Assembly (NCBI GenBank): GCA_964599885.1
Contig: CAZRHH010000005.1
Location: 23,431-87,430 of the forward strand
Origin: an uncultured Dehalococcoidia bacterium
GTDB taxonomy: Bacteria; Chloroflexota; Dehalococcoidia; DSTF01; JACRBR01
DNA length: 64,000 nucleotides
Direction: 5' to 3'
The notes beneath the pieces were generated by a model, which saw only the letters and a list, made by a program, of their open reading frames with translations, had not been told where the DNA came from and searched no databases. Shown here one piece after another: positions 1-64,000 of this stretch. The first letter of the stretch is position 1, and the number at the start of each line of letters is the position of its first letter. The position numbers were made by a program, and so were the translations under genes.

Positions 1-1
1 G

Positions 2-220
2 TACGACATCGGCTGCACCCTGGAAGACGCCCTCGGCTCGCCGCCCCCCGTCGATCCGCTCGGCAACCCGGGCGAGAACGGCTACTGGTACGTCTCCGAT
101 GGCGACACGATGGAGATCTTCGCCTCGCTCGAAGGCGATATCCCCGACGCCGACATCTGCCCCACTCAGAACGAACAGCTACAGCGACAGCCAAACCTCA
201 TCTGCGTCGGCGCACCGTAG
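2..220 (+). CDS. 3' fragment of a hypothetical protein (5' end outside window)
   Basis: Open frame from window edge to TAG at 218-220 with high-GC3 codon usage; no recognisable family. Confidence 0.35.
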   Translation, partial: YDIGCTLEDALGSPPPVDPLGNPGENGYWYVSDGDTMEIFASLEGDIPDADICPTQNEQLQRQPNLICVGAP

Positions 221-232
221 AGGAGCAGGCAC

Positions 233-826
233 TTGTCCCTTTTCAGCAAACGCGAAGCCGGCCCCGGCGACGACAACCGCCTCCCGCCGGGACAGAAGCT
301 CACCGATGGCTGGCCCGTGCTTCACTACGGCGGCATCCCGGAGCTCGATCTCGCGACGTGGAAGTTCTCAATGGTGGGCCTCGTCGACGACGAAGCGCAC
401 TTCACCTGGGACGAGTTCATGGCGCTGCCGCAAACCACCATCAAGTCCGACGTGCATTGCGTCACGCACTGGAGCAAGTACGAGAACGACTGGACCGGCG
501 TCGCCATCGCCGACGTCCTCAAGCACGTCAACCCGCAGCCGAACGCCAGGCACGTGATGCTCCACAGCCACGGCGGCTACACCACCAACATCCCGCTCGA
601 TGAACTCGCCGCCAGCGACGTGCTCTTCGCGCACTCCCACAACGGCGCTCCGCTGACAAAAGAGCACGGCTGGCCGCTTCGCCTCGTGCTGCCGAAGCTC
701 TACTTTTGGAAGAGCGCCAAATGGGTCCGCGGCATGGTCTTCATGGAAGACGAAAAGCCCGGCTTCTGGGAGATGTACGGCTATCACATCCACGGCGACC
801 CCTGGACCGAAGAGCGCTACTCCTGA
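233..826 (+). CDS. Sulfite-oxidase-like molybdopterin-dependent oxidoreductase (YedY/MsrP-like catalytic domain), probable TTG start
   Basis: 197 aa product with motifs 'HCVTHWSK' and 'GWPLRLVLPKLYFWKSAKWV', typical of the Mo-cofactor oxidoreductase domain. Confidence 0.7.
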   Translation: MSLFSKREAGPGDDNRLPPGQKLTDGWPVLHYGGIPELDLATWKFSMVGLVDDEAHFTWDEFMALPQTTIKSDVHCVTHWSKYENDWTGVAIADVLKHVNPQPNARHVMLHSHGGYTTNIPLDELAASDVLFAHSHNGAPLTKEHGWPLRLVLPKLYFWKSAKWVRGMVFMEDEKPGFWEMYGYHIHGDPWTEERYS

Positions 827-999
827 CCCCGCCGCGCGCGATGCTGCATCATGATTGCGTTCGGTGCGCCACTCCATCCGAACCCACCACTCATCCGACG
901 TTCGACCCCCGGCTTCCCGTTTCTCGCTTCCCGCCTCTCGCTTCCCGCCTTGCCTCGATCCCGTCCGCCCGTTAGATTCCACCCAGCGTCCTGCCGCTA

Positions 1000-1626
1000 A
1001 TGTTCGGGGTGAACGTGCCCTCTTTCAGCCTCGTCCCGCACAAGGTTTCGGCGCGCTTCACCGACCCCCTCGTCGCACCACTCGCCGCCATCGGCATCAC
1101 GCCCAACATGATCTCCGTCGTCGGATTCGCCGGTAACGTCGCCGCCGGCTGTCTCGCCGCTGGTGGCCACTTCCTCGCCGCCGGCATCGTCATGCTCATC
1201 TTCAGCGCGCTCGATCTGCTCGATGGCGCGCTCGCCCGCCGCACCGGCACCGTCACGCGCTTCGGCGCCGTCTTCGATTCCGTGCTCGACCGCCTCTCCG
1301 AAGCCGCCGTGCTCGCTGGCCTGCTTTTTCACTTCACCGAGATCGGCGGCCACACGATGGAGATCGCTCTGATCTACGCTGCCATCGTCGGCTCGATCAT
1401 GGTCAGCTACGTCCGCGCCCGCGCCGAAGGCATCGGCCTAGAACTGCGCGAAGGACTCTTCACCCGCGCCGAACGCGTCATCCTGCTCGCGGGTGCGCTG
1501 ATCATCGGCAGCGTTACGATCGTCTGGGCGCTCTGGATACTCGCCGTGCTCTCGCACCTCACAGCCGCCCAGCGCGTCTACAACGTTTGGCAACGCACAC
1601 ACGACGATGCACCCGTGCAGCCATGA
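1000..1626 (+). CDS. CDP-alcohol phosphatidyltransferase family protein (PgsA/PIP-synthase-like)
   Basis: Multi-TM 208 aa protein with signature 'DLLDGALARRTG...FGAVFDSVLDR' (D-G-x2-A-R...G-x3-D-x3-D). Confidence 0.8.
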   Translation: MFGVNVPSFSLVPHKVSARFTDPLVAPLAAIGITPNMISVVGFAGNVAAGCLAAGGHFLAAGIVMLIFSALDLLDGALARRTGTVTRFGAVFDSVLDRLSEAAVLAGLLFHFTEIGGHTMEIALIYAAIVGSIMVSYVRARAEGIGLELREGLFTRAERVILLAGALIIGSVTIVWALWILAVLSHLTAAQRVYNVWQRTHDDAPVQP

Positions 1627-3176
1627 TCGAAAAACCAGACATGCCGGCCACCACAACCGCGCCGTCTCCCGCGCAGCGCGCCGCTAAAGCGAGCGCTGGA
1701 GCGTCAGCGGACACCACGACGCGCCTGCTCAACTACGATCTGGCGCAGCCACTCGCCTTCGCCGCGCTAGCAATCGTCTACGCGCTGAGCCGCGCGCCGT
1801 TCATCAACGTCGGCTACGGCACCGACCCCGACGCGTGGCGCGTTGCGCTGTCCGGCTACTGGCTCTGGGATCACGCCGAGTTCTACCCGTCACGTCTTCC
1901 CGGGTATCCGGTGCAGGAACTCGCCAGCGCCGCCGTCATCAAGGGCGGCTGGCTGGCGACGAATTCCCTGACGGTGCTCGTCTCGATCGTTGGCCTCTGG
2001 TTCTTCGCGCGCATCGCGTCCCTGCTCGAACTGCCGAACCGCGCCGTCATCGTCGTCGCCTTCGCGTTCACGCCGTTGCTCTGGATCAACAGCATGACGA
2101 CGATGGACTACATGTACGCGCTGACGTTCATCCTTGCCGCGTACTACTTCCTCATCGTCCGCAGGAGCTTCGTCGCCGGCATCATGCTCGGACTGGCGAT
2201 TGGCTCACGGTCGACGTCCGTGTTCATGCTGCTGCCGCTCGTCGTCTACATGTGGCGCGATGGCCGGCGAAACGAGATTCGCGCCTTCATCGTCACCGCC
2301 GTCGCAGTGTCTTTCGTCGCCTGGCTGCCCATCTACTGGAAGTACGGCATCGAGTTCTTCAACTTCTACGACAGTAAGGTCGGCTACCTGAACGTCCTCC
2401 GCCTGCTCGGCAAAGACACGCTCGGACTGCTCGGCACCATGGCCGTCATCGCCGCCATCGTCATTTCACTGCCACGACTCGTCCATCTGCCAGCCAACGC
2501 GCTTCGCGACAAGCACGTCGATGTTTGGCTGCTCGCCATCGTCGTCACCATCGTCTCGTTCAGCCGTCTCCCGCATGAAGCGGCCTATCTGATCCCGGTC
2601 TATCCGTTCGGCTTCTTCCTGATGGCCCGGTACTTCCAGAAGTGGGTACTCGCCGGCACCGTCGCCGTCATCATCGTTGCCGGCTTCGTCGACCTCACGT
2701 CGCCGGGCGACGAGATCAACAGCGAAGCGTTCACCAACGCACAGTTCGGCAACGGACTGATCCTCTCGAACCGCGACACGCAACTAGCCCAGCGCGACTT
2801 CGTCCGCGACATCGAGGCGCTCGATATTCCCGACAACACCGCCGTCTCGCTCGGATTCATCTACCCGCAGTTCGCCGTCCGCAACCGCGAGAGTCTCGAT
2901 ATCGGCCTGCTCGAAAAGGACGCATCATCGATCAGCCAGCTCTCGGACAAAGGCAAGGCCGACGATGACGAGCGCCGGATTACCTACGTGTGGCTTTTCG
3001 ACTACGAGGACTTCCAGCGCTACAAGGTGCAGGGGTACACCTTCATGTTTACGCTCGACGCCGGACGGAGCACCGCCGGCCTCTACGACTACCGCCCCGG
3101 ATTGTTCGGCGCGAAAGCCATCGATCTCGGCCGCGGACCTTCGGGTGGCGCCGGCGCCGCACGCACCGACCGCTGA
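1623..3176 (+). CDS. GT-C / GT39-family (PMT/ArnT-like) membrane glycosyltransferase
   Basis: ATG at 1623 overlaps the upstream stop (ATGA). Polytopic N-terminal region with GT39-like loop motifs and a large C-terminal soluble domain. Same frame as ORF 1587..3176. Confidence 0.7.
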   Translation: MIEKPDMPATTTAPSPAQRAAKASAGASADTTTRLLNYDLAQPLAFAALAIVYALSRAPFINVGYGTDPDAWRVALSGYWLWDHAEFYPSRLPGYPVQELASAAVIKGGWLATNSLTVLVSIVGLWFFARIASLLELPNRAVIVVAFAFTPLLWINSMTTMDYMYALTFILAAYYFLIVRRSFVAGIMLGLAIGSRSTSVFMLLPLVVYMWRDGRRNEIRAFIVTAVAVSFVAWLPIYWKYGIEFFNFYDSKVGYLNVLRLLGKDTLGLLGTMAVIAAIVISLPRLVHLPANALRDKHVDVWLLAIVVTIVSFSRLPHEAAYLIPVYPFGFFLMARYFQKWVLAGTVAVIIVAGFVDLTSPGDEINSEAFTNAQFGNGLILSNRDTQLAQRDFVRDIEALDIPDNTAVSLGFIYPQFAVRNRESLDIGLLEKDASSISQLSDKGKADDDERRITYVWLFDYEDFQRYKVQGYTFMFTLDAGRSTAGLYDYRPGLFGAKAIDLGRGPSGGAGAARTDR

Positions 3177-3178
3177 TC

Positions 3179-3997
3179 GTGAGCTTCGCCACCGACGCCG
3201 GCTATCTGCGCTATCAGTACGGCGACGCCGACAAGCTCCGCATCCGCTACGAGAGCCACGCCCGTTACAGCACGAACAACACGCCGAGCTTCGCCGAATG
3301 GCTGCTCGCCCACGTCGGCGCATCATCGGGCATGACGCTGCTCGATGCCGGGTGCGGACCGGGCGTCTACCACCGTACACTGACCGCCAACGGCGTCCGC
3401 ATCATTGCGTCCGACATGTCCGCCGGCATGGTCGGCGCAACGCGCGAACAGGCACGCGACAAACACCTCGATGTCCGTCCGCTGATCGCCGACGTGCAAC
3501 ACCTGCCGTTCGGCGCGGCAACGTTCGGCCGCGTGATGGCCAATCACATGCTCTACCACGTGCCCGACCAGACGGCTGCGCTCGAAGAACTGCGCCGAGT
3601 CGCCACGCCGGGCGCTCGCATCGTCCTCGCCACGAACGCCGCCGACAACGGTGCCCGTCTCTACGACTTGCATGCAACAGCATGCCGCGCCATCGGCCTC
3701 ACACCGTCGGCGATGGCGACCGACAGCTTCACGCTCGAGCATCTGCCGCTCGTGCGCTCCGTCCTGCCATCCGCACAAGTCTTCCTGCGCGAAGACGCGT
3801 TTGCGTTCCCCGATGCGGACGCGGCCATCCGCTACTACGCCTCCGCCGGCATCGACCAGATCGACGACCCACCCGCCGATGGCTCGCACCGCGCCCGTCT
3901 CCTCGTCGACGTAGCGGCCGCCATCAACGACATCATCGCCACCGAAGGCCGGCTCCTCGTACCAAAAAACGCCGGCTGCTTCGTAGGCGACGTTTAG
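3179..3997 (+). CDS. Class I SAM-dependent methyltransferase
   Basis: GTG at 3179, 2 nt after the upstream TGA. Motif I 'LLDAGCGPGVY', plus 'DMSAGMV' and acidic 'FGRVMANHMLYHVPD'. Confidence 0.75.
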   Translation: MSFATDAGYLRYQYGDADKLRIRYESHARYSTNNTPSFAEWLLAHVGASSGMTLLDAGCGPGVYHRTLTANGVRIIASDMSAGMVGATREQARDKHLDVRPLIADVQHLPFGAATFGRVMANHMLYHVPDQTAALEELRRVATPGARIVLATNAADNGARLYDLHATACRAIGLTPSAMATDSFTLEHLPLVRSVLPSAQVFLREDAFAFPDADAAIRYYASAGIDQIDDPPADGSHRARLLVDVAAAINDIIATEGRLLVPKNAGCFVGDV

Positions 3998-4170
3998 CCG
4001 TCACACGCGCCGCGGGAAACATGCTCAGCGCTGCGAATCACGGATCATGTGGCACGGGCTTTCAGCCGGTGTCACTCTGGCCCGCAGGCCTAATTGAAGC
4101 AAACCTTCCTTGCCGTTCTCTCCATCCTCCACTCTCCATCCTCCAGTGCCCGATGAGGAGGCGACACGCC

Positions 4171-5466
4171 TCAGAATCTGGAGCGCGCCACCCGCCACAT
4201 CACCGCCCCCGCACCAACGACCGCCGCGACCAGCACCGCAACGATCGCGATCGTCACAACCGGCGTCCCATCGTCGTCGCCACCCGGCGCCACACTGTCG
4301 CTGTCATCATCATCGCCGCCCGTTACGCTCGGCTGAGCGCTCACTTCATCCGTCGCTTCCGCGCTCGGCACGGCGCTCGGCGCGCGCGCCTCCAACCCGA
4401 CCGACTCGCGCCAGGCGTTCTCCAGGCCGAACTGGTCAAACCCGTACACCGACTCAAACGCCGGATCGATCCGCGATCCGTCTTTGAAGGTCTTAAGCAA
4501 CTCGGCAAACTTCTCCGCCCCGTACGTCTCCACCAGGAAGTTGATGATCGAGCCCGCCTGGCCGTAGTACAAGAATGCTGTCGAGGCCACGTCGCCGCTG
4601 GCCGACGAGTTCATCTCCGCAAACGTCAGCACACGGTCGCTGTTGATAGCCGACTCCAGCGCGATGTCGAATTTGGAGATGGGCTCCCGCTCCGCGTACA
4701 CGGAGATACCTTCCTTCATCCAGTCCGGCACCCCAAACGGACCTTTCGTCGCGAACCCGGTGACGATATGGGCGATCTCGTGCCGCGCGTTGTCCAGCGT
4801 CGAACCCTCAGCCGACACCATAGTCGTGTCTGAATAGAACACCTCACCAAGTATCCTCAGCCCTCGCCCGATGCCAGGCGAGATCGCCAGTTGCATGTCA
4901 TCCGCCGAGTCGTACAGAAACACCTTCACAGGGAAATCGACCACCGCTCCCTCAAGTTCGCCGACTTCCGCCAGTGTTTCGACTGCGGCGGCGAGTACCG
5001 CACGCGCTCTCGCCTCGTCCGCGTAGTAGTGCACGGTCACGCCGCCATCGCTGACAGTCGTGAACTCGAAGCGCGTATCCGCGTGTACGTACAGTCGCGA
5101 CGCGGTTTCCGTCCTGTTCCCGTCGGCGTCCTCGATATCCCAGTGGTAGGTGATCTCCGCGCCCGGAATGATGTAGATGCCGCGCCCACTGGTGAGCGTG
5201 TACGTGCACGTAGTCGTCGCCGCGCCCACGCACGACGCGATCGCTGTGGCCCCGGTACCATCCGGCGCAACCTCGTAGCGCAGCCGCACGTCTTCCGCTT
5301 CCGCCGGCGCGTTAAACGAAACCGAGAACGCCACCCCGGTCGGAAACTCGTTTCGCGCCTCCTCGTTCACGACAGCGATCGCTTCCTGCGCCCCTGCACC
5401 ACCCGCGCCACCCAACGCCGCTATCACAAGCGCGCACGCCGCGACTACGGCGACTGCACAACGCAT
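4171..5466 (-). CDS. Secreted zinc metallopeptidase-like protein (HExxH) with C-terminal acidic linker and TM anchor
   Basis: Signal peptide 'MRCAVAVVAACALVIAALGG', 'HEIAHIV' zinc-binding motif, and a C-terminal 'DDDDSD...GDDDG' stretch followed by a hydrophobic helix and 'RVARSRF'. Confidence 0.6.
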   Translation of the reverse strand: MRCAVAVVAACALVIAALGGAGGAGAQEAIAVVNEEARNEFPTGVAFSVSFNAPAEAEDVRLRYEVAPDGTGATAIASCVGAATTTCTYTLTSGRGIYIIPGAEITYHWDIEDADGNRTETASRLYVHADTRFEFTTVSDGGVTVHYYADEARARAVLAAAVETLAEVGELEGAVVDFPVKVFLYDSADDMQLAISPGIGRGLRILGEVFYSDTTMVSAEGSTLDNARHEIAHIVTGFATKGPFGVPDWMKEGISVYAEREPISKFDIALESAINSDRVLTFAEMNSSASGDVASTAFLYYGQAGSIINFLVETYGAEKFAELLKTFKDGSRIDPAFESVYGFDQFGLENAWRESVGLEARAPSAVPSAEATDEVSAQPSVTGGDDDDSDSVAPGGDDDGTPVVTIAIVAVLVAAVVGAGAVMWRVARSRF

Positions 5467-5546
5467 CACCGGATCCACCCTTGAATCACCCGCTCCATCA
5501 TCCACCCTCCAGCGTCCAGTCGCCGTGCAACGCGCCTGCGCCTCAC

Positions 5547-6651
5547 TTAGCTCTCCTCCCCAACCGTCGTCTTCAAATACGCCTTGATCGCATCATCCAG
5601 ATCGCCATCCAGCACGTTTGCCGCATCGCTCGTCTCGTAACCCGTCCGGTGATCCTTCACCATCTTGTACGGGTGCAGCACGTAACTGCGGATCTGATTG
5701 CTCCAGCCCGCGCTCACGTGCTCGCCTTTGATCTTCGCCTGCTCCTCCGCGTGACGCTTCAACTCCTGTTCGATCAGCCGCGCTTCGAGCACGCGCATCG
5801 CCGACTCCCGGTTGCGCCCCTGCGATCGCTCGTTCTGGCACGTCACGACGATCCCGCTCGGGATGTGCGTGATCCGGATCGCCGTCGAGTTCTTCTGCAC
5901 GTTCTGTCCGCCGTGCCCGCTCGCGCGATACACATCGACACGAATGTCGTCGGCCGTGATCTTCACTTCCGCCGCGTCCGTCGCTTCCGGCAGCGCCTCG
6001 ACGAGCGCGAACGACGTATGACGCCGGTTCTCCGAATCGAACGGCGAAAGCCGCACCAGCCGGTGTACCCCGCGCTCGCTCTTCAGATAGCCGTACGCGT
6101 GCTCGCCCGTCACTTCGACCGTCGCGCTCTTGATGCCTGCCTCTTCGCCGGGCATCAGATCGATCACGTCAGCGCCGAAGCCACGCCGTTCGGCCCACCG
6201 CAGATACATCCGCAGCAGCATCTCCGCCCAGTCCTGCGACTCCGTGCCGCCCGCCCCCGCGTGAATGGCGATGATCGCGCTGCGATCGTCGTACGGTCCC
6301 GAGAACGTCAGCTCGAACTCCAGCTCGTCCAGCTCCGCTTCGATCGCGGCCGCGTCCCGCGCGATGTCCTCGGCCGTCGCGTCGTCGTCCTCTTCCGACG
6401 CCAGCTCCACCAGCTCGGCCAGATCGGCGACGCGCGCCTCTAACCCGCGCCAGACATCGATCCGCTGGCGCACGGCCGAAAGCCGCCGCATCGTCGCCTG
6501 TGCCGGCTGCGGATCGTCCCAGAACTTCGGATCAGCGGACTGCGTTTCGAGCGCCGTCGCTTCTGCTTCTAGTTTGGGGATGTCAAAGACGCACCATGAC
6601 ATGGCTCACGCGTTCGCGCAGCGCACCGAGATTCTCGCGAAGTTCCTGCAT
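5547..6651 (-). CDS. prfB: Peptide chain release factor 2, with programmed +1 ribosomal frameshift
   Basis: Frame-0 ORF 'MQELRENLGALRERVSHVMVRL' ends at CTT TGA C (6588..6582). The +1 frame continues 'DIPKLEAEATALE...' and carries 'SGHGGQNVQK' (GGQ motif) and 'SPFDSENRRHTSFA'. Join is 6651..6586 + 6584..5547. Confidence 0.92.
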
Positions 6652-6837
6652 GTCCAGTCCGTCCTTGTGTGCGGATGTCCGCCATCGACTACGCCTACAG
6701 CGTAGCGAATCGATGGTCGCCAGTCCTGGAAGCTCCTGCCTATCCCAATGGACACAATGTAGGGGGCGCACCTACGTGTGCGCCCCGGTATCGCGCGGCC
6801 ACCCTTCGGTCGCCGTCATCTGGACCGCAACCTGCGT

Positions 6838-8007
6838 CTAAAACTCTCCGCCGTCTCCAAGCGGTACCGAGGCGACCTGCTTTGCCGCCAGATCTTGGTT
6901 CAGGTATGCGAAGAACCCGTTCGAGTTCTCCGCGACATCCGGCGCCACCCAGACGTGCATCATCCAGCGCGCCTCTTTGACGTAGAGCCCGCCGATCGCC
7001 TTGCACCCCGCTTCGTCGGCCGCCTCGCTGGCCGACGTCTGGTTGAGACAGACACCCGCGTGCCCGTGCCACACGTCCAGATCGCCGGCGAACCCTTCGG
7101 GCGCCGCCGTGGTCGTCGCGCCGCCGCTGCCGGGCAATTGCAAGAACCACACACCCACCAGGCGCGCCTCTCCATCATCAATCTTGCTGAAGAGCAGGCC
7201 TTCCGGTCGCGCCGGATCGAACACGTTATCTGCCAGATAATCGATATTGATCCAGTGCTCGCCCATCGCCGTCACGTCGGCCGACACGCGAAAGTATCCC
7301 GCCGCCTGCGCCGCCTCGGCGGTGGCGAGCCGTTTGCCGACGTCGCTCGCCTGCGTCATTTGCGAGCGCAGGTATCCCAGCTCCTCGCCTGTCACCAGCC
7401 CATCCGGGATCATCGCCATCACCCGCTGGTCGTCCAGGCTGACGAGCTGCGTCATCGTCGCGTGCGTGCCGGCATCGTGTACGCCGTCGGCGTGCGCTGC
7501 GGCCCCGGCATGCGCAGCGCTGTCGTCGTGCGCTGCCGCACCGTTGTCCGCGGCCACAAGCCCATCACCGGCAGGCGCGCTCCGCGATTCCAGCACTTCG
7601 CTCTCGCGCCCAAGCGTCATGTTCGCGTTGAATGCGTACGTACTGGCGCCCGCGCTCATCGCGAACACGCCCGTCCAGGCAGCGATCAACGGCACGCACC
7701 GCCGCACTGCGCTTTCTACGGAGCCCGCAGACGTGAGCGCCGTGACCGACAGCGCACCGAGCAAGCCCGCGCAGATCACCATCGCCGCAACCAGCGCGAC
7801 AATCGAACCCGGCTCGGACGTGCTGAACAACGCCTGCACGCCGTCCCCGCGTTCGTACCGCACGAGCTGAATGCCAAGCCCGGCGAACAGCGCGAAGACG
7901 CCCGCCACAGCAACCGCCAGCCATGTCGATGGATGCTGAAGCGCCGTCGTAAGCCCCGATGCTTCGCTCGCCACTTCATGGCCCGATGGCGCGTTCCTAG
8001 TCGTCAT
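6838..8007 (-). CDS. Hypothetical membrane protein with His-rich segment and large extracytoplasmic domain
   Basis: Three predicted N-terminal TM helices, His-rich tract 'AAAHDDSAAHAGAAAHADGVHDAGTHA', and conserved-looking C-terminus 'WHGHAGVC...MMHVWV'. Confidence 0.5.
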   Translation of the reverse strand: MTTRNAPSGHEVASEASGLTTALQHPSTWLAVAVAGVFALFAGLGIQLVRYERGDGVQALFSTSEPGSIVALVAAMVICAGLLGALSVTALTSAGSVESAVRRCVPLIAAWTGVFAMSAGASTYAFNANMTLGRESEVLESRSAPAGDGLVAADNGAAAHDDSAAHAGAAAHADGVHDAGTHATMTQLVSLDDQRVMAMIPDGLVTGEELGYLRSQMTQASDVGKRLATAEAAQAAGYFRVSADVTAMGEHWINIDYLADNVFDPARPEGLLFSKIDDGEARLVGVWFLQLPGSGGATTTAAPEGFAGDLDVWHGHAGVCLNQTSASEAADEAGCKAIGGLYVKEARWMMHVWVAPDVAENSNGFFAYLNQDLAAKQVASVPLGDGGEF

Positions 8008-8115
8008 GGCTTCCCTCCAATATTCGCCAGTATCAGGATTGCCGGGTTTCCTTGCAACTGCGCCCTTCCCGACCTTCCGGCTCCCAATGAACGCCCCACC
8101 AGCGACCAGCGACCC

Positions 8116-8886
8116 CTACGCCCCCTTCTTCGCCACCATCAAGTACCGCGTCTCCGTCAGCACGATGCCCTGCTCGCCACGGTGGGCGTCCTCAAACGCC
8201 AGCAACGCATCGATATCTGCCGCCGGATCGAAGTCCGGGATCTCCCACGGCGCCGTAAGCAGGCAGTACACGACGTCGCCCAGCGCCGCGTACGCTACGC
8301 GCCGTTCGTGGATCTGCGATTCAACCGTCAGCCCGGCCGACTCGAACTCCTGCCGGTACGTGGCGTAGTGGTCCGGGAACGCCGTCTTGCGCGGAAAGAA
8401 CGGCCGCAGTTCATCCCAGCTCGATCCGCCAACCTGTTGCGTGATCGCGACGCCACCGGGCCGAAGGGCGCGCGCAACATCACTCGGCGTGAACGCCTCA
8501 TGCCGGCTCAGGAACACATCGATCGAGTCGTCGGCGAACGGCAACCGCTCGCTGTCCGCCCCGAACACACGCACGCCCAGCGGCGTCAGCCGTTCGTGTG
8601 CGACAGCGAGATTCACATCCCACATTTCCGTCGCGACGAGGTGGGCGCCGGCTGCCGCGCCATCAACAATCCGCGCCAGCACCTCGCCACCGCCCGTCCC
8701 GACGTCGAGTACCCACGCACCATCTCGTACATGTTCGCGCGCGAGCGCTTCGTAGTCCCACGGCGGCCCCGCATCGAGCGGCGTCTGCTGCACGTCGTCG
8801 AAGCTCCAGCCGGAGAACCGGCGCGCGCGTTCGATATACGGCCGCAGCGCAGCGATCGTCTCCTGTCGCCGTGCGTCGCGGGTCAC
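8116..8886 (-). CDS. Class I SAM-dependent methyltransferase
   Basis: 'VLDVGTGGGEVL' motif I. GTG start overlaps the stop of the upstream nfi-like gene (GTGA). Confidence 0.7.
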   Translation of the reverse strand: MTRDARRQETIAALRPYIERARRFSGWSFDDVQQTPLDAGPPWDYEALAREHVRDGAWVLDVGTGGGEVLARIVDGAAAGAHLVATEMWDVNLAVAHERLTPLGVRVFGADSERLPFADDSIDVFLSRHEAFTPSDVARALRPGGVAITQQVGGSSWDELRPFFPRKTAFPDHYATYRQEFESAGLTVESQIHERRVAYAALGDVVYCLLTAPWEIPDFDPAADIDALLAFEDAHRGEQGIVLTETRYLMVAKKGA

Positions 8887-10004
8887 GATGCCGCTCCTGC
8901 CGGTGGTTCGCCCATCTCACGACATTCGTAAACCAGCTCAAGCGCCGCGTCCTCGCCCGCCCACGCCGTGACCGGCTTCTCAAGAGCAACGTAGTACTGC
9001 ATGATCGCCCCACGAAGCGCTGAGGGCACGTCAAGCGGCGCACCGGCCGGCACGGCAAGCAGCTTGTGATCGCCATCACGCCGGAGCAGCACGTCGATCA
9101 CCCGTACCGCCAGCCGCTCACCGCGCGCTCGTTCGTCGCCGTCGACCACCATCACGTCGAGCAGTTCGCCATCGGCCGGATTGATAATGTCGATGGAGCA
9201 TCCGTAGTGCGTGAGCATCGGCGGCAGATCGTGCTGGTAAACGACCGCATCGTCCGCCGCCACCCACTCCCACCGCCCCCGCTCCCCGGCGCGCTGCTCG
9301 ATGACGATATCCAGCGTCGCTTGCAGCATCCGGCGCTTTGCGTCGCCCGCCGCGCGATCAGCGAGCCGCGGCGGCTCCGGCACGCGATAGCCACGCGCGC
9401 ACGCCAGCGCCCACCGCTCCGCCGACGAGAGACTGATCCGGTGCCCCACGGAAACGTAGATCGAACGCACTCCTTGCCGCGTCCGCAGCATCGAACCGAT
9501 CACTTCGCCAGCATCCGTCAGGTTCGCGCGCGAACCGCGAAGTCCCGCTACCGTGCCTTGCTCGCCGATGAGGCGCGACTTGGCGACACCGACCGTCGGC
9601 AGATCAAGCAGCAGCCCGACGTGGCACGCAAACCCAAACCGACGCGGATGCGCGTACCCATGCCCATCGACCATCAGCAGGTCCGGCGTTCCACTGAGCC
9701 GCGCGAACGCCTCCAGCAGCACCGGCGTCTCGCGGAACGACAGCAGCCCCGGCACATACGGAAACGTCACGGGCACTTCGACGGTCACGCGTTCGGCGAT
9801 CTCCATCGACGGATACGCCAGCAGCACCACCGCGCCCACCCCTCGCCCGTTCGGCTTGTCGAACGCGACGTCGGCGCCGGCAACCAGCCGCACGTCCGAG
9901 TCCGGCAGCTCCCCAGTGCGAATCACCCGCTGCGCCAGTTCGCGCTGCAAACTGATCGCTTCAGTCGGGCTCAGATCCCACGGATGCAACGCCTCAATCC
10001 GCAT
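8883..10004 (-). CDS. nfi: Endonuclease V (deoxyinosine 3'-endonuclease) fused to a C-terminal family-I inorganic pyrophosphatase-like domain
   Basis: N-terminal 235 aa align with EndoV ('LVAGADVAF', 'PYVPGLLSFRE', 'LMVDGHGYAHPRRFG', 'PTVGVAKSRL', 'GYRVPEPPRLADRA'). The C-terminal 135 aa resemble PPase ('THYGCSIDII', 'DGELLDVMVV', 'DGDHKLLAVP', 'YYVALEKP'). There is no stop between the two parts. Confidence 0.75.
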   Translation of the reverse strand: MRIEALHPWDLSPTEAISLQRELAQRVIRTGELPDSDVRLVAGADVAFDKPNGRGVGAVVLLAYPSMEIAERVTVEVPVTFPYVPGLLSFRETPVLLEAFARLSGTPDLLMVDGHGYAHPRRFGFACHVGLLLDLPTVGVAKSRLIGEQGTVAGLRGSRANLTDAGEVIGSMLRTRQGVRSIYVSVGHRISLSSAERWALACARGYRVPEPPRLADRAAGDAKRRMLQATLDIVIEQRAGERGRWEWVAADDAVVYQHDLPPMLTHYGCSIDIINPADGELLDVMVVDGDERARGERLAVRVIDVLLRRDGDHKLLAVPAGAPLDVPSALRGAIMQYYVALEKPVTAWAGEDAALELVYECREMGEPPAGAAS

Positions 10005-10073
10005 GATGCGAGTGTACGCCACGGGGCCGCGTGTACCGTGGACGGAAAAGGCGGGCCACTGTACGCTCGCCCC

Positions 10074-11065
10074 ATGGATGACCACGATCGCCTGTCTCTG
10101 TCTTCCCTCGCGCAGCGCGAAGCGGCAGCTGCCGTGAGCGCGCTGGCCGCCGCTGAACGCGCCGTCGAAGCGGGCCACCTCAACGCCGCGAAGGTGCTGC
10201 GCGCCGCCGCTCACTCGTCTCGTGTGCGCGCGCTCGCGCTGCAGCGCATCGGCAGCACGAGCGACACGACCCTCATGGATGTCGAGTCGCTCCGCGTAGC
10301 CGCCGGATCGACGCTCGCAGCACTCAGTACGCTTGCCACCTCGGTCCGCGGCCTGCAACCATCGCTCGACGCGCTCCAATCATCGCAGCATCTCCTGGCC
10401 GAGACGCACACTGCCCTCGTTCGCGGACGCGATGTGCGCGAATCCGAGATCGCGCAATTCTTGTGGGGCTGCAGCGAGTGTGGTCTGCTCGTCGAGGCTC
10501 CCCGCCCAGAGATCTGTCCAGCGTGCGGCAGCATCGGCGGTGACTTTGAGATGTTCGCGCCGTTCTTCAGCGCGACGAGCGAACACCTGGCGCGCCGCCG
10601 CCCGCCGGAGATCGTCGAGATGCTCAGCGGTGACGGCGAGCGTGTCGAAGGGCTCTTACGCGACGTGCCCGACGCGGCGCTTCGTGCGCGACCCGCGGAA
10701 GGCGAATGGTCATGAAGGAAATCGCCGGCCACATGATCGACATCGCCGAACTGTTCGGCCGCCGCGCCCGCGCGACGCTCGACCCGGCGGCGCCCAGCGT
10801 CGCCGAACGAACGCCGCTGCCCTGGAGACTCATCGAAGGGCAAGCGTATCCCGAGACGCCTCTCGTCAACATCCTGACGCGGTTCCGCGCCGCGGTGGAC
10901 GACGCTCTTGCGATCATCACCAGCCTCGAAGACGGGGACTGGCGCCGGAAGGGGGAACTATCCGTCGGCCGCATCTCGCTGATCGATATGGCGTCCTGGC
11001 TGGCGAACGACAACCTCGCGCACACCAAACAGATCGTGCTTCTCCGCGACGCGCCGGACGAATAG
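10074..11065 (+). pseudogene. Helical/Zn-ribbon + DinB-like (DinB_2) protein interrupted by a 1-nt frameshift at 10706-10715 (possible split gene)
   Basis: ORF 10074..10715 ends '...CSECGLL..CPACG...PAEGEWS*'. ORF 10712..11065 starts 'MKEIAGHMIDIAE...'. Together they recreate the DinB_2 N-terminal motif (P-x-G-x-W-S / hE-h-x-x-H-h-x-D-x-E) across a frame change, and the junction is an ATGA overlap. Confidence 0.5.
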
Positions 11066-11142
11066 CAGTACGCCAGCGCGAGCGGCGCGCCACCACCCAC
11101 GAACTTGTACGCGCACATCGCGCCGACTAGGATGCATCCGAC

Positions 11143-11601
11143 GTGAAATACATCCCCGCAGTCGTCCTAGCATTCGTCGCGCCGGCCGTGCTCGTGGGCT
11201 GTGGCGTCGCCTTCTCGCCCGACGACGAAGGCAACGAGTTCTTTCAGTCGCTGGATGTCACCGGCGACAAGCGCGTCGGACAACTGTTGACGGCGGCCGT
11301 GACCTACGAGCAGTTCTACCCGCTATTCATCCACATGACCTGCGAACTCCGCCAGGAACAACAACTCGTAAAGTCGATCTCCGAGGCAACCGTCCCGCCG
11401 CTCAGGGGTGGTACCCCCGGCACGACGCCGTTCCCCGGCAACTTTGCGTTCGACTTCACGGTCGAGGAACCGGGCAACTACCGCGTCGAGTGTCTCACGC
11501 CGCGCGATGAGGACAACTACATCATCGACGAGTTCACGATCGCATCAGCTCCGGCCGAAACTCCGACGCCCGCGCTCGGCGCCGACGAAAACGCGCAGTA
11601 A
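11143..11601 (+). CDS. Hypothetical lipoprotein
   Basis: Signal peptide with lipobox 'LVGC'; 152 aa; no recognisable family. Confidence 0.5.
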   Translation: MKYIPAVVLAFVAPAVLVGCGVAFSPDDEGNEFFQSLDVTGDKRVGQLLTAAVTYEQFYPLFIHMTCELRQEQQLVKSISEATVPPLRGGTPGTTPFPGNFAFDFTVEEPGNYRVECLTPRDEDNYIIDEFTIASAPAETPTPALGADENAQ

Positions 11602-11605
11602 ACCC

Positions 11606-12175
11606 ATGCTCCGTCTCGTCTTCCTGATCCCCGCGCTTATCTTTCTCGCGCCGCTGATGATCATCGCGTTGTCGTCGCTACTCGTGTTCAATGGCAGCCC
11701 CGGGCAGTGCGGCGGCGGCCGCCGGATCAGCGCCGATCCGCAACTCGCGTTCACTTACGATCAACGCTGGATCGCGTTCAACGCTCAACTGATCAACGGC
11801 CTGCCGGCAACACTCAACGTCACCGAAGATGAAGCGACATCGCGCGCGGATCTCTTCCTCGCGCAGTCGAATGCGCCCATCGATGACCTCCGCGTCTGCA
11901 TGGTCGATGGCGGCGCCGACATCAATGGCAAGATCGATACGCCGCTCGGCCCAGACATCGAAGTGCGCGTCAAAGGTTCGGCCGATCTCTCAGGACGGCA
12001 CCCGGACGCCAGCATCGATTCGATCCGTATCGGCGCGATGCCTGCGTTCGTCACGCGCCCGTTCCACAGCCTCGTATCGCGCGTGATCGATCACGAGATG
12101 AACCGCATCGAACTCGACCACCGGCTCTCTGTCGACATCCGCGAGGGCGAGACGACGATCACCGGCACGCCATAG
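11606..12175 (+). CDS. Hypothetical membrane-anchored protein
   Basis: ATG at 11606, 5 nt after the upstream stop. N-terminal TM helix 'LVFLIPALIFLAPLMIIALSSLLVF'. Confidence 0.45.
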   Translation: MLRLVFLIPALIFLAPLMIIALSSLLVFNGSPGQCGGGRRISADPQLAFTYDQRWIAFNAQLINGLPATLNVTEDEATSRADLFLAQSNAPIDDLRVCMVDGGADINGKIDTPLGPDIEVRVKGSADLSGRHPDASIDSIRIGAMPAFVTRPFHSLVSRVIDHEMNRIELDHRLSVDIREGETTITGTP

Positions 12176-12180
12176 CGGCG

Positions 12181-13695
12181 CTAGATCACGCCCTCGCGCA
12201 GCCACTCGCCGGCGCGCTCGCCGATCATGATCGATGTCAGATGGATGTTCGCGCGTGGGCACTTCGGCATCACCGACGCATCTGCGACGTACAGGTTGTC
12301 GTGACCACGCACGCGCAGATGCTGGTCGACGACGCCCATCGGATCGCTCGCCGGAGCCATCTTCGCCGTGCAGCTCGGATGAAAGCCGCTCGATGCCACG
12401 TTCTTGCACCAGTTGCCCAGCGTCTCATCGTCAGCCGTGATCTCCGGCCCCGGCGAAAGCAACCCAGCCGACAGGTGCGCGAACTCATCGCGCGCGCCAA
12501 CCTCAAGCGCCATCCGCACGCCCTCGACCAGCCGCCGCACGTCATCCGGGTGTTCGAGAAAACGGTTCTCGATCCGCGGCGCCGCGTCGGCGTCTCCCGA
12601 TGTTAGCGACACGCGCCCGACGCACTTCTGACGCTCGATCACCGAGCCGATGCTGTACACGAGCCGCCCGTCGCCCGTCGGTATCTGCGACGCCGGCATC
12701 AGTTGCATGTCGTTGCGCTCGTCGTTCAGCGACGACGTGTAGCGGTACGTCATCTGCACCAGCGGTGCGTCCTCATCGAGCAGGTCCGGCCGCGCAACCC
12801 ACGTCACACCGAGCATCGGATGATCGTCGAGGTTCGCGCCGACGCCCGGCAGATCGGTGACGCAATCAATCGACAGCTCCCGCAGATGCGCCTCCGGGCC
12901 CAGCCCCGAACGCATCAGGATCGCTGGCGTGCCGATCGCGCCCGAACACAGGACGATGCGCTCGCCCTCGAAGACCTCCGTCACGCCGCCCGATTCCACC
13001 TCGACACCCGTCGCGCGTCGCCCGTCGGTGATGATCCGCCGCGTCACGCAGTCACCCCGAATCGTCAGGTTCGTGCGATGCCGCGCCGGCTCGATGTAGC
13101 AGAGCGCCACACTCATCCGCGTACGACCGTCGCGGTTCATCGGATGCGGCCCGAGGCCCGTTGCGTCCGGCGCGTTGTTGTCGTCCGTCTCCGGATAGCC
13201 CATCGCGCGCATGGCCAGCGTGAAGGCGCGTTGCACCGGCGTCAGTTCGTCCTCGCGGTAGCGCCGGATCGGTATCGGTCCGCTGCGCCCGTGAAAGTCA
13301 CCATTGTAATCCAGATCGTGCTCGAGCCGGCGGAAATACGGCAGCACGCGCTCCCACGACCATTCGTGGTTACCCAGCGCCGCCCACTCGTCGTAGTCCT
13401 CCGGCGTGCCGCGCAACGCAATCGCGGTGTTCACCGCCGACGAGCCGCCAACCACGCGCCCGCGCGGAAAGCGCGTCAGCCGCCCGGCGACGTTGGCTTC
13501 CGCCTTGAATCGCCAGTCGTGCGCCGTGTAGGAGTTGTTATGGCTGTTGAGGAGGTCATCCGGCATCAGCGCCGCCGTCGCATAGTACGGCCCTGCTTCC
13601 AGCACCAGCACGTTGATCGCCGGGTTCTCCGACAATCGCGCCGCGACGACACCGCCCGCCGCACCCGCGCCAATGACGATCGCGTCGTACTTCAT
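12181..13695 (-). CDS. GMC-family FAD-dependent oxidoreductase (choline dehydrogenase-like)
   Basis: 'YDAIVIGAGAAGGVVAARLSE' Rossmann motif, 'GGSSAVNTAI', and C-terminal 'HPSCTAKM...VVD..LRVRG..NLYVADASVMP' GMC signatures. Confidence 0.88.
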   Translation of the reverse strand: MKYDAIVIGAGAAGGVVAARLSENPAINVLVLEAGPYYATAALMPDDLLNSHNNSYTAHDWRFKAEANVAGRLTRFPRGRVVGGSSAVNTAIALRGTPEDYDEWAALGNHEWSWERVLPYFRRLEHDLDYNGDFHGRSGPIPIRRYREDELTPVQRAFTLAMRAMGYPETDDNNAPDATGLGPHPMNRDGRTRMSVALCYIEPARHRTNLTIRGDCVTRRIITDGRRATGVEVESGGVTEVFEGERIVLCSGAIGTPAILMRSGLGPEAHLRELSIDCVTDLPGVGANLDDHPMLGVTWVARPDLLDEDAPLVQMTYRYTSSLNDERNDMQLMPASQIPTGDGRLVYSIGSVIERQKCVGRVSLTSGDADAAPRIENRFLEHPDDVRRLVEGVRMALEVGARDEFAHLSAGLLSPGPEITADDETLGNWCKNVASSGFHPSCTAKMAPASDPMGVVDQHLRVRGHDNLYVADASVMPKCPRANIHLTSIMIGERAGEWLREGVI

Positions 13696-14181
13696 CGGTG
13701 GCAGCGTAACGGCGGTTGTGCGTACGTGGTAGACGCGCTCTCGAGGACGCTACTCGGCCGCCGAGAAGTGCGCCCGCAGTGCCGCGCGATGCGCCGCAAT
13801 CAGATCCTCGGCGCGCGCGAGGACCGCCTGCCAGCCGGCCGCGTCAGCGGCTGCTCGTCCAGGCGGTGGCACCGCGCCCGCCAGCTCTTGCGAGAGCCGA
13901 AAGAGCTGCAACGACACCCGCATCAGATCAGCGGCGCTGGCTTCGAGCTCCTCGCGCGGCGAGCTCGCAGAAGCGAGCGGGGCGTACGCTTCCGCATCGT
14001 CGGATGACTGCCGTGGCACCGTTGGCCCACTCATGACGGGGAGTCTAGCAGCGGCTGCCGCACGCGCCGGTAACAGCGGGTCACAATCATCACTCGATAA
14101 GTCACGACGGTCAGGCAGCAGCAAAAGGAAGAGGCCGCCCGCTGGTGCCGGCGGCCTCTCGCATCATCGCATCGTCCCCTA

Positions 14182-14748
14182 CTACGGCTGAGCGACGAAC
14201 CAGATATCGGCCACCGCCTGACCGTTCGTATCGCCCGGCGCGGTATCGCCGGAGAAGCGGTACAACGGCGCTCCGTCGTAGGTCACCTGCGTCGTGCCGT
14301 CCGCCCGCTCGATCGTCGCGAGTTCGCCCGCTGCGCCCGAGCCGGCCGTCGGCTCGCCTTCCACGGTCGCTGCCGGCCACGCCGTCGCACATCCCTCGAC
14401 GCACGCGCTCTCACCGCTGTCAGCGACATCGTTCTCGAACGTGTACAGCGTCAATCCATCAGCGTCCACGAGGATCGGACCGAGGTCACCGCCATCGCCG
14501 ACAGCAATGGTGGTGTCGCCGTCGCCCGTTGCGGGCGTTTCGTCGCCGGCGTCAGGCGTCTCGGCCGCATCGTCAGTCGTCGCCGCTGCGGGACTCGTCG
14601 CGGCGCTGTCGCTCGTCGCTTGCGGCGTCGCATCGCCGTCCGGGTCATCGTCGTCGTCGCCGCACGCCCCCGCGATGACGGCGAATCCTGCGATCGCTAC
14701 CAGTGCCAGTGATGTGAGGACTCCTGCTCGTCGTCGTGTTCGGATCAT
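14182..14748 (-). CDS. Lipoprotein with Yx(FWY)xxD 'secreted repeat' motifs (COG4315-like)
   Basis: Start at internal Met 'MIRTRRRAGVLTSLALVAIAGFAVIAGACG' (lipobox). Repeats 'LYTFENDV', 'PLYRFSGDTAPGD'; Asp/Thr-rich linker. Confidence 0.55.
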   Translation of the reverse strand: MIRTRRRAGVLTSLALVAIAGFAVIAGACGDDDDDPDGDATPQATSDSAATSPAAATTDDAAETPDAGDETPATGDGDTTIAVGDGGDLGPILVDADGLTLYTFENDVADSGESACVEGCATAWPAATVEGEPTAGSGAAGELATIERADGTTQVTYDGAPLYRFSGDTAPGDTNGQAVADIWFVAQP

Positions 14749-14874
14749 CCTTGCCTCCTTAGTGGCTTCTTTCCAATCTTCCAACGCGTCAATATACGCG
14801 GCGCCGCGCCGCGGGGATGTATCACGAACGTTGCCTCGTGACGCCAATGAGGGACGATGGCGCGTTATGTAGAG

Positions 14875-16335
14875 CTACAGCGCGGGACGTCGCTTGTGCC
14901 AGTCCGCGGATTGCTCGAACGCATACGCAGCCCGCAATACCGTCGCTTCATCAAACGGCTTCCCGATCAACTGCACGCCAACCGGCAGATCGTCGACGAA
15001 TCCGGCGGGGACGGATATCCCCGGCAGCCCGGCGATATTCACCGGCAGCGTGAAGATGTCGTTCAGGTACATCTCGTAGGGGTCGCCCGTCTTCTCGCCG
15101 ATCTTGAATGCCGGGGTCGGCGTCACCGGCGACAGGATCACGTCGCACCGCTCCAACGCCGCGTCGAACTCGCGACGGATCACCGTGCGCACCTTCTGCG
15201 CCTTCAAGTAGTACGCATCGTAATAGCCCGACGAGAGCGCGTACGTGCCGATCATGATCCTACGCTTTACTTCGGGGCCAAATCCCTGGCCGCGCGTCTT
15301 CTCCATGTTCTCCCACATCGTCGCGCCCTGCCGGTACGAGAAGCCGTACTTTACGCCGTCGTACCGCGCGAGATTCGCCGATGCCTCGCTGGGCGCGATG
15401 ATGTAGTACACGGCGAGCGCCGCTTCCGTGCTGGGGAGTGTGATCTCGTAGTCGATCGTGGCGCCCTGCGCTTCGAGCGATCTCAGCGCCTGCTCGACCG
15501 ACGCACGCACACCCACGTCGAGCGACGCCGGCATGTACTCCCTCGGCACGCCCACGCGTAGCCCGCGCACGCCGCGTTCGAGTTCCGCCGTGAAGTCCGG
15601 CACGTCCACGGGCGCCGACGTCGAATCGAGCGCGTCATGCGCGCAGATCGTGTTCAGCACCGTCGCGCAGTCGCGGACGTCGCGCGTGAACGGTCCGACC
15701 TGATCGAGCGAACTGGCGAAGGCGACGAGACCGAAGCGGCTCACACGCCCGTACGTCGGCTTCATCCCGACGACGCCGCAGAACGCCGCCGGCTGTCGGA
15801 TGCTGCCACCCGTGTCGGAACCCAGTGAGAACGTCGCCTCACCCGCCGACACGGCCGCTGCCGACCCGCCCGACGACCCGCCCGGTACGCGCCCCAGGTC
15901 CCACGGGTTATGCGTCGGATGAAACGCCGAGTTCTCCGTCGAAGAGCCCATCGCGAACTCGTCCATATTCGTCTTACCGACCATCACCGCGCCGGCCTCA
16001 GCAAGCCGCGCCACGACGGTAGCGTCGTACGGCGGCACGAAGTGCTCGAGCATCTTCGATCCGCAGGTCGTCGGCACGCCCTTCGTCGTCAACAGATCCT
16101 TGATCGCCACCGGCACGCCCAGCAGCGCGCCGCTCTCGCCGGCGCCGATCCGCGCGTCAGCGGCGTCGGCTAAGGCCAGCGCCCGGTCGCCCGTGACGGT
16201 GAGAAACGCCCGCACACGCTCATCGACAGCGGCGATACGGTCGAGCGCGGCCTGCGTCAGCTCGCGCGACGAGACCTCGCGCTTTTCGAGCAGCCCTGAT
16301 GCCTCGTGGATCGTGAGTTCGTACAGCGGCGTCAT
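14875..16335 (-). CDS. gatA: Glutamyl-tRNA(Gln) amidotransferase subunit A
   Basis: Amidase signature '[14 protein letters not shown]...[25 protein letters not shown]'; full-length 486 aa. Confidence 0.93.
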
Positions 16336-16337
16336 CG

Positions 16338-16625
16338 CTATTCGAGCACCGCACGAACGCGCAGGTAGCCCTCTTCGGTGGCCGGCGCCAGGGCGAGCAC
16401 CTCGTCGCGCGGCAGCGACGGGCGCGAGACATCATCGGCCATCACATTCCGTAGCGGTAACGCCTGGGCCGTAGGTTCGACGCCCTCCGTGTCGACGCCG
16501 TCCAGCACGTCGAAATGCCCGATAATCTCCGAAAGCTGGCCGCTGAACGTATCGATCTCGTCGTCGGTGAGTTCAACGCGCGCAAGCCGCGCGATGTGCA
16601 GCACAGTCTCACGTTCAAGCTTCAT
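16338..16625 (-). CDS. gatC: Glutamyl-tRNA(Gln) amidotransferase subunit C
   Basis: 95 aa from internal Met '[24 protein letters not shown]'. Lies immediately upstream of gatA on the same strand. Confidence 0.85.
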
Positions 16626-16807
16626 GCGTCCATCGTATCGGCTGTCGCAACGGCGCGCGACTGAACCGACGGCCGTATCTATTTCTGTTCTCGTTCGAAC
16701 CATTGGGCTCCAGGTTGCCGGTTCCCAGGTTCCTCCACGCGCGTGTGGTGCATATGCACCGGCAGCCCCTTCCCCCGTTCTGCTACCATTCCTCTCGGCA
16801 GGGGTAA

Positions 16808-17617
16808 TTGGACGGACATATGGTCAAGGCGCCCGGCAGGGCCGAAGTGGCTCTCGGGAATCCAAGCTTCGTCTGGCGGTTTGGGCAGGATCGCCGGCTC
16901 AATCTCATCCGCCACTACGCACCGCTCGAAGGCGCGCGCATCCTCGACATCGGATGCGGCCTCGGCGTCTATGTGCGCAAGTTCCGCGACTTCAGCGACA
17001 GCGTCTGCGGCATCGATATCGATGCCAAGCGCCTGCGCGAAGGCGCGAAGACCACGCCCGGCCTGATGCTGGCCGTCGGCGAGCATCTTCCCTACCGCAA
17101 TGAGACGTTCGACGTCATCGTCCTGAACGAGGTGATCGAGCACGTGACGAACGATGCGGCGACGATGCGCGAAGCGATGCGCATCCTGCGCCCGGGCGGC
17201 CGGATCGCCGTGTATGCCCCGAACCGGCTGTACCCGTTCGAGACGCATGGCATCTACCTCGGTAGCAGGTTCATCTTCGGGAACATCCCGTTCGTCAACT
17301 GGCTGCCGAACGTGCTGCGCAACCGCCTCGTACCCCACGCCCGGGCGTACACGAGAGGCGGCATCCGGAGGACCTATCGCGGCCTCGGCGCGCGGGTGCT
17401 CGCCGAAACGTACGTGTACCCGGGATTCGACAACATCATCGCCCGTCGCAAGCGGCTCGGGCGCGTACTCAGAGCGGCGCTCTATCGCGCCGAACACACT
17501 CCGCTGCGCATGTTCGGGCTGTCGCACTTCGTCGTGCTGCAGAAGCCCGCGACAGCAACGGAAGCGGGAAGGCAGGAGGAACGGGTTTGGCAAGGAAGCA
17601 CGCAACCAGGCGGCTGA
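16808..17617 (+). CDS. Class I SAM-dependent methyltransferase (Methyltransf_11-like)
   Basis: 'ILDIGCGLGVY' motif I and 'LRPGGRIAVYAPN'. Alternative start at 16820 (MVKAPG). Confidence 0.75.
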   Translation: MDGHMVKAPGRAEVALGNPSFVWRFGQDRRLNLIRHYAPLEGARILDIGCGLGVYVRKFRDFSDSVCGIDIDAKRLREGAKTTPGLMLAVGEHLPYRNETFDVIVLNEVIEHVTNDAATMREAMRILRPGGRIAVYAPNRLYPFETHGIYLGSRFIFGNIPFVNWLPNVLRNRLVPHARAYTRGGIRRTYRGLGARVLAETYVYPGFDNIIARRKRLGRVLRAALYRAEHTPLRMFGLSHFVVLQKPATATEAGRQEERVWQGSTQPGG

Positions 17618-20406
17618 TCCGCAGCCGTCTCAAGTCCAACGGCAACGCCGCGAACGGTAACGCCCGCACGGCCCCGCGCTGGGTTCAGTTTCTCGTCGCG
17701 TTCGCCGGCCTCGGCGTCGTGATGTTCGCGCTGGCGGGCGCCACCGGCTATGGCGTGTACCGCTCGTACGCCAACGACCTGCAGCCGCCCGACGAAGTCA
17801 TCGCGCGGCAACCATCCGGCGGCGCCCAGATTTTCGACCGCAACGGCAAGCTTCTGTACGAGTTCGTCGATGACAAATCCGGCCTGCGTTCTCCGGTGAA
17901 ACTCGAAGACATCTCACCCTGGATGATCGCCGCGACGATCTCGACCGAAGACTTCAGCTACTGGGACAACGAGGGCATCAACACCCGTGGCCTCGCACGC
18001 GCCGGACTCGAGGCGCTGGGTCTGCGTGAATCGGGCAGCTCAAACACGACGGGCGGCAGCTCGATCACGCAGCAGCTCGTCAAGAACATTTACATACCCG
18101 TCGAAGAACGCACCGAACGTTCGTACGAGCGGAAGCTCAAAGAGACGATCTACGCCGTCGAGTTGACGAACGATTACTCGAAGGATCAGATCCTCGAGTG
18201 GTACCTGAACCAGATCTCGTACGCCGGGTTGTACAACGGCGTCGAGGCGGCCTCGCAAGGCTACTTCGGCAAGAGCGCGAAGGATCTCACGCTGCCCGAA
18301 GCGGCGCTCCTTGCCGGCATCCCCGCCAGTCCATCGCGATACGACCCGATCAACAACCCCGAGGCGGCAGTCGAACGCCGCAACGAAGTGCTGCGCCTGA
18401 TGAAGACGCGAAACCGCGTGACCGTCGACGCCGACGGCGAAAGACTCCCCGCCTCGCGCCTCCAGGTAGACGACGACGGCACCACCGTCGATGCCACCGA
18501 CGTGGCGTTCTATCTCTCGACCATTGCCCCGCTCAACATCGTGCCGCAGCGCTTTCCGGTGAAGGCACCACATTGGGTCTTCGACTATATCGAGCCGGAA
18601 CTCGAGCAGCGGTTCGGCCGCGAGGCTCTTCTGAGCGGCGGTCTCCGCATCACGACGACGCTGGATCTCGATTTGCAAGAGAAGGCCCAGGTCGCGATCG
18701 AAACGTGGATCTCCGAGTTCGAAGCATCCGCCGACGGCCACAACGGCGCGGTTGTCGCGATGGACCCGCGCACGTCGGAGATCCTCGTGATGGTCGGCTC
18801 GCGCGACTACTTCCGCGACGACATCGAGGGCCGCAACAACAACGCGCTGTCGCTCAACTCGCCCGGTTCGACGCTCAAGCCGTTCACCTACGCCGCCGCG
18901 TTCGAAACGCTCGGCTGGGGTACGGAGACGGAGATCCTCGATACGCCCATCAGCTTCCCCGATGGCGATGAAGCCTACGTACCGCGCAATCCCAGCGGCA
19001 ACTTCCAGGGACCGATCAGCATCCGCAAAGCGCTCGGAAACTCGCTGAACATCCCGGCGGCCAAGACCGCGGCGTATGTCGGCATCCCCCAGGTCGTGCA
19101 GACATACAAGCGCTTCGGCATGACGACGCTCGACGATCGCCCGTACGGCCCCGCCGTCACGCTCGGCGGCGTCGATATCAACCTGCTCGACGTCACGTAC
19201 GCGTACACCGTGCTTGCGAACAACGGCGTTATGCGGGGCGTCGGCACCGTAAACGACTACGGCGAGGGCATGCGGAAGCTCGACCCGGTGTCCATTCTCC
19301 AGGTTGTGCGCGAATCCGACGGCGAGGTGCTGTATCCCGATACCGAAGACCACCGCGTGAAGGTCCAGGAAGAGAAGATCATCGAGCCGCAGCACGCGTA
19401 CATGATCACCAACATCCTGTCCGACCCGAACTCGCACTGCATCACCTACGGGTGCGGCACGCTGACGATCGGCCGCCCCTGGGGCGTGAAGACGGGGACA
19501 AGCGAACCGTACGAGGAAAGCCGCGCGATCGGCGAAACGTGGACGTACGGCTACACGCCCGACCTCGTCGCAGGCGTCTGGGCCGGCAACTCCGATAACT
19601 CACCGATGTACAACATCACGTCGACGTCCATCTCGTACCGCGCCCTCCGCGACTTCATGATCGAGGCGCTCACCGACGTGCCATCGAGCAGTTTCGAGCG
19701 TCCCGGCGGCCTGAAGGACTACGACGTCTGCACGCCGTCGAATCTCAAGGCGACGCCTGCGTGCGGACGGCGCGTGAAGACGCTGCTGCCGGAATCGACG
19801 GCGCCCAAGGAAGACGACACGTGGTGGCGACGCGTGAAGATCGATATCCGCGATGGCCTCCTCGCGACCGAGCTGACGCCGACCCAGTTCGTCTCGGAAC
19901 GCAACGGCCTCGTGATCCCCGAGACGGTGCAGGGCTTCGCGCGCAGCCAGGCGCTTGAGTGGACGCGCTATCTGAACATTGGCGTCGCTCCGACGGAGAA
20001 GAGCACTGGCGACGCCCCGGTACGGCTGACCTCCCCGCGCCAGAATCAGCGCCTCCGCGATGTCATCCAGATCACCGGCGAAGCGGCATCAGCCGACTTC
20101 ATCGCCTACCGGCTGGAGTTCGGGGAAGGCGACCCACCCGTGGCGTGGACGCTCCTGTTGCGTTCGGAAACGCCGCAGCCCAGCGGTGGCCTCGGACTCT
20201 GGAACACGGATGATCTCCCGGACGGCACGTACACCCTGCGCCTCGTCATCGAGGATCGTGTGCGGGGTGAACTGTCGACGTTCGTCGTCGTGCGCGTCGG
20301 ATCTGGGAACGATGACGATGACGACGTGGACGATGATGGCGTGCGCCGCAGCCCAAGTCCGCGCCCGGAACCGACGCCGCTGTTCGACTTCGATGGCCGC
20401 GACTGA
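17587..20406 (+). CDS. Class A penicillin-binding protein (transglycosylase/transpeptidase, PBP1A family) with C-terminal extension
   Basis: TTG start. N-terminal TM. GT51 motifs 'EDFSYWDNEGIN', 'GGSSITQQLVKN'. Transpeptidase motifs 'SPGSTLKP', 'KTGT'. About 200 aa C-terminal domain ending in a poly-Asp tract. Confidence 0.9.
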   Translation: MARKHATRRLIRSRLKSNGNAANGNARTAPRWVQFLVAFAGLGVVMFALAGATGYGVYRSYANDLQPPDEVIARQPSGGAQIFDRNGKLLYEFVDDKSGLRSPVKLEDISPWMIAATISTEDFSYWDNEGINTRGLARAGLEALGLRESGSSNTTGGSSITQQLVKNIYIPVEERTERSYERKLKETIYAVELTNDYSKDQILEWYLNQISYAGLYNGVEAASQGYFGKSAKDLTLPEAALLAGIPASPSRYDPINNPEAAVERRNEVLRLMKTRNRVTVDADGERLPASRLQVDDDGTTVDATDVAFYLSTIAPLNIVPQRFPVKAPHWVFDYIEPELEQRFGREALLSGGLRITTTLDLDLQEKAQVAIETWISEFEASADGHNGAVVAMDPRTSEILVMVGSRDYFRDDIEGRNNNALSLNSPGSTLKPFTYAAAFETLGWGTETEILDTPISFPDGDEAYVPRNPSGNFQGPISIRKALGNSLNIPAAKTAAYVGIPQVVQTYKRFGMTTLDDRPYGPAVTLGGVDINLLDVTYAYTVLANNGVMRGVGTVNDYGEGMRKLDPVSILQVVRESDGEVLYPDTEDHRVKVQEEKIIEPQHAYMITNILSDPNSHCITYGCGTLTIGRPWGVKTGTSEPYEESRAIGETWTYGYTPDLVAGVWAGNSDNSPMYNITSTSISYRALRDFMIEALTDVPSSSFERPGGLKDYDVCTPSNLKATPACGRRVKTLLPESTAPKEDDTWWRRVKIDIRDGLLATELTPTQFVSERNGLVIPETVQGFARSQALEWTRYLNIGVAPTEKSTGDAPVRLTSPRQNQRLRDVIQITGEAASADFIAYRLEFGEGDPPVAWTLLLRSETPQPSGGLGLWNTDDLPDGTYTLRLVIEDRVRGELSTFVVVRVGSGNDDDDDVDDDGVRRSPSPRPEPTPLFDFDGRD

Positions 20407-20479
20407 TGTGATGTACGTGCGTTTTGCCGACTCGGGGCCACCGTCTATACTGACGAGCGCGCCGGTGCGCGTTCACCCT

Positions 20480-20566
20480 GCCGAGGTGGTGGAATAGGCA
20501 GACACGCCGTCTTGAGGGGGCGGTGCCCGCAAGGGTGTAGGAGTTCAAATCTCCTCCTCGGCACCA
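20480..20566 (+). tRNA. tRNA-Leu (anticodon GAG), class II with long variable arm, CCA encoded
   Basis: Acceptor GCCGAGG/CCTCGGC, anticodon stem CCGTC/GGCGG with loop TTGAGGG (U33-GAG-G37), 14-nt variable arm, T-loop TTCAAAT. Confidence 0.85.
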
Positions 20567-20640
20567 CACGGACGTTTTCCACCGTGTCCGCCCGGCCCGC
20601 CGGGCGGATACGTTTGCAGGAAGGGCGCGGCGGGCATTCT

Positions 20641-20714
20641 GGCGACGTAGCCAAGCGGTAAGGCAGGGGTCTGCAAAACCCCCATCACCGGTTCGAATCC
20701 GGTCGTCGCCTCCA
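20641..20714 (+). tRNA. tRNA-Cys (anticodon GCA), CCA encoded
   Basis: Acceptor GGCGACG/CGTCGCC, anticodon stem GGGGT/ACCCC with loop CTGCAAA, T-arm ACCGG-TTCGAAT-CCGGT. Confidence 0.85.
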
Positions 20715-20886
20715 ACATTTTAGATACGAAAGCCGCTCAGGTCGAGCGGCCTTCGTGCTGCGTTGGCGCGCCGTTGCAACAGACTGCTCACCCCCCCCCC
20801 GCGCAAGCACCGAATGCGACCATCCGCCGGCCACGGATCCAGCCCAAGATCACACTTGCGAGTTGCGGTGAGCGGCCCTAACGCCG

Positions 20887-21975
20887 ATGCTCTCACTAAT
20901 GAACCTGCGCATCCCCCTCGGCACCGCCGCGCTGCTCGGCTCGATCCTCGGCCTAGCTGCTGTTTGCGGCGACGGATCAACCGAGACGCCGCCCTCCTCG
21001 GGTGAATGGGCCGACGCGTTCGCATCGAGCACGTTCGCCGCAAGCTTCGCTTCCTCCGAAACTGAGGATGGAGTAACAAGCGACTACGTTCTGAAACTCT
21101 ACAAGGACGGCGACGACCGATTTCGCTCGGACTTTGAGACAACGCTCAGCGCCGATGGTGAAGACGCAGGCGATGACGGAACGTCTCTGGTGATTCTGAT
21201 CCAATCGCCGGCCGTCAACGCGGTCTGTGTCGGTGAAGTCGGGCTCCTGGCGATCTTCGGATTCTCCCATGCACACACCTGCTTCATACCCGATGATTTT
21301 TCAGGCGCGGAGGCATTTAGCGCCGAAGCCATGCTCAAGCAGTTCTCGCTCGAAGGAGTCGATCGCTCCGACTACAGCGAAGACACGATCGATGGGCGCG
21401 AAGCGCGATGCTACGAGTCGCAGCCCGTCGACGATGCTGAAGGGGAATACGCCGAAGTCTGCTTCTCACGTGAAGGCTGGCTACTCCGCATCGGTGGATC
21501 CGGTGCCATGAGCGGGGCCCCCGGGTCTGCTGACGCCGAGGATCTGAAAGGCGTGGTCGATAATTCGGTCTTCGATGCGCCGTATCCCTTCTTCGAGGAA
21601 GCACCGTCGCTTGAGATCCGCAACGAGTCAGACGTACCAATCCGAGTCGACAATAGAGCGCACGACGGTAGCTGGGCAGACGCAGGAATAGAGATCGACC
21701 CTGGTTCCACCGGCACACTACAAAGCCGCGAGCGCGAAGGTACGGCTAGCATCGGGTTCGGCACGTTTGAGTCTCCCGGATGGTCGCACGCCTGCGACTG
21801 GGACGACGCCAAATCGAACGAGCCCTTCATCGTCGGCAACGACACGAGCAACTGCCAGAACCCACGCCGGTTGTACGGCGGAACGCCCACCCCGATGCCG
21901 GTAGACCTCACGCCGGGCGACGGTATCACGTCCCATATCGAATTCGGCACCTTCCCCACGCCAACCGCCCCGTAA
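20887..21975 (+). CDS. Hypothetical secreted lipoprotein
   Basis: Signal peptide with lipobox 'LAAVCG'; acidic, Ser/Asp-rich; no recognisable domain. Confidence 0.5.
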   Translation: MLSLMNLRIPLGTAALLGSILGLAAVCGDGSTETPPSSGEWADAFASSTFAASFASSETEDGVTSDYVLKLYKDGDDRFRSDFETTLSADGEDAGDDGTSLVILIQSPAVNAVCVGEVGLLAIFGFSHAHTCFIPDDFSGAEAFSAEAMLKQFSLEGVDRSDYSEDTIDGREARCYESQPVDDAEGEYAEVCFSREGWLLRIGGSGAMSGAPGSADAEDLKGVVDNSVFDAPYPFFEEAPSLEIRNESDVPIRVDNRAHDGSWADAGIEIDPGSTGTLQSREREGTASIGFGTFESPGWSHACDWDDAKSNEPFIVGNDTSNCQNPRRLYGGTPTPMPVDLTPGDGITSHIEFGTFPTPTAP

Positions 21976-22148
21976 CCGGCTGTTACGCCCCACGGAAGTC
22001 GCTGGCCATGGCGCACCGCCGAACTCGCGCTCCGGTCTCCGCTAGTGATCGCCTTCATAGACGCCGGTCGCGCCGCGAGATACATTCGACTAGGCGTTGG
22101 GATCGCTGGCGTGTGATCGGCAGCGCAATCCACGAGCCTCCATACTTC

Positions 22149-22177
22149 TGAATCTGGAACCGGCTCCTTGGGGCCGG
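22149..22177 (+). terminator. Putative intrinsic terminator after the lipoprotein gene
   Basis: Hairpin AACCGGCTCC-TTGG-GGCCGGTT followed by TTCT. Confidence 0.4.
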
Positions 22178-22545
22178 TTTCTGAGCGGTCCCCATGCCGG
22201 CGTGCCAACAGGCTGTTGCTAACAAGCTGCCAAGAACGCCGGTACCGTCGCCAGGCCCGGCAGCCTTCAGCTGCTCGCCGACGACGGCGTCGTTGAGGCA
22301 ATCGTTACTCGACGGGACGGGGTGACGTTGCCCGATCACGTCGATCCGGGCGTGGTCAAGGTCCTTGACGCCATCTTCGACATCCCCGCCGACCATCGAG
22401 AGCTCGAACTCCGGCCCGTCGATCCAGTCGGAACGGGAGAGAGCGCCACATGGACGTTTACTCACGAGGAAGAGTGGTCCGTTCGTTCGCGGGTTAGATC
22501 CCTACTGGTGTGCACGCATCCCAGGGATGTTCCAACGTGATCGAC

Positions 22546-22700
22546 TAGCGGCGACGAAGGAGTCCACGCCGCCAGACCACCAGCACAATCACGGTGCCCC
22601 AGAAAATCGACAACGCTACAGCGGTAAGGTCGACGCCGTACGGCATCGGGGCGGTGCCGCTCGAGTGAAGGAGAACCCGGACCGTAGCTTCGAACGTCAT
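22546..22700 (-). CDS. Possible small (51 aa) membrane protein
   Basis: ATG preceded by GAGGG. Product 'MTFEATVRVLLHSSGTAPMPYGVDLTAVALSIFWGTVIVLVVWRRGLLRRR' has a single TM helix and a basic tail. Lies in an otherwise gene-poor tract. Confidence 0.3.
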
Positions 22701-23000
22701 CGTTGGGTGACCCTCGCGGCATCTGCCGATGGTCTACGTATCGGCGCGCCACGCGGCCGCTGGCGTGTCTGTCCTCTAAGAACGGACGGTTGTTCCATGT
22801 AACTTCCGGCTCCGAAGCCGGGCGGGCTAGATGTTGGGGTCTCCGCTGTCGATGCTATCAGCGAGATAGCGCGCTCCTGTAAGGGAAGCGTTTGAAAGTC
22901 TGTTGCCATCAACAATCTGAAGTCCAGGGGCTCTTCGCTCGCCGCCGCACTGCTGAACTCGCTCCCCAGGGGCAATTCGCTCCCCGACGAAGCGTGGCGT

Positions 23001-25193
23001 GTGCGGCACCGCGTTATCCTCGGACTGGTGGCGCTGCAGGCGCTCGCCCTCTCCTGCTTCGGCCTTTACCAGGGCTTCTCGATCGAGCACAGCGCGTTCG
23101 AGGGCACGGCCATCATTTCGGTGCCGTTGCTCGCCGAACTGCTGGGCATCCGCAATCGCGTGATTCGGTCGACTGCGGCCAGCATCGGCCTCATCACGTC
23201 GTCGGCTGTGCTCACCCACCTGTCCGGCGGCCTGATCGAGTCGCACTTCCACTTCTTCGTCATGCTCGCCGTCATCTCGCTGTACCAGCAGTGGCCGACG
23301 TTCCTCGTTTCGATCGGGTACGTCCTCGTCCACCACGGCGTCATGGGTGCGGTGGCGCCGGAGTCCGTCTACAACCACCCGGACGCCATCGCGCATCCCT
23401 GGAAATGGGCGCTCATCCACGCGACATTCGTCTCGGGCGCATGCTTCGCCTACGTCGTCGCGTGGCGCATGAACGAGGACGCGCAGGGAGCCATGCAAGA
23501 GAGCGAGGCGCGTTTCAGGCGGCTCGCCGAGCACAGCCCCGTCGGCATCTATCAGCTCTCGACGGGTCCTGCGCAACACCTCTATCTCAATCCCACGGCG
23601 TTGGAGATGCTCGAGGCGCAAGATGTCGATGAGGTCGCGCGTCTCGGACTCGATTCTTTCTTCACCGACACGTCGCTCGAAACGATTCGTGGCGAGCGCC
23701 AGAAGCGCGCAACCGGCATCGCGTCCAGTTACGAAGCGCAGATCGTCGGTCTTCGCGGGACGCGGCGCACGGTGCTGATGTCCGGTACTCCCCTGTTCGA
23801 TGACGCGGAAAAGCTCTTCTCGGTCGTTGGAACCGTGACGGACATCAGCGAGCGAAAGAGCCTCGAAGAGGCGTTGCGACACCAGGCGTTCCACGATTCG
23901 CTCACGCGTCTCGCCAATCGTCCGCGGTTTACCGACCGGCTCGAGCACAGCCTGCAACGCGCTCGCCGCAACGACACGCAGATCGCCGTCCTTTTTCTCG
24001 ATCTGGACGACTTCAAGATCGTCAATGATCGGTTCGGCCACTCCGTCGGCGACCTCATTCTCATCGAAGTCGCGCGCCGGCTCGAACAAGCCATCCGCCC
24101 CGGCGACACCTGCGCGCGCTTCGGCGGCGACGAGTTCGCCATCCTGCTCGAAGATCTCGCCGACGCTGATGCGGCAGAACGACTTTCGGCCCGTATTCTC
24201 GAGGCACTAGCTGCTCCCTTCGTCTGGGACCAGAACGAACTGACAATCAGGGCAAGCATCGGCATTTCCGTTGAGGGTACCGACGCGCTGTCCGCCGAAG
24301 CCGTGCTGCGCAACGCCGACGTCGCGATGTACGCGGCGAAGAACAGCGGCAAAGGCCGTGCCGAGATGTACGAAGAAGCGATGCACATCTCGATGCTCAA
24401 CCGGCTGGACCTTCTCGCCGACCTGCAACAGGCGGTCGCACGTCAACAATTGGTCGTGCACTACCAGCCGGTGCTGGATCTTCGGACCGAGGCGATCACG
24501 GGGTTCGAAGCGCTGGTCCGTTGGAACCATCCGACGCGAGGCTTGCTGCCTCCCAGCGACTTCATCTCGCTGGCAGAAGAATCCGACGTGATCGCCGGCA
24601 TCGGAAGCTGGGTACTGCGCACCGCGTGCCTCGATATGAAGGGTTGGCGCGCACGCTTTCCCGAGCGTGAAAACCTCACCCTCGGCGTGAACGTGTCGCC
24701 GCGCCAGGTCGAGCGCCCGAATTTCGCCGAGGAAGTGCGCGCGATCCTCGAGGAAACGGAGATGGCGCCCAGCAGCCTCGTGCTGGAGGTGACCGAGAAT
24801 CTCATGCTGAATGACGTCGAAACCACGGTACAGCGCTTGCAAGAACTCAAGGCGCTCGGGATTCGCCTCGCCATCGATGACTTTGGTACCGGCTATTCGT
24901 CGCTAAGCTATCTCAGCCAGTTCCCGTTCGACATTCTGAAGATCGATAAGTCCTTCGTCGATGGCGCGGGCGACGCAACGGTCGAGCAGCAACTCGTGCC
25001 CGCGATCATCGACCTCGGGAAGATGCTGAACATGCAGATCGTGGCGGAGGGGATCGAGCGTTCGGAACAGTTAGCGAGGCTCCGCATGCTCACCTGCGAC
25101 TTTGGACAAGGCTTCCTGTTCGCGAAACCCGTCCCGGTTGACGAGATCTACCTGATGCTGGCGAAGCCCATCGGTACGTCCGATGCTGCGTGA
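23001..25193 (+). CDS. Membrane sensor with PAS, GGDEF and EAL domains (c-di-GMP turnover protein)
   Basis: N-terminal 5-6 TM (MASE-like), PAS region, 'RFGGDEFAILL' GGDEF motif, 'EALVRW' EAL motif, 'DDFGTGYSSL', 'KIDKSFV'. GTG start. Confidence 0.88.
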   Translation: MRHRVILGLVALQALALSCFGLYQGFSIEHSAFEGTAIISVPLLAELLGIRNRVIRSTAASIGLITSSAVLTHLSGGLIESHFHFFVMLAVISLYQQWPTFLVSIGYVLVHHGVMGAVAPESVYNHPDAIAHPWKWALIHATFVSGACFAYVVAWRMNEDAQGAMQESEARFRRLAEHSPVGIYQLSTGPAQHLYLNPTALEMLEAQDVDEVARLGLDSFFTDTSLETIRGERQKRATGIASSYEAQIVGLRGTRRTVLMSGTPLFDDAEKLFSVVGTVTDISERKSLEEALRHQAFHDSLTRLANRPRFTDRLEHSLQRARRNDTQIAVLFLDLDDFKIVNDRFGHSVGDLILIEVARRLEQAIRPGDTCARFGGDEFAILLEDLADADAAERLSARILEALAAPFVWDQNELTIRASIGISVEGTDALSAEAVLRNADVAMYAAKNSGKGRAEMYEEAMHISMLNRLDLLADLQQAVARQQLVVHYQPVLDLRTEAITGFEALVRWNHPTRGLLPPSDFISLAEESDVIAGIGSWVLRTACLDMKGWRARFPERENLTLGVNVSPRQVERPNFAEEVRAILEETEMAPSSLVLEVTENLMLNDVETTVQRLQELKALGIRLAIDDFGTGYSSLSYLSQFPFDILKIDKSFVDGAGDATVEQQLVPAIIDLGKMLNMQIVAEGIERSEQLARLRMLTCDFGQGFLFAKPVPVDEIYLMLAKPIGTSDAA

Positions 25194-25396
25194 TCGCGTT
25201 CAGCGCCTGCTACTTCAGCAGGCAGGTGCCAGTGCTTTCCATGGCGCGACGCGCCAGCAGCGGCAGGATGCGCGCCCTAGCCCGCGCCCCAGTGAACCCC
25301 TCCACAGACAGCCACGGCCAAACCAACGACAATGCCGGCTTGAACCCGACGCGTGAGCGATCGTACAATCGCTCCCACAGAACCGAGGAGATAATC

Positions 25397-25876
25397 ATGA
25401 GCAATCGTTCCGCCGCACTCGCAAACCAGTTCGAACAAGCCGTCGCCGCCTTCGCCAAGAACGTGGAGGCGTGCTCCGACACGCAGTGGTCCGCCATCTG
25501 CAACGCCGAGGGCTGGACCGTCGGGCAGACGGCGCAGCACGTCTCGGGACAGTTTCCGCTCGAGATGGAGTTCATCACCGCCGCCGCGGAGGGCAAGCCG
25601 CTACCGGCGTACAACTGGGACGACATCAACGGCAAGAACGATGGCCGTGCCGCAAAGAACAGCGCCGTCGGCAAGGACGCCGTCCTGAGGGAGCTGCGCG
25701 AGGGCGCGGCATCAACCGCCGCCTACGTCCGCGCGCTCACCGACGAGCAACTCGACCGCACCGGCGCCCTCCCGCTCGCTGATGGCGCGGTCGTCAGCAC
25801 GCAACAACTCATCGAGGGCGGCGTGCTGATCGCCCACGTCACGGGCCATCTCGAGAGCATTCGCGCGGCTGGCTGA
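25397..25876 (+). CDS. DinB-like (DinB_2 / DUF664 superfamily) four-helix-bundle protein
   Basis: SD GGAGA 6 nt upstream of ATG. 'WTVGQTAQHVSG' His-containing helix, and C-terminal 'HVTGHLESI'. Confidence 0.65.
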   Translation: MSNRSAALANQFEQAVAAFAKNVEACSDTQWSAICNAEGWTVGQTAQHVSGQFPLEMEFITAAAEGKPLPAYNWDDINGKNDGRAAKNSAVGKDAVLRELREGAASTAAYVRALTDEQLDRTGALPLADGAVVSTQQLIEGGVLIAHVTGHLESIRAAG

Positions 25877-25981
25877 ACCGGACGCCAGAGGATGGCGATA
25901 CCCCAACTCAGCAGAATCGAATGCCGCTCAACTCGGGCGGCTTTCGCATGCTCACCCGACGCGCTTGACAAATCGTCCGCT

Positions 25982-26013
25982 ACCACGGTACATTGGTACC
26001 ATGACACCGTGGT
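25982..26013. promoter_or_regulatory. 32-bp imperfect palindrome (ACCACGGT-N5-GGTACC-N5-ACCGTGGT), candidate operator upstream of the RHH-like gene
   Basis: The inverted arms ACCACGGT/ACCGTGGT flank a central GGTACC. The element ends 11 nt before the AGGAGG SD of the gene starting at 26037. Confidence 0.5.
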
Positions 26014-26036
26014 ACCAATATTCAGGAGGCTCAATC

Positions 26037-26369
26037 ATGCCACAGGCAGAACAGATGACGGTCGAGCGGGTCCAGCTCGGCGTCCGGATGGAGAAACAGA
26101 TGGTGAAGGTATTGAAGGGGCTTGCCGAATTCAACGGCGTCACGCTCGGCCATCTGCTCGAGAATATCGTGCTGCACTCGTTCGAGCCCGTACCCGGCCA
26201 AGAGGGCGAAATGTCGGCCAGCCCGCACGGCAAGAAGGCCCTCGCCGCCATCGCCGATCTCAAGCGCATCTATGGCATGGGTTTCGACGTCCACGCGATG
26301 CGCGAGTTCCCGGACAAGGCTGCGGACGCGGCGGGCGACGACGCGACCGACGAGAATGCGTCCCGCTAA
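26037..26369 (+). CDS. Small ribbon-helix-helix-like putative DNA-binding protein
   Basis: Strong SD AGGAGG. N-terminus 'VERVQLGVRMEKQMVKVLKGLAEFNGVTLGHLLENIVLHS' fits a beta-strand/helix/helix (CopG/Arc-like) pattern. Acidic C-terminus. Confidence 0.45.
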   Translation: MPQAEQMTVERVQLGVRMEKQMVKVLKGLAEFNGVTLGHLLENIVLHSFEPVPGQEGEMSASPHGKKALAAIADLKRIYGMGFDVHAMREFPDKAADAAGDDATDENASR

Positions 26370-26555
26370 TCACCGCACGCCCGAAGCCCGCCGGCGCGCC
26401 AAGAACGCAGATGACGGAAGCGGCTCGCTGAAGCCGCTTTCGTCATCTCATTCCGAGGCAAGATCGCGGCGAACTCGAGCTGCCCCGCCGTCAGGAGCCG
26501 TTGCATATACTCAGATTCGAAGCGTTGAGCAGCGGACACGAAGGCGGATCGACAG

Positions 26556-27006
26556 ATGGATAAGCAGGAACAGATCGAGGCAGTTCGGGCCGAATTCGCG
26601 CGGCTCATGGACGCCATCGAGACCCTCGACGAGCAAGCATTGGTGCGGCCCAATATCGGCGAAGTGGGGCGTGCGCGAGATACTCGCCCACATCACGGGC
26701 TGGACACTCATCGACACCGCTATCCTTCGGCGGATCGAGCGCGGCGAACGTCCACTACCAGAGGGCGAAGAGTACGGCACGGGCGACACCCGCAACGCGG
26801 GCTTCGCGACGGCCGCCGCCAGCCGATCGGCCGCCGACGTGATCGCCGAGTTGCGGGCGGCGTTCGTCGAGTTCGTCGCTGCGGCCGAAGCCGTGCCGGC
26901 CGAGCGGTTCGCAGAGGGCCGCACGGCGTATCGCCTCATGCAGGAAAGCGGCCTGCAACACCTCCGCGAACATCGCACGGAAATCGAGTCGGCTCTATCC
27001 ACGTAA
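26556..27006 (+). pseudogene. DinB/ClbS-like four-helix-bundle gene with +1 frameshift near 26664
   Basis: Frame A reads 'MDKQEQIEAVRAEFARLMDAIETLDEQALVRPNIGE'. One nt later frame B reads 'WGVREILAHITGWTLIDTAIL...EFVAAAEAVPAERF...' to the stop at 27004-27006. The two halves make one DinB-like domain. Confidence 0.5.
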
Positions 27007-27126
27007 GCGGAAGGTTGAGCCTGGAGCCAATCTCGCTTGGTGGGTCGGTATCGCATTCCATGGGTGCCATCCTCAAAGAACTCGTGGCCGACCGAAATCT
27101 ATTGACACATACGATCGTCCATAGTA

Positions 27127-27513
27127 ATGATCGCTCAACAGTGCAGCCGTACCTGCCGTGCACTCGAAGCGCAGCTCTGGACCAACTCATTGAACGTGCG
27201 AACAATCCGGGAATCATACTTCGAGGGCCGCAAGGCTCCACTGCTTGCTGCTGCCGGTGTTGCGTACTGTCTGATGGCACTTCTACCGAAGGGCCGTCGC
27301 ATTCACTGGAGTTGTCCGTTTTATACGCTCACCGGTGCTCCGTGTCCGACCTGCGGTCTAACTAGCGCAGCGAAGCTCTTACTCACCGGCCACCCGCGCG
27401 AGGCGGTCTCGCGACACCCGTCGCCGTTCATCACGGCATTAGCAGTAGGAGCATCCCTTATGGCCAACCGAACGTTGTCCAAGGGGCGAGGGCATCGAAG
27501 GGAGTCGGCATAG
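27127..27513 (+). CDS. DUF2752-like small membrane protein (possibly degenerate; alternative start 27274)
   Basis: 'CPFYTLTGAPCPTCGLTSA' matches the DUF2752 CPxxxLTGxxCPxCGxTR motif. Sits in a lower-GC islet. Confidence 0.4.
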   Translation: MIAQQCSRTCRALEAQLWTNSLNVRTIRESYFEGRKAPLLAAAGVAYCLMALLPKGRRIHWSCPFYTLTGAPCPTCGLTSAAKLLLTGHPREAVSRHPSPFITALAVGASLMANRTLSKGRGHRRESA

Positions 27514-27515
27514 TA

Positions 27516-27833
27516 ATGGTCACCGAAAATCCGCAAGATCCGAGCGGACTCAATGTGTCGCAGCCGCAAAAGACGCTCATGGAGCGCAAGGAGATACTCG
27601 CGCGCCAGATTCAAATGGCCGTAGCGCAGGGCGGTCGTGTCGAGTCTCAGAGTGACGCCAACGCCGTCATCGTCAAAGGTAAGCAGGTGAACCATCTACT
27701 TCATTTCTTAATCGGAGTGTTCACCTGTGGCCTTTGGTGGATTGCATGGTTGATCATCGCAATCACCGGCGGGGAGAAGCGGGAGATGGTCGTAGTGGAC
27801 GATTGGGGAAATGCCTCCGTCCAGCACGTGTAA
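27516..27833 (+). CDS. Hypothetical small membrane protein
   Basis: 105 aa with a soluble N-terminal region and one hydrophobic helix 'LLHFLIGVFTCGLWWIAWLIIAITG'. About 55% GC against about 65% for the flanks. Confidence 0.4.
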   Translation: MVTENPQDPSGLNVSQPQKTLMERKEILARQIQMAVAQGGRVESQSDANAVIVKGKQVNHLLHFLIGVFTCGLWWIAWLIIAITGGEKREMVVVDDWGNASVQHV

Positions 27834-27857
27834 AGGGGTCCCGGCCGACGAATCGCG

Positions 27858-28433
27858 CTACCGCATCGCCGCCTGATAGCCGCGCACGAACGGATTCTCC
27901 ACCCACGCCGCGATCTCCGGATCGGACGCGCGATCCGGCAGCGCCTTCAGCATGTCGGCGACGTGAATCGGGTCGTGCTGCGCCCAGCCGGTAAGAAACA
28001 GCTTCAGCGGCAAGTCGCTCGCCGCCCGCTTGGCGTCGGCCGCGAAATGCATCGTCTTGTCGATCTGTTCGCCAGTCAGCCGCGAAAGCGACGAGATCAG
28101 CGGCCCGCGGTTCGCAGCGGCTTCGGCAAAGACGCGATCAAGCGGCCACGCGCGCCGCTCCGCAACCTGCGCATCGTTGAACGCATCCACATCAAACGCC
28201 TCGCCGCCCGCGACACTCGAATCCACCAGGCCGCCCGCACCCACACCGTCGAACCAGCGCAACAGCGCCGTGTCCAGCGTGCCAAGATGCGCCGCGAAGT
28301 CGCGCACGACCCACGTGCTGGCAGGTACCGCCCGCAGCAGTTCTTCCTCGCTCAGCGAATAACAGAACTGCTCGAATCGGCGCCGGTTCTCACCGATCCT
28401 GTCGATTACTGCGCGAATGGTGTCATCCATCAT
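27858..28433 (-). CDS. DinB-like / maleylpyruvate-isomerase N-terminal-domain family protein
   Basis: 'WVVRDFAAHLGTLDTALL' N-terminal helix with His; about 190 aa, four-helix-bundle pattern. Confidence 0.65.
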   Translation of the reverse strand: MMDDTIRAVIDRIGENRRRFEQFCYSLSEEELLRAVPASTWVVRDFAAHLGTLDTALLRWFDGVGAGGLVDSSVAGGEAFDVDAFNDAQVAERRAWPLDRVFAEAAANRGPLISSLSRLTGEQIDKTMHFAADAKRAASDLPLKLFLTGWAQHDPIHVADMLKALPDRASDPEIAAWVENPFVRGYQAAMR

Positions 28434-29236
28434 CGTTGCTCCGCCGCCGGCGCTCGCTCGGCCGCCTGCTCATCCACCGTCACCGTATCGCCAACCGCGA
28501 TGTCACCGATTCGCTCCACCGTCGCGTACATGCCGAAGTTCGCCTCCTTGGGCTGATCCGTCCGGTATGACGCGATGAGCTTCAACGAATTCAGATCGTG
28601 CTCGCCGGTATCCGGATCGTGCGTCGTGATGACGCAGCGCGGGTCGCGCATCCGGACTCGCACCGCGACCGCATCGCCGATCCGCACCGATCGATCGATC
28701 CACTCGTCCTCGCCGTGCGCGCCGACGCCTGACAGATAGACGTTCGGCCGGAAGCGCCGCTCATCGACTCGCTCGCGCCCGGCGATCTCGGCGAACGCTG
28801 CGACCGACGCCGTCGAGCAGAGCGACACCGGAAAGCCGTCAAACGCCCCGCCGGCCTGCGCTGGCCGAACCAACCGCACGTCGGCGCCCACAAACGACGA
28901 TAACGCCGCCGACCACGGCCCATCGATGGTCACCGCGTGCAAGTCGCGCTTGCCGAAGAACCGCGTCGTGACTTCCTTACCGTCCGCCGGAGTGGCGTCT
29001 GCGACGCTGCCGTCGGGGAAGCGCAGTGCAAGACGTTCCGGTTTGCCCAGATACTCCGCTTGAATCTGCACCAGCGCGCCGCACTCACGCTGGGTATACA
29101 GCCGGTCGCGATCGTCGATCAGGAAGAAGCAGCGGTCGCCGTACAGTCCGCGCGTGCCGACGCGCGCACGCTCGACACGCTGCAGCGCCAGCGACTTCAC
29201 GGGCGAGATGTAGAGCGCTTCTACGCGGATGGCCAT
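28430..29236 (-). CDS. MOSC domain-containing protein (MOSC N-terminal beta-barrel + MOSC)
   Basis: Start at internal Met 'MAIRVEALYISPVKS'. 'RFRPNVYLSG', 'DPRCVITTHDPDTGE', 'ANFGMYATV' MOSC signatures. 4-nt overlap with the downstream gene. Confidence 0.8.
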   Translation of the reverse strand: MAIRVEALYISPVKSLALQRVERARVGTRGLYGDRCFFLIDDRDRLYTQRECGALVQIQAEYLGKPERLALRFPDGSVADATPADGKEVTTRFFGKRDLHAVTIDGPWSAALSSFVGADVRLVRPAQAGGAFDGFPVSLCSTASVAAFAEIAGRERVDERRFRPNVYLSGVGAHGEDEWIDRSVRIGDAVAVRVRMRDPRCVITTHDPDTGEHDLNSLKLIASYRTDQPKEANFGMYATVERIGDIAVGDTVTVDEQAAERAPAAEQR

Positions 29237-29358
29237 AGATGGTCTCCCGTCAGCCGGCACGTGGTACGTCATGGTACGCGAGCTTGCGGCTACGCGCGTC
29301 GCGTGGGAGAGTTCGGCGCGGTACCACCCGCACTCAGCGCAAGACGGGAGGATCCAGC

Positions 29359-30204
29359 ATGGGCAAGCTCGACGGGAAAGTCGTCATCGTCACGGGCGCG
29401 AGCCGCGGCATCGGCGCGGAGATCGCGCGGCTGTTCGGCGCGGAAGGCGGGAAGGTGATCTGCGCGGCCCGCACGCTGAAGGAGGGCGAGCACCAGTACG
29501 AGGGTTCGCTCGAAACGACCGTCAACGGCATCCGCAACGCCGGCGGCGAGGCGACCACAGTCACCGTCGATATCTCCCTGCCCGAGGATTGCGAGCGACT
29601 TGTCCAGTCAGCGCGGGACACCTACGGCCCTGCTGATGTCCTCATCAACAACGCGGCGCTCACCTACTTCGTGCCGGTGAAAGACTACCCGCTTAACCGA
29701 TGGATGCGTTCGTGGGCCGTGAACTTCCACGCACCGTTCCTTCTCACCAAGCTCGTGCTCGACGACATGACTTCGCGGCGCAGCGGCAGCATCGTCAACA
29801 TCTCGTCGTCGGCGGCGATCGGTCCGGGGCGCGGCCCGTACGAAAACAACGTCTACCGCGGCTCGACGTGCTACGGCGCCGAGAAGGCCGCGCTCGAACG
29901 CTTCACGCAGGGCGTCGCCGCCGAAGTGTACGAGTACGGGGTCTCGGTCTCGTGCTTCTCGCCGTCGCAGGTGGTGCCGACACCCGGTACCGTGCACCAC
30001 CGCCTCGTCAGCGGCCTCGATGATCCGCGCGGCGAGCCGACGGAGATCATGGCCCGGGCGGCGCTGCTACTCGCGACGGAGCCCGTCGAGAAAGTGAGCG
30101 GCCGCGTCACATACAGCCAGCAGATCCTCAAAGAGTTCGGCTGGATCGATGACGCGCACGGCGTCGGCGTCGACGTCCCCGGCACCGGCTACAGCCAGAT
30201 CTAG
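29359..30204 (+). CDS. SDR-family short-chain dehydrogenase/reductase
   Basis: SD GGGAGG. 'GKVVIVTGASRGIG' cofactor motif, 'NNAA', catalytic 'YGAEKAAL'. Confidence 0.85.
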   Translation: MGKLDGKVVIVTGASRGIGAEIARLFGAEGGKVICAARTLKEGEHQYEGSLETTVNGIRNAGGEATTVTVDISLPEDCERLVQSARDTYGPADVLINNAALTYFVPVKDYPLNRWMRSWAVNFHAPFLLTKLVLDDMTSRRSGSIVNISSSAAIGPGRGPYENNVYRGSTCYGAEKAALERFTQGVAAEVYEYGVSVSCFSPSQVVPTPGTVHHRLVSGLDDPRGEPTEIMARAALLLATEPVEKVSGRVTYSQQILKEFGWIDDAHGVGVDVPGTGYSQI

Positions 30205-30461
30205 CGCGCGAGTTGCCGCCGTAAACGAAGAGAACCGGCGCATCGCACCGGCCCTCGCGTCAAAAACCTCCGTGCCTGCCCTGAAAATAGCCTCAGACCA
30301 AGACGCGAAGGGGCGGTTTAGGCATGATCTCCGAAACCAAGCTCCCCCTCTCCAAGAATTTGGAGAGGGGGCCGGGGGGTGAGGCCGCACGTCGTGCAAC
30401 GCACCAAATTTTCATCGGGAGAGGTGAGGCCCGCCTCAGGAATAACTCTGTGGTGAATCCG

Positions 30462-32696
30462 TTACGAGCGCGAGCCCTCCGGCAGCGCCCCCGGCGCCTC
30501 ACGACGCGCGGCCGCGGCCTCCCGCTTCGCCTTCGACTCCACCTGGATCTCGGGCAACCATCGCAGCCACGACGGCAGATACCAGTTGCGATCGCCCAGC
30601 AACACCATGCTCGCTGGTACCAGCACCGACCGCACGATCGTCGCATCGATCACGACCGCCGCGCCAAGACCGAAACCCATCTGCTGAAACGCCGACATCT
30701 CGCCCATCGCGAAGCCTGCGAACACGGCCACCATGATCAGCGCCGCCCCGGTGATAATGCTCGCCGTCGACCGCACGCCGAACGCGATCGCGTCGCGGTT
30801 ATCGCCCGTCTCGTCGAAGCGCTCGCGGATCCGGCTCAGCAGGAACACGTGATAGTCCATCGATAGCCCGAACAGTACCGCGAACAGAAACAGCGGTACC
30901 CACGCCTCAATGCGGTCGACCGCACGGAACCCGAGCAACTCGTTGCCGACACCGTGCTGGAATACCAGCACCAGTAGCCCGTACGCCGCGCCGACCGACA
31001 GGAGGTTCATGATCATCGCCTTGACGGGCACGACGATCGACCGGAACACCACGAGCAGCACGAGGAAGCTCATGCCCAGCACGAAAGCAAACACGATCGG
31101 TGTGTACTGGTTGATCAGCGCGAAGTAGTCCTCCGTGCCCGCAGTGTCGCCCGTCACGAGCACTTCCGCGTCAACACCGGCGAACGCCGCCGGAATATAG
31201 TCGTCGCGAAGCTGCGCGATCGCGTCGTGCGCCGCGTCAGACTCCGGATCGCCCTGCACGGTGACGGACAGCAGCGCGAGATCGTTGCCTTCGCTCGTCT
31301 CGGTCGTCACGTCGCCGAAGCGTGCGTCTCCGGCCAGCGCCGACCGCAACTCGTCGATACCCGCTTGCACCGCCGGCACTGCCACATCGTCCGCCGCGAC
31401 GACGATCTCCGCCGGTTCGATCACGCCGCCCGAGAACTTGTCTTCGAGAATGGCGAAGGCCTGAAACGCCTCGGTGTCGGACGGCAGCGTGCTGACGCCG
31501 GCGAACCCCAGTTCAATCGTGAAGTACGGCAGCGACGCCCCGACGAGCAGCGCAACCGCCGCCATCACGCTGATAGCTGGGTGGCGCATCACGATGTGCG
31601 CGATCGCCGACCAGAATCCGCCATCCTCGCTCGCGTTCTTCTTCCGGCCGACGAGCGGCAGCGTCAGCCAATTGACCCGATCGCCCAGCAACTGCAGTAC
31701 CGCCGGCAGCAATGTCAGCGCCGCCAGAATCGCCACCACCACGACGATGATCGCGCCGGCGGCCAGGCTCCGGAAGATCGAGTCCGGCACGATCAGCAAC
31801 CCCGCCAGCGCGACGATGACGGTGACGCCCGAAAACAGCACGGCGCGGTTCGCGGTCCCGCCGGCGATCGCGATCGCGTCGGCGGTACTTGCGCCGAGTC
31901 GCCGTTCTTCGCGCACGCGTTCGACAATGAACAACGTGTAGTCGATGCCGACGGCCAGCCCCATCATCGTGATCATGTTGACGACGAAGATGGACAGTTC
32001 GAACTGCATCCCCACCACTGCCGTCACGCCCACCCCGATGACAATCGACAGCAGCGCCATAATGATCGGTATACCGGCCGCTACGAGCGCGCCAAAGACC
32101 ACCGCCAGGATGATCAGCGCCACAGGTAGGCCGAAGATCTCCGCGGTCTGCAGGTCAGCTTCCGAGATCTCCGTGAAAGTCAGACCAATGCTACCTTCGC
32201 CTACGGCCACGACAGTGAAACCCACGTTGTCGCGCTCGTTGAGGCGATCGCGGAGCACTTCAGCGCTCTCCTCCTCGTCTCCGAGAACGCCGACGGGAAT
32301 CAGCATCGTCGTGCGGTCGTCCGATACCAGCGACGCTTCGTCTGTCTCGTAGAAGCTGATCACATCGCCGATCGCGCTGGCGTCGAGGCTGCGGATATCG
32401 CCGACGAGCGCATCGACGAACGCGCGATACGCTGCGTCGTCCGCCGTCAGCGTGTCCGACTGCACGATCACCTGCTCCGTCGGAAGCTGCGGTTCGCGTA
32501 GTCTCTCTTCGATGAGACGATCCGCCTTGTCGGACTCGAATTCGACCGCTGTACTCTGATCGGTTGTCAGCACGTCGCCGACACCCATGGCCAGGAAGCC
32601 ACCAGCAACGAGCAGCACGATCCATGCTCCGACCGTCAGCCACGGCCTGCGCGCGCTGACCCGTGCGAGACGCTCAGTCGACAAAAACGAAAACAT
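30462..32696 (-). CDS. MMPL-family (RND superfamily) membrane transporter
   Basis: 744 aa with two blocks of 5-6 TM helices separated by periplasmic domains. Conserved 'GVDYTLFIVERVREE' and 'GLSMDYHVFLLSRIRE' motifs. Confidence 0.85.
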   Translation of the reverse strand: MFSFLSTERLARVSARRPWLTVGAWIVLLVAGGFLAMGVGDVLTTDQSTAVEFESDKADRLIEERLREPQLPTEQVIVQSDTLTADDAAYRAFVDALVGDIRSLDASAIGDVISFYETDEASLVSDDRTTMLIPVGVLGDEEESAEVLRDRLNERDNVGFTVVAVGEGSIGLTFTEISEADLQTAEIFGLPVALIILAVVFGALVAAGIPIIMALLSIVIGVGVTAVVGMQFELSIFVVNMITMMGLAVGIDYTLFIVERVREERRLGASTADAIAIAGGTANRAVLFSGVTVIVALAGLLIVPDSIFRSLAAGAIIVVVVAILAALTLLPAVLQLLGDRVNWLTLPLVGRKKNASEDGGFWSAIAHIVMRHPAISVMAAVALLVGASLPYFTIELGFAGVSTLPSDTEAFQAFAILEDKFSGGVIEPAEIVVAADDVAVPAVQAGIDELRSALAGDARFGDVTTETSEGNDLALLSVTVQGDPESDAAHDAIAQLRDDYIPAAFAGVDAEVLVTGDTAGTEDYFALINQYTPIVFAFVLGMSFLVLLVVFRSIVVPVKAMIMNLLSVGAAYGLLVLVFQHGVGNELLGFRAVDRIEAWVPLFLFAVLFGLSMDYHVFLLSRIRERFDETGDNRDAIAFGVRSTASIITGAALIMVAVFAGFAMGEMSAFQQMGFGLGAAVVIDATIVRSVLVPASMVLLGDRNWYLPSWLRWLPEIQVESKAKREAAAARREAPGALPEGSRS

Positions 32697-32855
32697 CGCC
32701 GGATTCCTCCAATGCCTGGCCAGCCCCTAACCGTCTCCCGATCCCGCGGCAACTCCTCCGTACCCAACTGACCTCCGACGACTGCCGCGCATGCCGCAGC
32801 CCGCGCTCGCGCTCGAGCGCGTACGTCCGTGCCATCATCTCCAGATCGAAGTTCA

Positions 32856-33485
32856 TCATCGTGCGTCATCCTCGCCGTCCCCACGCGTCCAGAACATGCC
32901 GCCCATCATCGCTTTGAGTACCGCCACGTAACGCTGAACGTCCACCTTGTGCCCGCTGGCCATCTGGATCACCAGGCCGTCGAGCGACGCGACCATCAGC
33001 CGTGCCACCGACTCCGCGTCGAGCCGCTTGTTGATGTCGCCGGCCTGTTGAGCGCTGCGGATGATCTCCGCGAACGGCCCGACTAACCCGTCGTAGCTGC
33101 GGCTCAGCGTCTCGCGGATCTTCGGATTGCGGGGCGCCTCCGACCACAGTTCGATGTCGACGCATTGACAGGCGTGCGCGTCCGGCGCGTCGAGCTGGCT
33201 GAAAAACGCATCCGCCAATTCGCCCAGCACGACGAGCGTGTCGCCCTTGCCGCGAATGCTGGCAATCACCTCGTCGCGACGGTCGAAGCTTTCCTCGCTC
33301 ATCGCGCCGACGATGTCTTCCTTGCTAGGGAAGTAGCGGTAGATCGCGCCCGCGCTGATGCCCGCTTCCGTCGCGATGTCCTGGACCGTCGCTCGGGCAA
33401 AGCCCTTCTGCGCGAAGACCTTGCTCGCCGCATCCTTGATGTCCTCGGTGCGGGCGTCGATGTGCGCCTGGGTTACCTTCGTCAT
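32856..33485 (-). CDS. TetR-family transcriptional regulator
   Basis: Start at internal Met 'MTKVTQAHIDARTEDIKDAASKVFAQKGFARATVQDIATEAGISAGAIYRYFPSKEDIV' (HTH). Immediately upstream of the MMPL gene on the same strand. Confidence 0.85.
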   Translation of the reverse strand: MTKVTQAHIDARTEDIKDAASKVFAQKGFARATVQDIATEAGISAGAIYRYFPSKEDIVGAMSEESFDRRDEVIASIRGKGDTLVVLGELADAFFSQLDAPDAHACQCVDIELWSEAPRNPKIRETLSRSYDGLVGPFAEIIRSAQQAGDINKRLDAESVARLMVASLDGLVIQMASGHKVDVQRYVAVLKAMMGGMFWTRGDGEDDAR

Positions 33486-33509
33486 GCAGCGACCTCTCCT
33501 TCCCATGTT

Positions 33510-33540
33510 TGAATGAACCATCATTCACTTGAATGAACAG
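33510..33540. promoter_or_regulatory. Candidate TetR operator: palindrome TGAATGA-ACCA-TCATTCA plus a third TGAATGAAC half-site
   Basis: Lies 25-55 nt upstream of the tetR ATG on the coding strand; perfect 7-4-7 inverted repeat. Confidence 0.45.
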
Positions 33541-33727
33541 TACGTCAGTACATCGACCGAAGTCAAGAGTCTTCGTGTTAAGGTCACGATAAGGCCCGGT
33601 CGGCAGCGGCTGATAGGATGCCGAGAATGCGGATATCGCAGCTCGTTAGGACAAGCCGCACCCGCTAGAGGCGGCCAGATCTCTGCGCACTGAAAACTCG
33701 AGCGTGACAGGGGGCGTCGCACGACGC

Positions 33728-33934
33728 TTACCAGCGCACGCCGTTCTCCCGCAGCACGTCTCGCCAGAAGTACCAGCCCACAAGCAGGCCGCCGTTGCCG
33801 ACCGCGGCCGCAACTAGCACGAGCGCAGCCACGCTTGCCAGGCTGCGGTCACTGATCAGCGTGGCACCGACGCCGAGCAGCGCCACATAGATCGTCAACC
33901 CAAGGACGATGAACCGCAGCCGCGGCGGCTTCAC
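33728..33934 (-). CDS. Hypothetical small two-TM membrane protein
   Basis: 68 aa, two hydrophobic helices; ends 8 nt before the downstream GNAT gene start region. Confidence 0.3.
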   Translation of the reverse strand: MKPPRLRFIVLGLTIYVALLGVGATLISDRSLASVAALVLVAAAVGNGGLLVGWYFWRDVLRENGVRW

Positions 33935-33941
33935 AAAACGC

Positions 33942-35195
33942 CTAGAACTGGTCGGGGCAGTGCGGCGCGTACGCCGTGCGCCACATATCGTCCAGCATCG
34001 CCAAGGGTGCGTCCGGCGCCGCCTCGGCGCGCCCGTAGCGGACCGCCCGCGACGGCGACACCTGCCCGAAGAGCAACTGCGCCAGCGCCGACACGTCGAG
34101 CGTCAACTGCGGCGTGTCGGTCGTGCGCGCGATCGTCGCGCCACCCTCGCCCGCATCGAGCGCCCAGCGGCCCTCGTTCCAGGGGCACATCTCGTCACGG
34201 ATCTCGAACACGGCCCGCCCCTCGCCGTAGGGACGCAGAGGCAACGCCCGCTCGACATCGATCACGCGCCCCAGCAGCCAGTCACCGCGGGTCGCGTGCA
34301 GTTCGCTCGGGTCGAGCATCACGTCGAACGCCGGATCATCCGTAGGCGCCGCACGAAGAATGGTCACGGTAAGATCGAAGTTCTTCAGAAACTCCCACGT
34401 CGCCCGGTATGCCGAGGGCTTCAGCCAGACGTGGTCGCGCATGAACACGCGCTGCCCGTTGCCGCCCGTATCGTTCAGGTTGACCGGGTGTCCGTACCAC
34501 TTCGCAGCGTACGTGACGTACCCCTGTGGCGTGCCGTTCTCCTCGTAGATGGCGATCAGGCTCGGTCCGGCATCGCCCGGCCCGACATCGTTCCGCGCGC
34601 CCAGCACCTGGGATTCCCAGATCACCGGCGCACGGTGCAGGTATCCGTTGCGCTCCCGCGCGAAGTCGCGATACATCGACTGCAGCAACGGCAGCTCGTC
34701 CCTCGAACCCTCGCGCCACGTGCCGGTCGGCTTCGGGACCGAGGGCGCGAAGTTCACCATTTTCGGATCGATGGCGTAGATGTAACGCGAAGAGCACACA
34801 GCATACCCGTACCGCTGATAAATGGCCGCAATCGACGCCAGCAGCACGGCGATCGGCTCCATCCGCTGCTCGTACCGCCGCTTGAAATCCGTCTCCATGA
34901 TCTGCCGCAGATGACCCCGCCGCCGGAACTGCGGCAGCGTCCCAACGACGGTGACGCCCGCGGCCGGCGCCTTGCCGCCGTTTAGCCGCATTACGAACGG
35001 GAACGCCCCATACGTCGTCGCGAGCTCACCGTCCTCGAAGGCGCATAACGTCCATTCCGGCGCGATGCGGAAGTCGGCGTCGACGGGCGGAGCATCGGCC
35101 CGCCGCGGTCCCGTGTAGTTACCGAAGACGATCGAAGGCACGCGGTAGAACGCGTCTTTCTCCTCTTCGCGATACGGACGTATTTCGAGCGCCAT
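33942..35195 (-). CDS. GNAT N-acetyltransferase with C-terminal SCP2-like domain (Eis-like architecture)
   Basis: 'QFRRRGHLRQIM' acetyl-CoA-binding motif, a second GNAT-like fold, and a C-terminal about 100 aa sterol-carrier-like region. Confidence 0.65.
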   Translation of the reverse strand: MALEIRPYREEEKDAFYRVPSIVFGNYTGPRRADAPPVDADFRIAPEWTLCAFEDGELATTYGAFPFVMRLNGGKAPAAGVTVVGTLPQFRRRGHLRQIMETDFKRRYEQRMEPIAVLLASIAAIYQRYGYAVCSSRYIYAIDPKMVNFAPSVPKPTGTWREGSRDELPLLQSMYRDFARERNGYLHRAPVIWESQVLGARNDVGPGDAGPSLIAIYEENGTPQGYVTYAAKWYGHPVNLNDTGGNGQRVFMRDHVWLKPSAYRATWEFLKNFDLTVTILRAAPTDDPAFDVMLDPSELHATRGDWLLGRVIDVERALPLRPYGEGRAVFEIRDEMCPWNEGRWALDAGEGGATIARTTDTPQLTLDVSALAQLLFGQVSPSRAVRYGRAEAAPDAPLAMLDDMWRTAYAPHCPDQF

Positions 35196-35251
35196 TCATC
35201 TCCCTCGAACAACAGCCGCGCGATTGTACCAACCACCGGCGCAGCGAGCGA

Positions 35252-36130
35252 TCATGCCGGCGGTTCGCGCTCGTTCCTTCGTTGGACTGCCTGCTCGCGC
35301 AGCCAGCGGATCATCGGCGACGGCTCCAGCGGATGCCAGGCCTTCTTCCAGTGGTCGAAATCGCCCGCCCACGGCTCATCGAAATCGACCGCCACGGGCC
35401 CGGGTGGCTGCGCCGACACGAGCACGTCGAGCGCCGCTCGCACCACACGCGTCTGCAGTGCGGCGTCGTGCGCCATACCCAGCGTATGCCCGAACGGAAA
35501 CTCAACTCCAAGCGTGCGCGGAGCGCCAAGCCGCTCTCCCCACACCGGCATCATGTTCACGACGACGGTGCTGAGGCCGGCTGCCTCGAAGGATCGTGCC
35601 AGCGCATTCACGGCGCGGCTGCAGTCTGGTCAAACGGGTGTCAGTAGGACTCCGTCGACGCCGGCGGCAAGCATGCGGGCGGCCACCTCCGGTGCGTACC
35701 GCTGCGTCCACTCCGCCGTGTCCGGCTGATAGCCCATGAACGAGTAGTTCTCGTCGGCGAGCGCGCCGATCACGCCCTGCGCTTCGAGCTCCAGCATCCG
35801 GTGCACGGGCAGCGCGACGTTCACATCAGCGGCGATGTCCTCGTTATTGATGTGGAGATGCCCGGTCTGAACTTGCTCCTGTTTCAGCGAACGTGGCAAC
35901 GTCCGGTACGTCGGGTCGCCCCAGTCCGGATGCTCCTGCTCGCGCTCGTAGTCAAACGGCGGCTCGGCGCCCCGAACGTTGATTCCTGCGGTCGTCGCCA
36001 GCGCGATCTTCGCTTCGGCAAGCGGCTTCGCAAGCGGAGTCCACGGCACAGCATCGGGAGGCGGGACCACCATATTCGCGTAGTACCCCTTCATCGACGG
36101 GGGTAGCCACTTGTAACTATCGACGGCCAT
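35252..36130 (-). CDS. Selenoprotein of the glycine/betaine/sarcosine/D-proline reductase selenoprotein-B family (GrdB C-terminal half / PrdB-like); Sec encoded by UGA at 35632..35630
   Basis: ORFs 35630..36130 and 35252..35611 share one frame, separated only by TGA. The read-through product has 'GVDGVLLTPV-U-PDCSRAVNALARSFEAAGLSTVVVNMM', which aligns with the GrdB region 'AVILTAT-U-GTCTRCGATMVKEIEKAGIPVVHMC'. A GC-rich hairpin with GU in its loop starts 11 nt after the UGA. Confidence 0.7.
35598..35619 (-). promoter_or_regulatory. Candidate bacterial SECIS element
   Basis: 5'-GCC GCGC CGUGAAU GCGC U GGC-3' on the minus strand: a 7-bp stem with one bulged U and a 7-nt apical loop containing G-U 19-20 nt after the UGA. 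Confidence 0.5.
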
Positions 36131-36153
36131 ACATCGTCTCCCCTCGCACCGCG

Positions 36154-36510
36154 CTACCCAAGCTTCACCGCCGTCCCCGAAACGGTCACCATCAGCATCG
36201 AACCGCCGACCGTCTCGTAGTCGATATCGACGCCCAGGATCGCGTCAGCTCCCAGCGCCAGCGCGGCGTCCGTCATCTCGCCCATCGCTTCGTCGCGCCC
36301 GCGGCGCAGTTCCTTCTCGTAGCCCGTCGCGCGACCGCCCGTGATGTTCCGAAACTGCGCGCCGATATCGCGAAAGATGTTCGCGCCGAGAATCGTCTCG
36401 CCAGCGACCACCGCCAGATACTGGCTCACCGGCCGGCCCTCGATGATCGTCGTCGTCGTGATGATCACGTATTCACCCTCCCTAGCGCATCCGCGCGCCG
36501 TACAGATCAT
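36154..36510 (-). CDS. YbjQ-family (UPF0145/DUF74) protein
   Basis: '[43 protein letters not shown]...[14 protein letters not shown]...[13 protein letters not shown]' matches the YbjQ family pattern. Confidence 0.75.
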
Positions 36511-36607
36511 CCGATGCAGCAGCCGCTGTGTCCAGCACGGAGCATTCTCCGAGGCGATGAGACGTCGCCCCGCGCGACAGGACCACGACCAGCAGCCCGG
36601 TTACCAA

Positions 36608-37049
36608 CTCAAAACAACCGCCGCGCGACGCCGGCCCGATATTCGAGGATCTGTCGCAGCTGCCGCCGCACGACCAGAGCGTGCGCAACGACCCCGACCG
36701 CGCCTAGCGGAAGGGCGTACTCGATCCGATCCGTCATCAGCGTGTCGCCGCCGATCGGCCTGAACGCATGCACGTGCGACCAGTACGCGCACGGCCCGCG
36801 CAGCTACACGTCGGCGAAGCGTGCGTCGTGTTCGTACTCCGTGATGCGCGTTGTCCAGCTAAGCGGCACGCCGAGCCACCGGATCGTGTAGTCGATCTCA
36901 CAGCCAGCGAACATTCGGTCTTGAGGCGAGCGTTTCACGCTCAACCGGAGCCGCGGCGGCGTGATCGCAGGGAGGTTGCGCGGGTCGGAGAAATATGCGA
37001 ACGTACGTTCGAGAGGTGCCCCGGCGAGCTGAGCCCGCTCGATCACCAT
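36608..37049 (-). pseudogene. SRPBCC (polyketide-cyclase/START-like) family gene with an in-frame TAG at 36806..36804
   Basis: The N-terminal 81 aa '...ITEYEHDARFADV' is followed by TAG. The same frame then continues 'LRGPCAYWSHVHAFRPIGGDTLMTDRIEYALPLG...'. In homologues the stop position is usually Gln (CAG). Confidence 0.5.
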
Positions 37050-37364
37050 CGCTGGCTCACCTCCGACGGATCCGTCCGCCGATAGAACTAAGTGATGCTC
37101 CGGGACCGCCCTGATTCGCGTATCTCGTCCGAGTTGACAACGCCGTCGCGAAATTTTCCCCGCCGGACATAATTCATGCTCCTGGGAGCCGGTTTAGGCA
37201 TTCCCGACAACAACGGTCGATGTAAGATAGGGCCAGCACACCCCCCACACCCGCTCGGCCGTTGGCCCGGTGCGGGCATGGCCAAACGGAGTCCATTCTC
37301 CGACTATCTCTATACAGCAGCATTGAGGATTTGCGCGTGATTCCCTGTCCGATCCGAGGGTGTC

Positions 37365-37937
37365 GTGGTTAACCGAACGATCAACGCCGAAGGCTACATG
37401 ATGCCCCTCGGCGGTCCCGAGTTTTGGCTTCAGGCTGAACTCCAGGACGCCATGGACCGGCTCATCAAGCATCACTTTCGCGATGTGCTGCTCATGCCGC
37501 GTTCCCCGTATCCGCGCGTCGAGCTCAGCGGCCGCATGACGTCCAGCGCCGGTCGCTGCTATCCAGATACCGGCCTCATTCGCATCGCGACGCTGTACCA
37601 CCGCGACCACGGCATCGATGAGACGCTGCTCGTCCTCAAGCACGAACTTGCCCACTGGGCGGCGCGCTGGCGGTATGGCACGCGCATCGCGCCGCATGGA
37701 GCGCAATTCCGTGACGTCGCACACGAACTGGATCCGCGCATCACCGTGACATGTCCGCCGTTCGCACATAAGGAACGCGCGCAGCGCCGCACGTGGGCGA
37801 TGATGTGCCCGCACTGCCGCCGCCGCTACAGCCGCCGGCGCCGCGACAAGGTGGCGTGCCGCGCCTGCTGCGACAACTACGCAGGCGGCCAGTACGATCG
37901 TCGCTTCCGTCTCCGCGTCATCCCGCGTGCCGAGTGA
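37365..37937 (+). CDS. SprT-like zinc metalloprotease domain protein with C-terminal zinc ribbon
   Basis: 'LLVLKHELAHW' HExxH motif, C-terminal 'CPHCRRRY...CRACC' Cys cluster. GTG start; alternative ATG at 37398. Confidence 0.65.
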   Translation: MVNRTINAEGYMMPLGGPEFWLQAELQDAMDRLIKHHFRDVLLMPRSPYPRVELSGRMTSSAGRCYPDTGLIRIATLYHRDHGIDETLLVLKHELAHWAARWRYGTRIAPHGAQFRDVAHELDPRITVTCPPFAHKERAQRRTWAMMCPHCRRRYSRRRRDKVACRACCDNYAGGQYDRRFRLRVIPRAE

Positions 37938-38610
37938 TCCTCCTCGCGTAGCCGTTCTCTTCGATCTCGATGGCGTAATCGTCGACAGCCGCGCGCACCA
38001 CGTTGCGGCGTGGGAGCAGTGGGCGCGCGAGCATGCACCCGAATCGCCGCCCAGTTACTTCACACAGATGTTCGGCCTGCGCAACGACGCGATCATCGGC
38101 GGGCTCTTGCCGAACCTCGAGTCCGCCGAACTCTCCCGGCTGGCCGCGCACAAGGAGTCGCTCTTCCGCGCATCAGCACGCGGCGCACTCGAGCGCCTCC
38201 CCGGCGTGCGGGCGTTGCTCGACACCCTGGACGGGGAGCGCGTCCCAACGGCCATCGTCACGTCCACGCCGCGAGAGAACCTGGCGCTCATCCTCGACAC
38301 GCTCCACCTGACCGGCCGCTTCACCACCCTGGTCGCTGAAGAAGACGCCGAGCGTGGCAAGCCCGACCCGCAAGGCTTCCTCATCGCCGCCGAACGTCTC
38401 GGCATCGAGCCCGAACGGTGCGTGGTGATCGAGGACGCGCCCGCCGGACTCCGGGCAGCGAAGACCGGCGGCATGCGCGCGATCGGCGTCACGTCGACGC
38501 ATCCAGCGCCGGATCTCGGCGACGCCGACCTCATCGTCGCGTCACTCGCCGAGGGATCGGTCCGGAAGTTCATCCTCGGAGGTCGGAGCGACTCGCCTTC
38601 GGTCGTGTAG
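37927..38610 (+). CDS. HAD-superfamily hydrolase (subfamily IA, beta-phosphoglucomutase-like)
   Basis: Motif I 'VLFDLDGVIVDS', motif II 'TSTP', motif III/IV 'KPDPQGF...IEDAPAGLRAA'. Confidence 0.85.
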   Translation: MPSDPPRVAVLFDLDGVIVDSRAHHVAAWEQWAREHAPESPPSYFTQMFGLRNDAIIGGLLPNLESAELSRLAAHKESLFRASARGALERLPGVRALLDTLDGERVPTAIVTSTPRENLALILDTLHLTGRFTTLVAEEDAERGKPDPQGFLIAAERLGIEPERCVVIEDAPAGLRAAKTGGMRAIGVTSTHPAPDLGDADLIVASLAEGSVRKFILGGRSDSPSVV

Positions 38611-38831
38611 CTCGTTGACAACGTAGCTTCGCCCGGCGTACCATCGCCCCCACCGGCGACAACAACGAAGCCTGACGAAGCAACCGGCAATCGGCACAGC
38701 GTTCACCTTTCGACGGGCAGGGCGTTGTACGAGCGACCGGATCGCTAGCCCTGGCGTCGTGCGTGCGGATCCGCGCACCTCTACTATCGCAATCACGCAG
38801 AGTCTGATGTTCACGACAGCGAGGGCAAGCC

Positions 38832-40196
38832 ATGCACAAGAAGGCATTGGGACTAGCGGCGGCGATGCTGATCATCGCCGTGATCGGCTTCGCGTTCATG
38901 GGCGTGGCGGCGGCCGGCAGCAACAATCGCGGCGCGAAACCGACGAAGACCCCCAAGCCTGAGCCGACGCGCAACGAGCGCCATCTTCCCGCCAGCATTC
39001 AACTCACGCCCGACCCGCTGCAGATCGCCTGTGACGGCGTCGAGGCGAGCACGCTCATGGTGCGCGTCACCGACGCACGCGGCAAGACGGTCCCGAATGG
39101 CACGGTCGCCACCTTCAGCGTGGACTACGGCGTCGCCCAGCCTTCGCAGACTGAGACCCGCAAGGGCGAAGCGAAGACGAACATCGTCCTCTCACGCCAG
39201 GCAGCGAGTTCGTTCTCTGGCGCCTTCGCGACGGTGCGGGTCGGCGACATCGAGGCTTCCATCCGCATCCGCTGCGACGGCGCGGGCGGCTGCGCCCAGT
39301 TTCCGACCAGCCCGCCCTGCCAGCCGCCCGACTGCCCGGCATCGCCGCCAACGAGTCCGCCCTGCGATGATGATCCGGATCCCTGTCCTACGCACCCAAT
39401 GAGCCCGCCGTGTTTGACGGCGACACCTAACAACCCGAACCCCTGCCCGAACGGCGCACCCGTCAGCCCGCCGTGCTTGACCGCGACACCAACCGTTCCG
39501 GATCCCTGCTCCGACCCCGGCGCGCCCTTCAGCCCGCCCTGCGGCACGCCCACGCCCACGCCGAACGCCCCGGCGCGCTTCGCCATCGACTGCGATCTGT
39601 CTTCTGCCGGCATTCAGCAAGATTGTGACTATCCGCTCGATACCGCTGAGATCAAAGTAGGCATCGTACTCGTCAACGATTCCGGGGAGAGCAGATTCAT
39701 GGCCTCGTTCCAATTCGATCTCGTCAACCCACGCAAGGATCTGCTGTTCCCTCCACCCGTGATCGGCACGTTTTACGACGCCAACCCCGATTTCAACGAC
39801 GCATTGAACGCTGAGGGCAACGCTTGGGACTGTGAGATCTTTCCGCTAAGTAACGATACGGGCACGGGCGCGCCCGGGACGACGGTGTCGCGGCTGGGAT
39901 GTCTCGTCCTCGTGCAACCGCCCCCCGGTAGTATCGTCCCGGCGAACGGCGCCGTTCTACTCGCCACCGTCTCCTTTGACGTCACCGACGGAGCACCGGC
40001 CTCCGACATCCGGCTCGGACTCACGCAAGCGCTTGCCGCGGACGAATTCGGTATGGACTTCACGGATTGCTACTTCCCGCCGGGTCTGTGCACTACGGCC
40101 ACCATCCATCTGTTCAACCCGCTGCTTACGCCCCTTCCGGGCGGCACAGATACTCCGACCCCGATAACCAACATCACACCCACGCCGGCGCCGTAG
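38832..40196 (+). CDS. Secreted/cell-surface protein: Ig-like (Big-type) domain, six 'SPPC' Pro/Cys-rich repeats, C-terminal domain with Thr/Pro-rich tail
   Basis: N-terminal signal/TM, 'LQIACDGVEASTLMVRVTDARGKTVPNGTVATFSV' Ig-like block, '(T/M/V/F)SPPC' repeated 6 times between aa 155 and 240, C-terminal 'GGTDTPTPITNITPTPAP'. Confidence 0.55.
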   Translation: MHKKALGLAAAMLIIAVIGFAFMGVAAAGSNNRGAKPTKTPKPEPTRNERHLPASIQLTPDPLQIACDGVEASTLMVRVTDARGKTVPNGTVATFSVDYGVAQPSQTETRKGEAKTNIVLSRQAASSFSGAFATVRVGDIEASIRIRCDGAGGCAQFPTSPPCQPPDCPASPPTSPPCDDDPDPCPTHPMSPPCLTATPNNPNPCPNGAPVSPPCLTATPTVPDPCSDPGAPFSPPCGTPTPTPNAPARFAIDCDLSSAGIQQDCDYPLDTAEIKVGIVLVNDSGESRFMASFQFDLVNPRKDLLFPPPVIGTFYDANPDFNDALNAEGNAWDCEIFPLSNDTGTGAPGTTVSRLGCLVLVQPPPGSIVPANGAVLLATVSFDVTDGAPASDIRLGLTQALAADEFGMDFTDCYFPPGLCTTATIHLFNPLLTPLPGGTDTPTPITNITPTPAP

Positions 40197-40284
40197 CCGC
40201 CCAACGTGCGATTCGTCGTGGCGAGGTAATCGCGTTGGATCGCGCGTTCGATGTCCGTCCCTCTGCGAAGCTGTGGAAGACCGC

Positions 40285-40530
40285 CTACGCCCGCGTCATC
40301 CGGTCGACGACGCCGAGCACTGATTCGACCAGCACGTGGTCGCCCGGCTGCGGGTCGTCGTAGATCATGTCGAACGACAGCCGCGCCTCGCGCGACTGCT
40401 CCGGCGCCGACGTGAGGCGGAACAGCACCGCGAAGTAGCGCGTACCATGCAACTCATACGGCCGCACATCGACGATCTCGCCGTCCTGCGGCTTCGCCCG
40501 TTCCCCGCCGCGTACCCACTTCCCGCTCAC
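40285..40530 (-). CDS. Hypothetical protein (81 aa)
   Basis: ORF with good codon usage, co-directional with and abutting the DUF35 gene; no recognisable family. Confidence 0.3.
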   Translation of the reverse strand: MSGKWVRGGERAKPQDGEIVDVRPYELHGTRYFAVLFRLTSAPEQSREARLSFDMIYDDPQPGDHVLVESVLGVVDRMTRA

Positions 40531-40937
40531 GCGTCCGCCTTCGTGAAGCGCACGAGCGTCGTATCGTCCGACACGTCGTCGAAGTACGCCTGCAGTGGCA
40601 TATCGACGTGCAGCTCATCATCCGGCACGCCGACGACGTTCGAGACGATGCGCGGCCCCTCGTCCAGCTCGACGACGGCGTACTGGTAGGGAACCTCGTC
40701 CTCAAAGCCCGGGAACTTCTGATGCATCAGCCCGAAGCTGTAGAGCGTGCCGCGCCCGCTCGCCGCCACCCACGCCGTCTCAGTCGACCAGCAGTCCGGG
40801 CAGCGCGGCCGCGACGGCAGCCGGTACGCGCCGCAGCTCTCACACCGCATCAGCATCAGCTCATGCCGCCGCGCGCCCTCATAGAACTCGCGCGATTCGT
40901 CATCGGCCTGCGGGATCGGGCGTGTGTAGTCGGTCAT
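40527..40937 (-). CDS. Zn-ribbon/OB-fold protein (DUF35 family), partner of SCP-x-type thiolases
   Basis: 'CESCGAYRLPSRPRCPDC' rubredoxin-like knuckle followed by an OB-fold region. Confidence 0.75.
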   Translation of the reverse strand: MTDYTRPIPQADDESREFYEGARRHELMLMRCESCGAYRLPSRPRCPDCWSTETAWVAASGRGTLYSFGLMHQKFPGFEDEVPYQYAVVELDEGPRIVSNVVGVPDDELHVDMPLQAYFDDVSDDTTLVRFTKADA

Positions 40938-41350
40938 CGTCGATTTCGCGCCGCCGGCTTCGCCCGGGATCGCGCCGGCGGGGCGGCGGCCTCACCGGCG
41001 AACGCCGCTACCAGCTTCGCCGGCGCCAGCCGCCGCCACGACTGCTCGATCAGCTCGCGCCGTTCGCTCTCGCGCACCTGCGTCAATCGGACGAGAATCG
41101 TCGGATAACCACGATAGTGATCCGTTAGAAAGAAGGCTTCCGGCATCGTAGACATCAGGAACTCCTGCTCGATGTCCTCCACGGGCTTCAGCACAAGCAC
41201 ACCCTCCTCGCGCAGCCGCGCAATGAACTTGTTCTTCACGTAGAACCCCGGCGTGCCGTACGACGAACGCTCGCCGACTTCCGGAAGCGCCAGCATCATC
41301 TCCCGCACCTGCTCGAACGACACGCCCTTTGGCTTCGCCATCACCCTCAC
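40934..41350 (-). CDS. MmcQ/YjbR-like (DUF419-like) hypothetical protein
   Basis: Pattern 'FYVKNKFIARLREEGVLVLKP...YRGYPTILVRL' resembles the YjbR/MmcQ family. Confidence 0.4.
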   Translation of the reverse strand: MRVMAKPKGVSFEQVREMMLALPEVGERSSYGTPGFYVKNKFIARLREEGVLVLKPVEDIEQEFLMSTMPEAFFLTDHYRGYPTILVRLTQVRESERRELIEQSWRRLAPAKLVAAFAGEAAAPPARSRAKPAARNRR

Positions 41351-42537
41351 CCCTTATCCGGCGACAGCACGAGCGTGCTGTGATGATCGAGTATCCCGCC
41401 GTTGCCGGTGACCAGCACCACATCGTGCTTCGCGACCTGACGCTCGCCGCCCTGACCGCGCGCCTGGATCACACCCTCCGATAGCGGCGTCATACCCCAC
41501 ATGTAGAACGCGCTCAACTGACCGCCACCCGTGTTCGTCGGCAGCGAGCCGCCCGGCCCCAGCTTGCCATCCGCGACGAATGGGCCGCCCTCGCCCTTCG
41601 CGCAGAAGCCGTAGTCCTCGAGCGTCACCAGCACCGTGTACGTGTAGCAGTCGTACGCCTGCAGCACGTCCACGTCTTCGATACCGATGCCGGCCATCGC
41701 GAACGCCGTCGCCTTCGACATCGGCGCCCCCGTCTGCGTTTCGACATCCCAGCCCTTGCGCCGCATGTCGCCCGGGTGCCCCTGCCCCATGCCCCAGATG
41801 TACGCCGGCGGCTGCGCCAGGTCGCGCGCTTCATCCGCCCGCGAGACGATCACCGCCACGCCGCCGTTCGACACGAGGCAGCAGTCCAGCAGGTGCAGCG
41901 GCTCCGCCACCCACCGCGACGCGTGGTAATCCTCCATCGTGATCGGCGCGCGATGTTCCGCGAGCGGGTTCATCGCCGCCCATGCCCGCTCGGCGACAGC
42001 GATCGCGCCGAAGTGGTCGTTCGTCGTGCCGTACATCGCCATGTGGCGACGCGCCGCGATCGCGTAATGCGCGTTGATGCCAAACACGCCAAACGCCGGA
42101 TAGAGCCCGCCCATACCGCTCGGGCGTGTCGGGCGCCCCATGCTGGCGTACACGGAACCGCCGCCCTTGCCCTCACGCAGCGGCGCATCCGCGAACACGC
42201 ACACGACGTGATTCGCCATCCCGTGAATCACCGCCAGCGCGGCGTACTGCACCATCACGTTCGCCGTCGCGCCGCCGACGGTCATGCTCGAAAGCAGCCG
42301 CAGGTGCGTCAACCCAAGATAGTTCTGCAACCCGACGCCACCCATCCCGCCCGGTGACGTCACCCCCGGATTCACGAGCAGCCCGTCGATCTGCTCCTTC
42401 CGCAGTCCTGCATCGGCAACGGCGCGCTGGATCGCCTCCGCGGCGAAGTGCGACGTGTCATGCCCGTACACGCGCCCCATCTCGGAAATGCCGAGCCCCG
42501 TGATAGCCGCCTTCGCCTTCAGTTCGCGTCCGTCCAT
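41347..42537 (-). CDS. Thiolase-family protein (SCP-x/lipid-transfer-protein type, nondecarboxylating)
   Basis: 396 aa with thiolase fold signatures 'GGATANVMVQ', 'NGGVAVIVS', 'NTGGGQLS'. Classic pairing with the adjacent DUF35 gene. Confidence 0.8.
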   Translation of the reverse strand: MDGRELKAKAAITGLGISEMGRVYGHDTSHFAAEAIQRAVADAGLRKEQIDGLLVNPGVTSPGGMGGVGLQNYLGLTHLRLLSSMTVGGATANVMVQYAALAVIHGMANHVVCVFADAPLREGKGGGSVYASMGRPTRPSGMGGLYPAFGVFGINAHYAIAARRHMAMYGTTNDHFGAIAVAERAWAAMNPLAEHRAPITMEDYHASRWVAEPLHLLDCCLVSNGGVAVIVSRADEARDLAQPPAYIWGMGQGHPGDMRRKGWDVETQTGAPMSKATAFAMAGIGIEDVDVLQAYDCYTYTVLVTLEDYGFCAKGEGGPFVADGKLGPGGSLPTNTGGGQLSAFYMWGMTPLSEGVIQARGQGGERQVAKHDVVLVTGNGGILDHHSTLVLSPDKG

Positions 42538-42707
42538 GCGCTGCTCCTTCGTGCGTGCAGTGTCGCCGTGTCAGCATGATGCGGCAAGACGCGCTGCCCT
42601 ATCTCCCGCGCCACATCGATCCATCCTCCAGCTTCTATCCTCCAATCCCGGGCGCAGCTACCGGCACGTCCCGGCGCAACCTACAATGCGCGACCGGAGG
42701 ACGATCG

Positions 42708-44042
42708 ATGCCCACACTTCTGGATCGCGCCCGCGAGTTACTACGGCTGCGCGAAACGCAGATCGTCGCGGCGATCACCCTGATCGCGCTGGCCCTGCGT
42801 CTCGTCTGGGTGCTGACGGTCGACACTGGGCTGCTCGAATACGCCGACATGCAGTGGTACTACGTCACCGCCAAGAACCTCGCCGATGGCCACGGGCTGA
42901 CCGTTCGCGTTGAGCCGCCGGCCGGCAACATCCCCGGCCCCGGCGGAGTGCAGGCCGTACTCTGGCCGCCCGGATATCCGCTCGCACTCGGCGCCGTCTT
43001 CAAGGTGTTCGGCGCCAGTTTGACCGCCGGCAAGGTGCTAAACGCCGTCATCAGCGCGCTCACGGTGCCGCTCGTCTATCTGCTGGCGCGTCGCGTATTC
43101 GGTAAACGCCAGGCGCTCGTCGCCGCCGTGCTGTTCGCGCTCTATCCCGCAAGCATCGTCTGGACGTCGGTGCTCTTCTCCGACACGGCGTCGGTGCTGC
43201 CGTTTGCGGCGGCGACGGTCGTGCTGCTGTACGCCGGCCCACACCCCGAGCCACGCACAGCGCTCGCATTCGGCGCGCTCGCCGGCGCCGCGACGATCAT
43301 TCGACCGCAAGCCGCCGTCATCGTCCTCGCCGCGATCGGGTATTGGTGGCTGCGCAGCGAGCGCAAGCGCGACACGCTCGCGCCGCTCGCCGCGAGCATC
43401 GCCGGCGTCTGCCTGTTCGTCGTCCCGATCAGCGTCTGGAACAGCGTGCGATACGACGGACCGATGCTGCTCTCACAGAACGCCGGCTACAACCTCCGCA
43501 TCGGCCACGCGCCGTACTCGACCGGACGCTACGCGCAGCCCGTCGATCTCTGGGCCGCCACACCGAACTTCGACCGCGGCGATCTCCCCGACGAGGGGCT
43601 CGCGTTTCGTCGCGCGATCAAGTACGCCGCCACGCATCCGCTTCGTGAAGTCGAGCTGTCGGGGCGCAAACTCTTCTACCTCTACACGACGGACTCCGAC
43701 GCCGTCGTATTCGCATCGACGGCCGGCCGCACGCCCATCCGCTCAGCGGATTTCACGCAGCGCCTGATGGATCTCTCGGACGTCGTCGCGTTCGGCGTGT
43801 TGATTCTCGCCGTCGCGTCACTGCCGCTAACGTTCTCGCTGCGAGACGAGCGGCTCGCGCTGTGGCTCATCGTGCTATTGTGGTCAGCGGCTCACGTCGT
43901 CTTCTTCGGCGAACCCCGCTTTCGCCTGCCGGTCCTGCCGATCGTGCTGACGTTCGCCGCCGTCACCCTCGTCGAAGCCGCCCGCCTCGCCGCCGCATCC
44001 TTCCGCGAAGATCACCCAACAACGAAAGCGCCAGGCGGCTAG
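42708..44042 (+). CDS. GT-C / GT39-family (PMT_2/ArnT-like) membrane glycosyltransferase
   Basis: SD GGAGGA. Polytopic; 'DMQWYYVTAKNLADGHG' loop-1 motif; 'PPGYPLALGAVF'; at least 10 TM. Confidence 0.7.
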   Translation: MPTLLDRARELLRLRETQIVAAITLIALALRLVWVLTVDTGLLEYADMQWYYVTAKNLADGHGLTVRVEPPAGNIPGPGGVQAVLWPPGYPLALGAVFKVFGASLTAGKVLNAVISALTVPLVYLLARRVFGKRQALVAAVLFALYPASIVWTSVLFSDTASVLPFAAATVVLLYAGPHPEPRTALAFGALAGAATIIRPQAAVIVLAAIGYWWLRSERKRDTLAPLAASIAGVCLFVVPISVWNSVRYDGPMLLSQNAGYNLRIGHAPYSTGRYAQPVDLWAATPNFDRGDLPDEGLAFRRAIKYAATHPLREVELSGRKLFYLYTTDSDAVVFASTAGRTPIRSADFTQRLMDLSDVVAFGVLILAVASLPLTFSLRDERLALWLIVLLWSAAHVVFFGEPRFRLPVLPIVLTFAAVTLVEAARLAAASFREDHPTTKAPGG

Positions 44043-44072
44043 CAGGAATGCCGCCTCTCCGACCTCCCACCC

Positions 44073-45389
44073 CTACCCTCTGCGCCTCCGTGCCTCTGTG
44101 GTAAAGATCCAAACGCGCATGACAACGCCCGCCGACAGCACCGCCATCACCGGCACCAGCGGCGCGTGATAGCGCGGCTCGCCCGCGAACATCGTGTGCA
44201 GCAGCACCCACACGCCGCACGCCGACCACAACGCCCACGCCACGCGCGTCCGCGCGACGAACAGCGGCGACACGATCGTCAGCGCCAGCAGCGGATACCA
44301 GTAGGCGTGACCGAGCCAGGTCCACACGTCCCGATCGCCGACGCTGATCTCCGTGCGTCCGAGACTCTCCGACCAGCGGATCGCCGGCCGCGCGTCCGAC
44401 CTCAGCAAATAGCCGACGCGCCGCACTGCGAGCTCCGCTTCGCGCTGCGGATGATCGAACGCGTACTCGATCGCCCGCTCCGTGCCGAGATCGTTGAACA
44501 ACGCCTCGCGCTCTTTGAAGCTGATGCCCGGCTGCTCGTCCCAGAGATCCTGCGGCGGGATCGACGTCCCCTTTGAGTACGGCGCGTGCGCCAGCCGCAG
44601 GTTGTAGCCGAGATTGTTGTTGATCAGCGTCGGCTCGCCCATGCGGATCTCGTTCCGCACCGCCCACGGCACGACGAACAGCGCGATCGCGGCCACCACC
44701 GGCGCGAACGTCCGCATAAGGCTGCGCGCGTCGAACCCGCGCACGAGCAGCACGGCGACCGGCACGATCATCAGCAGCCCCTGCGATCGCACGAACGCCG
44801 TAGCGATCAGCAGCAGCCCCGTCACGAAGTACGCACCAATCGTCCCGCGATCGCGCGCCCAAACAGCACACGCAATCGTCGACGTGATTCCGAGCGTAAA
44901 GAGCGCCTCGCTAAACAGCGCCGCCGTCCAATACACATTCGCCGGCGCAACAGCGACAAGCGCCGCGGCTAGTAGTCCGACAGCGGTGCCGCGGTCGCCC
45001 CGTCTGTTCTCTGCTTCGTGTTCTCTGTTCTCGAACAGCCGCCGCCCCAGGTAAAACGCCGGCGCCACCGTCAGCGCGCCGGCCAGCGCGTTCAGCGCCT
45101 TCGCCCAACGCTCGTCAGCGCCGAACGCCGCGTACAGCGGCGCGATCGCGGCGGGATACCCTGGCGCCCAAAACGCCGTCGCTTCGCTTTCGTCGCCAGA
45201 AACAAACCCGCGCTCGTCCACCGCAACGCTAAACCCCCGCCCCTCGGCGATGTTCACGGCGGTCGCGTGGTAGTACTGCGGATCAGACAGCGGCGGCAGC
45301 ACCGTATCGGTGGCGCCGAGCCAGGCGACGCGCAGACCCAGCGCAACGACGAAGATCGCCGCAAGCGCGACGTACGTGCGCCGCCTCAA
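44073..45389 (-). CDS. GT-C / GT39-family (PMT_2/ArnT-like) membrane glycosyltransferase
   Basis: 'DPQYYHATAVNIAEGRGF' loop-1 motif, 'APGYPAAIAPLY'. Polytopic. Convergent with the preceding GT39 gene. Confidence 0.7.
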   Translation of the reverse strand: MRRRTYVALAAIFVVALGLRVAWLGATDTVLPPLSDPQYYHATAVNIAEGRGFSVAVDERGFVSGDESEATAFWAPGYPAAIAPLYAAFGADERWAKALNALAGALTVAPAFYLGRRLFENREHEAENRRGDRGTAVGLLAAALVAVAPANVYWTAALFSEALFTLGITSTIACAVWARDRGTIGAYFVTGLLLIATAFVRSQGLLMIVPVAVLLVRGFDARSLMRTFAPVVAAIALFVVPWAVRNEIRMGEPTLINNNLGYNLRLAHAPYSKGTSIPPQDLWDEQPGISFKEREALFNDLGTERAIEYAFDHPQREAELAVRRVGYLLRSDARPAIRWSESLGRTEISVGDRDVWTWLGHAYWYPLLALTIVSPLFVARTRVAWALWSACGVWVLLHTMFAGEPRYHAPLVPVMAVLSAGVVMRVWIFTTEARRRRG

Positions 45390-46216
45390 CGCTCAGCGAT
45401 CGACGGACAGATCTTCGCGTCGCCCGGCGGCAGTTCGCCCTCGATGAGTTCCAGAGGCACCGTCGCCGCGATCGCCGGAGCGTCATCCGTCGGTACGGCC
45501 GCGGCCCATGCCCATGAATCGAAACTATTGCTTCGACTGTCACCAAGCACGTAGTAACGGCTTTCGGGCACCGTCAACGGTTCCTGGACGTACTTCGGCG
45601 CTGCGTCTCCGTACACGTCGCCCTCGATGGGCGCGCCATCAATCGTGATCATCCCATCGCGAATTTCGATCGTCTCGCCGGGCAACGCAACAACGCGCCT
45701 GATGAACGTCTGCGTCCGCCGGAGCGGAAACTCGAACACGATCGTCTGGCAGCGTTCGATCGTTGCGTCCGGCTGGCAGAACATCAACGCATCGTTCGCG
45801 GAGTACGCAGGTTCCATCGATGCGCTTTCGTTCACAAGCAAGAGCAGATCGTAATGGGAGACAAATTGACCGAAGTACTCCGGCTCGACTTCAGACACAC
45901 GTTCGCTCGCCGCAGAATCGAACTGATTCGAGAGCGACTCTATTGCTTCGCTGTATTGGTCGTGTACATCGCGCAGTTCTGGAGGTGGATCCAGCTCGCG
46001 CCAATCGCTCGCGTACTGCTCGAGCAACACACGGACGCGCGCCACGTCCTCTTGACTGGTAGCGTTTCGTAGGGTGTCGGCGGATAGCAGCGCAGCAACA
46101 GCGGCTGCGTAGTCGGGCTGCCCGTCACTAATGCGCTCATCCCCGCCATCACACGCGATCGCCCCAAGGGCCATCCCGCCAACAACCAACATCATCAAAA
46201 CCACACGCAGCATCAT
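45386..46216 (-). CDS. lepB: Signal peptidase I (S26) with N-terminal lipoprotein-like extension
   Basis: 'SASMEPAY' (S-M-x-P nucleophile box), 'RRVVALPGETIEIRDG', 'YYVLGDSRSNSFDSW'. N-terminal signal with 'IACDG'. Confidence 0.75.
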   Translation of the reverse strand: MMLRVVLMMLVVGGMALGAIACDGGDERISDGQPDYAAAVAALLSADTLRNATSQEDVARVRVLLEQYASDWRELDPPPELRDVHDQYSEAIESLSNQFDSAASERVSEVEPEYFGQFVSHYDLLLLVNESASMEPAYSANDALMFCQPDATIERCQTIVFEFPLRRTQTFIRRVVALPGETIEIRDGMITIDGAPIEGDVYGDAAPKYVQEPLTVPESRYYVLGDSRSNSFDSWAWAAAVPTDDAPAIAATVPLELIEGELPPGDAKICPSIAER

Positions 46217-46225
46217 GCGCCGATC

Positions 46226-49200
46226 CTACACCCGCACGACGCCGAGCGTCACTTCACGCCCGTCGATGCTCGCCGTCTCGCTCTGCGCATCCGCCGGCGG
46301 CGCCGACTCCGTCACCTCCACCGACAGCGTTTCGTTGCGCACGTATTCGTCGTGCTGCTGCATCGCCTCGCGCAGGCCGTCGTCGCCGTCGTAGTACGTG
46401 CGGATGCGGTCGGCGATCTCGAATCCGGCGTCCTTCCGCAGATTCTGGATGCGATGCACAATCTCGCGCGCCAGCCCCTCGCGTTCGAGTTCCGGCGTCA
46501 GTTCCGTCGAGACGATCACCACCGCCCCGTTCTCCTCAGCCGACGCGAACCCTTCGCGCTCGCGCCCGTTGACGAGCAGTTCACCCGCCTCCAACACTTT
46601 GCCTGCGATCTCGACGCTCTCTCCCGCGCCCGCCGCGCGCGCCACCTCCGCCAGGCGCTCATCCGTCAGCGCCCCGAGCGCTTTCGCGATGTCCTGCACC
46701 TCGCGCCCGTACTTCTGCCCGAGCAGCTTGAGATTCGGCTTCACCTCGAACCGCAGGAACGCCGACTCGTCGCGCACAATGCGGATCGCCTTCACGTTCA
46801 GCTCTTCGAGCACCTGCGGCGCGAGACGCTCCAGCGCACGCTCTTCCGCCGCCGTCGGCAACTTCACGAGCAGCTCCGCCACCGGCTGCCGCACCCGCAG
46901 CTGCGCCTTCGCCCGCGCCGCGCGTCCCAACGACGCGACACGCATCACCAGCCGCGTCTCCTCCGACAGCGCGCGGTCGATCTGCGACGCGTCGCTGATC
47001 GGCCAGTCGGCGAGGTGCACGCCTTCCTCCGAATGTGGCGCGTCGCCGCCAGCGCTATCGAAACTGCGCACCAGATTCTGGTACATCTCCTCGGCGAGAA
47101 ACGGCGTAAACGGCGCGAGCAGCTTCGCCACCGTGACGAGACACTCGTACAGCGTCGCGTACGCCGCCAGCTTGTCGCTGTCGCTCTCCGACTTCCAGAA
47201 CCGGCGCCGGCTCCGGCGTACGTACCAGTTCGACAGATCCTCGACGAACGCCTCGACGAGCTTCGTCGCCGGCAACGCGTCAAAATCCTGCAGCGCATCC
47301 GTCACGCCCGCTACGAGCCGATGCAACTCCGACAGCATCCAGCGATCGAGCTCCGTCCGCTCGAGCAACGCGTCGTCGCCACCGGGCGCCCAGCCGTCGA
47401 GCGATGCGTACGTGACGAAGAACGCGTACGTGTTCCACAGCGTCAGGAACATGCCGCGCCGCACTTCATCCGCCGGTCCATAGCCGAAGTTCACGTTGTG
47501 CGCCGGATTCTGCCGGAAGAACAGCCAGCGCATCACATCGACGCCCATGTTGTCCGCCGCGTCGTCGAACCAGATCGCGTTTCCGGCGCTCTTGTGCATC
47601 TCGCGGCCGTGCTCGTCGCGCACCATCGCGTGACCGAGGACCACTTCGAACGGTGGCCGCTTCGTCAGCGCTGTCGACATCGTCAGCAGCGAGTAAAACC
47701 AGTTCCTGAACTGCCCCGGAAACGCCTCCGTGATGAAGTGCGCCGGAAACCACTCCTCCCAATACGCTTCATCGTGCCGATAGTTCAGCGTCGAGTACGG
47801 CACGATCCCCGCGTCCAGCCACGGATTGCCGACGTCGGCGATCCGCGACACCGGCTCGCCGCACTTCGCGCAGGCGATCTTCACCGCATCGATGAACGGC
47901 TTGTGCGGCGAGTGCCCCTCGAACACCTCCCAGCCCTCGATAGCGCGCTCCCGCAGCTCCGTCTCGCTGCCGATCACCTCGAACGTCCCGCACGCCTTGC
48001 AGTCGTATATCGGCAGCGCCAGACCGTAGTAGCGCTTTTTCGAGATCATCCAGTCGTCCATGTTCTTCAGCCAGTCGAGCTCCCGCGCCAAGCCGAAGTC
48101 CGGGATCCAGCGAATCTGCTTCGTTACGTCCGCAATCTGGTGCCGAAGATCGTCCATGCTGATGAACCACTCATCGACCAGCCGGAAGATCAGCTCGGTG
48201 CCACAGCGCCAGCAGTGTGGGTAGCGGTGCGGGTACTGCTGTGTGCGATACATCGCGCCGCTCGCGCGCAGAGCGTCGAAGATCTCGTCGCGCGTTTCCG
48301 GCGCCGAGACGTACTTGCCCGTCAGCGCGCCAAAGCCATCGACGTAGTGACCCTCGTCATCCGCGGGCGCGATCACCGCCAGCCCGAAGTCCTTGCTGAG
48401 ATGAAAGTCTTCCTTGCCGCACCCCGGCGCGATGTGAACGATGCCCGTGCCCTCTTCGTCTGACACATCGTTCCACGCGATGACCCGATGCTCGACGTTC
48501 GCACCAACAGCCGCCGGCAGCTCGTCGAACGGCCCGCGATACGTCAGTCCGACGAGTTCAGCGCCCTTCACTTCGCCCAGCACTTCGTGCTCGCCCTTAA
48601 GCGCCGTCTTCGCCGCGCCTTTCGACACGTACAGCACGTCGTCGCCCTGCCGCACGCGCAAATATGTCAGCTCCGGATGCACCGCAGCGGCGACGTTGCC
48701 CGGCAGCGTCCACGGCGTCGTCGTCCACACCAGCAGCGATTCGCCCGCGCGCTCGGCGAGCGGAAACTTCACGTAGACGCTGGTGTGCGTGATCTCGCGA
48801 TAGCCGTCGGTGACGATCTCGTGCTCCGACAGCCCCGTGCCGCAGCGCGGACACCACGGCATCACGTCGTGCCCCTTGTACACCCAGCCGCGCTCGAAGC
48901 ACGTCTTGAGGAACATCCAGATGGTGTAGTTGTTCTCGTCGGAGTTTGTGTAGTACGAGTTGTCCCAGTCCATCCAGTAGCCGAGCCGGATCGACTGCTG
49001 CGTCTGCACCGCCGCGAAGTGCGCCACGCGATCCTTGCACTCCTGCACGAACTCCGCGACGCCGTACGCCACGATGTCCTTCTTCGATGTGAACCCGTGC
49101 GCCCTTTCGACTTCGACTTCGATCCACAATCCCTGGCAGTCGAAGCCGTTCTGGTAGCGCTGCTTCTCGCCGAGCATCGTGTGAAAGCGCTGCCACAGAT

Positions 49201-49396
49201 CCTTGTACGAGCGCCCCCACGCGTGGTGCACGCCCATCGGGTTGTTCGCCGTGATCGGCCCGTCGATAAACGACCACCGCCGCTCGGACGCCTCGTTACG
49301 CCGCAGGTACTTCGCGATCATCTCGCGCTCATCCCACCAGCGCTGCGTCGCCTTCTCCATCTCGACGAACCCCGGCCGAGTCGATACGGGTTTCAT
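46226..49396 (-). CDS. ileS: Isoleucine--tRNA ligase, eukaryote/archaeal-like (type 2)
   Basis: Start at internal Met 'MKPVSTRPGFVEMEKATQRWWDE' with SD AGGAGA. 'GPITANNPMGVHHAWGRSYKDL' (HIGH region), editing domain, 'EMHKSAGN' (KMSKS region); 1056 aa. Confidence 0.93.
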   Translation of the reverse strand: MKPVSTRPGFVEMEKATQRWWDEREMIAKYLRRNEASERRWSFIDGPITANNPMGVHHAWGRSYKDLWQRFHTMLGEKQRYQNGFDCQGLWIEVEVERAHGFTSKKDIVAYGVAEFVQECKDRVAHFAAVQTQQSIRLGYWMDWDNSYYTNSDENNYTIWMFLKTCFERGWVYKGHDVMPWCPRCGTGLSEHEIVTDGYREITHTSVYVKFPLAERAGESLLVWTTTPWTLPGNVAAAVHPELTYLRVRQGDDVLYVSKGAAKTALKGEHEVLGEVKGAELVGLTYRGPFDELPAAVGANVEHRVIAWNDVSDEEGTGIVHIAPGCGKEDFHLSKDFGLAVIAPADDEGHYVDGFGALTGKYVSAPETRDEIFDALRASGAMYRTQQYPHRYPHCWRCGTELIFRLVDEWFISMDDLRHQIADVTKQIRWIPDFGLARELDWLKNMDDWMISKKRYYGLALPIYDCKACGTFEVIGSETELRERAIEGWEVFEGHSPHKPFIDAVKIACAKCGEPVSRIADVGNPWLDAGIVPYSTLNYRHDEAYWEEWFPAHFITEAFPGQFRNWFYSLLTMSTALTKRPPFEVVLGHAMVRDEHGREMHKSAGNAIWFDDAADNMGVDVMRWLFFRQNPAHNVNFGYGPADEVRRGMFLTLWNTYAFFVTYASLDGWAPGGDDALLERTELDRWMLSELHRLVAGVTDALQDFDALPATKLVEAFVEDLSNWYVRRSRRRFWKSESDSDKLAAYATLYECLVTVAKLLAPFTPFLAEEMYQNLVRSFDSAGGDAPHSEEGVHLADWPISDASQIDRALSEETRLVMRVASLGRAARAKAQLRVRQPVAELLVKLPTAAEERALERLAPQVLEELNVKAIRIVRDESAFLRFEVKPNLKLLGQKYGREVQDIAKALGALTDERLAEVARAAGAGESVEIAGKVLEAGELLVNGREREGFASAEENGAVVIVSTELTPELEREGLAREIVHRIQNLRKDAGFEIADRIRTYYDGDDGLREAMQQHDEYVRNETLSVEVTESAPPADAQSETASIDGREVTLGVVRV

Positions 49397-49444
49397 GTTA
49401 TGTCTCCTAATGTTTCCGGCGGGCCGTCGCCGAAGCGCACACGA

Positions 49445-49700
49445 AAAAACCCGCCCCTCATTCCAAGGGACGGGCCGAAACGCCGGTCCGCGGTACCACC
49501 CTGCTTCTCGCCGCACGGCGAGCGCTCGACGGGCGCAAACACGCCCTGCCCTGCTAACGGGGGCTCCGGGCACGCCTACCGCCCGCCGCAGCGGACATTC
49601 AGCATGCCGGCTCAGGAGTGATCTTCAGTCGCCGCGCCCTGCGTCCGGCTCGCACCAGCCCCGGACTCGCTTCGCCGCGGCGGCAACCTACTCGTCTCCG
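49445..49700 (-). promoter_or_regulatory. T-box riboswitch leader (Ile specifier AUC) controlling ileS
   Basis: On the minus strand there is a specifier-like 'GAAGAUCACUC', the conserved T-box 'AGGGUGGUACCGCGG', and a terminator CCCGUCCC-UUGGAAUGA-GGGGCGGG-UUUUUU about 50 nt before the ileS ATG. A possible promoter TTGTCG-16-TATACT lies upstream. Confidence 0.75.
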
Positions 49701-49861
49701 TCAACGCCTGTGTGGGCAGTATAGACCGCGCGCCCAGTCCGACAAGGAGCTCTTCCCTACTTCCTCCCTCATCGCATTGCATTTCCATCTATTTCCTATC
49801 CTATTGGAGCTTCCTTTGGTCGATAGTAGAGGAGCATCATCTGATTGCAGGCGGAGGCACC

Positions 49862-50422
49862 ATGAACGCACCCGAGACCGACCCGTTCGCCTCGCTCGCC
49901 TGGATCAAGCGCGAAGCGTCGAAGGATCCGCTCGTGCTCGTCGACATGCTTCAGTACGGCTACCACCGTCTGCTCGACGCCGTCACCGAGCTGACTGAGG
50001 AGCAAGCGGCGGCGCGCACCGCTGCCGGAGTATCGCCCCTCGATCTGCTCGCCGAAGTTGCTGCGGCACGCCGTCGTTGCGTCATCGCCAGCACCGCGCT
50101 CGCCAATGGCCGTGTCCCCGACCTCCGCGACGAAGCCCGTTCGCGCCTCGAAATCACGTCGCTCGCGTCCGCTCGCGTCGCGCTCGAACGCACGCAGGCC
50201 GAACTCCTCGCCTTCATCCACGCCCTCTGGCCGATCACGAACGTCACCGCCCGCTGGGGCGACACACCGCACGGCGAGCTCAACTGCAAAGAATGGCTCG
50301 TCTACCAGCGCACCCTCGACGAGCAGTACGCCGAGCGCATAGCGCAAATCGCCGCCGCGTTGAATGATGCCAAAAGCGGCGACGCCGGGGGCGAGTTGCT
50401 TGAAGACGAAGCTGTAGCATAG
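49862..50422 (+). CDS. Hypothetical helical protein, possibly DinB-like
   Basis: SD GGAGG. Helical, with 'LVLVDMLQYGYHRLLDAVTELTEEQ' (His-containing first helix); weak family assignment. Confidence 0.35.
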   Translation: MNAPETDPFASLAWIKREASKDPLVLVDMLQYGYHRLLDAVTELTEEQAAARTAAGVSPLDLLAEVAAARRRCVIASTALANGRVPDLRDEARSRLEITSLASARVALERTQAELLAFIHALWPITNVTARWGDTPHGELNCKEWLVYQRTLDEQYAERIAQIAAALNDAKSGDAGGELLEDEAVA

Positions 50423-50426
50423 GGCG

Positions 50427-51395
50427 CTACGGCACCATCACCACCCGCCCAAACGCCGCACGGCTCTCGATGTACGCGTGCGCCGCCGCCGCTTCCGACA
50501 GCGGAAACGTCTTGTCGATGACCACGGTCAGCTCGCCCTTCGCAATATCGCGCAGCAGCCCATCCATCATCGGCAACACGCGCGCCGCACTGCGAAACGT
50601 CTCCAACCCGAAGAACACGCCCGTGATCGACCCGTTCGTACCGCTCAGCGCGCTGATGTCGATCGCCTTCCCTTCGCGGCTGATGTTGCCGACGGTAATC
50701 ACGCGCCCGCGATACGCCGCGCACATCAGGCTGCCCTCAAGCGTCTTCCCGCCGACGGAATCGATCACCAGATCGGCGCCGGCGCCGTTCGTCGCCTTGC
50801 GCACCGCATCGACGAAGTCGCCGCTGCGATAGTTGATGCCCGTATCCATGCCATACTGCTTCAGCCGATCCAGCTTCTCGTCGCTCGACGACGTCGCCAG
50901 CACCGTCGCGCCGGCGCGCTTCGCGAGCTGCACGCACGCGATGCCGACGCCGCTCGTCCCGGCCTGCACGAGCACCGTTTCGCCCGCCTTCAGGCGTCCG
51001 AACTCGAACACGCAGTCATTCGCCGTCCCCCACGATACGGGCACGCCGGCGGCCGCCTCTATCGAGCACCCGTCCGGTACGAGGAAGGTCGACGTCGCCG
51101 GCACGGAAACGACCGTAGCGTGCGACCCGCTCGCCATCAGCGCCGTCACGCGATCGCCCGGCTTGCGATCCGTCACCTGCGCGCCGACCTCACGTATGAC
51201 GCCCGCGCAGTTGTAGCCGACAACATGCGGCTTCGACGACAGCGCGCCACCGGCGCGATTCAGCACGTCGCCGCCTTCGATCGCGATCGCCTGCACGTCG
51301 ATCAGCACGCCTTGCGGATGCAGCGACGGATCGGGCACGTCTTCATACCGGAACACGTCGGGTCCGCCGTTCTCGTAATACACCGCTGCTTTCAT
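50427..51395 (-). CDS. Zinc-independent MDR-family NAD(P)H:quinone oxidoreductase
   Basis: 'MKAAVYYENGGPDVFRYEDVPDP', and the nucleotide-binding 'VLVQAGTSGVGIACVQLAKRAGATVLAT'. Confidence 0.85.
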   Translation of the reverse strand: MKAAVYYENGGPDVFRYEDVPDPSLHPQGVLIDVQAIAIEGGDVLNRAGGALSSKPHVVGYNCAGVIREVGAQVTDRKPGDRVTALMASGSHATVVSVPATSTFLVPDGCSIEAAAGVPVSWGTANDCVFEFGRLKAGETVLVQAGTSGVGIACVQLAKRAGATVLATSSSDEKLDRLKQYGMDTGINYRSGDFVDAVRKATNGAGADLVIDSVGGKTLEGSLMCAAYRGRVITVGNISREGKAIDISALSGTNGSITGVFFGLETFRSAARVLPMMDGLLRDIAKGELTVVIDKTFPLSEAAAAHAYIESRAAFGRVVMVP

Positions 51396-51476
51396 GACCT
51401 ACTCCGTTCATTCCTAGGCATGTGCTTCAGCCGTGACCAAACACTAAACACCACACACCAGTCCAACAATTTGCGG

Positions 51477-51929
51477 CTATCGCCCGTCTGGCAGTTCTAC
51501 CGGCGGATCCATGATCTCCATCATCCGCTCCGGGTGCGCCAGCCGCCGGAACCCGAACTTCTCGTACAGCCCATGTGCATCCGCCGTCGCCAGCCGAAAC
51601 ACACGCATCCCCTGCAACGCCGGATGCCCGACGATCGTCTCCACGAGCCAGACGCCGATCCCGCTACCGCGCTCATCTTCGTGTACGAATACATCGGCCA
51701 TGTACGCAAACGTCGCATAGTCGGTGATCACGCGCGCGAACCCAACCTGCGCACCCGCCGCGTCGTACACACCAAACACCAGCGATCCCGCGATCGATCG
51801 CTCGACGACCTCCCGCCCGATATCCGGCGCCCAATACGACCGCTGCAGGAACGCGTGTACCACATCGACATCGACGCGCTCCCGGTCCGTGCTGATTTCG
51901 TATCCATCGCGGCGCCACAGGTCGGCCAC
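51477..51929 (-). CDS. GNAT-family N-acetyltransferase
   Basis: 'VHEDERGSGIGVWLVETIV' acetyl-CoA-binding motif; 150 aa. Confidence 0.8.
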   Translation of the reverse strand: MADLWRRDGYEISTDRERVDVDVVHAFLQRSYWAPDIGREVVERSIAGSLVFGVYDAAGAQVGFARVITDYATFAYMADVFVHEDERGSGIGVWLVETIVGHPALQGMRVFRLATADAHGLYEKFGFRRLAHPERMMEIMDPPVELPDGR

Positions 51930-51932
51930 GCG

Positions 51933-52610
51933 TTACGCCAGGTGTTCGCGAAAGAACGCCAGTGTGCGATCCCACGACTGCTCGGCCGCCGCTTCGTTGT
52001 AGACTTCCGGCCGCGTGTCGTTGAAGAACGCATGCTCCGTGCCGGGATAGATGTGCATCGTCACGGCCTTGCCCGCGTCGCGCAATTCCTGCTCAAGCGT
52101 GCGCGCTACATCTGGCGACGCCCAGCCGTCGTTCTGCGCGTAGTGCCCCAGCACCGGACCCGCGATCTTCGACACATCCGGCTTGTTGCCTCCGGCGATC
52201 GCGCCGTAGTACACCACGCACGCATCGACTGGCTTCATCGCCGCGATATACAGCGACAGCCCGCCTCCCAGGCAGAAACCCACGCTGCCAACCTTCCCGT
52301 TCGTGCGCGCGTGCGCCTTCAGATAGTCGTACGCGCCCGACATGTCCTTCGCGGCTTCGTCGATCTTCATCGACATCATGAGCTTGCCCGCCTGATCCGG
52401 CTCCGTCGTCGTCTTGCCGTGAAACAAGTCCGGCGCCAGCGCGACGAACCCTTCCGCAGCAAACCGGTCCGCGATGTTCTTGATGTGCGGCACCAGCCCC
52501 CACCACTCCTGGATAACGATCACGCCAGGCCCGCCGCCATCGAACGGCAACGACAGGTAACCCTCCGTCGTGCCGCCGTTGCTCGGAAACGACACCATCT
52601 GCCCCGCCAT
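51933..52610 (-). CDS. Dienelactone-hydrolase-family alpha/beta hydrolase
   Basis: 'GVIVIQEWWGL', the nucleophile elbow 'GFCLGGGLS', and C-terminal 'YPGTEHAF'. Start at an internal Met (alternatives 52652 or 52598). Confidence 0.8.
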   Translation of the reverse strand: MAGQMVSFPSNGGTTEGYLSLPFDGGGPGVIVIQEWWGLVPHIKNIADRFAAEGFVALAPDLFHGKTTTEPDQAGKLMMSMKIDEAAKDMSGAYDYLKAHARTNGKVGSVGFCLGGGLSLYIAAMKPVDACVVYYGAIAGGNKPDVSKIAGPVLGHYAQNDGWASPDVARTLEQELRDAGKAVTMHIYPGTEHAFFNDTRPEVYNEAAAEQSWDRTLAFFREHLA

Positions 52611-52881
52611 AAGCGCACTCCTTCCGCAAGCATCGCGCCCGCGCAACGCCATGTATCGATCGAAACAATGCGATCAAAGCACGTCTCGTCCGTGCGGACA
52701 AGCTGGATCCCGAAACGCCGCCAGCGGTAGCGGCGCACCCGCGTGTGCGCCCCGGTACCGCGCGACGGCGCCACCGATGTGTTGAAGGGGTTCGCGCCAT
52801 CCGCCTGCTAGGGAAGCGGCCAAGGTGGTCATCAACGCAAATTCGATCCAGCGCGGCCTCGCCGCTCCTGCGCCCGGCTGC

Positions 52882-53079
52882 CTACACCGGACGTCGCCTA
52901 TGCAGCGGATCCGCCATGAGCGCCCAGCACGCGGCGACGAACGTTGGATGCCCGACCCGATCCGTGTAGTGCGGCGCCGTCGCCACCGCCGCCGATCGCG
53001 CACAGCTCGCGAGCTGCGACCGCCGCGCGTCGATGCGCCGTTCTCGCTGAATCGCCCAGAGCGTCAGTTCCGTGTCCAT
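52882..53079 (-). CDS. Possible small basic protein (65 aa)
   Basis: ATG preceded by GAGGAGG at -6. Located in a 600-bp region otherwise lacking convincing genes. Confidence 0.3.
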   Translation of the reverse strand: MDTELTLWAIQRERRIDARRSQLASCARSAAVATAPHYTDRVGHPTFVAACWALMADPLHRRRPV

Positions 53080-53271
53080 GCGGCCTCCTCGCGCCGGATT
53101 CCATGCCGCGCCTTCGCAGTCACGTTCCGTTCGCTAGTCGCTAGTTTTTAGCATGTGACTGGCAGGAAGTCAAGTCGGGAAGCCGCCGAGCGCGGACGCA
53201 CAACGGGCCACTCCGATCCTAATTCGAGGCCGCAGCGGTACACCTTTGCGGCCCGGCGGCGTTCTACGATC

Positions 53272-54333
53272 ATGAGACCGCACCTCGCCCTTCTGGTGTT
53301 CGGCGTCCTGACGGCGCTGCTCGTCCCAACGCTCCTCGCCCGCGCGCAATCCGCTCCGCCGAACGACGACTTCGCCGGCTACACCTTCTTCGGAATCTCG
53401 GCGCTGAGCCCAACGTTCACCGACACGACATCCACCGTCGGCGCCACGCTAGAGTCTGGCGAACCCGTCTGTACCGAGGGCGGAGGCGCCACCGTTTGGT
53501 ACGTCTTCTATCCTGACGTACCGGGGGAGATCGTCGTCGACACGGCCGGAAGCGATTTTGGCACGACCGTCGCCGTCTATCGCATTACCGACTTCGCGCC
53601 CTCACCGCCAGGTGGAAGTCTTGAGGAGATCACCTGTACGGGCGGCCCTTCATCGAGTCGTGCGGAATTCACCGCCCAGAGCGGCATGGGTTTGTACGCA
53701 ATTCAGATTGGTGGCTTCAACGGCGAATCCGGAACACTGCGACTTAACGTCTCGTGCGAACGCGGCTGCCCGCCCTACAACGACGCCATTGCCCTCGCAC
53801 CACATGTGTTCGAGGTCCCGTACAGGGACGAGGTCCGCACGGTCGACGCGACCACCGAAGCCGGCGAGCCCCTGCCGTGCGGCGGCATCGGCAGGACAGT
53901 CTGGCAGCGGATCGAAACCAGCGAGTCCGCCGGTCACGTCATCGGCGTCCAGGCGACCGCGGACTTCACGCCCGTGATCGCGGTCTACAAACAGAGCGAT
54001 GAATCGATCTCGCCCCCGCCCGGCGCGCTGGCTCTGCTGACATGCCGCGTCCCCGAACCGGGTACGCGGTCTCTGAACGTCGGCTTCACGACCGAGGCGT
54101 ATACCATCTACTACGTCCAAACCGGCGGCACCAACGCCGCGGGTGGCATGGTCGGAATCACCATCACGTGCTCGACCGAGGTGTGCCGCTTCGTCGGCGA
54201 CTCGCCGACGCCAGACACGGACGGCGGCCACGGACTCGACGACCCCGGTCGTGGCGGATCTGGCACGATCGTACTGCCGGAGACGGGCTCCGGCGGATAC
54301 CTTGCGGATGAAGCGCCGAAGCCCCAGTTCTGA
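53272..54333 (+). CDS. Secreted protein with two tandem about 120-aa PPC-like domains and a C-terminal LPETG motif
   Basis: Signal peptide 'MRPHLALLVFGVLTALLVPTLLARA'. Internal duplication ('NDDFAGYTF..GEPVCTEGGGATVWYVF' vs 'YNDAIALAPHVF..GEPLPCGGIGRTVWQRI'). Ends 'LPETGSGGYLADEAPKPQF'. Confidence 0.5.
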   Translation: MRPHLALLVFGVLTALLVPTLLARAQSAPPNDDFAGYTFFGISALSPTFTDTTSTVGATLESGEPVCTEGGGATVWYVFYPDVPGEIVVDTAGSDFGTTVAVYRITDFAPSPPGGSLEEITCTGGPSSSRAEFTAQSGMGLYAIQIGGFNGESGTLRLNVSCERGCPPYNDAIALAPHVFEVPYRDEVRTVDATTEAGEPLPCGGIGRTVWQRIETSESAGHVIGVQATADFTPVIAVYKQSDESISPPPGALALLTCRVPEPGTRSLNVGFTTEAYTIYYVQTGGTNAAGGMVGITITCSTEVCRFVGDSPTPDTDGGHGLDDPGRGGSGTIVLPETGSGGYLADEAPKPQF

Positions 54334-54343
54334 CTTCGGCGCG

Positions 54344-54808
54344 CTACGGCTCGAGACCCATCGCGGCGGCAGCCTCCCGACGCTTGAACTTGCGCCGGGT
54401 ATCGCGCGGGGCCACAGCCTCACCGCAGTGATCGCACATGCTGACGAGCTTCACATCGTGCCCGCACTCATCGTGGACGATGCTCAGTCCGTCGTACAGG
54501 TGCTTGCCGCCCCACTCCACCAGCGCCTGCAGCACCGTGTACAGCCCCTGTCCCTTGCGCGTCAGCTTGTACCGCGCGCGCGGCGGGTGCTCCTCGTAAA
54601 ACTCCCGCTCGACGACGCCATGCGCCTCGAGGAGCTTGAGTCGATCCGACAGCACGTTCGGCGCGATGCCCGCGAGAGACTGAGACAGCTCGACGTACTT
54701 CCGCGGCCCAAGCGCCAACAGATCACGCACGATCAGCAATGTCCACCGATCGCCGACGACGTCCAACGTCTTCGCCACCGGACACGGCAACCCATAATCC
54801 TTAGCCAT
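54344..54808 (-). CDS. HxlR-family winged-helix transcriptional regulator with C-terminal Cys/His cluster
   Basis: 'CPVAKTLDVVGDRWTLLIVRDLL...RYKLTRKG' HxlR signature; C-terminal 'HDECGHDV...CDHCG'. Confidence 0.8.
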   Translation of the reverse strand: MAKDYGLPCPVAKTLDVVGDRWTLLIVRDLLALGPRKYVELSQSLAGIAPNVLSDRLKLLEAHGVVEREFYEEHPPRARYKLTRKGQGLYTVLQALVEWGGKHLYDGLSIVHDECGHDVKLVSMCDHCGEAVAPRDTRRKFKRREAAAAMGLEP

Positions 54809-54892
54809 CTGTAGCCTCCATGTTCAGGGTACGATCGCCGCTATCGTTTTGCAAGTGACCGCACCTCGTCCGTCATCTCACGCTTCTTCAGG

Positions 54893-54955
54893 CGCCGAAC
54901 CGCGTTCTTTGGTCGGTTCTGTGTTCTCTGCTCTTTGCTCTCTGTTCTCTGTTCT
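54893..54955 (+). promoter_or_regulatory. CT-rich direct-repeat array (TGTTCTC/TGCTCTT units) in the glnA upstream region
   Basis: 'GTTCTGTGTTCTCTGCTCTTTGCTCTCTGTTCTCTGTTCTCGG' lies 110-170 nt upstream of the glnA ATG. Confidence 0.35.
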
Positions 54956-55064
54956 CGGGCACAACCGTGTTAAGACTGCATTACGCCACCGTCAGGTGAC
55001 GCGCCCGCCTCACAATCCGCTCACCCCCGGTCGATACAATGACGCCGAACAACAGGGAGAACAG

Positions 55065-56393
55065 ATGCTCGACGACCAGAAAGACTTCGTACTTCAGAGC
55101 TGCCGCGATCAGGACATCAAGTTCATCCGGCTCTGGTTCACCGACATCCTCGGTTCACTCAAGAGCTTCGCGATCACCGTCGAAGAACTCGAAGAAGCGC
55201 TCGCCGATGGCCAGGGCTTCGACGGATCAAGCATCGAAGGCTTCGCTCGCGTCGACGAGTCCGACATGATCGCCATGCCCGACCCCGCCACGTTCCAGGT
55301 ACTGCCGTGGCGTCCGCGCGAACGCGGCGTCGCCCGCATGTTCTGCGACATCCAGCACCCCGACGGATCGCCCTTCGTCGGCGACCCCCGCTACGTGCTC
55401 AAGCGACAGCTCAAGCGCGCCGCCGATCTCGGCTTCACGTTCTACGTCGGCCCCGAACTCGAGTTCTTCTACTTCAAGTCGTCCGAAGCGCCCGAGGGCC
55501 TCGACAAGGGCGGCTATTTCGACCTCACCCCGCTCGACGTTGCCAGCGATCTCCGTCGCCAAACAGTCCTGACACTCGAAGAGATGGGCATCGGCGTCGA
55601 GTTCAGCTTTCACGAAGCGTCGCCGAGCCAGCACGAGATCGACCTACGCTACACCGACGCGCTGACCATGGCCGACAACGCGATGACGTACCGCCTCGTC
55701 GTCAAGGAAGTGGCGCTCGCCAACGGCGCCTACGCAACCTTCATGCCGAAACCGCTCGCCGCCGAGAACGGGTCCGGCATGCACACGCATCAGTCGCTCT
55801 TCAAAGGGGACACCAACGCCTTCTTCGACGAAAACGACGAGTACCACCTGTCGCCGATCGCGAAATCGTACATGGCCGGCATGCTGCGCCACGCGCCTGA
55901 GTTCACGCTGGTCACCAACCAGTGGATCAACAGCTACAAGCGCCTCGTGCCCGGCTACGAAGCGCCCGTCTACACAACGTGGGCACGGCGCAACCGCTCC
56001 GACCTGATCCGCGTCCCCGAATACCGCGCCGGCCGCGAAGCAGCGACCCGTATTGAGTACCGCGCGCCCGACGCCGCCTGCAACCCATACCTCGCGTTCG
56101 CCGTCATGCTCGCCGCCGGCCTCGAAGGCATCGAGCGAGAGTACCCGCTCGGCCCCCCGACGGAGGACAACGTCTTCGAACTCGGCGAGGAGGGCCGGCA
56201 CGCCCGCGGCATCGAAACGCTCCCCGGCAGCCTGAAGGAAGCGATCGAAGCATTCGGCGCCAGCGACTTCGCCCGCCGCGCTCTCGGCGATCACGTCTTC
56301 GAGAGCCTGCTGCGCAACAAGACGATCGAGAACGACGCCTTCCGCAAACACGTCACCGACTTCGAAATGGACCGCTACCTGGCCGTGCTGTAG
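55065..56393 (+). CDS. glnA: Glutamine synthetase (type I family)
   Basis: SD GGAGAA. 'FDGSSIEGF', 'VGPELEFF', 'KPLAAENGSGMHTHQSL', 'NPYLAFAVMLAAGLEGIE' signatures; 442 aa. Confidence 0.9.
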   Translation: MLDDQKDFVLQSCRDQDIKFIRLWFTDILGSLKSFAITVEELEEALADGQGFDGSSIEGFARVDESDMIAMPDPATFQVLPWRPRERGVARMFCDIQHPDGSPFVGDPRYVLKRQLKRAADLGFTFYVGPELEFFYFKSSEAPEGLDKGGYFDLTPLDVASDLRRQTVLTLEEMGIGVEFSFHEASPSQHEIDLRYTDALTMADNAMTYRLVVKEVALANGAYATFMPKPLAAENGSGMHTHQSLFKGDTNAFFDENDEYHLSPIAKSYMAGMLRHAPEFTLVTNQWINSYKRLVPGYEAPVYTTWARRNRSDLIRVPEYRAGREAATRIEYRAPDAACNPYLAFAVMLAAGLEGIEREYPLGPPTEDNVFELGEEGRHARGIETLPGSLKEAIEAFGASDFARRALGDHVFESLLRNKTIENDAFRKHVTDFEMDRYLAVL

Positions 56394-56420
56394 CCGGATC
56401 AACGGCAAGCTGGAAGAACG

Positions 56421-56660
56421 GACGTAGCCGCGGAGCTTTAGCTCCGCCGGACTCCGAAACGCCGGATGCGCTCACGTACAACGGATGTAGCGGCGGAGCT
56501 GAAGCTCCGCCGGACGCCGAACCGCCGGATGCGCGTTCATACACAACGTCAACGCTGCGGCCCAGCCGGAACGCGAACCTGCGCTACCGCCCGACGGATG
56601 TAGCTGCGGAGCTCTAGCTCCGCCGGACGCCGAGCCGCCGGATGCGCGCCGTCACCACCG
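56421..56660. repeat. Tandem array (3 full + 1 degenerate) of about 60-bp REP-like hairpin repeats between convergent glnA and GNAT genes
   Basis: Unit 'GTAGCNGCGGAGCTNNAGCTCCGCCGGACNCCGAANCGCCGGATGCGC' at 56421, 56482 and 56594, with a degenerate copy near 56545. The core GCGGAGCT/AGCTCCGC is a perfect inverted repeat. Confidence 0.6.
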
Positions 56661-56683
56661 CCAACACCCGAACTACGACCGGA

Positions 56684-57184
56684 TCAATCCCAACCATTCC
56701 CGCGATCTGTCGCCGCCGACTTCGCCAGCGCCGCTAGCACATCGCCCGCCAGCCGAAACGTCGTCCATTCATCCATCCCCGTCGCGCCCAGCGATCGATA
56801 GAACGCGATCGACGGCTCGTTCCAGTCCAGCACCGCCCACTCCAGCCGTCCGCATCCGCGCTGCATCGCCAGCGCCGCCAGATGCGCCAGCAGCGCCCTG
56901 CCGTGCCCGCCACCACGATGCTCCGGGCGGACGAACAGATCCTCGAGATACAACCCCGGCTTCGCGAGAAACGTCGAGTAGTTGTGAAAGAAAAGGGCAA
57001 ACCCAACCACGACGCCATCCTGCTCGGCGAGCACTACCTCTGCGTATCGCCGCTCACCGAAGAGATGCTCGCGCAGTTCGTGCTCGTCGAGCATGACCTC
57101 GTGCGCCAGCCGCTCGTACTCAGCCAGCGCGCGAATCAACTCCGCGATCGTCGCAATGTCGTCCCGTGTCGCCGCGCGAATCAT
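56684..57184 (-). CDS. GNAT-family N-acetyltransferase
   Basis: Start at internal Met 'MIRAATRDDIATIAELI'; 'RPEHRGGGHGRALLAHL' acetyl-CoA motif. Confidence 0.8.
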   Translation of the reverse strand: MIRAATRDDIATIAELIRALAEYERLAHEVMLDEHELREHLFGERRYAEVVLAEQDGVVVGFALFFHNYSTFLAKPGLYLEDLFVRPEHRGGGHGRALLAHLAALAMQRGCGRLEWAVLDWNEPSIAFYRSLGATGMDEWTTFRLAGDVLAALAKSAATDRGNGWD

Positions 57185-57231
57185 CCGCCGATCGTAGCAG
57201 CGCCCGATCGACGGCAACAGCGTCGCTCGAT

Positions 57232-57290
57232 CCGACGTAGCCGCGGAGCTTCAGCTCCGGCGGGCATCAAACGCCGGATGCGCCCCGTTT
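57232..57290. repeat. Fourth copy of the REP-like hairpin repeat, on the other side of the GNAT gene
   Basis: 'GACGTAGCCGCGGAGCTTCAGCTCCGGCGGGCATCAAACGCCGGATGCGC' matches the 56421 unit at roughly 85% identity. Confidence 0.55.
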
Positions 57291-57331
57291 CGGGCGCACG
57301 CCTCGATTCAACAACCAGGCGTCACTCGAAC

Positions 57332-58144
57332 TTACGCAGCGCTCGGCACACGCCGCCGCTTGTCCCTCGGCACGGCACAGCCGGTCCGCCGTCGCGCACC
57401 ACCCCGCAACCCCCGTTTCGCCCCCGTTCCCGTAGCCGCCAGTAGCTCGCCGATTGCGCGGTACACCTGCGGATTGACGATCATCCCGATGTGCGTGCCC
57501 GCCACCTCAATCTGCCCGGCGTTCCCGCCGCGGGTACACGTTCTCCAATCGACGATCCCATCACGCTTCGAGAAGATGGATGTCTCGCCGACGGTCGTCG
57601 GCAGTTCCGCCTGAAGTTCGATCATGCAGCTTCCGTTGCACGAACCCCGTAGCCGCTCCGCCGCCGTGACCACGATCGGATGCACCTTCATCCCCTGCAC
57701 GGGCGAACCGAGCGTGATCACCTGCGCGACCCGATCCGGCCACCGCGCAGCAAGCCCACGCGCCAGCATGCCGCCCAGGCTGTGCCCGATCACCGTCACC
57801 CTCGCGCCGGTCTCCGCGTACGCACGGTCAAGGGTGCGACGAAGCTTCTTGATCGTCGCGTCCGGGCAACCCACGTTGCGGCCGATCTCCGCGTAATACG
57901 GCACATAGCCCATGCGCTTGAGCCACGCGTGCAACTCAAACATCGATGCGTCGGACGCCATAAACCCGGGAATCAGCATCACGCCTTGTCCCTCGCCGCG
58001 CTCAACTCCGACGCCCGCATACACCGGCGAGTAGTGCAACGATAGCCAGTCCAGCCCGGCGAACGCCTCGCGCCAGATCGGCAATCGCGCGCTTACGTCG
58101 CGCCGGTCGTATGCCGTTCCTCCCGAAGTTGTGTGGTGCGGCAT
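57332..58144 (-). CDS. Alpha/beta-hydrolase (lipase/esterase-like) protein
   Basis: 'VTVIGHSLGGMLARG' GxSxG nucleophile elbow; 270 aa; Arg-rich C-terminal tail. Confidence 0.7.
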   Translation of the reverse strand: MPHHTTSGGTAYDRRDVSARLPIWREAFAGLDWLSLHYSPVYAGVGVERGEGQGVMLIPGFMASDASMFELHAWLKRMGYVPYYAEIGRNVGCPDATIKKLRRTLDRAYAETGARVTVIGHSLGGMLARGLAARWPDRVAQVITLGSPVQGMKVHPIVVTAAERLRGSCNGSCMIELQAELPTTVGETSIFSKRDGIVDWRTCTRGGNAGQIEVAGTHIGMIVNPQVYRAIGELLAATGTGAKRGLRGGARRRTGCAVPRDKRRRVPSAA

Positions 58145-58367
58145 CGTCGTCCTCCGTTCGTATCCCGCCTATGTAATGGTAGGCAGCGGACGCAGCCATT
58201 GGCGATGGATCGGGCAACAATTACCGCGATCGCCCGCTGACAGAGCAGTAACAATGAGATGCAAATGCGATGCCCGGCACCGCTCAACGAACGGTTGTAA
58301 CGACAACGGCCAGCGAGAGCCGCCGCGAACGCAGCGCTAGCGGCTACCCCAGTGCTCGGATGTTGGG

Positions 58368-59813
58368 TCAGACGAAGAGGAACGCCGTCGCGTTGTCGAT
58401 TACATCGAAGAGTTGCTGCGGATACAGGCCGACGTAGAACACGCCGACTATCATCGCCACCGCCAGCCCCTGCATCAGGTACGGCACATCGAGCGTGGTA
58501 CTGCCTTCGTGCGGCGTGCTGACGAACGCCTCGCGCATCACCTGCAGGTAGTAGTACAGCGAGATCACGCTCGTGACGACGCCGATCGCCGCCAGCCAGA
58601 TATACCCTTCGTTGGTCGCCGCCTGGAACAGAATGAACTTCGTCACGAACCCTGCGAACAGCGGTAGCCCTGCGAGCGAAAACAGCGCGCCGGCAAGCAC
58701 CCCCGCGAGCAACGGCGCCCGTTCGCGCATACCGCGGAAGTCGCTGATCTCCTCGCTATCGTTCATGTGCGTCCACGCGATGATCACCACGAAGATCGCA
58801 AGATTCGACAACATGTACCCCGTAAGGTGCAGCACGATCGCCGACGCCGTGTCGTGCGACAGCCCGGCGATGCCCATCAGCATGTAGCCGACTTGTCCGA
58901 TCGACGAGTACGCCATCAGCCGTTTGATGTTGTGCTGCTGCAGCGCCACCAGATTCCCGAAGATCATCGTCGCCGCCGCCACGCCCGCGATCATCCAGCT
59001 CCAATCATCGTGGACGACCTCAAACGCGCCGCTGAACAGCCGCAGCAGCAGCGCGAATCCCGCCGCCTTCGACGTTGTCGACAGATAGGCGGTGACGGCC
59101 ACCGGTGCACCTTCATACGCATCCGGCGTCCACATGTGGAACGGCACTGCCGCCACCTTGAACCCGAGCCCGGCGATAATTAGCACAAGTCCCATCAGCA
59201 GCGCGAACTCGTAGTCCTCCGTGCCAGTAGCGAGCGACGCCGAGATGTCGTCGTAATACGTCGAACCCGTGATCCCGTAGATCAGGCTCAACCCGTACAG
59301 AAACATTGCCGACGAAAACGCACCCAGCAGCAGATACTTGAGTCCGGCTTCGTTCGACCGCTTGTCCAGCTTCGCGTACGAAACGAGGATGTACAGGCTG
59401 AAACTCAACAGCTCGAGCGAGAGATACGCCGTCATCAACTCGCGCGACGCAGCCATACCAACCGCGCCGATCGTCGAAAGAATGATCAGCCCGTAGTATT
59501 CGCCCGGATGCCTTAGCCGATCCTCGACGAACTTGCCGGATGCCAGGCAGACGACACCGGCAATCGCCATGAAGAACACGCGAAAGTACGTTGTGTAGTT
59601 ATCGATCGCGATGATCCGCGCGAAATCGCTTTCGACGTCGATCCACGCCATCGAGATGCCCGCCGTAGCGAACAGCCCCGCCGCCGCTACATACGACAGC
59701 CACGTCTTGCGCAACTGCGGCATGAACAAATCGAGCCCGACGACGAGTACGACCAGCCCGCCGAGAATGAACTCCGGGATGAACAGCGTGTAATCGAAGT
59801 TCAGCTCGCTCAT
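58368..59813 (-). CDS. nuoN: NADH-quinone oxidoreductase subunit N
   Basis: 14-TM antiporter-like subunit; sits at the end of the nuo operon. Confidence 0.9.
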   Translation of the reverse strand: MSELNFDYTLFIPEFILGGLVVLVVGLDLFMPQLRKTWLSYVAAAGLFATAGISMAWIDVESDFARIIAIDNYTTYFRVFFMAIAGVVCLASGKFVEDRLRHPGEYYGLIILSTIGAVGMAASRELMTAYLSLELLSFSLYILVSYAKLDKRSNEAGLKYLLLGAFSSAMFLYGLSLIYGITGSTYYDDISASLATGTEDYEFALLMGLVLIIAGLGFKVAAVPFHMWTPDAYEGAPVAVTAYLSTTSKAAGFALLLRLFSGAFEVVHDDWSWMIAGVAAATMIFGNLVALQQHNIKRLMAYSSIGQVGYMLMGIAGLSHDTASAIVLHLTGYMLSNLAIFVVIIAWTHMNDSEEISDFRGMRERAPLLAGVLAGALFSLAGLPLFAGFVTKFILFQAATNEGYIWLAAIGVVTSVISLYYYLQVMREAFVSTPHEGSTTLDVPYLMQGLAVAMIVGVFYVGLYPQQLFDVIDNATAFLFV

Positions 59814-61315
59814 GAGACTCCCGGCAGATTACGCACGGACTCCTGGATGCGGTCGATGAATGGCGCCGGCCACAACCCCATGAAGAGCATGAACGAAAGC
59901 ATCAGCACCGCCGTGCCGCGCTCCAGGTACGTCATCTCCTTCAAGTCCGACCACTTCTCGTTGAACGGCCCGAAGAACGACATCGCCATCATCCGCAGGA
60001 TGTACACCGCCGTCATCATCGCCGCGAAGATGCCAAGCGCCGCCGCCCACGGATACGTTCGGAACGCGCCAACAAACACGTGGAACTCCGCAACAAATCC
60101 CGCCAGCCCCGGCAATCCAAGCGACGCCAGCCCCGCGATCCCAAAGAACCACACGAACAGCGGCATCCGGTGGATCAATCCACTGAACAGCGTCATGTCG
60201 CGCGTGTGCGCCTGGTCGTACACAGAACCCACCATCGCGAAGAACATCGCCGTCATCACACCGTGCGCGAACATCTGCAGCACGCCGCCCGTCACGCCGA
60301 TCGGGTTCATCGTCGCCAGGCCGATCAGCACCAGCCCCATGTGGCTCACCGACGAATACCCGATCATGTACTTGAAGTCGCGCTGCGCCGTCGCCGCGAA
60401 CGCGCCGTACACAACGTTTGCTGTCGCCAGCACCATCAACCCCGGCATCCAGAACGTCGCGCCTTCCGGCAGCAACTGAATGCCGAGGCGGATGATGCCG
60501 AACGCGCCAAGCTTCATCAGCACGCCCGCGTGAAGCATCGAAACCGCCGTCGGCGCCGAGACGTGACCGTCCGGCGACCACGTGTGGAACGGCCACAAGC
60601 CAGCTAGCACGCCGCAGCCGATTACGAAGAGCGGGAAGACGATCTTCTGAAAGTTCTCGTCGAAGCTGTACGCGTACAGCGTCCGAAGATCGAACGTGCC
60701 CTGACCCGCCTCGTTGAACACAGCGAATATGCCGATAAAGATCAGAATCGATGCCGCCACCAGCATGATCGTCAGCTTCATCGCGCTGTATTCCTTAGTG
60801 CGCGTGAACGTCGGGAACGTGGTGCTCGATCCCCAAACCGCGATCAGCAGGTACATCGGCAATACGGCCACCTCGTACCAGAAGAAGAAGAAGAAAAGGT
60901 CGAGCGCCGTGAACGTGCCATACACGCCCGACACCAGCACCCAGAACAGGATGAAGAAGTCCTTGTTGTGATGCTCGATCTTCCATGAGATCAGCGCGCC
61001 ACCGAACGCGACGATGCCCGTCAGCAGCACCATCGGCGCCGCGATGCCGTCGATGCCAAACATCAGCGAGATGCCGTTCTCGCCGAGGAACCCCACGTTC
61101 TCGAGCCAGTTCAGCCGTTTCAGAAACTGATACTGTTCACCGCTGTTCACTTCGTAGACGAAAAAGATGTACGTGGAGATCGCGAACAGCACGGCGCCCA
61201 CGAGCGCGCTCAGCCAGCGGACGATGTCCTTCCGTTCATCCGGGATCAGCAGGATGACAAGCGCCGCCACGAGCGGAATGCCCACCGTCGCAATCAGCCA
61301 GTAACCCGAATCCAT
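59810..61315 (-). CDS. nuoM: NADH-quinone oxidoreductase subunit M
   Basis: 'WLPDAHVSAPT'-like motif 'WSPDGHVSAPTAVSMLHAG'. 501 aa; 4-nt overlap with nuoN. Confidence 0.92.
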   Translation of the reverse strand: MDSGYWLIATVGIPLVAALVILLIPDERKDIVRWLSALVGAVLFAISTYIFFVYEVNSGEQYQFLKRLNWLENVGFLGENGISLMFGIDGIAAPMVLLTGIVAFGGALISWKIEHHNKDFFILFWVLVSGVYGTFTALDLFFFFFWYEVAVLPMYLLIAVWGSSTTFPTFTRTKEYSAMKLTIMLVAASILIFIGIFAVFNEAGQGTFDLRTLYAYSFDENFQKIVFPLFVIGCGVLAGLWPFHTWSPDGHVSAPTAVSMLHAGVLMKLGAFGIIRLGIQLLPEGATFWMPGLMVLATANVVYGAFAATAQRDFKYMIGYSSVSHMGLVLIGLATMNPIGVTGGVLQMFAHGVMTAMFFAMVGSVYDQAHTRDMTLFSGLIHRMPLFVWFFGIAGLASLGLPGLAGFVAEFHVFVGAFRTYPWAAALGIFAAMMTAVYILRMMAMSFFGPFNEKWSDLKEMTYLERGTAVLMLSFMLFMGLWPAPFIDRIQESVRNLPGVS

Positions 61316-61361
61316 GCGTCTCCTTCAGGCACGGCGCGCCGTACCATCCTGCGTCTCGATC

Positions 61362-63263
<1,902 letters not shown>

Positions 63264-63310
63264 GCCGAATCCAGCGATGGTCTAGCTCCCCTCAACCCCG
63301 CGGCGCGCGC

Positions 63311-63637
63311 TCACCACTTGAGCGCATTCACCTCGTCAACGTTCGCGGTCCCGCGGTTCCTGTACACACGAAGAATGATGCCGAGCGCCAGTCCGACTTC
63401 AGCCGCCGCGATGGCGATGATAAAGATCGCGAAGATGATCCCCGTGAACAACGACGGCGCCGTATACACCGCGAACGCCACCATATTGATGCTCACGGCG
63501 TTCAGCATCAGTTCGACGGACATCAGGATCAGCACGGCGTTGCGGCGCGCAAGCACGCCGTACACGCCGATCGAGAACAGCACGCCCGACAGCACCAGAA
63601 AATGCTGCAGCGGGATCTCAGCGGATACCGTCTCCAA
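63311..63637 (-). CDS. nuoK: NADH-quinone oxidoreductase subunit K
   Basis: About 100 aa, 3 TM, 'AAAEVGLALGIIL' conserved Glu-containing helix. Confidence 0.88.
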   Translation of the reverse strand: METVSAEIPLQHFLVLSGVLFSIGVYGVLARRNAVLILMSVELMLNAVSINMVAFAVYTAPSLFTGIIFAIFIIAIAAAEVGLALGIILRVYRNRGTANVDEVNALKW

Positions 63638-64000
63638 CTAGCGCTCTCCCTCTTCCTGCATCGCGATCACGACCGCGCCGACCAGCGCTACCAGCAGCAC
63701 GCCCGACGCGATCTCGAATGGCACGCCCCAGCGCGTGAACAACGCGTCGCCCAGCGCCGAGAACGAAACGACGCTGAGCGTGTCCGTATTCCGCGGCCAC
63801 TCTGTTTGCGTCCACATCGCGATGAATGCGCCCAGAAGGGCGATCGCCGCGACTGCCGCAAGCGGCTTCTGCGCGCCGTCGAGATCCTCTTCCATGTCGC
63901 GGACGCGGGTCAGCATCAGTGCGAACAACACCAGCACGGTCACCGCGCCGCCGTAAATCAGCACCTGCACCAGCGCCAGAAACTCCGACGACAGCAGAAT
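63638..64000 (-). CDS. nuoJ: NADH-quinone oxidoreductase subunit J (5' end outside window)
   Basis: The frame continues past the internal Met to the window edge ('...ILLSSEFLALVQVLIYGGAVTVLVLF'), matching the NuoJ TM core. Confidence 0.8.
   Translation of the reverse strand: MLLSSEFLALVQVLIYGGAVTVLVLFALMLTRVRDMEEDLDGAQKPLAAVAAIALLGAFIAMWTQTEWPRNTDTLSVVSFSALGDALFTRWGVPFEIASGVLLVALVGAVVIAMQEEGER

Follow-up and report, generated by a model that had tools for sequence, protein, structure and literature searches.

Does a single bacterial polypeptide really join endonuclease V (EndoV) to an inorganic pyrophosphatase (PPase), and if so, what could the second domain contribute to the first? The question is raised by a gene of an uncultured Dehalococcoidia bacterium (assembly GCA_964599885.1, contig CAZRHH010000005.1), found in a stretch of 64,000 nt (positions 23,431-87,430 of the forward strand) that was analysed as a whole and is referred to here as the window. 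All coordinate ranges below are window positions, and the features that they delimit lie on the minus strand. The gene (8883..10004) is complete: it runs from an ATG at 10004 to a stop codon at 8885-8883 and encodes 373 amino acids plus the stop, not the 374 residues counted in a preliminary description of the locus. Sequence and translation of 8883-10004 contain no internal stop or frame change, and both domains are matched within the one continuous frame, which bears out the earlier proposal of EndoV fused to a family-I-PPase-like domain. A longer ORF starting at an alternative TTG (10379) was rejected because homologues begin at the position of the ATG at 10004, a conserved -10-like hexamer lies just 5' of that ATG, and a divergent gene begins at 10074. 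Both halves are textbook enzymes, and the literature searched contains no paper describing their combination, in keeping with the preliminary description, which knew of none; the combination is fixed in a whole clade.

The architecture is widespread among relatives, as the survey proposed beforehand makes plain. Full-length homologues form at least 120 protein clusters (347-395 aa, 59-74% identity), and contiguous EndoV and PPase-like matches are found at 22 genome loci, all from Chloroflexota MAGs and with conserved synteny. These MAGs are mostly labelled Dehalococcoidia and come from soil and groundwater. A single stop-to-stop ORF covers both domains at 20 of the 22 loci; at L012 and L025, both from Nanopore MAGs, the EndoV part is truncated or frameshifted. 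The fusion is genuine and conserved in a Chloroflexota clade. That a missed stop (the error against which the preliminary description had cautioned), a frameshift or a chimeric assembly merged two genes is vanishingly improbable, since apart from a few frameshifted Nanopore MAG relatives nothing speaks for it, and the same unbroken ORF recurs in assemblies that many studies made independently and with different sequencing technologies, with a junction that is gap-free and conserved throughout the clusters.

The frameshifts among Nanopore MAG relatives concern L012, L015, L025 and P0122. An apparent triple fusion of EndoV, PPase and methyltransferase in L015 is an indel artefact, its methyltransferase match being split over two frames in a Nanopore MAG; P0122, a single sequence of unrecorded source, is also suggestive of such a triple fusion. 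The EndoV-fused clade of C-terminal domains was found only joined to EndoV: its seemingly stand-alone close matches (>50% identity) are fragments cut off by the ends of 1-3-kb contigs, and many of them retain a remnant of EndoV. Databases label the fusion proteins 'deoxyribonuclease V' and the fragments 'inorganic pyrophosphatase'; either label covers half of the protein and conceals the other half.

The N-terminal domain (residues 1-221; 9342..10004) is readily recognized. The Pfam search that had been proposed returns a full-length match to PF04493 (E 2.2e-69; 233.5 bits, cut-off 23.4; positions 2-198 of the 198 in the profile), the NCBIfam deoxyribonuclease V model NF008629 is passed at 253.5 bits (cut-off 230), and alignments extend end to end over the E. 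coli (4xpu, E 1e-54) and T. maritima (2w35, E 7e-51) enzymes. Catalytic residues D45, E92, D113, D216 and K142 are each present in 120 of 120 homologues; they align with D43, E89, D110, H214 and K139 of T. maritima, H214 being replaced by Asp in the E. coli enzyme. The PYIP-type wedge motif of EndoV inserts at the lesion, and its counterpart P82-Y83-V84-P85 aligns with 'PYIP' of the E. coli and T. maritima proteins, Y83 being kept in 119 of 120 homologues. Judged from these alignments, the N-terminal half is an ordinary endonuclease V with a complete set of catalytic residues.

The EndoV C-terminal motif 'GYRVPEPPRLAD' aligns with 'GYRLPEPTRWAD' of E. coli, as had been pointed out, and the read-through beyond it is equally real; the extension, however, is about 150 residues long and not about 135. 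An unbroken linker helix (residues 210-228; 9321..9377) connects the last EndoV helix with the PPase-like domain, and its 'AKRRML' segment is strongly conserved in the homologue alignment. The full-length AF2 model (pLDDT 93.2, pTM 0.88) likewise bridges the domains by this single helix, H210-228. Together, the whole-chain pTM and the unbroken helix suggest a fixed, rigid arrangement of the two domains in the predicted structure. The protein ends in a non-conserved tail (residues 365-373; 8886..8912) modelled at low confidence; pLDDT is below 50 for residues 368-373, and tail length and sequence vary among homologues.

What, then, is the C-terminal domain (residues 229-364; 8913..9320)? A family profile matches PPases of the PDB at E 4.5e-10 over profile positions 10-142 of 147, and hhalign relates the domain family to PPase with a probability of 99.1% (E 1e-18, 137 aligned columns). 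The structure prediction that had been called for gives a confident PPase fold: the AF2 model of the domain reaches a pLDDT of 93.7, and Foldseek retrieves PPases at TM 0.75-0.81 and E ~1e-9, with all of the top 50 matches being PPases. A low-complexity extension, which the preliminary description had named as a way for its proposal to fail, is excluded by the same model. The suggested Pfam search succeeds in part. The window protein itself stays below the PF00719 cut-off of 23.5 bits (19.1 full-length, 22.6 for the domain alone), with a match that spans profile positions 2-150 of 153; 27 of 28 members of the fusion family match PF00719 at E < 0.01, the best at 7.4e-9, and some pass the cut-off. 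None of the NCBIfam PPase models matches the domain at E < 0.1, and a relationship to Pfam InPase (PF18823) was rejected, its matches being insignificant. By profile and predicted structure, the domain has a divergent family I inorganic pyrophosphatase fold, a beta-barrel followed by two C-terminal helices, and is homologous to family I PPases.

Its active site is incomplete. For comparison, an E. coli PPase reference sequence verified as identical to PDB 1faj was used, together with the 14 canonical active-site residues: E20, K29, E31, R43, Y51, Y55, D65, D67, D70, D97, D102, K104, Y141 and K142. In the same order, their counterparts in the fusion are E236, R244, E246, H258, M263, Y267, D278, E280, D283, D310, D312, K314, Y338 and V339. 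Nine of the 14 are thus identical, two are conservative exchanges (K29R and D67E, both already seen in the preliminary description) and three are replaced (R43H, Y51M, K142V), so that the complete canonical set is not present and the characterization of this part as non-canonical holds. The landmarks quoted earlier do align to the proposed E. coli positions in hhalign: IVIEQ with VVIEI (E20), HYG with NYG (Y55), DGELLDV with DGDPVDV (D65/D67/D70), RDGDHKLLAVP with DEAGEDAKLVAVP (D97/D102/K104) and YYVALEKP with HYKDLEKG (Y141). One of them had been misquoted for E. coli as DGDPLDVLV, the actual sequence being DGDPVDVLV.

The changes are not evenly spread over the site. The acidic metal-binding cluster is retained (E20, E31, D65, D70, D97 and D102, with D67 as Glu), as are the ligands of the electrophilic phosphate, Y55 and K104; the retained acidic residues, Y55 and K104 are invariant, each at 119-120 of 120 homologues. 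At the general-base position, D67, the fusion family has Glu, and two of its 120 sequences have Gln. The leaving-group phosphate has four ligands, three of which are altered (K29R, R43H, K142V); the window protein keeps the fourth, Y141, as Y338, but just 70% of the family have Tyr there. Invariant residues (in at least 119 of 120 sequences) occupy 21 of the 136 domain positions and include 9 of the 14 mapped catalytic positions (hypergeometric p = 1e-5). Mean pairwise identity across homologues is 59% for this domain and 71% for EndoV, and the alignment indicates that the C-terminal domain evolves only slightly faster and that purifying selection acts strongly on both active sites. New invariant arginines in the fusion family are R238, R294, R308 and R331. 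The points against PPase activity are the replacement of R43, Y51 and K142, the Glu or Gln at D67, the 70% conservation of Y141, the sub-threshold PF00719 score and the lack of NCBIfam PPase matches. Literature searches on PPase mutagenesis at the level of single residues yielded nothing that bears directly on these changes.

Another view of these changes comes from a group of relatives referred to informally in this analysis as the short class of PPase-like proteins. Its defining features are K29R, M95R, an RxDGDxK loop with three residues fewer from D97 to D102, and a shortened segment that follows the Y141/K142 helix. The window protein has all four features (R244, R308, R309-D310-G311-D312-H313-K314 and the shortened segment), and they are common to 75-100% of 20 stand-alone proteins and 28 fusion members. 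The motifs 'HYGC' and 'PADGELLDV' also occur both in short-class proteins and in the fusion; invariant Q237, R238, D304 and R331 set the EndoV-fused clade apart from the rest. Short-class domains occur alone or joined to GNAT, NUDIX, His_Phos_1 (His-phosphatase) or DUF402 domains, and those fused to GNAT have lost K29 and E31. The stand-alone proteins score 28-63 bits against NCBIfam PPase models with cut-offs of 200-247, and the protein-cluster entries of short-class members hold no informative annotation. Nearest to the C-terminal domain, at 34-40% identity, is the stand-alone P0309/P0126 family, which sits in an operon between a Zn-ADH and a polysaccharide-deacetylase gene, whereas the fusion clade is attached to EndoV instead. 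As stand-alone short-class proteins also have K29R, M95R and the short DGDxK loop, the site appears to have been remodelled and not to have decayed.

Directly downstream of the fusion gene, in this genome as in 15 of 22, lies a class I SAM-dependent methyltransferase of 256 aa (8116..8886; Pfam Methyltransf_11 and Methyltransf_25, E ~2e-9). The TGA of the fusion gene and the GTG of the methyltransferase share a GTGA overlap (8883..8886), as the preliminary description had noted, and a 4-nt ATGA or GTGA overlap recurs at 11 of the 15 homologous loci with the methyltransferase; for L008 and L022, the scan leaves the start codon at that point ambiguous or does not list one. The arrangement indicates translational coupling of the two genes, conserved among relatives. 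The best solved relative of the methyltransferase is RlmA (1p91; profile E 1.9e-9), a weak similarity of the generic class I kind. A defence-system context was considered and rejected: PADLOC finds no defence-system match for the fusion and gives just generic methyltransferase similarity (mad2, E 3e-7). The conserved neighbourhood of the fusion comprises a release factor, a peptidase and a lipoprotein.

Upstream, no Shine-Dalgarno sequence is seen ahead of the ATG. A -10-like hexamer, TACACT (10011..10016), ends 6 nt before it, and TAnnnT-type hexamers (among them TACAAT, TAGAAT and TAGACT) are found 5-7 nt before the start codon at 14 of 15 homologous loci. As a generic promoter scan at the gene found nothing, it is conservation that marks TACACT as the probable promoter of a leaderless mRNA.

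How might these parts work together? The favoured reading, with a probability of roughly 0.55, is that the fusion is bifunctional and that its C-terminal domain is a working PPase-type hydrolase acting on PPi and tethered to EndoV-initiated repair. Family I PPases carry out Mg2+-dependent hydrolysis of PPi; from its alignment and model, the domain would be a Mg2+-dependent hydrolase of the same type, with PPi as the likeliest substrate and probably with changed kinetics or specificity. Translated from an apparently leaderless mRNA in coupling with the methyltransferase and tethered to EndoV, it would clear PPi at sites of EndoV-initiated repair, and such local clearance would prevent the reversal of repair synthesis, ligase adenylylation and dITP clearance. 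EndoV chemistry neither produces nor uses PPi, and the functional logic of the fusion is therefore conjecture; a functional tie to PPi derived from the ITPase RdgB is speculation. In addition, since the nearest relatives of the domain lie in a Zn-ADH/deacetylase operon and others are fused to GNAT, a generic role can be argued over a repair-specific one. If the domain does act on PPi, it would represent a rare PPase whose tethered partner is no source of PPi, and would hint that local PPi removal matters in the poorly understood steps after EndoV incision.

Among the alternatives, the one that survives best, though it seems unlikely, is that the domain simply serves as a soluble PPase of the cell, or the only one, and became joined to EndoV by chance, the fusion being retained because both halves serve constitutive housekeeping roles, with no mechanistic coupling. 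The many unrelated partners of short-class domains (GNAT, NUDIX, His_Phos_1, DUF402) are in keeping with this, as is a conserved neighbourhood without DNA-repair or nucleotide-metabolism genes. Furthermore, no second PPase is found by PPase HMM or H+-PPase motifs in the 64-kb window or the 12-kb loci, the extent of that search. Yet the unbroken, conserved linker helix and the high pTM of the whole chain are suggestive of a rigid unit that has co-evolved, and a non-canonical active site would be unexpected in an essential, high-flux housekeeping enzyme.

Next in order, and more doubtful, is a change of substrate, whereby the remodelled leaving-group pocket (K29R, R43H, Y51M and K142V, with the new invariant R238, R294, R308 and R331) would serve something other than PPi: a nucleoside triphosphate (dITP, ITP or XTP), tripolyphosphate, or another phosphoanhydride or phosphoester. 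The confinement of the alterations to the leaving-group side, with metal and P2 ligands invariant, fits such a change, as do the gain of several family-specific arginines and the attachment of other short-class domains to nucleotide hydrolases, NUDIX and DUF402. However, the sister stand-alone family has the same motifs in an ADH/polysaccharide-deacetylase operon and not in a nucleotide context, and no enzyme of the family I PPase fold is known to be dedicated to a nucleotide substrate, which counts against the idea. Its most specific form, a repurposed PPase fold that takes dITP, ITP, XTP or another phosphoanhydride and so helps to remove hypoxanthine from both precursor pool and nucleic acid, possibly together with the translationally coupled methyltransferase, is improbable. 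Were dITP or ITP the substrate, the protein would attack inosine at two levels, the nucleotide pool and nucleic acid; the fusion would be without precedent as a family-I-PPase-fold enzyme dedicated to a substrate other than PPi, and a function could be assigned to the whole short class, including its GNAT, NUDIX and DUF402 fusions.

A little harder still to credit is a module without turnover, acting either as an oligomerization scaffold, family I PPases in bacteria typically being hexamers, or as a metal- or PPi-sensing regulator of EndoV. The loss of K142, R43 and Y51, the Glu or Gln at the general-base position, the predicted rigid packing on EndoV (pTM 0.88) and the fact that EndoV does not need PPi removal are all compatible with it, and the loss of K29 and E31 in GNAT-fused relatives indicates a lineage able to drift from catalysis. 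On the other hand, eight acidic and basic site residues invariant in 119-120 of 120 sequences are hard to fit to a pure scaffold, although a ligand sensor could keep them. The four-residue shortening after the Y141/K142 helix, which lies near residues that line the trimer interface in E. coli PPase, also argues against a scaffold. Should the domain act on another substrate or as a sensor, it would give access to a short class of PPase-fold proteins that is unstudied and has several unrelated fusion partners.

Known bacterial EndoVs (Nfi; E. coli 4xpu, T. maritima 2w35) consist of a single domain of about 220-225 aa, to which the fusion adds some 150 C-terminal residues and a second folded domain. 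Family I PPases such as E. coli Ppa (1faj/1ino), N. gonorrhoeae 5tea and M. tuberculosis Rv3628 (4z70) share the fold (TM 0.75-0.81) at 20-28% identity; they are free-standing, whereas the C-terminal domain is joined to EndoV and carries K29R, D67E, R43H, Y51M and K142V. Compared with E. coli PPase, its D97-D102 loop is three residues shorter and four residues (K148-K151) after the Y141/K142 helix are missing. Fusions of APS kinase, ATP sulfurylase and PPase, mentioned in a review (PMC11210485), likewise place a family I PPase domain covalently on another enzyme; their logic is clear because the partner releases PPi, which EndoV does not. A precedent for EndoV with a second enzymatic domain in one polypeptide is the bifunctional alkyltransferase/endonuclease V (AGT-EndoV) of Ferroplasma acidarmanus, cited in papers that include PMC10779285 and PMC3489907. 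In that archaeal protein, the partner is a DNA-acting repair protein and an N-terminal AGT precedes EndoV, whereas in the present fusion the partner has a small-molecule phosphohydrolase fold, follows EndoV at the C-terminus and occurs in Chloroflexota hosts.

The gene at window 8883-10004 (reverse strand) encodes a real, clade-restricted and strongly constrained fusion of an intact endonuclease V (EndoV) with a divergent C-terminal domain (C-domain) of the family I inorganic pyrophosphatase (PPase) fold, whose metal site is conserved. The C-domain is putatively a working Mg-dependent pyrophosphatase-type hydrolase placed beside EndoV, with PPi the simplest substrate of the predicted enzyme. 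The N-terminal half is an ordinary, apparently active EndoV, judging from profile scores, full alignment and the catalytic and wedge residues kept. Residues 22-217 match Pfam Endonuclease_5 (PF04493; E 2.2e-69). With 253.5 bits against a cut-off of 230, the full-length protein also clears the NCBIfam deoxyribonuclease V equivalog, and on sequence grounds it belongs to the EndoV family. Alignment with the solved EndoV structures from E. coli (4xpu) and T. maritima (2w35) reaches the C-terminal end of both (GYRVPEPPRLAD in the window protein, GYRLPEPTRWAD in E. coli). The metal ligands and wedge residues are all found (D45, P82-Y83-V84-P85, E92, D113, K142 and D216) and are conserved in 119-120 of 120 homologues.

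As a single sequence, the C-domain matches Pfam Pyrophosphatase only marginally (E 1.2e-3, 19.1 bits against a cut-off of 23.5), over profile positions 2-150 of 153, and direct phmmer against the PDB returns weak PPase matches only (E ~0.1). The family-level evidence for homology to family I PPases is decisive. A profile of 28 aligned C-domains finds solved family I PPases in the PDB over almost the full length (E 4.5e-10), 27 of the 28 match PF00719 individually (best 7.4e-9), and hhalign pairs the family with a canonical PPase alignment over 137 columns at 99.1% probability (E 1e-18). When the AF2 model of the C-domain (pLDDT 93.7, pTM 0.87) is compared with the PDB by Foldseek, every top match is a family I PPase (TM 0.75-0.81, 20-28% identity), and the PPase landmark motifs quoted in the preliminary description align exactly where it had placed them. 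The C-domain is, by these comparisons, a homologue of family I PPases and not a canonical member, since it scores below the Pfam cut-off, matches no NCBIfam PPase model and has only part of the active-site set. In the full-length AF2 model (pLDDT 93.2, pTM 0.88), one helix spanning residues 210-228 links the last EndoV helix to the first PPase-like strand, and the high whole-chain pTM suggests that the inter-domain arrangement is fixed.

An artefactual fusion is ruled out by the recurrence of the same contiguous architecture. A database search yielded at least 120 clusters of 347-395 aa with 59-74% identity spanning both domains, many already carrying precomputed PF04493 and PF00719. When one genome per species was scanned, 22 loci came up, each from a Chloroflexota MAG (labelled Dehalococcoidia, Chloroflexota or 'Chloroflexia'), and the EndoV and PPase-like matches are contiguous and in frame at every one. 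A stop codon missed through sequencing error, the artefact that had been feared, is contradicted by the single uninterrupted stop-to-stop ORF across both domains at 20 of the 22; in the exceptions, L012 and L025, the EndoV part is truncated or frameshifted, and both come from Nanopore MAGs in which indels are obvious. Altogether, several relatives from Nanopore-based MAGs (loci L015 6453-7209, L025 and L012 5339-6000; protein P0122) carry the fusion or methyltransferase in a frameshifted or read-through form, and because such forms imitate triple fusions or stand-alone PPase-like genes they call for caution in architecture surveys. In the MAG MFD05942.bin.2.347 the locus lies on two contigs, CAVUOT010000006.1 (L015) and CAVUOT010000015.1 (L025), perhaps through strain heterogeneity or because the bin contains a duplicated region; the shared part shown is only the three-gene core of upstream lipoprotein-like gene, fusion and methyltransferase.

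The fusion ORF runs from ATG 10004 to TGA 8885-8883 and encodes 373 residues. A longer ORF from TTG 10379 was rejected as mechanical only, since homologues start at the position of ATG 10004, a divergent gene on the other strand begins at 10074, and a -10-like hexamer, TACACT (10016-10011, reverse strand), ends 6 nt before the ATG. Of 15 homologous loci, 14 have a hexamer of the TAnnnT type (e.g. TACAAT, TAGAAT, TAGACT) 5-7 nt 5' of the start codon. No Shine-Dalgarno sequence was found upstream of the start in the window or the homologous loci checked, and a hexamer so placed without one fits a leaderless mRNA for a predicted EndoV-PPase/methyltransferase operon. The proposed coupling to a SAM methyltransferase is borne out by a GTGA at 8883-8886, where the TGA stop of the fusion overlaps the GTG start of a class I enzyme of 256 aa (8116-8886, reverse strand) directly downstream. 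Of the 22 genomes, 15 have this gene directly after the fusion, and 11 of these 15 junctions are printed with an overlap of the ATGA or GTGA type; at loci L008 and L022 the start is ambiguous or unlisted by the scan.

Conserved synteny extends from a divergent lipoprotein-like gene (11143-11601) through the fusion and methyltransferase to a release factor (5547-6602) and a Peptidase_MA_2 protein (4171-5505). The methyltransferase shows generic class I similarity only, with a weak PADLOC mad2 match; its best solved relative by profile, the rRNA m1G methyltransferase RlmA (E 1.9e-9), is too weak a match for substrate assignment. Its family is conserved and uncharacterised, with 64% mean column identity across 10 genomes and many invariant Trp, Arg and His. 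No conserved repair or nucleotide-metabolism genes were found near the fusion, PADLOC gave no match to the fusion itself, and no second PPase occurs in the 64-kb window or the 12-kb loci. A functionally uncoupled 'fusion of convenience' is a less likely reading. A 389-aa ORF (6838-8007, reverse strand) without a Pfam match, between the methyltransferase and release-factor genes, looks like a lineage-specific insertion because that gap is only ~100-300 bp in related genomes. On the forward strand, a rubredoxin-like zinc-ribbon ORF (10074-10715, ending ...PAEGEWS*) overlaps an ORF at 10706-11065 that matches DinB_2 positions 34-128 only; 10074-11065 looks like one zinc-ribbon and DinB_2 gene with a frameshift near 10706-10715, and most related genomes lack it at the corresponding site.

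The 14 classical polar PPase active-site residues were mapped by MAFFT and hhalign from an E. coli reference identical to PDB 1faj, and residues were counted over 120 homologues. E236 (E. coli E20), Y267 (Y55), D278 (D65), D283 (D70) and K314 (K104) are conserved in all 120, and E246 (E31), D310 (D97) and D312 (D102) in 119. The metal cluster and electrophilic-phosphate ligands are presumably intact. D67 is replaced by E280 (E 111, D 7, Q 2), Y51 by M263 (M in 115) and, in the remodelled leaving-group pocket, K29 by R244 (R in all 120), R43 by H258 (H in 101) and K142 by V339 (hydrophobic in homologues), with Y141 kept as Y338 (Y in 84); residue 257, just before H258, is R/K in 97 homologues and Q here. 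The yeast equivalent of D67, Asp117, partners the nucleophilic water (PMC11210485). Basic residues R238, R294, R308, R331 and K343 are newly gained and invariant or nearly so. A changed substrate for this remodelled pocket is unlikely; a non-PPi substrate, if true, would make the fusion more interesting. That the C-domain is a non-catalytic scaffold or sensor is also unlikely. Of the mapped active-site positions, 9 fall among the only 21 of 136 positions at which 119 or more of the 120 sequences agree (hypergeometric p = 1e-5). The domain evolves only slightly faster than EndoV (mean pairwise identity 59% against 71%).

Among 1.84 billion representatives, searched exhaustively by HMM, only 188 relatives of the C-domain reach E < 1e-3, the EndoV-fused clade being reduced to a handful; close 'stand-alone' copies were rejected as contig-truncated fragments. 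The next relatives are the stand-alone P0309/P0126 family (150-180 aa, 34-40% identity, 22 clusters), which has the motifs E-x-x-AG-x-x-x-R-x-EW, HYGC, PADGELLDV and RxDGDxK in common with the C-domain. In the two contexts examined, P0309 and P0307 (153-164 aa) lie in an overlapping three-gene operon between a Zn-dependent alcohol dehydrogenase and a polysaccharide deacetylase (CE4; locus L031 3979-6277, also L032-L034). The wider 'short class', defined by K29R, M95R, a D97-D102 loop 3 residues shorter and shortening of the stretch that follows the Y141/K142 helix, comprises domains standing alone or fused to GNAT, NUDIX, His_Phos_1 or DUF402 domains, with fusions in Latescibacterota and other phyla (proteins P0136, P0157, P0177, P0179 and P0144; loci L026 5467-6420, L027 and L028). 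In the GNAT-fused domains Gly and His replace K29 and E31. A profile search of the PDB found no solved structure for the class, and no literature on such domains was found.

Taken together, the EndoV-PPase-like fusion with a non-canonical PPase part, as first described from the sequence, is upheld. Public annotation calls the full protein 'deoxyribonuclease V' and its fragments 'inorganic pyrophosphatase', and literature searches found no papers on an EndoV-PPase fusion, an architecture built from two known kinds of enzyme domain. Fusions of PPases to PPi-producing enzymes are known (PMC11210485). EndoV is likewise fused in the AGT-EndoV of Ferroplasma, cited in papers such as PMC10779285 and PMC3489907, but its partner there is AGT, whereas here it is a PPase-like domain.
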